Shown here in pieces: positions 1 to 64,000 of a DNA stretch of 64,000 nt. The position numbers were made by a program, and so were the translations under genes. Origin of the DNA: Podarcis filfolensis (taxonomy: Eukaryota); the NCBI GenBank assembly GCA_964270895.1, contig OZ185437.1. One strand, given 5' to 3'. The notes under the pieces are model-generated. The model was not told where the DNA came from and did not search any database. It worked only from the letters and a program-made list of their open reading frames with translations. Numbering within the stretch: position 1 is the stretch's first letter; each line of letters starts with the position of its first letter.

Positions 1-1430
1 TCTTGCTGCACTCTGCACATTGTTTCAGTATGCACAAAGATTAGCATAAAAATAGTGAGGAGCAAGATGCAATAGATGATTCCTAACTTGTATCAATGGA
101 GGTGCATTATAAGTGGTCCATATTTCACAAGCATACAGTAAGGTTGGTAGTGCAATAGTTTTGTAAACAAGCATTTTGGTTTCCCTGCGAATGTACCAGT
201 CCACAAACACACTGCACTTCAATCGGGAGAAAGCTGCACTCGCAGAGCTCAAAGGTTGTTGGATTTTGGCGTCAGTGTCACCCCTTGTGGAAAGATAACT
301 GCCCAGGTGGGGGAAGTGATTGACGCTTTCCAACATTACACCACTGAGTTGGATTTGTAATAATAATAATAATAATAATTTATTATTTGTACCCCGCCCA
401 TCTGGCTGGGTTTCCCCAGCCACTCTGGGCGGCTTCCATAGAAAACCAAAAATACACTAAAGCGCTGCAGAGGCGTTGTTTTATGCTTGTTGGTACAGCG
501 CTTTGGTTTTTTGGATGTTGAGTGATAGGCCAAGCTTTTTATAAGCTTATGTGAAGATATTTAGGATAGTTTGGAGGTCATCCTCTTGAGTGTGCACACG
601 CTATGTTGTCATCAGTATGCTGAAGCTTTATGCAGAAGTTATGGTAACCTTACTCTTTGTTTTCAGCCTACTCAAATTAAAGAGCTTTCCATCTGTCTGG
701 TATGATTTCTATTCTGGTGGGAAGTTTCCCTTCGACAAAGCGTATGGTCATGTCAATGAAAATAATAAATAAAGAGTTGGGGTGATAACACAACCCTGTT
801 TAACACCTGATCCGACTGTGAACGGTTCACTTTGAGAGCAATTATCTGCAATTGTTGCTGTCGTATTATCATGGATGAGCCAAAGGATGTTCAGAAATTC
901 ATCTGGGTAGCCGATTTTAAGGAGGACAGTCCACAGGGCATTACGATTTAGTGTCAAAGGCCTTAGTCAGGTCAGTAAATGCCATATACAGGGATTAGTT
1001 TTGATCTTAGCATTTTTCTGGAAGCTGAGCGGTGAAAATCATGTACACTGTCCCCCTAGAAGGTTGAAAACCATTTTGGGATTCAGGAGGGGTAGCCTCG
1101 GATATTGTTCAGAGACAGTTTGCTAAGATCCTTGCAAGAATTTTGCAGGCTGCAGCTAATAAAGAGATGCTTTGATAGTTTCCGTAATTCGTTCTATCAC
1201 CTTTTTTAAAGAGATTGATAATTTTTGCATCCCTAAAGTCTGCTGGGATCTCTCTCCCAGATTTTTTCGATGAGCTAGTGAAGTTGTTGTGTAAGTTTAG
1301 CTCCGCCCACTTTGAAGACTTCAGCAGGTATCCCATCACATCCGCTGGCTTTGTTGTTTTTCATTTGGTTAATGATAGTCTATGCTTAAGAAACTGTTTT
1401 ACATTTCTAACCACATTATTTAGGCATTGA
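1..1430 (-). mobile_element. Decayed RTE-clade LINE (RTE-1-like, not BovB), RT region
   Basis: Fragmented - strand frames: IPADFRDAKIINLFKKGDR.NYGNY.SISLL, ALW.VL.K.G.P...GVKQGCV, HLGSYLS...ASAAFSRL...TKMLVYK...LLYACE.WT. Frameshifted and interrupted at ~360-457. Confidence 0.88.
360..457 (-). mobile_element. L2-type LINE 3' end with (ATT)n tail nested in the RTE
   Basis: Reverse complement reads gaagccgcccagagtggctggggaaacccagccagatgggcggggtacaaataataa; same tail at 3861, 24634 and 25605. Confidence 0.7.
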
Positions 1431-1454
1431 ATGTGATTGTGATCTTCATTGCAG

Positions 1455-1563
1455 AATGGACAGAGTTTCCTTGTGTTGGATGAACAAAGATTTGCCAAAG
1501 AGATTCTTCCAAAGTACTTCAAGCACAACAACATGGCAAGCTTTGTGAGACAGCTGAATATGT
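1455..1563 (+). CDS. HSF2: HSF2 exon 2 ([36 protein letters not shown])
   Basis: gcag|AAT ... ATGT|gtgagt; 109 bp. Confidence 0.97.
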
Positions 1564-4500
1564 GTGAGTTTTATAACAATATGTAGTATTAACCTTTAGA
1601 TATACTGGTCTACATTTAAAACATTGAACTCCATAGAATTCTGTTCTGAGATGGATTCTACCTTTTATTGTAATAACAGATTCTAACTATTCCTCAGTTT
1701 TAATCATTTATTGTACGAAACAGTATCGTAAGGCATTCAGCTGCAGTCACTGACTGGAATGCAAGGGAAAACAAGCAGAATGCATACTGCATATTGAGTG
1801 AATCAAAGAAATGTAGACTTGGAAGGGACCCAGGGGTCATCTATGCAGGAATCTCAACTAGGAGAAGGACAGCTGACACTAAGAGAGAATTGATTCAAAT
1901 CAACGAGCCTTCCTCATAGCTGCAGCCTGCAGCTTGGTTTTTGTGTGAACTTCAGTCATGTTTGACAACCAGTAATAAGGGTTTTTATAAGCGTTTTGAG
2001 AGCATGTGTGGCAGCTTTATAAAAAAGAAATCCCATGATATTGATAGTATCTTCTTCCAGAAGGGACAGGTTGTGACATGACATGTAGCAGTATAAGTTC
2101 ATCTCCTTATTTTAGGAAGGACACCCATCTTGTAACACAGCATTGCGTTGTGATGATTGAATGTGTATGTCATATTTTAAGTGGCACTTTAAAGCTAGAA
2201 CTCTTAGGTAGAGCCTTTATAGTACTAATATATGAAGGCTGTGGTTGGCTTTGTTCTGCCTTCCGCTGCTCTTATGAGAATGGCCTTGTTATCCCAAGAT
2301 AAAACCTGGGGCTAATAAGGCTGGAAGGGAAACAAAATGGGACCCTGCATAGGTTGATAATGCACCTAGGGTTAGTCACACAGAAACTTGCACAAATGAA
2401 GGGCAGCTTGTAGCAGAATAGCTTTCACTGAAGGTAAAAGGAATGTGAATAGGCAGGGCTGCTACCTGCACAAAGACAGCAACATTTTTCACTCAGCTGA
2501 ATGAGGATTGTAGCCTTGATTATTCCAGTAGGCTTTTCCATAGTTGATTTATTCTTTTCAGATGGTTTCCGTAAGGTAGTCCACGTTGACTCTGGCATTG
2601 TCAAATTGGAAAGAGATGGCCCTGTTGAATTCCAACACCCCTACTTCAAGCAAGGACGGGAAGACTTACTGGAGCACATTAAAAGAAAGGTTAGTGAAAG
2701 GGAGTCTGGAAGCTTTGAACCTTCTGTAAGCACTGACGTAGATCCATGTGAGGGTTTGCTAGGATCTTGCAGATAGTGTAAGTGGGAACAGAAATCTAGA
2801 TTGCAAAAAAGGAACAGTACAATTCAGTTTTACTGAGTACAAAGCAATGCACATGCCAACAAGACTGCCGTGCAGCAGTTCAAAACAACTGCATGCAAGC
2901 CTTCAGTCACATCAAGATCTAGAATTACAGATCAAGGATGGCTTACTGTAACCTAAAATATGCCTTCAACAAAGCGGGATGGCCAGTTCTCTGATCCAAA
3001 GGCAGAAGCGAGTCCTGGACCTATTTTGATCAGTGTAAGGAAGCGCTTCACCAATGAAACAGAAATCCAGGGAGATGTTCAGAGTCTTAGCTTCATTTGG
3101 CACAACTTGAACTATGTCAGATTTCACTTGCTTACCTTCCACACTTTTTCTCCTCCTTTCTACAAACCCCACTTCTTCCATCCCCTGTGCTTGCAAAAAT
3201 TGTCATCTGACCTAATGGAATGTTTGCATTATTTATTTCTTCAGTTGCTACTTATTTGCTATGATACCTGCATAAAGTAGCTTTGGTAAGCATCTGGGTG
3301 AAAAGGGAATTCTCTGTAAGAGATGGAACAAGGTCCTGACTATCCAGCTTGAATATCCCTCCATTATTCTCTTGACCTTTCTGCCCTATAATAATCATAC
3401 ATATGTACATAGCACTTCCCTTTTTATTCCTTCTGAATTATTTGAACGCAGCATAGCCTTTGATTATTTAGTTCATTTTCAGATGGCATATGATCCCTTC
3501 ATGATCTTGCAGATTCCATCCATGTGTACATTTTTGTTAATTGAAAGCAGAAGTACAAAGCTCTGCATGGATTCAGAGCAAAACCTTATTTATCAATTAA
3601 ATAGTCACTACAATCCATATTTTTAAAAGTAATATGTTAACTTAAATTTGTGGTGATAATTCTTACAGGTTTCTTCTTCAAGGCCTGAAGAAAATAAAAT
3701 TCGTCAGGAAGATCTGTCTAAAATCATAAGCAGTGCTCAGAAGGTTCAAAGTAAACAAGAGACTATTGAATCCAGGCTATCTGCTCTGAAGAGGTAAATA
3801 AGATTTCTACCTTGATTTTTTAGGAGGAAGAGTATGAAAGACTACTAGTACATCTAAAAATGTTTTTAGATTGCTGTAAGCTGCCCAGAGTAGCTAGGGA
3901 AACCCAGCCAGATGGGCAGGGTATTTACTATTATTATCATCATCATTATTTATATCATTACTGGTGGGTTTATGGCACCTTTAAGGAAACAGTTGTTTAT
4001 TAAAGCTGGTATTCACATAAGTGTTACTTTGAGTAGACGCATTGAAATTAATGGCCATGACGACGGGCCACTAGGGGCGCATTGGAAGATGGCCGACAAT
4101 ACCATCTCTCCGACCCACACGGGGTAATTAAGAGGCTGTTCTGGGAGTAGGCAGCCTCCCTTGTTGCCCCAAGGAAATGGGGAACACTGCCCTTGCCTGC
4201 TGTGCCCATAAATCACCCCCTAATTTGAAAGAAGGGGGTGAGGGCCCTAGGCAGAATGCCCCCGTGTGGACCTCGGCTCTCCTGGACGCTGTCTCTGATC
4301 GCGCACTAGCTGCAGCAATTTGGAATAATTAATTACAAAAGAAGCAAATGCACATATTTCAAGTGAAGAAGGGGAGTGAAGTCTGCTAATTTAAGTGACC
4401 TCTGCGAAAGAAGACGATGGGATGGAGAAACAGGAATATTTTACGATGAAGATACACCAAAGGCTGGGTATGGTGACAACGGGACTGAATGGGGGGGGGA

Positions 4501-7500
4501 AACTTTTTTACTTTCCTTCTATGTGATTTACAAGAAGCCCTCCTCATTAGAATCGTCAGTTGAACTGACCCAAGCAAGATGATTAAGGTCTGTGTGGAGA
4601 TAAACTTTAACCAAAAGTATGCTTTATGGAGATCGAGAAGCAATAAGGGCTTTTGGAATGGTGCAGCAATTCGGAGTCGCCATCTTGCCAAAGGATTTAT
4701 AGCTGGGAGGAGGAACAGACTTGTCAGACTGCATTCCTGGTGAATCTCCTCAGAGGTTTTGAGAAAGGAGGCAGATTGGTGAAGATTAATGACGCTAAGA
4801 CTGTTTTGATGTATGGAAGTGATGTTATATGGAAAACGTCTGGATATGGCTACTGGATAAAAAAAATAATATCCACGCAGGATTACAAACTGTTCTAACC
4901 AGCTTGTGGAGACTATCAGAGGTCACAAAGAGAAAGGAAAAATATAGGAAAATAACAACAAGAGATGTGGAAAAACAATAAGAAAGGACTGGATAGTACT
5001 GTGAACACCATAAGGTTAGATTTGTGGACATTAAAACAGCAGCAAGTAGCAAGAAGTTGATTGGATCCCCTTCGGAACTTGAAATATGGGTACCCCCAAC
5101 AAAAATTAAAAATTCGGCTGTGTAATTTGGAATTTATGTAATTTGGTTTGATTTGATGTGATTGGTCGGTTAATAAAAAAATATTTTTTTAAAAAAAGAA
5201 ATTAATGGCCATGACTATGGGTCTTCTATTTCAATGGGTTTGTTCTGAGTAAGGCAACTGAGTACACCCTGTAGTGCTGTCTTTGTGTATTTTGTATTAC
5301 AAAGAAGAGGTGTGACAGGTCCCTGTTTCACGGAATTCACAATCTAAAATAGGAGGGGGGGGAATAAGCATGAATATGTGATTATTTTAATTGTATATGT
5401 TTTGGCTTAGTTAACAATAAAGTATAATTACAGTTCCAAGTTTCACTAGGTCAGTTATTGGGATGCGGGTGGCGCTGTGGTTGAAACCACTGAGCTTCTT
5501 GAGCTTGCTGATTGGAAGGTCGGCAGTTCAAAAATGTGCGATGGGGTGAGCTCCCATTGCTCTGTCCTAGCTTCTGCCAACCTAACAGTTGGAAAGCACA
5601 CCAGTGCAAGCAGATAAATAGGTACCGCTGCGGCGGGAAAGTAAACTGTGTTTCTGTGCACTCTGGCTTCTGTCACGGTGTCCTGTTGCACAAGAAGTGG
5701 TTTAGTCATGGTGGCCACATGATCCGGAAAGCTTTCTGTGGACAAACGCTGCCTCCTCAGCCTGAAGCGAGATGAGCACCCCATAGTCACCTTTGACTGG
5801 ACTTAACCGTCCAGGGGTCCTTTAACTTTTTACCTTTATCTAGGTCAGTTAGTAATCCTTATATTGACTGTAAACATTTTGAAACAGAGAAAATGAATCT
5901 CTTTGGCGGGAGGTAGCAGAACTGAGAGCAAAACATCTGCAGCAACAGCAAGTTATTCGAAAGGTAATTATGTTAACTTCTTTCTTCAGAAGAATAATTT
6001 AAAGTCATCTATAAATGAAGTGCAGAATTGGAAGGGAAACTGTAATTTGTGTGTTGTAAAGGGGCAGGGGTTTTAGTGGAAATTGGTAGCTTGAATGGTA
6101 GGTGACTTGCAATAATTCAATAAAGCTTGAAATTATCTTCTCGGAGATCAATTGGATAGTGGGTGGCAAAAAGCTCAGATGATCTGTTTAGGATATGGTA
6201 GCATGAAATGTGAAGGGCATTAATCTAATTTTGTTAAAATTGTATAACAAATGGTTAAGAGATTAAACGCCAGGGATATACACAAAATATAAAACTTGCA
6301 GAACTCCATGTTTTATATTTTGAATGCCTTTACGTTCCATCTCATATTTTTTAAATTGTTTTTAGACAAATCTGATATCTACAACATACAAAAATTAGGC
6401 TGTTTAGGGATTTGCACTATTATCTTTGCATTAGAATGACACCCAGACCTCTAAATCCTTTTGTTCTTAACTTTCCTATTAGGAAGGTGACTCTAAGCCT
6501 TTGATATTTCAGGCTTTAATTCTAGCCTACTTGACTCTGTATAGTTCCATAAAAAATAAAATTGAACTATTGAGTTCAGTTTAACTTGCTCCTAATTGTG
6601 TGTAGGATTTTTCTAAAGGCAACATTCTGTATTTCTCTGCAGATTGTACAGTTCATTGTCACCCTTGTTCAGAATAACCAACTTGTGAGTTTGAAACGAA
6701 AACGGTAAGTATCAGGTTGACGATACTGGAATTGTAACACAGGTTTATTTTGTGGATATATAGTGTTTATAGAAGCATAAGTTTAAATCCTTGTATTTTT
6801 TAGAAACATTTTTTTCTTTTATGATTTAGCCCATTGCTTCTGAATACTAATGGGACACCGAAGTCCAACATATTCCAGCAGATAGTCAAAGAACCAGCAG
6901 AAAACAAACATCATGTGAGTTAATTCTGAAATATACTTAAGGAAAGTATTAAAAAATGGGCAGAATCACTGCTTGGTTGGACAGAGAAAATACAATATTC
7001 CCCATGAAAAAGAGTACAGTAATCATTATTCACATAGTCCTTGCGTTGGCTGTTTTCCTTTATATGGAGTGAAAATAGATCAGGCATATAGCAGTAAGGT
7101 ACCAAGAATGCTGTTGACAGAAAGGGAGGGGCACCAAGTGATGCTTTTCCATAGCATTTACACCCAATACTGCATTGTCAGATTATTATTTAGTTTTGAT
7201 AAGCTAAATGAGGAGGAAACAGGGCAAAATATTCAGCTAAAAAAGCAGGTGTCATTGATGTAGGAGCTATTTTTTCCCTTAAACACAATCTGGAGAAGTA
7301 TTGTCTGTACACATTGTACAGATTTTGCATTCTTTCTGCATCTTCTCCCACAAATTATTTCACTATGTTGTAACTTTTCCATTGATCTTGAACCCTCTAA
7401 GGCCCACATTGGTTGTGAAGGTGAAAATGTATCCCCCCCCCTTTATTGTGTACACACAAACTTCATAATTAGGGTGGCAACTTTTGTTCAGAACTGTACT

Positions 7501-8650
7501 TGCTGTCTCACCCTCACCTTACAAAGTTAAGGGGAGGGTGGTTTCTCCAGATTCTCGTTTTAAGCTGCTTTTTACATTTGTCAAGACAGCTCATTTGGAA
7601 ATTGTATCATTTTCCTCCTAAATTTTTGTTTAGTATGATGTCTGAATTCCTAATGATTTGTAAATCTAAATTGGTTACAATTTATGGTTGATTTAAATTT
7701 TTTAAAAAAGCATTATGACACTATTTTGGTTCTTGTAAATGGGCAGGTACCGCATAGCAGGACTGATGGCTTAAAGCAGAGAGAACAGCTGTCAGACGAT
7801 ATTATTATTTATGATATCACTGATGATATTGGTGATGAAGAAAAGCCTCCAGTTACTCCAGAAAGCAGTGAAGATGCTGCTTCAGACTCAAAGTAAGAAA
7901 AAATATTTGGAATTAAATATCCTCAGGCACACTGACCTACAGAAATTAAGTCCATATCTTACTTGATAGTTTGACTCTCTAGGTCGTGTAGATCCCAAGA
8001 TACCTGTGTAATCAAAAGATAAGATCCAACATATCCAATAGATTAGTCTATAAATTTTAACATTAAATCAAAATTGTTCTGAAAGGTAACTGATGAAAGG
8101 TGTAAGCTTAAGGGAGCCATCCTAAAGCCTATGGACCGCCTCTCCTGGTATGCCCCGCGGAGGACCTTACGGTCCACAAACAATAACACTTTGGAGGTCC
8201 TGGGCCTCAACCAGGGCAAGGGTCTTTTCGGCTCTGGCCCTGGCCTGGTGGAATGCTCTGTCACAAGAGACCTGCGCATTTGACATCTTTCTGCAGGGCG
8301 TGCAAGACGGAGCTGTTCCGACAGGCCTATGGTCGGGGCCCAGTCTGACACACACACACCCTTTTTTTTGTTATAAGACCCAGTATATAAGTGGCCGCCA
8401 TAAGCCTTTCCACCGGCTCATATAAGACCAGCACAAACAGTTGGGCCTGGTGAGCACTCAGTGTTCCCATCCCCTATAGTTATAATCCGTGAAATCAGAA
8501 TAACCTGATTTTATTCTACTCCAAATTTGATTTTAAGCTGTATTTTAATCATTTGTTTGATTTATGTTTTTAAAGTATTGTATTTTGATGTTAGCTGCCC
8601 TGAGCCCGGTCCTAGCCGGGGAGGGCAGGGTATAAATAAAAATTATTATT

Positions 8651-8695
<45 letters not shown>

Positions 8696-11600
8696 ATTGG
8701 AAGTGGAGTGAGTGTAGCTTTGCTGTGGGATGTCATATAACACCTGCTAGAGTCTCCCTGATGTACACTCACAAAAAGCTCCACAGGCATATACTCCCAG
8801 CAGTATAGGATGAAATGGGGTATGTTGGAGCAGATTCCTGGGGGCAGGATTAAAAAAAAAAATTAAAATATGCTACCACCTGCCATCCTAGCCACATTTG
8901 AGTTGGAAGAGGTTACCTCTCTTCTCTTTCCCTGGACCCCAACAAACAGGTACTTCCCTCTTCTACCCTTCCTCCCAAAAAAAGAAATGTACTGGTATTC
9001 TCAGTATTTGAGCATTTAAGGAATTGCAAAACAATAGCATTATGTAGCTCATAACAAGGGCAGCAGTTTAATAGCTGTTCTCTACATTAATATGAGCTGC
9101 AAAGGAAATGTGGTGGGTGTTGGTTCTCTTGAATCACATTTTGTCTATGTATTGCAGTTATAGTCCTGACATTGTAATAGTCGAAGATGACAATGAGGAT
9201 GACTATGCTCCTATAATCCATGAAAATACAACTGCTGAACCAGCCACAATTCCATCCGGTGATTCTGTCAGTCCTTCCCCTTATGGTGCAAGCCCATTAA
9301 TGTCTGGTGCTGTTCAGTTAAACAGCCAGTCAACCTTAACAGCAGAAGACCCAGTCTCAATGATGGATTCAATACTCAGTGAGAATGGAGTGATTTCACA
9401 AAATATCAATCTTCTTGGAAAGTGAGTCACATTCTTCAAATCATCTTTAAAGTTCACACTTGTTCTCTCTTTTTTAAGAGCTTCAAGAAGAGCTACATGA
9501 ATATTTAAATTTGCACTAGTTCTCTGATTTGTTGCTTTCTGAACATGGCATAGTGGGTGAGATTCAAATGTTTCCCAATTCTAAGTGCTGGTGCTGACTC
9601 ATTTAAAGCTTTACACAGTTCAGGACCTCAATACCTTAAGGACCGCCTCTCCCCATACAAACTAACATGGACCCTGCGCTTGTCATCCAAGGCCCTTCTC
9701 TATGTCTCCCTTCCCCAAGATGTTCAGAGAGTAGCAACACAATAGGCCTTTTCAGTGGTGGCTCCCCGTCTGTGGAATGCCGCCCCCAGAAATGCTAGCC
9801 TGGTGCCATCATTACATGTCTTTAGGCACCAAGCAAAAGCATACCTCTTTACCTTTGGGTATTAAATAATCTGTCGCCTGTTAAGGAGAGGGAGACTGTT
9901 ACTATTGTATTTTTTTATATGCTTGGCCAGTAAAGCGAGATGAGCGCCGCAACCCCCGTCTCGTTCGTGACTGGACTTAATTGTCGGGGTCCCTTTACCT
10001 TTAACTAAAATATGTTTTTAATGTTGTACACTGCCCTGGGATCTTTTGAATAAAGGGTGGTATATAAATCAAATTAACATTTCTTCAGTATTCCTCAGTT
10101 TTGGATTCAGTAGTAAAGGTACAGATAGCTTTTAGAGCAGATGCTCCATTTCCTTTTTTAATACTGAATAATGTCATGCTTAGTGTTTACTGAAAGACTA
10201 GTGGTCTTCTGTAGAATCAATGCATGCTTGATCCACTATATACTCCCACTCAACATCATGGATCACTTTCAGATACCTAGAATTACCGTATTTTTCCCTC
10301 TATAACACACAGATTTTTTCTCCTAAAAAGGAAGGGGAAATGTCTGTGCGTGTTATTGAGCGAATGTGTGGTCCCTGGAGCCAAATGGCAAAAAAAATCA
10401 GGCAAAAATCAAATCGCGCGTCTCGGAGAAGGGAAACCTGAAAAGAGGAAGTGGCTGCTTTCCTGCATTCTGCCTCAGGGTCTTACTGCCCACCCTCCTC
10501 TGTTTCCTTGCTGTGTTTGCTCAAACGGAACAAAGAGCAGGGAAAGCCCCTCCCCTCCAGGCAAGCAGAGGGGAAAGCAGAGTGTCGTCTCTGTGCTCCG
10601 GTGCTGCTGAAAACATGCAGGAGGGAGAGAGAGAGCGAGAGAGCGAGAGCGAGAGAGCTGGCTGGCTTGGGTGGGTAGGTGAGGGAAAACTTTTGCCTTC
10701 CTTTCCTCCCTCCCGTTATACCCCTCTCCTGCATTCTTAGCCAGCTGCTTCTCTGCACACCCCTCTCGTGCTCCTTGTCCATTCTGTATTTTTCCTTCCT
10801 TCCCCACTTAAAATGTGGTTAAAAAGCATGGATCCACATGGATCCTCAGGATCTTTGCATTGGGTCACCCCAAATTCACCATCAGATCACATAGCATGTC
10901 CATGGCTACAGCCTGCCCCCCCCCCCCAAATCACGCACCCACTGTTGCCTGGGGCTGCAATGGTGCAAAAACGTGGTTACAAAACATGGATCCTCAGGAT
11001 CTTTGCATTGGGTCACCCCAAATTCACCATCAGATCACATAGCATGTCCATGGCTACAGCCTGCCCCCCCCCAAATCACGCACCCACTGTTGCCTGGGGC
11101 TGCAATGGTGCAAAAACGTGGTTACAAAGCATGGATCCACAGGGATTCTCAGGATTTTTGCATTGGGTCACCCCAAATTCACCATCAGATCACATGTCTG
11201 TGGCCACAGCATGAAGCACAAAAATGATACATCCACTGTTTCATTCAGAATGTTTTTTCCCTTGTTTTCCTCCTCTAAAAACGATGTGCGTGTTATGGTC
11301 AGGTGCGTGTTATCGAGCAAAAAATACGGTATACTCATGTCTGTTGAATTCCAAATAATCCTAGTGGTTGTCCTCTTTACCTTCATTTTTCTTCTGCACT
11401 TTGATTCATTTGTACAATATATTTCTCAGAAAAGCTAGAATTTCATGGAGTTTTCTTGCACTCCTTTAGGGTGGAACTTCTGGATTATCTTGAGAGCATT
11501 GATTGCAGTTTAGAGGATTTCCAGGCCATGTTGTCAGGACGACAGTTCAGCATAGATCCAGATCTCCTGGTTGATGTAAATATTTACACTATATATTTTT

Positions 11601-13149
11601 TTTACTTCTATTTTCCTCACCGATTTGGCTTTACAAAGATTTTGTGTAAGAAAAATACATTTGCATTTTTTTAATGTTATACCTTAAAAGGTCTATATTA
11701 ACAACAGCTTGAGACTGCAGTTTCAGAGAGCAGCAGAATAGTAGTTTGTGCTTGAGGATTTGTGCAGAACATTTCTATTTGTGGCTATTTCAGGCACAAA
11801 AGATTAGTTTGGTTTATAAGTCACCCAATTTATATCTAGAATATAGAATTTTAAAACTTGGTGTACATTTTGTCTTGTCCAGCTTTTTTCAAGTTCCGTG
11901 CAGATGAATCCTACAGGTCATATCAATAGTACAAAAGTAAGTTTTAAAGTAGCACAGCAGTGGGAAATACGGTGTAATGTCAATGTCTAATCCAGTTGCA
12001 TAGCATGTTAATATTTGTTTTAACATTTTGTGTAGCTTAACAAGGCTGATGTTGACACATTATTTAAAGATGCAGCTGTTTTCCTTTTTGTGCTTTCCAG
12101 ATTTTTTTTCTGCATTTTGAAAAATTACACATGTGCATCTTAAGTTTTCAAGTTCTATATTGGGGGGCATCACATGCTGGCCAGAACATCAGTTTAACAC
12201 ATCAGTATTTTTAAAAGTTATAATCAAAGTAGATGTAGCATTCAAAAGAGGGCGAAAAGCACAGGCTAAGAACTGGTTTTGAAATGGGAGATTTGCATCA
12301 TTTTGAAATGTATTCTCCTTATTTTAGACATGATTTCTAGAGTAAAGTTTGAATGTGACTGGGTGGATATACCCATGGTGACAGTCTAGATTTCTAACAC
12401 TCCTGTGTCCCAGGTGCTAGATAAGTTCCTGAACATTTGCTTGTAGCAGTTATCTTCTAGACAAATGTTTTCTCTGTTCCTAAAAAAAATTAGTACGAAG
12501 TCATCTGATTTTTGTAACCATGCTTGCTTTTAAGGTGGAGACAAAGGGAATTGAAACTATGAAGACTAATAGTGCTCAACCATCTACACAAGATGTGCCT
12601 AATTCTGACCCCAAATCAGGTGGATATGCAAGTATTCTTAGTTTCAGAAATGTAGATTGGGTATAATTTAACCTGCATTCATAAATACCCTTATTTTAGA
12701 CACAAAATGAATAAAATAGTTAACATATACCCAGTATGTTTGGAAAGTGAGTTGTAGTTGTGCTGTGCATTGCACAAGTTTCTCTTCATTTTTTAGCCTT
12801 TTCTATAGGAATATAGAGCAGTTGAGTAATTATTTTGGTTTGGTTTGTTTCTTGCCCTGCAGATAAACAGCTCATTCAATATACTGCCTTTCCCCTACTT
12901 GCATTCCTTGATGGAAATCCAGGCTCAGTGGAGAATGCAAATATGACACCTGAATCAGTATCTTCTGTGGATAAACCAATAGAAGTGGATGAACTCCTGG
13001 AAAGTGGTCTGGATCCTCAACCAACCCAAAGCAAACTGGTTCGTCTGGAGCCACTGACAGAAGCAGAAGCTAGTGAAGCTACACTATTTTATTTGTGTGA
13101 ACTTGCTCCTGTGCCAATGGACACTGATATGCCACTGCTGAACAACTAA
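1455..13149 (+). CDS. HSF2: Heat shock factor 2, exons 2-13 (5'-partial): join(1455..1563,2562..2689,3669..3793,5888..5963,6643..6704,6830..6914,7747..7892,9158..9421,11470..11575,11883..11936,12535..12619,12863..13149)
   Basis: All junctions are GT-AG with consistent phases; 1527 nt = 508 aa plus stop. Translation shows the HSF DNA-binding domain ([19 protein letters not shown]), HR-A/B, HR-C and the HSF2 C-terminus ([20 protein letters not shown]). Confidence 0.97.
1800..1860 (-). mobile_element. CR1-like LINE 3'-end fragment
   Basis: gaatc..agaa.tgtaga.ttggaagggaccc...ggtcatcta pattern; similar pieces at ~37005-37040 and ~56335-56390. Confidence 0.5.
2562..2689 (+). CDS. HSF2: HSF2 exon 3 ([42 protein letters not shown])
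   Basis: ttttcag|AT ... AAG|gttagt; 128 bp. Confidence 0.97.
3669..3793 (+). CDS. HSF2: HSF2 exon 4 ([41 protein letters not shown])
   Basis: ttacag|GTT ... GAG|gtaaat; 125 bp. Confidence 0.96.
3861..3950 (+). mobile_element. L2-type LINE 3' tail
   Basis: tgtaagctgcccagagtagctagggaaacccagccagatgggcagggtat followed by (ATT/ATC)n. Confidence 0.65.
4062..5197 (+). mobile_element. Non-coding retroposed element with L1-type insertion hallmarks
   Basis: 18-bp perfect TSD GAAATTAATGGCCATGAC (4044-4061, 5198-5215); AATAAA at 5172-5177 and A-rich tail; TT/GAAA target; AAGATGGCCG at 4086-4095. Confidence 0.85.
5458..5839 (+). mobile_element. Sauria SINE (Squam1), full length
   Basis: tRNA-like head, Sauria core, ggggtccttta..tacctttat tail; 12-bp TSD CTAGGTCAGTTA (5446-5457, 5840-5851). 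Confidence 0.9.
5888..5963 (+). CDS. HSF2: HSF2 exon 5 ([25 protein letters not shown])
   Basis: aacag|A ... AAG|gtaatt; 76 bp. Confidence 0.96.
6643..6704 (+). CDS. HSF2: HSF2 exon 6 ([20 protein letters not shown])
   Basis: ctgcag|ATT ... CG|gtaagt; 62 bp. Confidence 0.96.
6830..6914 (+). CDS. HSF2: HSF2 exon 7 ([28 protein letters not shown])
   Basis: tttag|C ... CAT|gtgagt; 85 bp. Confidence 0.95.
7747..7892 (+). CDS. HSF2: HSF2 exon 8 ([27 protein letters not shown]...)
   Basis: ggcag|GTA ... AA|gtaaga; 146 bp. Confidence 0.95.
8108..8697 (+). mobile_element. L2 LINE 3' part with (ATT)n/(GTT)n tail
   Basis: ORF2 C-terminal relic ([14 protein letters not shown]...[14 protein letters not shown]) and gggcagggtataaataaa end. 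Confidence 0.75.
9158..9421 (+). CDS. HSF2: HSF2 exon 9 ([18 protein letters not shown]...SQNINLLG)
   Basis: ttgcag|T ... AA|gtgagt; 264 bp. Confidence 0.95.
9597..10078 (+). mobile_element. L2 LINE 3' part interrupted by a Sauria SINE 3' fragment
   Basis: [31 protein letters not shown], then [12 protein letters not shown]; tail ggtatataaat at ~10060. Confidence 0.75.
9924..10003 (+). mobile_element. Sauria SINE 3' fragment
   Basis: ggccagtaaagcgagatgagcgccgcaacccc...ggggtccctttaccttta. Confidence 0.8.
10286..11329. mobile_element. Tc1/mariner-superfamily (Tc2/pogo-like) MITE carrying a minisatellite
   Basis: TIRs (ta)CCGTATTTTTCCCTCTATAACAC / GTGTTATCGAGCAAAAAATACGG(ta), 3 mismatches; TA TSD. 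Confidence 0.82.
10815..11195. repeat. Minisatellite, ~145-148-bp unit x ~2.4
   Basis: Units start at 10841, 10989 and ~11134 (gatcctcaggatctttgcattgggtcaccccaaattcaccatcagatcacat...). Confidence 0.9.
11470..11575 (+). CDS. HSF2: HSF2 exon 10, HR-C ([35 protein letters not shown])
   Basis: tttag|G ... GAT|gtaaat; 106 bp. Confidence 0.97.
11883..11936 (+). CDS. HSF2: HSF2 exon 11, 54-nt alpha/beta cassette ([18 protein letters not shown])
   Basis: gtccag|CTT ... AAA|gtaagt; phase 0-0, 18 aa. Confidence 0.93.
12535..12619 (+). CDS. HSF2: HSF2 exon 12 ([28 protein letters not shown])
   Basis: tttaag|GTG ... TCAG|gtggat; 85 bp, phase fits exon 13. Confidence 0.88.
12863..13149 (+). CDS. HSF2: HSF2 exon 13, terminal ([19 protein letters not shown]...DMPLLNN*)
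   Basis: ctgcag|AT; TAA at 13147-13149. Confidence 0.97.
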
Positions 13150-13539
13150 AACGAGAGAGTTAAAGCAAACTATTTATTGAGGCTATTGTTTGGGATCTAT
13201 CTTTTGTAAATGGCATTTTGTGAGCAGCTACTGTGGAACCTTAAACAGTTTGTTCTATCACTTTCCCCAAAACTCGGGTCTCAAAAGAGCAGTTTAAACA
13301 TTTATACAAACCATCAACAGTTCACAATGAGTTCATTCTAGTGCTGTCATATTTGGAATTATGTATTCAGAATATGCCAGGTAATTGGATGCTCTGTATT
13401 AGCCACTCGCAGTTTTTCTTGTTCACTTTTAGTCCTAATGTATGACATACACAAGTAAATAAGTAACTCTGGATGGAGGTTGTAGCACTCAGAGTTTAAT
13501 TCTTCTGTACTTTGTTTTCTATTTTTACAACTTTGTTTA

Positions 13540-13545
13540 AATAAA
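13540..13545 (+). terminator. Candidate HSF2 polyadenylation signal AATAAA
   Basis: First + strand AATAAA after the stop, ~390 nt downstream. Confidence 0.55.
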
Positions 13546-14508
13546 ACTGTGTTAGGGGACCAGAACTGAATATAGTGCTTCATTGAATTGACAAGTGTCC
13601 ATCTTAATTTCATAGTCGTAAGAGTATCCACTACTTGCTTCACCCAATAGGCACAAATGCTGTTGAATGGGTTGGGGGTTTTCTGTGAACGTGTTCTTTG
13701 TTAAAGGGGATTTTCAGTAGCAGGCTAGAGGAAGTATATTCAGTACTATGAAAATGTATGGCCTATAGCCACATTGGATAAAAAATCAAAACAAGACTAG
13801 GAAGACCTAAACAGCCATTTTTTCTGAATGTTTACTAAGTTATAGCATACACACAAAATGACTAAATATTAAAGCTACCTTGAAATTGCATTCATGTTGA
13901 GCCTAAGTCAGCCATTAAATATATATAAGTATTTTTTATAGAAATTCACCACTGATACTCAGTAATGCACAACAGTGCTGCTACAGCTGAAACTCTTCTG
14001 TCAGCTGTGCAATCCTTAAGGAAAAGCAAACCAGAACTGTACCTTCCCATTCAAGCAGCAAAGCACAGTATTTGAAGATTTCCAACAAACTATGCAAAAC
14101 ACCTAATAGTTTCTGTGTTATGTAGACTGAGGATTTTCCAGGTACAAATCCACTGCCGGCAATGGACACACAAAAGATAATACCTTTGACGCAAAAATCA
14201 ATGACATCTGTGAAGAGATCAGCTATTAAAATGCAAGTGTGCTTTAACTAAAAATGAGTATTGGTATACATCAATTTATCCAGGAAAGTATTTTTAGAAA
14301 GATACAGAACAACTTGATTTACAAACTAAGCTCAATTATACCCACTCAAGGAACAGATGGAGCCAGGATATATTTTTTTTAAAGTAACTTTTTAAAAAGC
14401 TATAAAAATAAACAGCGGTACCTGAAGTCTACCTCATCAGCGTGAAATATACTATACTACAGCTACCAGCAGTGGGGGACAGCAATCCATTTCACTCCTT
14501 AATTTCAA

Positions 14509-14514
14509 TTTAAT
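14509..14514 (-). terminator. Candidate SERINC1 polyadenylation signal ATTAAA
   Basis: tttaat on +; would give a ~1.7-kb 3'UTR. Alternatives at 15469-15474 and 13495-13500; AATAAA at 13173-13178. Confidence 0.4.
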
Positions 14515-16168
14515 GAGCGCTAGTCCTAAATACCTTCCAAGTATTGATTAGGTTTTTTAAAAAAAGACTTATCTTGGTATCAAATGGTTACAAAAATGAA
14601 AAGCCTATAGCATGCATTAATACTTCACTGCACTTCACTTTAAAAAACAAATATCTGGTCAAAATGGCAACTATTTTTGATACCCCATGCACATTTTGAA
14701 TAATTTCAAGTACAACCTTAAACATTTACTCCTGTTCACATTCTTTAAAAGAGGCCTTGTACTTACTCAAACCTGCAAGTACAAAAACCAGTTCTACAGA
14801 ATTGGAACTGCTGTTTTCTTAAATGCTCACACCAGCCCTAGTGACAGCTGGGGACCTTTGTCGTTTAAAGTGTGGAAGGGGGAACCCTCCACAAATTGAT
14901 TAAAATGGCAACTGAATCACAGGTACATTCTTTCCCTTCCTACTAACCCCACTCCTTGCTCTGCTCTATCATTAGCTAAGGCTCATTAGAGTTGACATTC
15001 CTGTGCTCCTGCTCATCTGATGTTTGTTCAACAAACAAAAGATCATACCTCCTACAGATCAGCTATGATCTAAAGGTAACCTAGACTTAACGCACACCTG
15101 ATATGCGATTCTCATTCAGCATCAGACTCTCCTAGACAACCATCCATCCATGCTTCAGCTGAGGTAATACAGTATCCTCCATAGGCTTACAACCATTACT
15201 GTCTCTCCTATCTGTCATAGCCATATTTTTCTCATCTTTTTTGGGAAAATTTCACAGTTGCGAAAGATTATACTTCCTTGCTAGACCAAAGTTGATATTT
15301 TACTAACTAGAAAACTGCTGTGTAACAATTATTAAGCTGCAATAAAGGCCAGTAAGATTGTCATAGATAGCCCTAGCTTCTAACACTCTTCATGGTTCCC
15401 CATCTGATTATAACTGCAAATATCTGACTTTCAACCTCGGCCTATCTACATGCACTGAAAAATACTGTTTTAATGCACCTTTGACTACACGATCTAGGAA
15501 TTCTTCAGTAAGCAGTAGGGCTGAGCCAAATATTTGTGGGGTTTGAAACACATGGAACTGTTGTTCTCACATCTAGTTTGACCCTAAATCCCTCTCCAGG
15601 TGCTAGTTAGGGGAAAGGAAATATACAGAAGGGAACAGTGGGAAAGATCACACTAGCTCTGCCCAACATTGCCTTTTTCATCACTTTCCAACTGGTGATA
15701 ATGTAAAGTGGAGAGATGTTTGTATCTGTGGAGGCTCCCAAATGGAAAACCAAGGTTGTCACCCACAGAAGCAGGGAGTCTCCATGGATGCAAAAGTCTC
15801 CCTGCTTCACAGTCACCATTTACAAATCGTAAAAGTGACAAAAATAGCAGGGTGGTGGTGGTGGTGGAATCTTCATCCCTACTCTACCCACCATATGTGT
15901 TTACTTTCCCCCAACATTGGAAGAGGGCTCAGTATTAATCATTAATATGTATTATTATTATTATTATCATCATCATCAAGCTCAACTAGAAAACAGTCAC
16001 TGAAATAGCAAGTGAACATGATTTAAAAGTATAACCATGCAGAAGACATGATAAACTACTCAGACGATACATACACGTATTATTTACAAATTACATCTCG
16101 ATGTTGAATACTGTTAGCTTCAAATTAGCAACAAAATAAAGCAAGAGCTTTCAGATGAGACACTTGGC

Positions 16169-24247
<8,079 letters not shown>

Positions 24248-24633
24248 CTTCTTCTTCTTCTTCCTCTTCTTCTTCTCCTCGCGGCGGTTGAGTTGCGCGG
24301 CAGCCCTTTAAAGATGGAGCCAGCGGCACCGAGCGGCGAGGGCTTGTTTACTCTTCAGCCTGCCTCGCTCACTAACCACGAGCTTTGACAGGCAGCAACG
24401 CGTCACTTCCGGGCTGAAGGAGGAAGGACCGCCACTGGCCACCTCCCACCTCAGCGCACAGGATTTAGTAGGGTAGACTCGCACGGGCATCTGACTTCTG
24501 GGTTACCTTAAAAGTATTTTATGTTATGCTGTTTGGTTTGGTTTTTGCGGCAAAACAGTACGGGGAAAATCCAGGGTTTAAACGTAGGTGTGACTGGGCA
24601 GCAATGTTTCCTGTCCCCATTCGCTAAATGTAG

Positions 24634-24745
24634 CTTTAATGTATTGTTAATCTTTTGTTAGAAGCCGCCCAGCGTGGCTGGGGAGACCCAGCCAGATGGG
24701 CGGGGTATAAATAATAAATTTTTATTTTTATTTTATTTTATTTTA
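24634..24745 (+). mobile_element. L2-type LINE 3' tail
   Basis: gaagccgcccagcgtggctggggagacccagccagatgggcggggtataaataataa plus (TTTTA)n. Confidence 0.7.
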
Positions 24746-24764
24746 ATAACCTAACCTCAACAGA

Positions 24765-25113
24765 GGGACGTGGGTGGCGCTGTGGGTTAAACCACAGAGC
24801 CTAGGACTTACCAATCAGAAGGTCGGCGGTTCGAATCCCCGCGACGGGGTGAGCTCCCGTTGCTCGGTCCCTGCTCCTGCCAACCTAGCAGTTCGAAAGC
24901 ACGTCAAAGTGCAAGTAGATAAATAGGTACCGCTCCGGCAGGAAGGTAAACGGCGTTTCTGCGCTGCTCTGGTTCACCAGAAGCGGCTTAGTCATGCTGG
25001 CCACATGACCCGGAAGCTGTACGCTGGCTCCCTCGGCCAATAAAGCGAGATGAGAGCCGCAACCCCAGAGTCGGCCACGACTGGACCTAATGGTCAGGGG
25101 TCCCTTTACCTTT
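24765..25113 (+). mobile_element. Sauria SINE, full length with intact A/B boxes
   Basis: A box TGGCGCTGTGG, B box GGTTCGAATCC (24828-24838); 13-bp TSD TAACCTCAA(C/T)AGA (24752-24764, 25114-25126). Confidence 0.92.
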
Positions 25114-25604
25114 TAACCTCAATAGACAGAATCCAGCTCCTCCATCTCAGAAACAATCTTGCAGCATGTGGTTATGATAGCTGGAGGGCTGTCCAAATTA
25201 TTGCAGTTTTGAAACTTTGAGTCCACTATTTTGGTGGTATCTAAAGATAAACCAGAATCTGCTCCTTGACCTTAGGAACCATCATGCCAGTTTTGGCTAC
25301 CATATCTTAAGCAGTGTCCAGTTCAATGCAGTTTTCTAAAGGTGCAGTTCATCATTTTGTTTCAACATTGCAACCAGGAATATACAAACATAAACAAAAA
25401 CCTGCCCCATTACCTCAGGAATGACCATGCCAAAATTGGTTAAGATCTCTCAGGAGGTGTCCCAATGTGTATGAACAAACAATCAAAATATATGATGGAG
25501 AACCTGTGCTGTATTTATGGTGTTCTGTTATTTTCCCGCTATTGTTTATTGTTTGCAGGCCACTTGTGGCATTTATCTGAAAACTCTTGCATGTGTAGTA
25601 CATG

Positions 25605-25881
25605 ATAATAATAATAATTTATACCCCACCCATCTGGCTGAGTTTCCCCAGCCACTCTGGGCGGTTCCCAATCGAGTGTTAAAAACAATACAGCATTAAA
25701 TATTTAAAACTTCCCTAAACAGGGTTGCCTTCAGGTGTCTTTTAAAAATAGGATAGCTGCTTATTTCCTTGACAACTGATGGGAGGGTGTTCCACAGGGC
25801 GGGCGCCACTACCGAGAAGGCCCTCTGTCTGGTTCTCTGTAACTTCACTTCTCGCAATGAGGGAACTGCCAGAAGGCCCTC
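25605..25881 (-). mobile_element. L2 LINE 3' end
   Basis: Same tail as at 360 and 24634, plus ORF2 C-terminal relic on the reverse strand (RAFSVVAPALWN). Confidence 0.75.
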
Positions 25882-28419
25882 CTTCAGGTATACAAATGCA
25901 TTCTAGTAGCATTAAGCAAAACATTTGGAAGTCCATGTCACCTGACATGAATACAGGAGCGGGGAACACATTTCTTGGAGGAAATTGTAATGTTTTTCAT
26001 GCCTCTCAGTTTTCCCTGAAAATGTTTCCCGCTTCCCCTGCTACTTCCTCCACTGGATTTATTTCTAGAGGCCAACTGAGAAAGATGACACCCTAGCTGT
26101 GGATGGGGAGGGGGGGCTCAATAGCTATGGAAATGATAACCCCCTGATTCTTCAGCTCCTTTCATGCCATTATGAGGCAACTGCAGGGCTGAAAACCATT
26201 GTCCCCTCAAAACGTGTATTTCTGCCCTAACTCCTAGAGGTCAGTCTAAGCCAAGAAATGGATGAGCCCTTTAATGATGACCAGCTCCTAAAATGTACAC
26301 CCTCCCTAGGCTAAAGCAGATTGTGTTTTTCCCACTCAGGGATGTCAGTTTGAAAAGTGTCATCTAACTAGCATTACTACCATTACCCAGAATGTATTTG
26401 TGTACTGAATATCTCCCTAGATGGCATTTATTTATATATAAGCTGCACGTACAGCAGCATCAGTACAGATGATGGCCGATATTTTCAGCAAGGCAATCAT
26501 TTCCATGACAACAAATGTCTGTGGCTTTCCAAAGGAAGAAATGGATTCTTAGGCTACAGTCCTCTACCCTTTCCTATTGAAGTCAATTAGACGTACTTGT
26601 GATGAGTCATGCAAAGGATTGTGCTGTCAGTAAACAAATGTTCCTTTTAAAATGCAAGTGAAGCCAGAAGTTCTTAGTTTAAACAAGATCAAACACTGTA
26701 CGTTTAATTCTGACCTTGAAATACATACAATATACAGGGAGCAGCCTGTTTAAAGAAATAGCCTTGAGATGGGGTAAGAGCTTTCGGATTACTGTGCTAG
26801 GAAGTACATTCCGTTGTTCTCTGAGTGCTGAACTGCTTGGAAGAACACACAGTTGTACAAAATGTAAAAGACTCAAATAAAACAGTGTGTCAAGTGTTCC
26901 TTTAGTAGCTGCGTCAGAGACTCCCAGCAATGTGTCACAAAAGAGCCCAGCATCCTACTGTGAAGTTATTGCAAGACTTAAAGCACAATCCTAATTTTTA
27001 TTATCATTCCTAAAATAAAAACCCTTGTGTGATGTGTCTTGGGTTCTTGACACTGTCTTTTCTCCTCTTCCTTACTTGCCCTATGTGGGGAACGCTAATG
27101 TAAATGAGTTTCGCTGCTTGCTATAACAAGGCCTGGACAAGGTCAGGGGAGGCCTGGGTTGTTGCTGGTGGTACTGCCACTACTAACAACTAGGGAACTA
27201 CTGCAACCTTTTCCATACCCCATCCTAGTGCTGCTGCTGCTGCTCCAGCCTCTCTCACACACCACCACTACATGTTTGCAAAATGTGCACAGTGGCAAGC
27301 CTTTCTTAACTATATTGGGCAGGGTTCAATCCTGATTGCAACCCATTACCATAGAGGAAGGAAGGAACACTGAGATTTGGATATAGCAAAAAGTCAAGCC
27401 TGCTTATTTTCTACAAACAGGTATATTTCACCTCCCTAATCTTTTGCGACAATTCGTTCACCTGGAATTTTACCAATGACAAATCAGGTGCGGTTGAGAA
27501 CATTTAAGCTATAACGTAACACCTTAGATCGTTATATGGTTTGCCTTTACCCAAATGTATTATTCAAAATGCTTCTCGGGGAACATTAATTCATTTTGAT
27601 AAAGGGCTGGACTGCTATTGAATGCTATCTTGGGAAATATATTTAAAAACCCAACATTGTCAATTGGGTGAAACAGTCTATAGGAATTTGCTACATTTAC
27701 ACTCTACCCAAATGTGTTGTGCCTTAAAGTGGGTGTACTTCTTTTGATGCTCAATTTTTGTCAGTGGCTTAGTAGCCATTGTGCTATTGCTAGTTGGATA
27801 CTTCTACTACTCATTTACCCCAAGAAAGAATCCAGCAACTTTCCTGTGATCCAGGAAACTGTGAATCCAGCAACTGTCCCAAGCGATACATTGTATCTTC
27901 TATACAAACAAAATCTTTATTTGACAAAGGCATGTAACCTAAAAATAGTCTGTGGAATCTGGGTATTTTTGGCCGTGGCTTAATAGGTCAAAGTGAAACC
28001 AAGACAGTTTAATTCTAAATGGCCTTGAAGCTTTGCTCCTGATATCAAAGCTGAGCTTATACACAGATATCAAGTCCAGATGGTACTTAAATTAATCTGG
28101 CTTCTGGATACTTTCCCTGCCTTACCATCTTAAAGTAAAAGTGTTTCCAAATTCTGTGCATGCCAGTTACTGACAACATGAGCAGCACATTTCAAATTAA
28201 GCCAATAGGCAGGTCTTTTGGCTTCTGTAAACTTTTCCTGGCTCCAAAAACTGTTTGCCATGATATATATATGCAGAGTAGAAGATAAAGGCCATTAGCT
28301 GAGATCTCTGCATTGTGACCATTATATTTTTTCTGATTTTTTTAAGGAAGCGTGTTTATCTGATCTGTAGAAAATGCAACTTGAAAAAAGAGACAATGCA
28401 CGTATTTTTGTAAACTGAG

Positions 28420-28421
<2 letters not shown>

Positions 28422-28461
<40 letters not shown>
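28422..28461. repeat. (AT)n microsatellite
   Basis: About 20 units. Confidence 0.95.
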
Positions 28462-28463
<2 letters not shown>

Positions 28464-30193
28464 CATGTTTATTTAAATGCTGAAAACTGATCAATTCCAA
28501 ATTTCTCCTTAGAATATGAGAGTTTATTTTTTTAGAAAATTTATCTCCTACTTTTCCATTGCGTGATAACCTTTGAGGTCTTTTCCAGTTCTATGATCCC
28601 AAAGAAGGTTTACAATAGATTGAAATAACACACACACGCGTGTTCAGATCTGAAACCTACACAGCCTGGCCTTCCTTATCCTCCTGACATGGTGAATGTG
28701 CCACAGAGTGCTTCCTTTCAACTCCACTGTCTCAGGAAAACTGGCAGCTGGAGCTGGGTGCTCTTTCTGACAGGGTGGGGCGAGCAAACTCCCTGCAGCT
28801 CCTTCTTCTTTCAGGCTGATGGATGGGGCCAGGCTGGTCCTGCACTCACTGTGTTCTTCTTCCTGCAACCTCTCAGTGACACTTTGGCTCCAGCGTTTAT
28901 TCTAATGTGCAGCTAGACACATTTTGTGCAGCATCCAAAAAAAGATAAAATAGTTTGCGGTGTGACATGTGCACTTGGGCATATGGGATTTAACAAGAAG
29001 CTAAGTAATTTATTGAAAAAAGAAAAGAAATAGATGAGCAAAGATAAAAAGAAATGGAAAATGAAGATGAATCCTGGTTCCTTTCAAATCTGCATGACCT
29101 TAATAGTACATGATGGGGCTAATTACTTGACTAGTCAAAGGCATTTATTACCTCACATTGAACTCTACTTACACAATATATGTAGGTTTTTAATCGCTAC
29201 GCACCAGTACAAAAGGAACAGATTACACAATTGTGCCATGGTGCTTCATCTCACATTATGTTGAGCACATTAAGATTTCTTTTGTTTTGAGAAGGGTGGG
29301 AGCTCAGCTTCATAGTTATGCTTTGTAGGTTAAGGAATTTAGATCATTTATTCCCCCAAATAATTGGGGAATCTCTTTACTTCCCCCATTCTTTTCAAGG
29401 CACATCTCTCTTTCTTGCTCCCTCGCTGCCTTTTTTATTATTTTCCCAAACTTTCTTTTTCTGTTACGCTTTTTTTGTTACCCTTCCTATCTATTTCTCT
29501 ATTAATTCTTATTTTCTCTTCCCTCTTTCATTTTTGTTCTTTTGGTTAGAATAATTCTCAGGGTGAGCAGAGTGATGGCTACATGTGTGCAGCAGGGGGG
29601 AAAGTGTATAAATAAACCCTGCTTTGCTCTTTGGCCAATGGCAGGGACCAGAATGAGTTTCCCTTCAGCTCGCATCTGACTCACAGATCAGAGATCTGAA
29701 CTTCCACAGCTCCAGGCTTTCATGATCTAACCACCCCAGCCCACGGTTTCTCAGCACACCTCCACGCTCCTAGCATGGTTCATGAGCGCCTCAGTGTGCA
29801 ACACAATAGCTGGTTCATAAAAGTGCATGTGTTCTTCCTTCTCCTCAAAGACGTACCTGGCTGTGAGGTGTTTGGGTGGCACTGTGCAAAGCACTTTGCA
29901 AGCCCTGGACTCAGCACTTCCTGAGCTGGTCAAGAGAGGACAGCTCCATGAAAGGAAAACCCCAGATTTTCAAAAGCAAGTAGGCAAACCAATCATCTTC
30001 TGCTGGAGGCTTGGCTTGGAACCCACAAGGGGAAGTCAGAAATGTGCTGTCTCAGCAAGAAGGTGGTGCCATTTGAGGCCCTGGGGAGGCAACGTCAATA
30101 CTGCACTTGACCACACGTCCTGGTGAAGCTGTGCTTCCTCAAAGGGCCCTTTGCCCAGTTCTGCCAGGGCTGACATCTCTAAAGTGATGGAGA

Positions 30194-30560
30194 TGTTACT
30201 GGGGACTTGTCCTTATAGTCTGAGGAAGGTGGAAGAGCTATGTCCTCAGGTCAGGAGGTGTTAGGGACTGGCTGGATGCAGAGAAGTGGGAGGCAGCAGC
30301 TGGGGAGCGCCCAAGAGAAGAAGGTTCAGAGCCAGGGGGTTGGTGGTGGAACAATGAGTGGTCAGAGAGAGAAGAGGGAGCAGACTGGGGGGGAGGAGGT
30401 GTCAGAAGCTGGAGAGGTAACAGGGCTTAGTGAGCGGGAAGAGGTTATGGCAGAGAGCAGTCCAGAATCAGAGGCAGAAGCATAGGCTGGAGAGGAGGTG
30501 GGCCGAGAGGCAAGAGGTCCGGCAGACTGCTGAAGAAGCCTGGAGGTTCTCTCCCTTCCT
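30194..30560 (+). mobile_element. Possible LTR-like repeat fragment (purine-rich)
   Basis: TG start and GA-rich body resembling recalled lizard LTR-like repeats; ends and TSD not resolved. Confidence 0.3.
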
Positions 30561-31515
30561 GCTGTGGCCTGGGGGATGCCTGGAGGGCCTCATTTGGCTC
30601 CAGGCCTGAGGTTCCCAACCACTGCTGTAAGAGGTGGAAGATGCACTCTCACTCGGACCACCTTGAATGTTCAGTGCAAAGTGAGAATGGTAGCATTGCT
30701 GGGATGGTGGGCCTGTTGCCAACTCTTGGACCCTGAAGAAGAAAAATGACATGCTTCAAAGTCACATCCAAAATATACCAACCACAATGGGGGCGGGGGA
30801 GAAAATGCCATTAAAACTACCCTGGCACTTCCCTTTCTTGCCAGCCTATGGACTTGTCTCAGATCTTTATGATTCTAGACGTACAGCACAACCTAATGCC
30901 TGCTTACTCCTAAATTCTATTATGTCTAATGGGGCTTTCTCCCTAGTGTATGCATGCTTTGGGTTCTGCTTTGATTAAGGCCTATCACCAGCCTTTTAGA
31001 AAGCAAATCTTTGTTTGCAGCTAGCACCATTGAGAATTCTTGAATATAGTCTCCAACCATTTGTTATCAAGACTCACATCACCACCACTTAGATTCTCTG
31101 CTTTCCAGTTGCAGTCTGCACAGTTATTTCATTAACCTTGGACCAATACATTTATACGTGCAAGGCACAGAGCAGATTATGCACTTCATTTCCTAAGAGC
31201 ATCTTGCCAGTATTAGTGAGGAATCTGTTAAATCAATGCAGAGATAGCAAATCATGATAAATGACCTGAAATAGAAACTGTGATCATTTATTCATTTGAG
31301 ACAAGTCTGTAGGAAAGAGTTGGCTGTAGCTATTTCTGAAGCATGCATTCTTGAGGAAAAATTGAACTTCTCACCCCTGTTACACACTGAGTTTGGGAGT
31401 GGAAAGGAACACAGTAGTGAACTTTAAAAAAACAACAACAACCTTGCTGTGTATGCCACATCGGTCAAGTTAGAAACACACAACTCAGGAATATTTTCTT
31501 TGCAAAAGGGAGGTG

Positions 31516-31742
31516 CAAGGTAGGCAAACTAAGGCCCAATCGCCTTCTTAATCAGGCCCGTGGACAGTCCGGGAATCAGCATGTTTTTACATGAGCAAAA
31601 TGTGTGCTTTTATTTAAGATGCATCTCTGGGTTATTTGTGGGGCATAGGAATTCGTTCTTTTTTTCTCTCTCTCTTCAAAATATAGTCCGCCCCCCGCAA
31701 GGTCTGAGGGACAGTGGGCCCCCAAAAGTTTGCTGACCCCTG
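31516..31742. mobile_element. hAT-like MITE
   Basis: Ends caaggtaggcaaact / agtttgctgacccctg; TSD unclear. Confidence 0.55.
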
Positions 31743-33412
31743 TGCAAGGGTATTGGGATATGAGGATAACAATCAGATCAAAGTGACCTCCATGGGACAC
31801 AAACCTGGGCAGTGTGAATAGAGGTCCTGGGCTGCCCAGATGCCAAGACTCCCCTCTCAGTATCAATGATGTGGTCCAAAGGAAAGCAGAGCAATACATT
31901 TGGCACTAGCTTGGCTGCAGGAGTTGCCGGAAGGCCCCATTTTAGGGACTCCACTCTGGATTTGTGTAGGGCTTACTCCCTAGCCTTTCCTTCTCCCAAA
32001 GATCTCCTGCATGGCTGTGAGTACAGATTTTTCCTCAGAGTTTACTCACAAAGCCTTCTCACAAATGAGTATAGCCACAAGGCAGTGGAAGTTTAGGACC
32101 AGAGTTTTCCTTCTCTTAGATGGGCTACCTTCCCAGGTTGATGAGCCCCATCTGCCCCCACTTCCCTTTTTGACTGTTGGACCCACTATTGGTCTCATCC
32201 ACTCAGTCTGCCAGAGCCTATCTTCACATGGAGGGGAAGTCCCTAACTCACCTTGGGCTTGAGACCCAATGGCTGTCCTCCTTTCCCCTTATTAGATAAA
32301 GAACAAAAATATCTACAGTTAATATTTCCATTGCATTTTTTAGGTGGACCACTTAAAGCCAGTGCTGAAATCGAAGGTCACTCAGATTTCATATTTTCAC
32401 ACCTTTGAGAAAATCAACATGGAACATGTGAACATTTCACAGTAAAATACACATTTTGAGGTGACGCATTCAAACCATGGTCCCATTCTATAGTAACTTG
32501 TATCATTCATATGTACAATTTCCAAATTGTTGCCTTCTATCTGTTTCAGCTTGTTGTATATTTACTGTTTTTGACACCACACTTAAATTTGCATTTGAAA
32601 AAGAATTAAGGCCCTCCAGTTTTGCTTTTCAATCTTTAAAAATGCCTTTTATAATGCTGAAGAGTTTCAGCCATGTAACAGCTGAGCAATGATAACAGCT
32701 TATAGTATCATATTGTCTTATGTCTCACACATATTACGAAATACCCCAGGAGATGCATAGCTGGCAATCATACACATTTATTTAATTGACTCTGACTTTT
32801 AATGAACTTTTACTCAACAGATTTGATAAGAGGTTCATGAATATATTTAAAATTATAATTCAAATTATATGGTACTTTTCTTATTCGCAAGAAGAATCAA
32901 GCAATATGCAGCCATTTTTAATAGTATACTCAACTTGCAGAACTGCACTTTTAGCTAATTAATCCCAGTTGGTTTTACATTCATCAGAATTCAATAGGAT
33001 AGAAATAATAAGGGCAAAAAACCCCACCCACCTTATGATATCTTTACTTTGTCGGTATGATTGAGCTGAGCTGATGATTATATTAATTATCAAAGGATCT
33101 GTTTGGCTCTTCATCACAGGCATCATTTAAAATGCATGTCTTTATCTCTAATTGTGCTTCCAAATGGCTCTGTAATTGCTTGTTCACTGTTGGGAGCATG
33201 TTTGCATGTGGGGAAATGACTCCTACCTCCTGGCCCCTGGTCATCCAACTCAGGCCTTGCATATTCACTAACACCCAAGCTCTGATCTAGCACATGGAGT
33301 AATCTTGTGCATTCAGATAGAAACCTCATTGGGTTCAATGTAGTTTACTCCCAGGTGGGTGTGCATAGGACTGTCGCCAAACTGTAGGCGAATTAGGGCC
33401 TAAGATGTTTGA

Positions 33413-33713
33413 TTCTTAAGGAAATCAGCCCTGAGTGCTCACTGGAAGCACAGATTGTGAAGCTGAGGTGCCAATACTTTGGCCACCTCATGAGAAGAGA
33501 AGACGCCCTGGAAAAGACCCTGAAGTTGGGAAAGATTGAGGGCACAAGGAAAAGGGGACGACAGAGGACAAGATGGTTGGACAGTGTTCTCGAAGCTACA
33601 AACATGAGTTTGACCTAACTGCGGGAGGCAGTGGAAGACAGGAGTGCCTGGCATGCTCTGGTCCATGGGGTCACGAAGAGTCGGACATGACTAAATGACT
33701 AAACAACAACAAC
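33413..33713 (+). mobile_element. BovB (RTE) LINE, 5'-truncated 3' end
   Basis: LKEISPECSLE...KL..QYFGHLMRRED.LEKTL.LGKIEG.RKRGRQR.RWLD; (CAA)n tail; 8-bp TSD ATGTTTGA (33405-33412, 33714-33721). Confidence 0.92.
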
Positions 33714-34884
33714 ATGTTTGAGGTGGTACGTAGATGGCATCAGTTTTCATGGACTTAACTGCATTCACCTTGCAAACTATAGTTGTCTCCCTTTTCCTTC
33801 AATACTTTAGACCACTGAGCTCTGGTCCCTGCTTTTAGCTGAACTCCTCCTTTTCCCTTTTCAACCTGTGTTTAACACGCTGATCTGATCACTTATTTGT
33901 TCTGCCCTTCTTTTTTAAAAAGTGCAACACTTTTCATATTAAAAATGCTCCTAAAAGAGGAGTGGTGGCTTTGTGACTGATACAATGGACAGCACTATGC
34001 TGTCTGTTGCAATAAAGAGAAACAGGTTCTTCTGAGCTCTCACTAGGGGAAGAGATTGCATGTGTGCAGGCCCATGCAAACAGACAGGGGTGGTAGCCAG
34101 GTACACTTGTTTCAGGCCCCGGATGCCAGGGAGCTGCTGGACTTACGCTGTCATGCCAAGAACTCCCTGTGCCTCCCTATCACTAATGCCCGATGGCAGT
34201 GCTTCTCCCTTTAACAAGAATTATTATCAGGGCTGGGCAGCTGGATCAGGGAGCCCCTATTTTAAGTTTCCCCAATGCCTCTTAGTGCAGCTCCAGGCCA
34301 TTGGTGGAAATTCTAATGGCTGCTTTCAGAACACTGCTGCTACCCACCTCTGTCACTCACTAAACCAGAGTGGTAGGCAACAATGTTAGAAAAGACACAT
34401 CAGAGGGCACCTTGCCAGCACCCCTCTCAAATCTTGAACCAGACTTATTATTGTGATGCAAATAAAATGCGCTGAACAAAGACGAGATGGAAAAAAGAAC
34501 AAAAAAGGGCAGACACACTTTGAATGGAGAGTCAGCTGTAGGATGACAAGAACATTATGATAACTAGTTATTTGCAGCCTCTCATAACTTCTGAAAGCTT
34601 TCCTTCCTACCCTGTCCCTGTTAATATATATATACATATTCCGTTTCTCTCTCTGTCTCTCTAAGCAGCTTCTGATAATGTTGCTTCTTTCTGGAAATGC
34701 TTCTTGTAATCCTGGTTTCTGACTGCTCATATATTTCTTTGCAAAAACTGCAGATCAGACACAAGCTGGGATGAATGTATGGAAATTAGCTAGTCAAGGA
34801 GAATCTTGGCAAGGGCATTAACAAATCTGAAGTGGGGGCGGGACATCAAGGAGGCTGAAAGCTTGTCTCCAGGAGCTTGCTGAA

Positions 34885-34890
34885 TGTGTA

Positions 34891-34939
<49 letters not shown>
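34885..34939. repeat. Compound (TG)n(TA)n microsatellite
   Basis: Read directly. Confidence 0.95.
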
Positions 34940-34942
<3 letters not shown>

Positions 34943-35710
34943 TCATTTTGCAAATGAATCATTAATTAGAATGAGGTAAACCAGGCAAAAAAGGGGGTGA
35001 TTCAGTTTGTTAAATGTGGCGGTGTAATTTTTTTGTGATGTTGACAACTTTCAGAATTACCTGTTTCAGAATACCAGTGCATCCACCTTGCAGTGCTTAG
35101 CTGTATGATGAACCAAGCTCTCCTTCCCCAAAAGTTGCTATCTAGCTCAAAATGGAAGATAAGTTTCAGTGCATGCTTGATCAGTATTCACAAGGACATG
35201 TGCAAAAGTGTTTTTTGACATTAAAGCCCATACTGCTGCTGAAACTACAGTTCGTGGTAATCAATTAGCACTGACCAGGTTGCTCAGCCAAGCAACTTTT
35301 CTCTGTTCTGGTTGATGTCCTTGGTTGTTTATTGCAAACGTAGTATTTGAGTGTTGTCCCACCCTGACTCATCCAGGTCTAAAAACCTGTCATTCCCAGG
35401 TGTGTTTGGTTGAATTTCTCTAGGTAGGCTGATGTTGGGAACAGCCATTCCCAGGGGGCAACAGAATAAGGTGCATGCCCATGACACCATTAATATGCAT
35501 GTGCCAATCTTATGAAGAAGTAAAATACTCTTGGAGAACAGCCAGGTTTCCCCAAACACTTACCAAGAAAGCTTGTAATTCCTAAACATATTCAGAAATG
35601 TGATGAGGGCAACTCAACATTTCTTTTTATTTTAAAGTGCCCTTGTTTATTTACAGCTTCATATTGCTGCTCCTTTTTGTGCTCCGAACCTTCCATTTTC
35701 CCGAACCTTC

Positions 35711-36449
35711 CAGTGGTTTTCCGTGGCACCCTGGGGTGCCTTGAATGGGGTGCAGTGAACAACACTGGTCTTGACACTGTCCTTCTTTCCTTCCCTTCCT
35801 CCTCTGATGCCTTCTCACATCTCCCAAAGGCTTGTACACCTGTTAGTTGCAGCAGCCCTGGCTACAAGCCCAGCAGACGAATGGTGCCTCTGGGGCTGGT
35901 ATGGGGCTGCTGGCTGCCATGAGCTGAGGTGGCCTCGGAATAAGTAAGCAAGCGGGCAGTGGAACCCAGCCAGCCAGTCCACCAACCCTTGCTGTTGGGA
36001 ATGGACAGGCAAGTCCCAGGCCCCTGTGGGGCAGTGTGAGGAGGCACCTCTCTTGGGGGGAGGGGGCAGGTCAGAGACCAGGGGTGGCAGCAGTAGCTGC
36101 CTGGAGGAATCCCAAGGAGAGGGGAGAGGAGAAGTGCAGTGGTGTAGCGTGGGGGGTGCAGGGGGGGCCGGCCGCACTGGGTGCAACATCTGGGGGTTAG
36201 GGTTAGGGGCGCAAATCCACAGGTTAGGGGGCGCAAATCCACGGGTTAGGGGGCGCAAATTACTTGCCTTGCCCTGGGTGCTGACAACCCACGCTACGCC
36301 ACTGGAGAAGAGGCTGAGGAAACACTCCACAAGGGAGGGTAAGAGGCTGCTAGCTCTGCAAGCAAGGGATCCTGAGCCCCACAGGAGTGCCACAGAAAGA
36401 ATGTAGTTGGTCAAGGGAGCCTTGGACTCAAAAAGGTTGAAAACCTCTG
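35711..36449. mobile_element. hAT-like non-autonomous element hosting a nested MITE
   Basis: Ends cagtggtttt / aaggttgaaaacctctg; GC-rich body; no TSD found. Confidence 0.45.
36137..36304. mobile_element. hAT MITE with three ~22-bp internal repeats
   Basis: 17-bp TIRs CAGTGGTGTAGCGTGGG / CCCACGCTACGCCACTG (1 mismatch); 8-bp TSD GAGAAGTG / GAGAAGAG. Confidence 0.85.
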
Positions 36450-37619
36450 CATTATTATGTAGAGACGGAGGTGTGGATGGAGGAAGCAGCTAATTTGGGG
36501 AGTGTGTATTTGAACAGATGCTTGAATAAAGGAAATGTAATCTCTTCCTCTTAGAGCTGTCAACTTTGTTTAGCTGGCTCTGCTCTTCTCCCTGCTGCTG
36601 TTAGCCTAACACCCAGAGCTGCTAGATCAAAGCAGAAATCATTCCAGGATCCTGGCTTCTTTGCAAATTAAGGGTGTGATGATCCTATGCATTCACTGAG
36701 ATTTACTTTTCAGAGAGAAATGGAACAAGCTGCAGCTTGGCTGCAGGTAAAGTATGGTACTTTAGAATGCATGGACTCTGCCTGGGTAGCTGACAGCCAG
36801 CGGCATTTATTCTGCCTCCTAGGAGTGTTTGCTCTTTGCCTTTGCTTATGCTCTGCTTATTATTATTTGATAATAAAGCAAATATTACAAGTCTCCAGTA
36901 TTCTCTACTCCAAATGATATTAAGGCTGCAATCTCACACGCACCTGGGGGGAGGAATCCTATTGAACTCAGTGTTGCTTACTTCTAGGGAGATATAGAAC
37001 TGCAGAATCATAGCATTGCAGAGTTGGAAGGGACCCCTGTTTATATTAAACTCACATTGTTTAAATAAAAACCAACATAGTATTTTATTGTACGGTATAG
37101 CATTTTAATCCAACAACTTATAAAAACTGGAAGTGGCAAGACCTATCTTTAAACAACTGCTCTTCATTCCCACTCATGCAAGATCAAATGCTTCTTTATC
37201 TAAGATGAAGATTTGCAGCATCTAAATATACGTACAAAGTTACAAAATCTAAAAAGCTCCAGAGAAAAAGGTGGGATATATATAAATATAGCAACAAACT
37301 TTAAAACTTTATGACTTTCCCCCATTTCTTTTGTTCTACTCATATGAAAATCTAATTAAGGGGAACACACCCAACCCTACTGCCCTGGTATGCATGCCTA
37401 CTCGAGTCCTATTGATTCATCGGGACCTACTCTCAGATAACTGCGTCTATGATTGCAGCCTAACTGGGGACCGAGTGAAAGTCCTCATCGGGACTTGTCC
37501 TCATCCCTATTAGCAGAGATGTCGCCGCTATGGGAAGAAATCCTGCGGGCTAGCTCAGATTATGCCCTGATCTTTGAACCATTAATTGCACGCGTGCTTT
37601 CAAGTACATGCACTTCCAC

Positions 37620-38720
37620 GAACACTGACGGAGCCTCCCACTGATCCAATCCCTCTCATTGGACATCAGCAGCTCCTCTCCTATCACAGCGCCAAGTACA
37701 CGATCGAGCAGCGCGCTGTAAATCTCCTTAGATCCCTTGCTCGATCCCGCCTACAAACCAACCGGGATTTATTAATCTTCTCGACAGCTTGCGCGGTGGG
37801 GGGAGAGGGGGGGTGGGAAGAAGGGGGGAAAAGGAGAAAACTGGGATCCAAACAAAACGCAAGAGGGCAAGAAACCTCTGGATCGCTTTGCCCCTTGCGT
37901 CAGGAGAGCCGGATCCTTGGGGTTTTACGGCGGCCGAGCTGGGAGCTGAAGGCAGGGCTGCCGTCCCTTCCCTTCTGGGGACCGGTAGGAAGGATTTCAT
38001 AGGATCTTCCCCTGCCGAAGCCGCAGCGAGCGCCGCGCGAGTTCCCGCCTCCTGCCTTCGCTCATTCATTCCCGCCGCCGCCGCCGCCAGCAGCTGCTGC
38101 TCCATTATGAGCGGCTCCTTCCTGGTTCCTCGTTGCCAGACGCGCGACTTGGACGGCGAGCCTGAGGCGGCGGGAGCCGGGAAGAGGAGGCGGCAGCAGC
38201 AGGAGAAGCCCGGCGAGAAGCCCTCCTTCCCCGCGCCCGGCGCCTCTCGGGGTTCCTGCGCCGCGTAAAGAAGGAAACCCAAACAACCCGCGACGGGTAA
38301 GGACGGGTCGCCGCGAGGGGCTGCTGGGCTCAAAGTTTCCGCCGCGGTCCGGGCGCTTTGGGTTTGTTTCTCTCCCCCCCCACCCCCACCCCAACACCTC
38401 CCTCCCCTCGCGATCTGCCGTCGAGCTTATGCAATAGAGCCAGTCTTGTCCCAGGAGAAAATGGAAGCGCCTTCGGGATTTGTCGCGCTTTTGGCCCCCT
38501 AAAGCGCGCCAGCCAAAGGGTCGGCGCGTCTGGTTCGAGCCCACCCGGGGATGGTTTGTGGGCAGGATTTCTGCATGGCAGGGGGTTGGACTAGATGATC
38601 CTCGGGGACGCCGTCCAACTCTACGATGCTTTGATTCTAAGCCCCGGACAGCAAGGGCTGCCTTGTTTTGCTCGTTTCCAGGGGGAACTCTCCGAAGTAA
38701 TGGTTTGTGGGGGGGGGGTT
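37620..38720 (+). promoter_or_regulatory. CpG-island promoter, probably PKIB
   Basis: CpG/GC-rich ~1 kb; inverted CCAAT/ATTGG pair at 37646-37662; TGCGTCA at 37896-37902; donor CGG|GTAAGG at 38297. Identity rests on HSF2-SERINC1-PKIB synteny only. Confidence 0.65.
38061..38296 (+). other. PKIB: Putative first (5'UTR) exon of PKIB; start approximate
   Basis: Inr-like CTCATTC at 38061, (GCC)5 tract and strong donor at 38297; no PKI pseudosubstrate coding seen. Confidence 0.45.
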
Positions 38721-39107
38721 CTGTCCGTCGGGATGGGGGTGAAAGTGGGGAAGTATCGAACTTGCTTTTTCTTCTCAAAAGCGTGGGAGTTTGGTACAGG
38801 AGCAAATTGGGTGAGGGGCTGTCCCCGCTTTTGCTTCAAGCACGTCCTGGTGCTGTTTGATACTTGCTCTTGAAAGTCTCCTTTGCCCAAGTTGTGCGCA
38901 CGTGTGAATGTTGGTGATTCGTGATAGGAAGCGGACAAGAATCTGGTGTATATGTACGCGTGTGTGTGTGTGTGTATTCTAGCTAGTGGAGGGATTATAT
39001 CTGCAGGTGTAAATATCAACAAGTGCCCGCACTCCCCAGCCAGCAGGTGGGCAGTTCAGGACTGCAATCTTGTACACACTTACTGCTTAGTAAGTCCCGT
39101 TGAACTT

Positions 39108-39287
39108 GGAAGCGCCACAGAATCTGCCTTACAGGCAGAAGGCCTCAGGTTGAGTCTGACATCGCCAGGTAGGGGCTGCGAAGAAGCTTGCCTGAAATGC
39201 TGGGAAGCTGCTGCCAGTCAGTGTAAAGAATACTGAACTAGATGGACCAGTGCTCTGAGTCAGTATAAGGCAGCTTCCCATGTTCCT
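39108..39287 (+). mobile_element. Decayed tRNA-derived SINE (Squam2-like)
   Basis: gcagaagg...caggt...ctgccagtcagtgta..aatactgaactagatggacca..g.tctga.tcagtataaggcagcttcc.atgttcct pattern. Confidence 0.6.
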
Positions 39288-42200
39288 TCTGAGATATGCA
39301 TCGGATTGTGCCATCAGTAGTCCTCTTCCAATCCACTGCCCCAAAAGAATTGTCTGTTCCTGTTACTCCTTCTGGAGTAAAAAAAAAAAAAAGTTTATAT
39401 ACTCATAATGGTCCTGTGATAATTTGGCATGTTTCTGTGATCCTTGTAGCTCTATTTCTGTAATAGGCATTTTCCTATTTATTTGCAAAAGAGGAGTGTT
39501 GCTCAGTGTGATTAGGTAGTCAGAAAACACAGGTTCCCAAACTGTGGGCCACCCAAACTTCTTCAAGGTGGTTACAGTGTCTGCATTAAATATCCAGTAT
39601 AGAGGTGATGATAGTTTTTTGCCTTCCAAGATCATAAACAAGGATTACCAAGCTGGGGCTCTTAGGCTCTAAGGCAGGATGCTCTTGTGCTGCCTTTCCC
39701 ATCTTCTATATTCAATCAATCCTATCCCAAGCCCTGCTGGGACAGGCTGCTGGTTGTGGGGAGATACTGGCAATGCTGCAGCCAAGGGTAAGGGTCAAAA
39801 CAGTGGCCGTTTCACAGCCCTCCGTGGTTCATGCTTTTAAAAAATATGTCCTGCACCCAGTTTCTGCCATCTCAGTCTTCTATATTTCACACTTGGTTGC
39901 ACTGATGAGGTGCTCTTCCAGGTGACTTTCATGTGTGTCAGACAAAATGATGTATTTTCAAAGGTTAGTGCTAATAGCACTTTAGTGGAGGTGTTCTTGG
40001 AGGTGGGGCAGAGCTGTTGCAACAAGCACTGATAAACCTGCTACTGGCACAGCCTCCCTTAGCCTTGAAGGCAAGTAGGTAGCTGATATGAAGACGTAAT
40101 TATTTTGACATGCTGAGTTGCCAGCTGAACAGTGTGCATCTGGAGAGAAGAAGAGTTATTGCCATAAATACTAACAGGATGAGCTAAGCTGGTCCCCCAG
40201 TAGCTTAGGAACGAAAGCTTTGGTTTGTTCACAATATTTTCTAAAGCTGTGCATATACTGTAATTAGGAGAGATGTTGGTTGTGCATCACCTTCTGCCCT
40301 GGAAACTCTTAACCCTTATCCCAGACTGGAAGCTAGTTTTATTAATGAGTTGCAAAAAAGAAAAAAAAGAGGCAGTTCATGATTGCTTAAGTGTTCCACT
40401 TCCTCCTTACTATACCGTATTTCTCCTGTTCTTTTCCAAGATCTGGTGCCAAAATGGCCTCAGCTAATCATTGTATGAACTAATAGCGAACCCCAAAAGA
40501 AGCACAGTGAGAACTGTGTGTGCTTGGTGGCCATGGAATGCTCATTGACTTTTTTGGGGGTGTTTGGAAACATGGGGGGAGGGCGGAATGGAATATCTTT
40601 TGGGAGGGCATTGTTGGAACCCTGAACATTCCATATGGCTACATTTTGTCGCAGGCCCCTTGTATGTGTGGATTATTTCTGCAGCCAATCAGAATGCGTT
40701 CTTCTTTAGGTAATTCATGGATTGCAGAAATATGAAATGGCAAGTTGAAACACAAATCCACCCTGATGGGTGCACACAGAGAGAGATTAGTCTGCTTCTG
40801 CACACAGGCCTTCCTGGCTGTGTCTGGCAAATACATGCTCAGAAACTCCTTTCAAAAACAGCTCGGGAAGGAAAGAATTGTTTGCTCAGCAATGTATTGA
40901 TCATAATTAGTGTTTTCCTCCCGTGAAAGTTGCAGTGATATCATAATTAACTACTAGATGTTTTATCAGTTGCAAGTCACGTAGGTCTTCAGTTCTATGC
41001 ACAGCAAAGGCAGCAAAAGTACATAGAGTACTGTAATCTCCAGTGGTTTATTGAATTACAGCAATAAAACAACACTGTGGATTTGCTCCAGCTCACTGTG
41101 GGTGCAACGTCCTTGGGCGGATCCCCGTAGGGCATAATGTAGCTCACTTTCCCCCTTTCCCCCCACTTATGGGCACTCAGTGCACCAGACCATTACAGGA
41201 AAGGAGACTTCTAGCTCAAGTTCCATGACTGAGTGGGAGGAGGAAGAGGAAGAGGAGGGCTGGATGGGGTTCCGGAAAGTGTACAACACTTTTCCTCCAT
41301 AAAACACAAGTCTAGAGTGAGAGTCTAGGGTGATGTCTGCTGTTTCCAGGATCTCTTTCCATTGTGAGACTTTTGTGGGTGAGCTGAGTTTGTTTGAATG
41401 CTGAGTGAGAACCCAAGACTGAGAGGAAGGGTTTGTTAGAAGGAAAATGAATTTATGTTGATTTGTATACAGTATATTAGTAACTTTGTATAAATGTACC
41501 ATTTTTATATGTAACTGTGTATTTTCAGACTGTTCTGTTTAAGTTTTCTGTTGTTGCTTCAGTTTTTTTGTACCCCGCTTAGAGATATTTTTATTATGTT
41601 AAGCGGTATGGAAATTCAATAATCAATACTCAAAGTGTGCACACTGAAAAGGGTAGTGGGGAGGATGTAGGGCTGTTATTCACTGTCAGGAGCCTTTGCA
41701 CCCGCAGCATGCAATCTTCAAAAACTGGATCCTGGTCATTGACAGTAATAAAGTGAGTGATTCATACTCTTCAAAAATAGATTTTATTGCAGCAATTCAA
41801 AACTGTTGTGGCTTACACAGTGGGATTATTGAGTTGTAATCTCCAAAGTACAACAAGCTTATGTTTCTCTTCTGGTTTAATAAATATCTCCACGTGGTGA
41901 CTATGGTTGGCATTATTTTTTTACTGCCATGTGCCCAGGCAGCAATTCAGGGGGTGCAGCTTCTCTTGCATTGAGTTACGGCAATAGGGAAATGTTTCTT
42001 TTGAATTTTTACTTGACGTACAGGCATATGCACTTTTAAAATGAGCTCCTGATACATCACAATGACAGAGGTTTGTCCTGACTTATTTAGGACTTGCTCA
42101 CTTAACCCTGAAAAGGTTAAAACATTTATTAATTTGCCTATCTCTGGGCACCAAGTGAAAACTGTTCTCTATAACCAAGCTTTTGGCTGATTAAACAATA

Positions 42201-42690
42201 TATGGCCTTTTAAGTGTGTTTGTGGGGCAACTGGTTTGTTTGGTTTTTTTGTTACGTACTTTGTGTTCTCCTTTTGTTTTTTTATGTTGTAAACCACCCT
42301 GATATCTTCAGATGAAGGGCAGTATACAGATTAAAAAATGAAACCTGGGTTGTGTTTGATACTTACTTACTTACTTTTACTAATCTGTTGCTGTTGTTGT
42401 AATATTGTGTTTTTATGTGGTACACAGTCTTGTTATTTTTTATGTAAGTGTGGTTTATAAACATTTAAATTAAAATGTATAATGTTTTGAGGAGAGGGTA
42501 ATTATTGCCTACCAAAAAGTGCAGAGGTTACATTGTCTCCACGAAACCCAATTTTCTATGCACTTTCTTCCTGTTTGCCTTGCAACCTGTGTGAACTGCT
42601 GTTCATTGTTCAATATGACAATGTTTTAAGGACTGAAAAGCACCGGAACCTTTCAAGTTCTTTTTCAGGCATTAGCTTCAGGGTACTTGA

Positions 42691-42945
42691 TCGGTCCCTG
42701 CTCCTGCCATCCCAGCAGTTCGAAAGAAAGCACGTCAAAGTGCAAGTAGAAAATAGGTACCTCTCCGGTGGGAAGGTAAACGGCGTTTCCGTGCGCTGCT
42801 CTGGTTTGCCAGTAGCGGCTTAGTCATGCTGGCCACATGACCCGGAAGCTGTACGCCGGCTCCCTTGGCCAATAAAGCGAGATGAACGCCGCAACCCCAG
42901 AGTCGGCCACGACTGGACCTAATGGTCAGGGGCCCCTTTACCTTT
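42691..42945 (+). mobile_element. Sauria SINE, 5'-truncated
   Basis: Near-identical to the 3' two-thirds of the 24765 copy. Confidence 0.9.
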
Positions 42946-45900
42946 TATTAATAAGACTGAATATTTTCCTACCTGGCTGTGCTAGGTTGCTGATCACTAG
43001 GGGCGCTTGGAGATCAAAGAGTGGTCTGGATTACCAATGAAGTGTAGACCTGAAGAGTTATGCCACTGCTATTATGGTGTCAAGACTTTTAGTGGCAGTT
43101 CTGTTGTCTCATATCTTTCACAAAATGGATTATTGCAATAACGTTTGCATTTGAAAAAAGCAATGATAGTCTTCCAATATTCACCTACAGTGAATCTCTA
43201 AAAGCATAATCTCTTTTGTTCTCTAGAATCCTTCCAGTGAGGTGTGATTGAAATATCAAAAGCATTTACCTGCTAGACATTCCAGGTATCTGCTGTCTCA
43301 TTTAACTGGTGCTTACTGGGCCATTCTCATGTAGCTGCTGATTTGCCTTGGAGCTTGCAGATCACTGGTGCGCTCACATGGCATGCAAATGTCCCAGTGT
43401 ATTGCGGGGAGCATCTGTTAAATGAAATGTCTGTGATATGAAACACCTTAATGTGCAAATGCTTTCTGCGGGGGGGGGGGGGGCTTGTCACATCTATGTC
43501 TATCCATAGCTTTCTGTTGTTGTGGTATAGATAAATGCATGGCTGTTTTTACCCCCTTTTGTAATGTGGATTAATACTTTGCCATACATTTGCATTTTGG
43601 TTTTCCTTTACTGGTTGGTTATCAGGTACATTTTTGCCTAAGAGCAAGTGCATATGGTATTAGAAATAATACCTAGCTTGTAAACAGTATGATGTTTATA
43701 AAACTCTTCATATATGTGGAACACAAAACAGTGGTTTAAAGAAAGGAACTTGCAAAGATACAGTTACTGGTATTCAACTAAGTTCATTGTGTTCATAAAT
43801 TTCAGTGGGTCTACTTGGAGTCAAACTTTGTTGAATATCACCCAATATCTTTTTAGGGGTTTGATTGATAATTCTTAATGTGGCAGGATGCATCCATGTC
43901 TGGTTATGTAATGGCATTCTCCTAAATGATTAGCTGTCATCTTAGAAACCTAACAAAGTAATTTAAACTGATGTCAGGCAGCTTGCATACTTGGCAGCTT
44001 ATGGTTTGGAGGATTTTTCAATTCTATGTTGAACGTAACCTCCTTGCAATTTAAACCAATTACAGAAGGATTGAATTACCACCACGCGGCTTATAAACAC
44101 ATGGGCTATGTTTAGCTTGACCTGAAATGCTAGGCAACGGAATACTGTGATGGTGTCCTCCCTGCACCCTCATGGTCCATCTGCATTCCTGAAACTATCA
44201 TAAAGAAGTTCACCTTCCTCTTTTCCTGGACATCAGAAACATTGGTCTTTTACCCTCCTTAAGATGATCTGCTTAGCCTACCACTACCCATTCCCTCCGT
44301 TTGTGCGACAGCAGAGTGTGTACAGTACTTGGAAACCACAAATCCTAAACCTAGGATATCAGCCAATTGTTCTAGGGACTTACTGACCCCCAAAGAGCCA
44401 GGCCACTAAGAAAGAGAAGTCTCTGCTTGATGCCTCACCAAAGACAACCTTAAACCTGCTGTTAACCTGCTTTAATGTCATGGCTCTCAAACAAGAAGTG
44501 TTGAGACTTTTAGGACCATGAAGGAACTCAAACAAAACTTCTTCAGATCTTTCTAAGCAGCCTCAGAATACCCAGAGTTCTTTGCATAACATCCGTCACT
44601 CTCCAGAATGACTCGGTTTTTCTTTTTATGTAGAAGTAACTTACAGAAACCCAAGGTTCAGAATTCCCACTTTACTTTTTCATTATAGTGGTGCATCCCC
44701 TTGTTCTTGTTCTCACCAGAACTGGCTGTTCATTGTATACCTCTGAATACAAGGGAAATTCCTAACTAGAAAACTTTATTAAAGCTTCAGATAGAGAAAT
44801 GTAAAAATGATCCTAGCGCCTTCTCTTGGCGTTCCAATCACAGTGATTGCTGAGCATTTCTAGGCACAAGTTTGGGATTTCCAGGTCCGAGTGCTTTTTA
44901 TTTTTATCTTTTTGCCCCACCATTTCCCCCACGAAAACCCACTCTTTACTGCTGAATCAGTGCAAAGAGCAATCCATGGGAAACCTGAACTGCCGTTTGC
45001 TCTGATTCAGCAGTAAAGATTGGACTTTCCTGTGGAAAATGTCAGGGCAAAAAAGAAGTGCTCACATGCAGACTTGGAAAGTGTGGACGTATGCCTAGAA
45101 AGCATGGCACAAAAGATAAATGTGGATGGTGCAGGATTGTTTTTCATGCTTTATTAAATGCCTAAAGCCACTGGACTCAGGTACTTCCATGTGATAATCT
45201 CATAAAATAATGCTTTTACATGTAGTGTACTTTAGACTCATTAGCCATTACCTTTTGAACTTCCACTTTTCTAATTTCCCTATTTACCTCATGGTATCTA
45301 TTTACCTCATGGTAATTCTCCAGAGCTTTCAATTCTGAAATCTGTTACCTCTTATGACAGCGCTCTGCCTCCTCTCACTTCTCACTTTTGTGCCATTTGT
45401 TAAATTTCCTCTTTTTGTCCTACCTGGGGAATGGAAAGAGAGAAGCATTTATTCAACCTTAAGAGAGATTCCTCCAGCCTATGACTCTGAAACTTTGCTT
45501 TGTGATCCCAGCTCATCAGCCAGGTTACAGCCCATGTGACTGCGGTTTGTAGCCAAGCGGATTAGAATTAGCTTTAGAGAGTGGGTTTTATAAGGCACTG
45601 AATCAAAAGCTTAACTGAAAATACAACACAGCAACCACTTCCTCAGTTCCTACTAATTTGATTGTCTTGGGGAAATGTGTCAGTTTTGTCTGGGTGGCTC
45701 TGTCATCCAAAAGTCCATTTTGCTTATCTTGGGTGGTTTTGAAATTTCCTAGATATTTTGTGATTTTTCTTCCCCTGTGTTAAAAGCAAAGAGTTGGTGT
45801 GTCAAGATTGCCCAGGATGCTTTTGTGCCTTTTCCTTTTTTTAAAAAAATAATTCCTAAATATGTGTTCTTTTTTCATTTTGTCATAACTCACTGACATC

Positions 45901-46247
45901 CCACCCGCAGTCTCTCTCCCAGTTCTTCTCTAGACAAACCAGACATGCTGGTGGTGGCTGTCTTCTTCCCAAGAGGAAGCAGAAGTTGAACTTGTGGGCT
46001 GCTGATTTATGCAAATGAAAGTACACATCAATATGCTGAACTGTGCAGGCATTTGGTCCCTAATGTATTTTTGATACATCCATTAGGAATGGCTCTCTGA
46101 TACTATTTATTGGCTCCCCCACCTCATCTGCCAAAGGAGAGCCTTACAAATATCAGTAATAAGACCATTCTTGCCCTCACACTCATACATACAATCTAGA
46201 AGACATGGTATGAATGGAAAAGGAATTGGTAGGGAGGAAGAAAAGTA

Positions 46248-46474
46248 CAGTGGTACCTCGGGTTACATATGCTTCAGGTTACAGACTCCGCTAACCCAGA
46301 AATAGTGCTTCAGGTTAAGAACTTTGCTTCAGGATGAGAACAGAAATTGTGCTCTGGCGGCGCAGTGGCAGCAGGAGGCCCCCATTAGCTAAAGTGGTGC
46401 TTCAGGTTAAGAACAGTTTCAGGTTAAGTACGGACCTCCGGAACGAATTAAGTACTTAACCCGAGGTACCACTG
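46248..46474 (+). mobile_element. Tc1/mariner (Tigger-like) MITE, copy A
   Basis: Perfect 18-bp TIR CAGTGGTACCTCGGGTTA; TA TSD. Confidence 0.92.
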
Positions 46475-46496
46475 TAAATGGGCTTGGACACTCAAA

Positions 46497-46636
46497 CACT
46501 TTGCCATGTCCAATGGCTTCCAGTCAGTTTCTGGGTCCAACTCAAGGTGCTTGTTTTGACCTTTAAAAACCCTAAGAGACTTAGGGCTATTTTAGTTGAG
46601 GATAATTTCCTTCCACATAGTTCTGCCTGTGAGCCT
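46497..46636 (+). mobile_element. Decayed L2 ORF2 fragment
   Basis: QWLPVSFWVQLKVLVLTFK resembles the L2 HWLPV...FKVLVLTFKAL motif. Confidence 0.5.
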
Positions 46637-47068
46637 CCTGAGTGCCTGACCTGGATGACAGTCGAACTGGTGTTAACCAGTTTGGCCAGAGGAGCAAAAG
46701 TCATGAAGCTAGCCCAAGTTTTCCAATCTTTCACATGGATTAACCTGGACAAGAAACAATAATATCCTTAAGTGGCTAGTTAGCAAATGGCTGAGAGATG
46801 AGAGCCTACCAAGTACCAGTCGTGGTTCATTTGTTCATCGTTGCTGTCTCCACTAAAGTGCTTTCCAGTGTTCAAGCCTATAAAACTAAAGCTTTGCACT
46901 CTTGAATTTTGTAGGCATAAGTGTTGAGGACTTCAAATCATGTTATAAGCTCTTGAGCTGTTAACAGTGTTCACTACTTGGCTCCAGTTTGCAAACTTTT
47001 CTTTATGCTTCATGGGACTGGAAACTTTGAGGGAAACTTAGAGTTTCAGTGTCCCAATGAGTGAATGT

Positions 47069-47114
47069 TTCTTCTTCTTCTTCTTCTTCTTCTTCTTCTT
47101 CTTCTTCTTCTTCT
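47069..47114. repeat. (TTC)~15 microsatellite
   Basis: Read directly. Confidence 0.95.
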
Positions 47115-47181
47115 AATAGTTTGGATTCAACCTATTTTCTTTTAAATTAGAAAATGGGCGAGGGCAGGAATTTTAAATAAT

Positions 47182-47278
47182 TGGGTTGTATTCAATCAGA
47201 GTAGACCTACTGAAACTAAGACTTTCTCACTTGGGTCCATTAATTTCAATGGGTTTACTTTGAGTAGGATACAACCCA
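47182..47278. repeat. Short palindromic interspersed repeat (unclassified)
   Basis: 10-bp terminal IR TGGGTTGTAT/ATACAACCCA plus inner arms cagagtagacctactgaaa / tttcaatgggtttactttg. Confidence 0.65.
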
Positions 47279-49230
47279 TTGTCCTTTCTCCCTTGCTGCT
47301 TCTTACCCTGAGTTCTTGAAAATAAGAACTGCAAGTAGAGCCTGTACTCTATACAGTTCTTTCACGTACACCTAGAGACTTGGGCAGAACTTCGATTATT
47401 TTATTCAACCACATTTCAGGCTACATCATGGACTCTATAGGGGCTGACTGGTGGCAGTGACCACTGCTGTTAAAAAAGGTCAGAATAACTTGCTGAGCAT
47501 GTGGAATTGATAAAACAATACTATTCTTGTTTACGTGGGAGTTCCACTGTGCTCAGTGCTTTAGAATTGGAGCTTCAGAGAACAAATTTTTTGAATAAAC
47601 ATTAAGTGCCTTTCTGTGTTCAATGCATTGACACACTTTCCAGGAGTAAGCCCCATTGAACAAGTTTGTATACATAAAATTATCTAGAATAATACCATTA
47701 AACACAACTTTACTGTTGAGTAAACAGTCAGTCTTGCAGTTGTCTGGATTGGAGCCTTAATTCAGATTTGGAATTTAGTTCATATAGATGGAAGATTTAT
47801 AGGCAACGTTACCAGATTAGGGGCTCTGTGGTGGATTGTACAAAATATGAAACTGGCTTCCCAAATCTTTTCTGATACCATCTGTCCCTTTTGCATATTA
47901 TTATCAATTATTCTGATATTTGAAACTCATGTGTTGAAACCTTAGTTTATGAAAACATGTTGACTTTTCTTTGTTTTATGTTTGTCTCTCTTACCCGACC
48001 CCCCTTGTGTGAAAAATGCAGAAATTACTTGAGACTCATGAGCTGAACAATCTAATTTAGCACAGTGGGCTATCATGAGTCATAATTAGGAAGATCACAG
48101 CCAATTTCAACGCATGTTAGGCACACTTTATTGCCACCAGCTGAAACTTTTCCCATTAAAATGTACATGACTACCTAAAAGAGAGATTTGTTCTCTGTGT
48201 GCTTCATACTGGGTTTTCCTTTTATATTTGTACAGCAGTGCTTGCCTTAAGTGGTATTTCTTCATAGTCAAGAATCAATTACTTCCGTGTAATTACTTCC
48301 ATGTTTCAAAGTACACTCCCACCAGTTGTGTCCCCTCCAAAATGGGAGAACAGAGAGTTCCAGCTTTACTATCAATGTTCAAAACTAATGAATCAGCCTC
48401 TTAAGCCATGAGCTGGCTTAGAAATAATTAGTTTTAAAATAATAAGTTTGGGCTTATCTGCCTTTTGGTTCCTGAGCGGAAATTATATTCTCGTCTTTAT
48501 AATAATCAGGGTTGTGTTGTTGTTTTTAACTAACTTAATCACATCTTTTCTGTTATTTTTGATCAAGGTTCTAGCCTAACTTGTCGCACCCAGTTCAGCA
48601 GCAAAGCAAACTAGCATTGTTTGTATTTGTTGTAACCAGCGTGTGGCGGCTTTTGCAATCATTTTGTCAAAAGTCCGTTCCTCAGATTTGTCAGGTTGTC
48701 AAAGAAAATTCCTCAAACATACGTAGGATTTCCGCCCTGTCTTCGCTTGCTTCTGTGCAGGCACAGTCAAAAATTTGCCCTTTGAATCAGAGATACTCTG
48801 GACAAGCCCGATTGGCTCTGAGTAATATAATACATAAAGCTTAATGGCATTTTATCTGTACATACTAAAGAGACCTTTCTTTTCTGAGATAAGTGTTTCT
48901 TTAAAATATCAGCCAGCTGTTTTTGTGCCCTGAGAAGAGCAAATATAAAAAATTCAGCAGCAGCGTTCTTGTTCTTTTTTGCTCTTAACACACAGTCTTT
49001 TAAATAGCTTCTCTGGAGTTGGGAGAGTTCAGTAAAAGCTCATGCTAATGAAGTCTCCAGAGGAAATGGGAGTTCTTTGCTAATCTGCTATTAGGATTTA
49101 TTTAAGGCTGCCTGAAAGATGGATTGTGTCTCTTGCTGATCTGGCCACACTTATGTAAACCGGTGGAATCTTGTTCCCTAAAGTTACAGAAGCAGCCTGG
49201 CGCTTTTGTGTGTTTGAATGAACATGTGTA

Positions 49231-49548
49231 TGTTATGTATTCAATGGTCTGTGTTTGCCTGAGCTTGAGTCTGGAGTCTGGATTCTGAGCTCCTGTGTTC
49301 TGATTCAATATATGATATCCAATCACAGAACAATTCAGGATTTGGACCTCTACCATTGGCCCTTAAACTCTGGTTATGATTCGCAGCTTGGAAGTCTAGA
49401 CAGCCAATCACGTTGGGAGTGGGAGTGGCTCAGGCCTTCAGAAATGTATAAGCAGTTGCTTTGCTCATGTTGTCTAGGCCTGTCAGTTCAATAAAGGTTT
49501 TTGCTGCTACCACTGTGTCTTGCCTCGTGGGAACCCACCTACACTTCA
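49231..49548 (+). mobile_element. Solo LTR (318 bp)
   Basis: TG...CA ends; 5-bp TSD GTGTA (49226-49230, 49549-49553); CCAAT at 49319 and 49404, TATAA at 49447, AATAAA at 49490. Confidence 0.8.
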
Positions 49549-52213
49549 GTGTACTCTGGGAAAGGTACAAAAACCCACATCTTATAACACATGTTATATT
49601 TATATTTCTGCCTGATTAGTTAAGAAACTTTCCACCCTTAACCTTGGAGTATGAAAGCTCAAAAAGATTTGGACCCAGAAATGGGTGGGTATGGGTATAC
49701 ATAACTTGAACAAACAGTGATTTCTCTCTACCTTGCCTTGGCAAAATGTTGTAAATGATTATAATTCTCCCTAAGAAACCTAGAGCATTTCTGAGCTACT
49801 CATTTCATTCTTTGTGATCCTGCTATCATAGGTTTATTAATCCAAACAAGGTATCAGAACAGGACACTAAGGAATATTTGTGACAGGTTATGTTTTGACT
49901 GTGAACAGGTGACCTCTTTTATTCTCTCTCTCTTTAAAAAAAGCTACATTCACATCTAATCCGGAAATAATGACTCATCCAATTTTTATTTTCAGTATAA
50001 ATTAATGGCTTTCTGGATCCTAGCTATAAAAGGTATGAGAAATCACTCGGCATATGAAACATTTAGAGACTGTGCCATGTTAGGGTCACCAGAAGAGCAC
50101 TGGGCTATGGTGCCAAGAATCATGACATAGATGCCCTTTTTATGTCTTAATAGTGGTATTGTATTTTCTGCATTAAGTAGCCATTTGAACTTACATATTT
50201 AGTAAAAGAGAGAGTTCTGAAAAGTAGTGGGGTGGGTGGGGGAGAAGTACAACTGATTCATACTTCCTCTACCCCCTTTTTCATATCTAAAGTAGCTATG
50301 AAACTTCCTGGCCAGAATAGAAGATGTGGGGAGTGGGGTATACTCCATAAATAGTTGAAATGGATAAATGTTTTGCTCCTACCACATCATTATCTGTATT
50401 AGTAAAATGAGGTGCCCATATGCAGGTACTTCAGGATCTTAAATGAGATACAGTATAGGAGAATGGAGAACTTTCGGTGGAAGGTGTCCTACATCCCCAC
50501 AAACTCCAAAAACCAACAACACACTTGTAGAAAAATCTTGTGCACAAGAACTTTCTTTGAATGTTGGGTGATTCCTGCTGGCTGAGGAACAGGGATACCC
50601 AAAGGGAGTGAGCAGCCTCAAGGTCAATACAATGCAATATAAAGTTCAGTGCTGTGGCCTGAGAGGTTTTCTTTATAACTGATTTGTGATCTTCCTCTTT
50701 GCTTGAAGATACTTGGGTGCCTGATTCAGTGTCACTGTTGACACAGGTGGAATCTACACACACATAAAAAATGCTGTGAAAATGCTTTAAGAAAACATTT
50801 TGAAAAATGCATTGAATTTTGCATAACTCACTTTCGCCATCTAGTGTCTCATTCATATATTGCACTTTGCAACACATTTAAAACGTTTTATTTGCAGCTT
50901 TGTAGATGAGTCCACAGGCTTAGCTTAGTTGCTCTTGGGTCAGACCCAATAAAAAGAGGCAAAAATAATAGCCAAGAGATCTTTAGCTCCATAACTTCCT
51001 TTAATTTTGGACACTGGGCATGATCCACCCAAAGTGAAGCATACTTAAAACCAATTCATTTTAATGAGAGAGATAAATTAAACTCTTTCTGTTGAAATGG
51101 GTGGGACTTAGATGGGTTGAATAGATTGCACTACATTTCTCCCCACACCATTTCCATATCTTACCATTTTCCTTCCTCCTTTGTGCTACCATCTAAAACT
51201 ACAAGTCATTGTTCTCTTTGAAACTCATCCTGTGCTGCTTTCCCTCTCATTTTCTTCATCCTTTTTTCATCATAGTTGTCTTTAGCAGAAGGGCTTATGT
51301 AGGCTGATAGATTTAGGATTCTAGCGAGAGCATCCATCTTCCTTAAAACACAGTAGGTGTGGCAAGACAGCTGTGAGGTGGATGATAAATCTGTCCATTA
51401 TGTATCTAGATGGCGATTGATGGATGGTTGTTTGTGAAGCCTTTACTATTAAGTCCTTTAATGAGGAGTTTTATGCAGCAAGCAGGTAGGAGAATCACCT
51501 TTAGCCATATACTTGAGTGACTGACTCTTCATGTGTAAGTCATTTTTCTTTACCATTATGTATAAAAGTCAAGCATCTTTACGTATCAGGCTACAGCATC
51601 ATGGAGCCCACTTCAGGTCAGATATAATAAGCACTTGAACAAAAACATTTCCCATGGAGAGGAGGCTGGATGTCAGTTTTCAAAAGCTATTGTAGTAAGC
51701 AGGGAGCCTGTTGACAGGCAACAACAATAAGGAGGGCAATAACTTTTTTATGGGGCTCTAATAAATAAACCCCTTTTTTCCCTCTTTCTGCCCCACAGCC
51801 TGTGCCATCACATCCCCCATTTATTTTGCCTCTTGTTGGCTAGATTGCAAATAAATAGTTTTATATTTTAAAAAAAATTACTACACAACATTAGGTGCTT
51901 ATAAATAATGTAAAACATTTTTTTTTTTGTCAAAGTGAAGACATTAACTGGGTCAACCCTTGTGTTTCTTAAGCTTGATTCACTAAAATAACAGCAAGAG
52001 AGGATAGCTGACACCTATCTTAGCCAAGCACTGCTCCCTTGGGAAAGACATGGTCTGATGACTTCTGCTTCTGAAATGGAAATTGCTGGATTCAGCGCAT
52101 TTATAAAGATTTGGCCCTACATCAGGGATTTGAGCCCACCCAGGAGAATCCAGACCAGTTTTGTGTTTGTTTTTTGTGGGTATATTCTGGAACATGTCAG
52201 TGATGCAGTAATA

Positions 52214-52432
52214 CAGTTGGGTTACAGATGCTTCAGGTTACAGACTCTACTAACCCAGAAGTAGTACCTCGGGTTAAGAACTTTGCTTCAGGATGAGAAC
52301 AGAAATCGTGCTCTGGTGGCGCAGCAGCAGCGGGAGGCCCCATTAGCTAAAGTGGTACCTCAGGTTAAGAACAGTTTCAGGTTAAGAACGGACCTCCGGA
52401 ACAAATTAAGTTCTTAACCCGAGGTACCACTG
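52214..52432 (+). mobile_element. Tigger-like MITE, copy B
   Basis: Same family as 46248; left TIR partly deleted; TA flanks. Confidence 0.9.
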
Positions 52433-53336
52433 TAGTGCATTTGTGGTGGATGTATACTGGACCATCCAGACATAATTTTTCAATTTTCAATTGGGTTTTA
52501 TATGCAATTTGATTGTAGCAAGACCTCTCCGTGGTTTACAAGATATATTAAAAGTGTCAATGAAAACAGTTTAAAACATCTGAAAATAATTAAAGTGAAG
52601 GAGATAAAACACGTCAACAGCTATTTGTCTTTGTTCAGGCTTGCCTATACAAAAATGGTTTAAACAGGCACTGGAAAGAGTACTGATGTTGATCGGCAAA
52701 GTACTGTATCTTAAAGATGGATTTCTTGCAACTTCATTAGTTCTGTGATGCTTCCCAAAAGTTTTTGCGTTATTGCTGTCTGGTGGAGGGGCACTCTTGC
52801 ACTACAGTGAAATAAAAGGGATGTATGAAGGGCTCTTCAGTTTGCAGTGGGGGGGGGCAACATTGGAGAAGCCTGAACGAACCAGGTGAGTCTTATTAAT
52901 TTCTGTTAGTTTTAACCTTTGATCTTCAGTGGCAAGAGCTTGGGAAACAATAATGCTTGCAGATACAGAGGATTGCCCCACTCTGGCAGTCTGCAGAAAG
53001 TATTGAGTATATATGCTGTTCCATATTGCATATATTTGGGGGGGGGGGAGGAGGTCTCATTTCCTGGCCTAACCATGGCACAAATGGGAACTCTGAGTTA
53101 GCAGGTGCTCTGCTCGCAGCAGACTAAGGTAGTCTTTGGAGTCTGTCTTGGTCTTAGAGAACCTTTCAGCAGAATGGTGTGCTTGGGAAACTGACTGGGA
53201 CTCAGATCAAGATGGTTTTATTGTAGTTCCACTTTAGGTTAACCTTGCCACACCAAACCTTATGGGTAGTATTGAAGATTGGAGAGTGGGAAGAAGGATA
53301 CAGGTATGTACTGTGAGAAAACTGCAGAACAGGTTT

Positions 53337-53340
<4 letters not shown>

Positions 53341-53373
<33 letters not shown>
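53341..53373. repeat. (TG)16 microsatellite
   Basis: Read directly. Confidence 0.95.
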
Positions 53374-53376
<3 letters not shown>

Positions 53377-53626
53377 AAAATGGTTGTGTATCTGTGGTAA
53401 CCAACATGGTTGCTTCTGGATGTGGTGGAGTTGAACCCCCATCAGCCTTATCCAACATGGCCAGTGGCTGGGATAAGAGTTGTAATCCAGCGACATTGAG
53501 AGTGTGCCATATTTGCTACCCCTGCTACTTGAAGGATGTTGTTATAGCCCTCAAATCTACCAGTTGTCCTTTTATTCTACCCACTGAATCTGCACAATGA
53601 GATTATTTGGGGACCTAGTCCAGTGT

Positions 53627-53849
53627 GAAAGCACGTCAAAGTGCAAGTAGATAAATAGGGACCGAATGGTGGGAGGTTTCCGTGTGCTGCTCTGGTTTGC
53701 CAGGAGCGGCTTAGTCATGCTTGCCACATGACCCGGAAGCTGTCTGCGGACAAACGCCGGCTCCCTCGGCCTATAGAGCCAGATGAACGTGCAACCCCAG
53801 AGTCGGTCACGACTGGACCTAATGGTCAGGGGTCCCTTTACCTTTACCT
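53627..53849 (+). mobile_element. Sauria SINE, 5'-truncated
   Basis: 11-bp TSD TAGTCCAGTGT (53616-53626, 53850-53860). Confidence 0.9.
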
Positions 53850-55184
53850 TAGTCCAGTGTTAACTGCCGTTTGACAGGCCCTCTGCTTATTTACAGTGGC
53901 CCTTGTGTCCTGGGAAGGGCAAGGTCGGCTGCCATCTTTAAGAGGAGTGCTTGTGTTACAGGTGGTGATACACCACAACGTTTTGTTGCCAGTCCCAGTT
54001 GTACCACATTATTGCTGAACAGTGACAAACCAAAGGTGATGTGAAACACAATTTGGGAAGCGCTGAAGACAATAATTAAACAGAGAGCCAGTAAGGCATG
54101 ATTTTAAAAATCAAAGATATTAATGAGTTGATGTGTGTGGATGGATTTACTTTGGATGAGCAGCTTCCCTCCCACTCAACAATTTTCTAGATGAAAGACT
54201 TGTGATTCAGATGAATTAGGCACTCTCGCTACTAACTTGTTTGCAGGTTGAAGCTGTAGAGGCAAGGCTACAAGAAAAAAGGTGTTTTTATCATAGCGAG
54301 CAAAGCCATTCATTGAACGGTAACTAAGGTAATCACTTATGGATCTGATCTGCAAGCAGAACAATTAAACAAGCAAATAAAATATGTTACCACTACCTGC
54401 CCCCCCCAATTGACTTAACAAAGTCAGGGATATTCCAATTAAGTGCCATATTTATAATTACATACCGGGTAATTAACCTTTTAATTGACATTCTTGAATC
54501 TACCTTTATGTGACTTTTTGAATTCCCTCTTTGTTTTTTGATAATATTTTAAACAAAAATGCATGTTAAGTAATTGCTACGTTTAACCTTTTCAGGAGGA
54601 AAACAGGGAAGGAAGCTCAGTGAATGCTTCATTTTGTGATTAAGCGTCAGTTTTGTGGAAAATAATGCAGATGAACTGTGTTTAAATATCCATATGAAGG
54701 AAAAAAACCTCATTCTGTTGTCGTATGTTACTTTTCTGTGAGCTAGGTCTCCTTCACTTCTTTTGCAGTGCAGAGACTTTTTAATAAAGTTGTATTCAGG
54801 AAGGTTTTCTGAAGATAACTTTGCTTTGTGCTCTGACATCTTTGGGTAAGGAAAAGGGTTCGACAACAGGCTGCTTATATAATAGAAAAGACGTAAAGCA
54901 AAAGGTCATGCTTGATGGGGGCTCCAGAAGCATCCTGTGATGGACATCTTGTAGACTTGATTTGTCAGGACCTCGCTACAATTGCTGCTGTGCTCAAATC
55001 CTACAAATACAGCTTGTAAGCTGGGGGCTAGTATGACAGCTTGTCGGGGTAGGAATGATAAACTTTTGTTCTCTCATGGAAATTATTGGAAGTATGCTGC
55101 CTATGCAGTTAAAGGTTGGGGTTATTGTGCAGATTGAAATGTCTGGGCACTCTGGGAAAGAACCAGTGTCTTACCATCTGAATA

Positions 55185-55415
55185 CAGTGATACCTCTGGT
55201 TAAGTACTTAATTTGTTCCGGAGGTCCGTTCTTAACCTGAAACTGTTCTTAACCTGAAGCACCACTTTAGCTAATGGGGCCTCCTCCTGCTGCTGCACAA
55301 TTTCTGTTCTCATCCTGAAGCAAAGTTCTTAATCCGAGGTACTATTTCTGGGTTAGCAGAGTCTGTAACCTGAAGTGTATGTAACCTGAAGCGTATGTAA
55401 CCCGAGGCACTACTG
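55185..55415 (-). mobile_element. Tigger-like MITE, copy C (inverted)
   Basis: Reverse complement of the 46248 family; TA TSD. Confidence 0.9.
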
Positions 55416-55440
55416 TATCCATATAGGTTTATGCAATAAT

Positions 55441-55567
55441 GGGTAGGGACCCTTCAGATGTTACTGGACTGCAACCCCCATCAGCCCCAGCCAACTTGTC
55501 CTATGATCAGGGATGATGGGAGTTGTAGTCCATCAGCATCTGGAAGGCCACAGGTTCCCCACTCCTG
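55441..55567. mobile_element. Palindromic hAT-like mini element
   Basis: Self-complementary cagatgttactggactgcaacccccatc / gatgggagttgtagtccatcagcatctg; end aggttccccactcctg. Confidence 0.6.
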
Positions 55568-55613
55568 CAGTAAGCAATAAATCATGGCTTAGCACTGGCA
55601 GCATGTACTAGTG

Positions 55614-55966
55614 GTCTGAAGCACTGATCCTCTTGGGCTTGCCAATCAGAAGGTCGGTGGTTCGAATCCCCACGACGGGGTGAGCTCCTGTTGCTCGGTC
55701 CCTGCTCCTGCCAACCTAGCAGTTCAAAAGCACGCCCAAAAGTGCAAGTAGACAAATAGGTACCGCGTTTCCATGCGGTGCTCTGGTTATGGTGTTCTGT
55801 TGCGCCAGAAGCGGCTTAGTCATGCTGGCCACATGATCCGGAAAAACTGTCTGCGGACAAACACCGGCTCCTTTGGCCTGTAAAGCGAGATGAGCGCCAC
55901 AACCCCAGAGTTGTCTACGACTGGACTTAACTGTCAGGGGTCCTTTACCTTTTACCTTTTTTTTTT
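55614..55966 (+). mobile_element. Sauria SINE, slightly 5'-truncated
   Basis: B box GGTTCGAATCC; 8-bp TSD TACTAGTG (55606-55613, 55967-55974). Confidence 0.9.
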
Positions 55967-56546
55967 TACTAGTGTACTGCTTATTTGATCACTTCCACTT
56001 CGTTCCATTCTGCCTGGAGCCAAGAAAAAGTGAGCCAAGAATAAACCATGGTTTCCTCATAACTTGAGAGAAACAAAGAAACCAGGCAGGGAGACAAACA
56101 AACCAGTTCTAGGCAGTGTTCAAAATTACTCAGGCACATTTTGCTACTGTCGTGTGTCCAGTTGCAACTACATGGAGATTTCTGGGCACTGGGTTGGCGG
56201 CCACAGTTTAAAAACCTCTGCCATAGTCCATAATTAATACAATCTCCATTTCCACTGTGTGTGTTTCTCTTTCTTGCACACTGGGACAAGTGAATTGTTG
56301 TAAGAGCAAGCTACAGTCAAGCAATGTAGTTGAGATCATACAATTGTAGATTGCAGCATTGGATGGGATTCCGAGGCTCATCTAGTCCACCTGCCAAATA
56401 GGTGTTCTGTTGCGTGTGGACCTGCACATGGTGTTAACAATTGTGTGGGTTGTTTCCATCTTCTATTTTACTTGCTAATCTTCTAACATACTAATATACT
56501 TGTTGATCTCCATGAGCCTGGAAGGAGGGGTACCTCAAACACAAAA

Positions 56547-56580
56547 TGTGTGTGTGTGTGTGTACACACACACACACACA
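56547..56580. repeat. Perfect 34-bp (TG)8T-A(CA)8 palindrome
   Basis: Read directly. Confidence 0.95.
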
Positions 56581-57689
56581 CGTACATTACATATATGAGT
56601 ATACTGTGACCCCCCATACAGACTATTCCCCATGCCTTTCAAATGGTAGTGTGACTCCAGTGCACATGCACTTCCTCTTCCACGCTTCATTCCATGTTTT
56701 TGTGTAATATGGATAAATGTATGCAAACACATGAGTAGCTCGCAGGAGCTATTTGATATCTGACAGAACGTGGCGTATTGAATAAGCAGCCTTCTGTGTT
56801 GCATTTGTTAGCGGCACAATGTATTCATAGTGTCAACCTTCTTAAATTCTTTCCAAGCCTTGCTATTGAGTCATTTGCCTCTGTCCCACATTTCTCTATC
56901 AAGACTGATTCTTTGTGTGATTCTTCAGCACCCCCCCCAAAAAAAATCTATTCACGTTTAATTTCCCTATTGAGTGAGATCATGTTCTTAAGTAACAATG
57001 GAATGACTATGCATGTTTGTGGACTTATTTAGAGATTATGTAGATTCATGCTGAAAAATGCCATAAACTGGATATTTTTATTATCACTATCTGTTAGCCC
57101 ATTCAAGTGCTGACGTGGATGATTTGTACTAATGTTTGCACAGTTGATCTGAAATGGTGGGAGAGCCATTACACGCCTTATTTGCTGTGAGTAAACAGCA
57201 ATCCAAGCTCAATACAGTGGCAGCAATGTTCTTGTCACCCGTTTGTCTAATGTAGGTGTTACTTGAACTTGCTTGTTCTTGGGAATTCATGTGATTCTCT
57301 ACCCACATTCTGAAATGACACCATTCCAAAAAGGATTGTTATCATGTGCCTTTTTGTCTTAATGAGATGGGGGTGTGTGTGTGTGATCTAGCAGGTCTCT
57401 GTGCAGAGCTCAGTTTACTGAATTATTCCCAAAGAGGTATTATGCTGCTGACAGAAGAGTATTCTTCAAAGAAATGCCAAATGTATAAACAAGCCTGTTT
57501 TTGGGGGTATAGGTGTGTGTCCCATTGCAGCAGAAAGAATTGGGAAATTCAGCAAAATGATACCTTGCAAGGGGTACAACCACCAGTAGCAGCAGCCTGG
57601 AAATAGCTTTGAAATGTTATTGAGACATCAAGGAGGATGTTTCAGGAGGGAGAAGGCGGGGAGTGACATATATATATTTATTCTGTCCT

Positions 57690-58195
57690 ACAAGGGCTGT
57701 GCTGTGTTTTCTAGATGATTCAGAAACTTCAACTGGTCCAAAATCCAGTAGCCAGATTACTGGCTGGGATTCCGTTTAGATCTCGCATATCCCCCATTTT
57801 AAAACAGGTGCCCTGGTTCCAAGTTTGGTTCCAGACCCAATTCAAGGTGGTCACATTAGGGTTTAAAGACCTAAATGACGAAGGCCCCAAATACCTGAAA
57901 GACTACTTGCTTCCCTGCAGACCTCTTTGGATGTTAGGATCAGTGGAGATCTCTTGGTTTCACCATCCTCAGAAGCTCCTGGAACAGAAACTTGAGAGAG
58001 GGCATTCTCTGTGGCAACCCCTAAGTTGTAGAACTCCCTCCCCACAGAGGTGCATCTTGCACCTCTTTACCTTGGCTGTTGATAGCTGCAATGTATCTTT
58101 TCAGGATCTCCCCCCACTCCGCTTACTTCTGTGATCATAAGTTGTTTTAAACTGATTTTCACATTGTGTTTTAATAGTCATAAGCCACCTTGCAG
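57690..58195 (+). mobile_element. L2 LINE 3' portion
   Basis: KLQLVQNPVARLL.G...ISPILKQVPW..V.FQ.QFKV..L.FK.LN..GPKYLKDYL. Confidence 0.8.
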
Positions 58196-59787
58196 TGGAT
58201 AGTAATAGTAATAATAATAATTAATGGTAACAATAATGGGAGATGTGTCCAGAACATGAGGGCAGCCACTGTTTTCCCCTCCCCTGCTTCGGGATGCAAG
58301 CATGCCTGAAGGAGCGAAGTGCCCTAAATTCAACTGCCCCAGATTGGTGTTACTAAACATATCACACTTTAGTTTTTGGAGTGCATCAATAATACATTAT
58401 ACAGAAAGTAAACACACTGCTAGGCAGGGCCTCTCTCGCCTTATTTGATGTAGAGCCAAGTATTGTCATCTCTCTTGATCTATTTCTTACCCTTCCTAAT
58501 GAGCAAGCTGACATTACAAGCTCATAAATATCTCTCTCCCAGAGCACACATTTCTTTTTGTTGCCTGAATCTCTGAGAAAGCAGTACCTTCTTCCTTGCC
58601 ACCTAGTTACACTTTTTTCTTTGCTTTCTTTCTTGTGTATTACATGTATATAATACCAAGTAGTATTATAGTTCACACTCACTAGTTAAAGCGATGTGGG
58701 TATATTTATATTGTTCCTTGCAATATCTAACTTGATAGACGGGGCAAGCACTATATTGCCAGATTTCAATTTTAATCTCTACACCCTGGATGCCAGGCAT
58801 TCTGTCTCTTACTAGATTTGCATAGGGCCTGGCAAAGATTATTGCTTGATAGGCTTTCTCCTGTTGGCAGGTAACATGTTTCTAGGCAGTGATTTTTTCG
58901 GGGGGGGCAGATGCAGAGGTACGTATACCCCTGAACTCTTTGTGAATCTTTGTACTTTTGTCCATTTATGGTGATTTTCTTGAGTCAAAATGAGAGCACC
59001 CCTAAACATTTTTTTTTTAGAAAAAAAGCACTATTTCTAGGTAATAAGAAAGTCATTTCACCAGGGCAGCTGTTTCTAAAAAGAAGCTCTCAAAGGATAG
59101 CATATTTCTCACCCATAATTCGATTTATAATTTTAATATCCATTTCAGTAGAAATGCACTTCGAAAAAAGACCTACACATAAATGTAAATTATTCCATCA
59201 CATGTGTTAAATAATGTGACCTGCAGAACTGATTCTTACTATAATAAATGTCACAATTTGTACATTTTAAAGTGCAACACACATTAGTTGATTCAAATTC
59301 ATCCCCTCTACTTAATACAGTAACAGCACAATCCTACATAGGTCTTCTCAGAAATAAGTCTCATTGAACTCAATGGAACTTTTCCCCCAGGCAGGATTCC
59401 AGTCAAAGTTAATTTCAGTGAACCAGTTATTGGCTAGGACTTGTTTAACAACTGCAGGGCAATAAATCTTCCAACATTTATTATTTTTTTGTGCTGTCAG
59501 TAGATGAAACAAGCTCAACTTTGTCCTTTGATTTCTTGCAAATGACTCCATATTACAATTACATAGCAGTTGTGTCCATCAGCTCTTCTTGACTTCTGGT
59601 GTGCTGTGAAGACATCGTTCTTTCTGTGGGTGAAAGTTGATTATATAGTTCTAGCTGATGCTTTTGTAGTGCAGTTTCTGCTTTTTTTTAATGATGTGAT
59701 TTCATTCTCTTTAGGCTGCTTTTTATTGTTCTCCTTTGGAAGCTTGTTAATGTTCTCTTTTGGCTGACATGTTTTTAAATTGTATTA

Positions 59788-59960
59788 CAGGCAACAACCG
59801 ATTTATGCACGCTCAGCTGATGTGCAACCACACACACGTGCATCACAGTGACCCGGAAGTGGCTGGAAAAGGGGGGTGGGGTGGAGCAGGCTTATACATG
59901 CTTCATCACTGTGTGCAGTGACCCAAAATGCAGCCCCATCACCAGTCAGGGGATTGCCTG
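59788..59960. mobile_element. Small Tc1/mariner-like MITE
   Basis: (ta)CAGGCAA...TTGCCTG(ta) termini. Confidence 0.5.
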
Positions 59961-60312
59961 TATTATGTTGTCTTATTTTTGTTAGCCATCCTGAGAGGTC
60001 TTTTCCAATGGAATGGGTTAATCTCTCAGTGAAAAAGAACAATACTGTGTGTGGAATATAGTTTTCCACCACCACAAATAAATAAATGGTGAAGAAGAGC
60101 CTTAATTGGGTTTCCTGAGATTAAAGGAGGTATTCACTTGTTAGTTTTGACAAATGTTTCTTCTCTTTGATCCAAGAAGTTGTGAGGTGCTCTTTTCCCC
60201 CAATTCATCTCAATGTTATTTCTTCAGCAGATAATACAGATGACATAAGCTGCCAATTATATTCAGTAGAATGGGAAAATATACTAACCCTACACAACCA
60301 AAACCACTTACA

Positions 60313-60358
60313 TGGTTGGTTGGTTGGTTGGTTGGTTGTCTGGTTGTCTGGTTGTCTG
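60313..60358. repeat. (TGGT)n tract shifting to (TGTCTGGT)n
   Basis: Read directly. Confidence 0.9.
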
Positions 60359-60859
60359 TGTGCAGTGTGAACGTTGTGAAGATTCCTCCATAAATACCAG
60401 TGGATGGGGCTAGTTTGCGTAGCCCCACTCAAGTGCTGTGGTTTCATCTGTGTAGATCTTGTTTTGATTGGCTGGTGAACAAATGTTGGCAGTAATCAAG
60501 GTTTTGTTCAATTTGACTGTGCCAGAATCACCTGCAGCCTGTCTCATCCAACCCATACTAATTTTGACACCGGAGCCTTTGTTTCGGGAATATAGTAAGT
60601 GGCAGGCTTTAACAAATGTTGGTGGTTTGTTAGGAGAATTGTTGGGCCAGTCACTAGCCCTCAGACCAATCTACCCCCCATGGATGCTGTGACGATAAAG
60701 AAAAGCCCATGTATGGGACTCTGAGCTTCTTGGAGAAGAGTAAGCTACAAATACCGTCATTTGGCTGAGCTTTCAGTAGTGGCAAGCAAGGCTACAAGTT
60801 GATGGAAGTTCGCTTCTCATGATGTTGAATGAGAGGGCAAACAATCCAAATGCCATGTA

Positions 60860-61530
60860 GGCAGTCCTGAACTGTGATGGATACAGAAGATAGGTTGCTT
60901 GGTTGGGTAGCGTCTATAGAGTTGACCTTGTAGATTTCTATAGCGTATATTCTGATGTGAAGCAGGTGGTATTTGTTTATATTCAAGATGGGCTTGATAA
61001 AGGGATTTTTTAAGTTTAATTGCACCAGCATTGGAACAGCACATCAGCGCTGGGCATTGGGATTGGAAATGATTTATTACCTTTTGATTCACAGGGGACT
61101 TGAGATGCTAAATGTGGTAGTTCACAAATGGAACGGAATGCTGAGCAAGTAACTGTGCAGGTGTGGTTATTTGCAAAGGTCTTCCATTTTTGAGACAGAG
61201 GCACTCGGGGAAAGTATATTTATGAGGTTTGAGCTTCTAAAGGAGACAGAGCCCCACAACTGCGACCTAATTTGCTGACGTATTACTTGGTTGTGTCAGA
61301 ATGTGCTGAGTGATAAGTATCCTGAAGTTGGCACTAAAGGAGAACGAGGAAAGCATGAACTAATGATTTAATGTTCCCTCAAGTCAACAAAGAGGCTTGA
61401 AGGAGGAGACCTTGGATTTATATCCCCAAAATGAGGGCATATTGGCATTCCAACAGAAACTTTGATGCACTATTTTTACCAATGGAAACTACAGGCCCAA
61501 ACATGATGGGTATTTCATTTGCCACCGGGA
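60860..61530 (+). mobile_element. Possible heavily decayed DIRS tyrosine-recombinase region
   Basis: Fragments FVYIQDGLDKGI and WIYIPKM...FDALFL.....MMG resemble DIRS YR segments; many stops. Confidence 0.3.
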
Positions 61531-62755
61531 AATATTACGTTGAAAAAGCATTGTCAATTTTCAGACACAATTTTAGCAGCACCAAAGAAGGAAATCTCTT
61601 CTTTTCACCTCTCCTGCTTTTCCCCTTCCTTTCTTCTTTGCACTCATTCCCATGCCTCATCTTCTCTCCTGTTCTGCAGTCCCCTTTGCACACAAGCCCC
61701 CCAGGATAACCCATTACTCTATCTATAAGGTAAACAGAATCTGAAGAGCAAGCTTGTTCAGTTAGAGACTATTAAATTCAGTCGGCAGATGCTATACACA
61801 TATGTTATGTGTATATTGTTAATGAAATATCTGTTCTACACTACTGCATGGAATCTGGAACTTCTTATAGAAGATAACCCAGGCTACCAGGAGTGAAATA
61901 CACTGTGTGAAGTTACTATGAAATGTATGAGGGCTCTGCATCCTTTATCTCTGATGAGGCAGCTGAAGAAGGGAAGAGAGAGACATTTGAGTACTCCCAT
62001 TGCCTCTTCTTACTCCACCGCACTGCAAATGCTCCTTTTAACCCTATCCACTTCCACCTGCCTGCTCCCCAATTCTTTCTCCTCTCCAGCTTTCTTCCCT
62101 ACTGTCATCAGAGCCCTGAAACTGTCACACACTCGCATCTACCTTCCTACCTCTTCCTTTTCCCTGCATCACAAGAGGACTGAAACTGTTGCACACAGAG
62201 ACGCCCTCCCCCTTAGCCCCCCCTAAATAATTTACTACAGACATGAGTCCCTATTTTTTCTTTCTGCCCCCTCCTTCCCCTGCCCCTGCCTCTAGAACCT
62301 GGGGAAGCGGCCAATAGGAACAGCACAATGATGGACTAGTGCAAATATTATATATCCACCTACTTCGGAGCCATTGCATTTTACAGAAGACCCCTGTTTG
62401 CTGCAAGTGTATGCATGCACACTTCTTCTTCTCTCCCTCTCCCTCCTCTTAAGATGTCGTTAAGTCTGATTGGTATCGAGTGTAGAATACAAGGTGATTT
62501 AAGAAGTTGCTATGGTAACTTCTCTTTTAAATGGGATGATGAAGTATGTTTGTGCTAGAAAAGCATCAAAACCAGTTTAGGGAATAATAACCAGCAAGCA
62601 AACAAGTTCTCCATTTCCCTTCCTACCACTTTTAAGAAATTGCACTGTCTTTATTTAAAAGCCTTGTGATACATTTGCGACTCCGGTCTCTGAAGCAGGT
62701 TGAAGGAGAAGTCTGTCCTCCTTGGCTCTTTCTCCCCCCCCCCCCATAATATTTA

Positions 62756-62997
62756 CAGTGGTACCTTGGGTTACAGACGCTTCAGGTTACAGACACTTCA
62801 GATTACAAACTCCGCTAACCCAGAAATAGTACCTCAGGTTAAGAACTTTGCTTCAGGATGAGAACAGAAATTGTGCTCCGGCGGTGCAGCGGCAGCGGGA
62901 GGCCCCATTAGCTAAAGTGGTGCTTCAGGTTAAGAACAGTTTCAGGTTAAGAACGGACCTCCGGAACGAATTAAGTTCTTAACCCGAGGTACCACTG
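62756..62997 (+). mobile_element. Tigger-like MITE, copy D
   Basis: TIR CAGTGGTACCTTGGGTTA / TAACCCGAGGTACCACTG; TA TSD. Confidence 0.92.
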
Positions 62998-64000
62998 TAC
63001 TGTATTGACACTTGACAGCCTTTTATCTGAGGGCAGAAAACCAGCCTGGCATTACTGTACTGTACTTCATACTAAAAACACTCATGTCTAACATCAGGTT
63101 TAGTGGAAGTAGATGCCTTATAAAATGGTAGCAAAGGTGGGACACTGTGTGAGATTGTTGCCTTTTTTTATGAGTAAAGCCAAGACTGTGGCTAACTATA
63201 GTAAAAGAAGCTGTTTTATCGCAAGTCAGACCATGGCCCATTAGCCAGCTCTTGTACTGCTCTATTCCACTCTGTTCTGGGCTTTGCTTACAATGTATGT
63301 TCCCAGCCAGTTGCCCCTTGAGGATAAAATATTCTTTAAAGTAAGAAAGAACAAAAGGTAAGGTGGACCTGAGAATGTGCTCAGTAAATGTAAGAACCGA
63401 GGGTGCTGTTTTTAAGGGGAAGAGAGAAACTATTTTGACAGTGAGGGTAACACCAGCAAAGAGAATGGCCAAATTCAGGATTATATCTTGGAATTGATTT
63501 TGGCGTTTAAATCGCTGCACTGTGATAAAACTGACTCCTAAACTGGCGTCTCTGTCTATGGCAAAGACAGGGACTCAGGATAAATTATTAAAAAGTGAAG
63601 ATGCAGTTGTTAGAAGCTACAGTGACAGGTGAAGAAATCTTTCCTTTGGCTGAATGTTAATGGAAACCATATGCGTGCAAGGATTTTGCATAATGTATTT
63701 TTGAGAGCAAGCAGATTCCATGTGTGACGTAAAGCCTCAGAGTAGAGGGCAATAATCCAGCTTTTGATAATGCATCCCTGCCTAATTTTGGTTTTCAGCT
63801 TTTTCTTTTTGCCCAAAAACAGGTATAGAAGTTCTTCTGTTGTGATTATAGCAGTGAAAGCTTCCACAGTGGCTGAGCTGGTGGAAAGAGTCCAATAGCA
63901 CAGGTGTCCCACCCAGGAAAACAATGCTGCTACCAGTGTTTTCAGAGGAGACATGGAACTGAGGCAAGAACAGATTGTGAAAAATCTCCTTGACCCTTTG

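What the first reader, a model, noticed from the sequence alone, without database searches (positions are those of the whole stretch)
4044..5215. 1.14-kb non-coding, L1-mobilised retroposon with 5' YY1 motif, poly(A) signal and 18-bp TSD
Seen: a perfect 18-bp TSD, a TT/GAAA target, a CpG-bearing 5' end with AAGATGGCCG 24 bp inside, a second antisense YY1-type motif CGCCATCTT (4678-4686), AATAAA (5172) and an A-rich tail. There is no long ORF (max 81 aa on +) and no recognisable ORF1/ORF2 motif. Established: long TSDs, TT/AAAA-like sites and poly(A) tails mark L1 target-primed reverse transcription, and human L1 has a 5' YY1 site for Pol II initiation. Inference: this is a full-length, Pol II-driven non-autonomous L1 partner (neither a tRNA SINE nor a coding retrocopy), or a retrocopied lncRNA. 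The perfect TSD suggests it is young. It sits in sense within HSF2 intron 4, where it could act as a promoter or premature poly(A) site.
Basis: partly seen in the sequence, partly recalled or inferred. Interest (0 to 1): 0.75.

Follow-up and report, generated by a model that had tools for sequence, protein, structure and literature searches.

The report
Young non-coding retroposon in lizard HSF2
A 1.1-kb gene-less jumping element was pasted fairly recently into an intron of a wall lizard's heat-shock factor gene, with the marks of L1-type copying. It seems to belong to a small, undescribed lizard repeat family; that is interesting to transposon specialists but otherwise ordinary.

Summary
A perfect 18-bp target-site duplication (4044-4061 / 5198-5215) brackets a 1136-bp insert (4062-5197). 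The target is TT/GAAA. AAGATGGCCG lies 24 nt inside, CGCCATCTT is at 4678, AATAAA is at 5172, and the A tail is only 7 nt. The insert lies in sense in the intron between HSF exons 3669-3793 and 5888-5963.

It is not a tRNA, 7SL or 5S SINE, and it is not a coding retrocopy. It shows no recognisable L1 ORF1 or ORF2 remnant. Pfam, Rfam, ARAGORN and an HMMER search of 1.84 billion proteins found nothing.

It is not unique. A sense reading frame matches a cluster of three Logan-assembly ORF variants at 96% identity. These sit on eight contigs of 972-1261 nt and differ from this copy by frameshifting indels and CpG-decay substitutions. That points to a young multi-copy family, an expressed one, or both.

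This scan had already flagged at least five other elements of about 1.1-1.2 kb with a "CTCF + YY1 head" on other DNA of the same wall-lizard genome. I could not check those notes. In this copy the CTCF core is one G short and fails the consensus.

L1 dependence, Pol II and YY1 promoter function, copy number and any effect on HSF2 remain inferred.

The parts
4044..4061 (+). 5' copy of the 18-bp target-site duplication GAAATTAATGGCCATGAC, preceded by TT
4062..5197 (+). 1136-bp non-coding retroposed insert. The first 270 nt are GC-rich and carry CpGs; the last 400 nt are A/G-rich (39% A).
4068..4080 (+). CTCF-like near-motif CCACTAGGGGCGC. It is one G short of the core CCASYAGRKGGCRS and fails it ungapped in this copy.
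4086..4095 (+). YY1-type box AAGATGGCCG, 24 nt inside the 5' end
4579..4898 (+). Stretch matching the 108-aa Logan ORF P0001/P0003. In this copy it is broken into two frames (4579-4740 and 4647-4895) by a 4-nt indel near 4672, and it also lacks one codon.
4678..4686 (-). Second YY1-type core, CGCCATCTT, in antisense
5172..5177 (+). AATAAA polyadenylation hexamer
5175..5197 (+). 3' end A7-TA-T7-A7. The terminal A7 (5191-5197) is all that is left of the poly(A) tail.
5198..5215 (+). 3' copy of the 18-bp target-site duplication
3669..3793 (+). Upstream HSF2 exon ('exon 4'; [16 protein letters not shown]...SALK), with acceptor AG and donor GT
5888..5963 (+). Downstream HSF2 exon ('exon 5'; [16 protein letters not shown]...VIRK)

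Best explanation
This is one copy of a young, lizard-restricted, ORF-less retroposon family about 1.1 kb long. A polyadenylated RNA ended about 13-20 nt after the AATAAA at 5172. It was most likely made by Pol II, because the six internal T-runs would stop Pol III. A LINE reverse transcriptase copied it in trans by target-primed reverse transcription. The bottom strand was nicked at TT/GAAA, and a second cut 18 bp away produced the TSD.

The endonuclease site, the TSD length and the A tail point to an L1-clade driver rather than Bov-B, CR1 or L2. The YY1-type box at +25 may allow copies to start transcription at their own first base, as in L1. That would let a retrocopy act as a new source.

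Shown: the insertion anatomy, the lack of coding or RNA-family homology, and the existence of other diverged copies. Inferred: the L1 driver, Pol II/YY1 initiation, and family size.
For: - Anatomy: perfect 18-bp TSD, TT/GAAA target, AATAAA and terminal A-run.
- No homology: nothing in Pfam, Rfam or ARAGORN.
- Pol III unlikely: six sense T>=4 runs.
- Other copies: the sense frame 4647-4895 hits the Logan cluster P0001 at E 1e-40 and 96% identity. The cluster holds three distinct ORF variants on 8 contigs of 972-1261 nt, which is about the element's length.
- The variants differ from each other and from this copy by different frameshifting indels. There are therefore at least four sequence versions, more than two alleles of a single locus would give.
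- Two of the substitutions in this copy are CGG to TGG or CAG, i.e. CpG decay, as expected for a methylated dead copy (codon inference).
- Control: 7 longer single-locus ORFs of the window and 9 element or junction ORFs are absent from the same collection. The Logan contigs therefore look like collapsed repeats or transcripts rather than ordinary genomic coverage.
- The Bov-B signature (Tn-TA target, (CAA)n tail in Podarcis muralis; PMC13295347) is not present.
- Leads only: earlier notes list five other elements of about 1.1-1.2 kb with the same kind of head in this genome.
Against: - No second copy is in the 64-kb window, and I could not read the DNA of any other copy. Individual TSDs, shared 5' ends and copy number are therefore unverified.
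- The Logan variants could in principle be orthologous loci or transcripts of a single parent gene in several Podarcis species.
- The exact-match control is weak, because gene callers may choose other starts or skip non-coding ORFs.
- The tail is only A7.
- No L1 sequence was available for comparison.
- YY1 function rests on a 10-mer.
Confidence: 0.65

Rival explanations
1. It is a processed retrocopy of a spliced, single-copy host lncRNA or micro-ORF mRNA. The Logan contigs of about 1 kb would be transcripts of that parent gene, or of its orthologues in several Podarcis species. The other look-alikes in the genome would be further retrocopies of the same abundant RNA, with no retrocopy ever acting as a source.
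For: The Logan contig lengths of 972-1261 nt would fit a transcript of about 1.1 kb. An intact 108-aa ORF exists in two variants. There is no homology to L1 or to SINE heads. The TSD, AATAAA and A tail are exactly what processed pseudogenes show.
Against: The 108-aa ORF has no relative among 1.84 billion representatives, no Pfam family, and a low protein-likeness score. Two of the four versions are frameshifted at different places. If the earlier notes are right, at least six full-length copies in about 40 Mb of scanned genome is a density more typical of a retroposon family than of one gene's pseudogenes (unverified).
Confidence: 0.22
2. It is a plain internally deleted L1, or a HAL1-like derivative. 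The L1 5' UTR head, including its YY1 box, would be joined to the L1 3' UTR and tail, with both ORFs lost.
For: The YY1 box near the 5' end and the A-rich, purine-skewed 3' half (39% A) resemble an L1 sense strand.
Against: No Transposase_22, endonuclease or RT signal appears in any frame at E<=1. HMMER of the longest family ORF finds no LINE protein. The window holds no L1-like sequence that matches the element. For the related 1.7-kb family, an earlier follow-up also reported that descent from L1 is not shown (unverified).
Confidence: 0.1
3. It is a chance direct repeat flanking ordinary intron sequence, or a DNA-level duplication, and not a mobile element.
For: None beyond the shortness of the A tail.
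Against: Only about 0.007 isolated 18-mer pairs are expected per window. The 3' repeat copy abuts AATAAA plus an A-run. Near-identical sequence occurs on independent Logan contigs.
Confidence: 0.02

Closest known systems
SVA / LAVA-type composite retroposons of hominoids (non-autonomous, Pol II, L1-mobilised)
   Same: It is 1-2 kb long and non-coding, has an AATAAA with an A tail and L1-type TSDs, and carries no tRNA, 7SL or 5S head.
   Different: It has no hexamer repeat, VNTR, Alu-like or LTR-derived module. Tandem Repeats Finder shows only a short (ATTTG)n. The lineage is unrelated. SVA has no L1-like YY1 box at its start.
L1 5' UTR with YY1 initiator box, and HAL1 (half-L1)
   Same: An AAGATGGCC-type YY1 box lies within about 25 nt of the first base. 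The sense strand is A-rich, and the integration signature is the same.
   Different: No ORF1 or ORF2 remnant is detectable. Homology to lizard L1 UTRs could not be tested.
Processed pseudogenes and lncRNA retrocopies
   Same: The same TPRT anatomy: TSD, poly(A) signal and tail, and no introns.
   Different: There is no identifiable parent and no conserved ORF. Several diverged copies exist.
CTCF-site-bearing SINEs (rodent B2 and similar)
   Same: According to earlier notes of this scan, sister copies carry a CTCF core in the head.
   Different: It is not a Pol III or tRNA-derived SINE. In this copy the CTCF core is not met. No binding data exist.
The 1.7-kb non-coding Podarcis retroposon family noted earlier by this scan (s1-279433)
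   Same: Same genome, an ORF-less element with a TSD and an A tail, and a presumed L1 partner.
   Different: Its length differs. Any sequence relation to the 1.1-kb element is unknown, because I could not read its DNA.

Membership tests
L1-type TPRT insertion | Target-site duplication of about 7-20 bp flanking the insert | tested here: met
   18/18 identical, 4044-4061 and 5198-5215
L1-type TPRT insertion | Endonuclease target resembling 5'-TT|AAAA | tested here: met
   CATT|GAAATT, one deviation from the consensus. The consensus is as cited in PMC13295347.
L1-type TPRT insertion | 3' poly(A) tail directly abutting the TSD | tested here: inconclusive
   Only A7 remains (5191-5197), preceded by A7-TA-T7 and AATAAA
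Multi-copy non-autonomous retroposon family | Many dispersed copies sharing the same 5' end, each with its own TSD | tested here: inconclusive
   Three further ORF variants sit on 8 Logan contigs of about 1 kb. Five look-alikes in earlier notes are unverified.
Pol III SINE (tRNA, 7SL or 5S head) | tRNA-, 7SL- or 5S-derived 5' module, and no internal Pol III terminators | tested here: not met
   ARAGORN gave 0 and Rfam gave 0 relevant hits. There are six T>=4 runs on the sense strand.
Processed pseudogene of a protein-coding gene | Reading frame homologous to a known protein | tested here: not met
   Pfam found nothing above cut-off. The word searches gave no protein other than the family's own ORF. 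HMMER against 1.84e9 representatives found only the query itself.
Internally deleted L1 / HAL1 | Remnant of ORF1 (Transposase_22) or ORF2 (EN/RT) | tested here: not met
Internally deleted L1 / HAL1 | 5' and 3' UTR homology to an autonomous L1 of the same genome | not testable with these tools
   There is no L1 in the window and no access to lizard genome DNA
Bov-B/RTE partner | Tn-TA target signature and a (CAA)n-type 3' microsatellite | tested here: not met
   The TSD starts with G after TT, and the tail is an A-run. The signature is as described in PMC13295347.
CTCF-site-bearing retroposon | Intact CTCF core CCASYAGRKGGCRS in the element | tested here: not met
   The head CCACTAGGGGCGC has G4 where the core needs one more G. 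No hit with <=2 mismatches lies in 3900-5300. The consensus was recalled from memory.
SVA-like composite | Internal VNTR or simple-repeat modules | tested here: not met
   Tandem Repeats Finder shows only (ATTTG)4.6 at 5141-5163

The most novel reading that the evidence does not exclude
Lacertid lizards harbour an active, ORF-less, Pol II-transcribed retroposon family that is not derived from a tRNA, 7SL or 5S gene or from recognisable L1 coding sequence. Its first 35 nt combine a CTCF core with an L1-style YY1 initiator. Each new insertion would then seed a portable promoter/insulator module. That would be an independent reptilian counterpart of the mammalian SINE-borne CTCF waves, here dropped in sense into HSF2.
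Probability: 0.12. Interest if true: 0.7.

Novelty: new member of a known kind. Interest (0 to 1): 0.4.

Why it matters
Squamates keep many L1 lineages active, yet their non-autonomous L1 passengers are barely described. A young ORF-less passenger of 1.1 kb would be a useful marker. It could be scored for presence or absence across Podarcis populations. It would also be a natural test of what an RNA needs in order to hijack a non-mammalian L1.

If the head motifs prove functional, the family would be a source of new promoters or insulators. For HSF2, a sense-oriented AATAAA-bearing insert now makes up 55% of a 2.1-kb intron and could affect processing, but nothing here shows that it does.

Tried and rejected
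I did not try again, so no reads were laid.
The DNA of the Logan contigs and the orthologous HSF2 introns of other lizards could therefore not be fetched.
- A scan of JGI metagenome contigs for the head pattern, and a second one with P0001, found nothing.
- The search of earlier findings by sequence returned nothing.
- Word searches with the 101-aa antisense ORF and the 66-aa sense frame found nothing.
- The idea that '[11 protein letters not shown]' in the family ORF is a LINE RT thumb remnant was dropped. Full HMMER found no LINE protein.
- The ESM Atlas gave only sub-threshold chance hits.
- Three literature searches turned up no described lacertid family of this kind.
- The spliced HSF2 model was checked exon by exon, by reference. 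The joined protein was not built or searched.
- Exons were first located with short peptide words recalled from memory and then confirmed by Pfam.
- The window has no N runs, and no contig that I took for human was met.
Full report
**What is in the sequence**

The window reads CATT|GAAATTAATGGCCATGAC|GACGGGCC... at 4040-4069 and ...TTTTTTTAAAAAAA|GAAATTAATGGCCATGAC|TATGG at 5184-5220. The 18-mer is identical in both places.

I scanned the window for exact direct repeats of 14 nt or more, spaced 200-7000 nt apart. Every other pair of 18 nt or more belongs to longer repeated elements or to (GT)n. By my own arithmetic, about 0.007 isolated 18-mer pairs are expected by chance. The insert is therefore 4062-5197, 1136 bp.

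- AAGATGGCCG begins 24 nt inside the insert, at 4086.
- CGCCATCTT lies at 4678.
- AATAAA lies at 5172.
- The YY1 8-mer core occurs three times in 64 kb on both strands, and two of those are in this 1.1 kb.

The terminal A-run is only seven bases and follows a palindromic A7-TA-T7. Just upstream of the YY1 box sits CCACTAGGGGCGC (4068-4080). That is one G short of the CTCF core and does not pass the consensus in this copy (consensus recalled from memory).

**Host gene**

Peptide words located HSF exons on the + strand. Pfam confirmed them:
- HSF_DNA-bind on 1452-1559 (E 1.7e-13) and on 2603-2692.
- Vert_HS_TF on 12859-13146 (E 8.9e-15).

The exons flanking the insert are 3669-3793 and 5888-5963, with canonical AG/GT sites and a shared AG|A codon. 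The intron is 2094 nt, and the insertion plus one TSD copy accounts for 1154 nt of it. The element is in sense.

Exon 1 is not in the window. 'Intron 4' therefore assumes the mammalian exon count. The assignment to HSF2 rather than another HSF rests on my recollection of the protein and on the neighbouring PKIB note. I searched exons separately, by reference, and did not build the joined protein.

**What it is not**

- Pol III SINE: ARAGORN finds no tRNA-like module. Rfam finds nothing relevant at E<=1 locally, and nothing at gathering score window-wide. Six T>=4 runs on the sense strand would terminate Pol III.
- Coding retrocopy or L1 remnant: ten reading-frame pieces from both strands hit no Pfam family near its cut-off, so there is no L1 ORF1, endonuclease or RT.
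- SVA-like composite: no VNTR-like array is present.
- Bov-B partner: the Bov-B signature described for Podarcis muralis (Tn-TA target, (CAA)n tail; PMC13295347) is absent. The same paper's L1 consensus TT|AAAA fits with one deviation.
- The element matches nothing else in the window, which also holds no L1 to compare.

**Other copies**

The word search with the 83-codon sense frame 4647-4895 returned one cluster from Logan assemblies. Its representative is P0001, 108 aa, 96% identical, E 1e-40. The cluster has three distinct members on eight contigs whose longest lengths are 1037, 1261 and 972 nt.

Aligned to this copy, the members compare as follows:
- P0001 and P0003 fuse two frames that are separate here (4579-4740 and 4647-4895). 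From the DNA, the window copy lacks 4 nt near 4672 and one codon further on.
- P0002 enters the shared frame from a third frame, through a different indel near 4652.

So at least four sequence versions exist, separated by different indels. That is more than two alleles of one locus can give.

Two substitutions in the window copy are W for R and Q for R. At the codon level these are CGG to TGG and CGG to CAG. That is CpG decay in this copy, so it is the derived, probably methylated, dead one. This step is inference from codons.

As a control, I looked up nine exact ORFs of the element and its 5' junction, and seven longer single-locus ATG ORFs (110-148 aa) from elsewhere in the window. None is in the same collection. 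Ordinary genomic ORFs of this lizard are thus not represented, while this element's ORF is, on contigs about as long as the element. That is what collapsed repeats or abundant transcripts look like. The control is imperfect, because gene callers choose their own starts and may skip non-coding ORFs.

**Is the 108-aa ORF a gene?**

Probably not.
- It has no Pfam family.
- Only itself was found among 1.84 billion representatives by full HMMER.
- Its protein-likeness score is below threshold, with chance-level Atlas hits.
- Two of the four versions are frameshifted.

**Earlier notes of this scan (leads, not evidence)**

The genome is a wall lizard, Podarcis. Five other notes on other pieces of it describe non-coding, TSD-flanked, polyadenylated elements of 1089-1190 letters. 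Three mention a 'CTCF plus YY1' head: s1-302378, s1-307128 and s1-287843. The other two are s1-287812 and s1-302390.

The one follow-up (s1-302378) could not confirm other copies. The head in my window (GGCCACTAGGGG-CGC...AAGATGGCC) fits that description, apart from the shorter G-run. The scan has therefore found this kind of element before on other DNA.

If all six are one family, six full-length copies in about 40 Mb scanned would extrapolate to a few hundred per genome. That is my arithmetic on unverified notes. A separate 1.7-kb ORF-less family was reported at about a thousand copies (s1-279433). Its relation to this element is unknown.

**Mechanism I consider most likely, and its rivals**

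A polyadenylated Pol II transcript of a source copy is used in trans by an L1-clade ORF2 protein. It nicks at TT/GAAA, primes on the A tail, and makes a second cut 18 bp away. The YY1 box at +25 may fix initiation at the element's first base, so that retrocopies carry their own start.

- Only the integration anatomy is shown.
- Confidence in L1-type retroposition is about 0.9.
- Confidence in membership of a multi-copy family is about 0.65-0.75.
- Confidence in YY1-driven initiation is about 0.35.

The rivals:
- A retrocopy of a host lncRNA, about 0.22.
- An ORF-stripped L1, about 0.10. This was not testable, for lack of lizard L1 UTRs.
- Chance, about 0.02.

Effects on HSF2 (premature polyadenylation at 5172, or an intronic promoter) are possible but untested. 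The window holds 61 AATAAA hexamers on the + strand, so one more in an intron is unremarkable.

**Limits**

- Two metagenome scans were blank.
- Three literature searches found no described family of this kind. Automatic repeat libraries (Dfam, Repbase) could not be consulted and may already hold it as an unclassified model.

**Verdict**

It is most likely a new member of a known kind, a non-autonomous L1-type passenger, of moderate interest.

Noticed in passing
window 46255-46480 and 52215-52440: Two copies, about 93% identical, of an interspersed element of about 215 bp. It is bounded by inverted termini TACAGTGGTACCTCGGGTTA...TAACCCGAGGTACCACTGTA and has internal GGTTAAGAAC repeats. It looks like a MITE-type DNA transposon.
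   Followed up: partly
window 10768-11214: A duplication with a 303-bp period. Exact blocks of 39 and 16 nt lie at 10823/11126 and 10854/11157. It gives a repeated peptide ([21 protein letters not shown]...) in a GC-rich stretch inside the HSF2 gene region.
   Followed up: no
window 25-423 (-) and 57715-58134 (+): ORFs that look like C-terminal pieces of non-L1 LINE reverse transcriptases (...LPTLLYACEIWTTY...LQLVQNPVARLL...ISPILKQVPW...). They have no Pfam hit.
   Followed up: partly
window about 35800-39000: A GC-rich, CpG-island-like block with many overlapping spurious ORFs on both strands. It may be the promoter region of the gene between HSF2 and PKIB.
   Followed up: no
window 53434-53760 and 55473-55850: Another pair of dispersed repeat copies about 2.1 kb apart, sharing exact blocks of 14-17 nt.
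   Followed up: no
window 4353-4375 and 5066-5088: A 23-nt inverted repeat, 87% complementary, inside the element with arms 690 nt apart. It could be a long-range RNA pairing or chance.
   Followed up: no
window 4062-4069 and 5216-5223: The first bases of the insert (GACGGGCC) resemble the bases just after the 3' TSD copy (TATGGGTC) at 5 of 8 positions. This may be microhomology at the 5' junction or chance.
   Followed up: no
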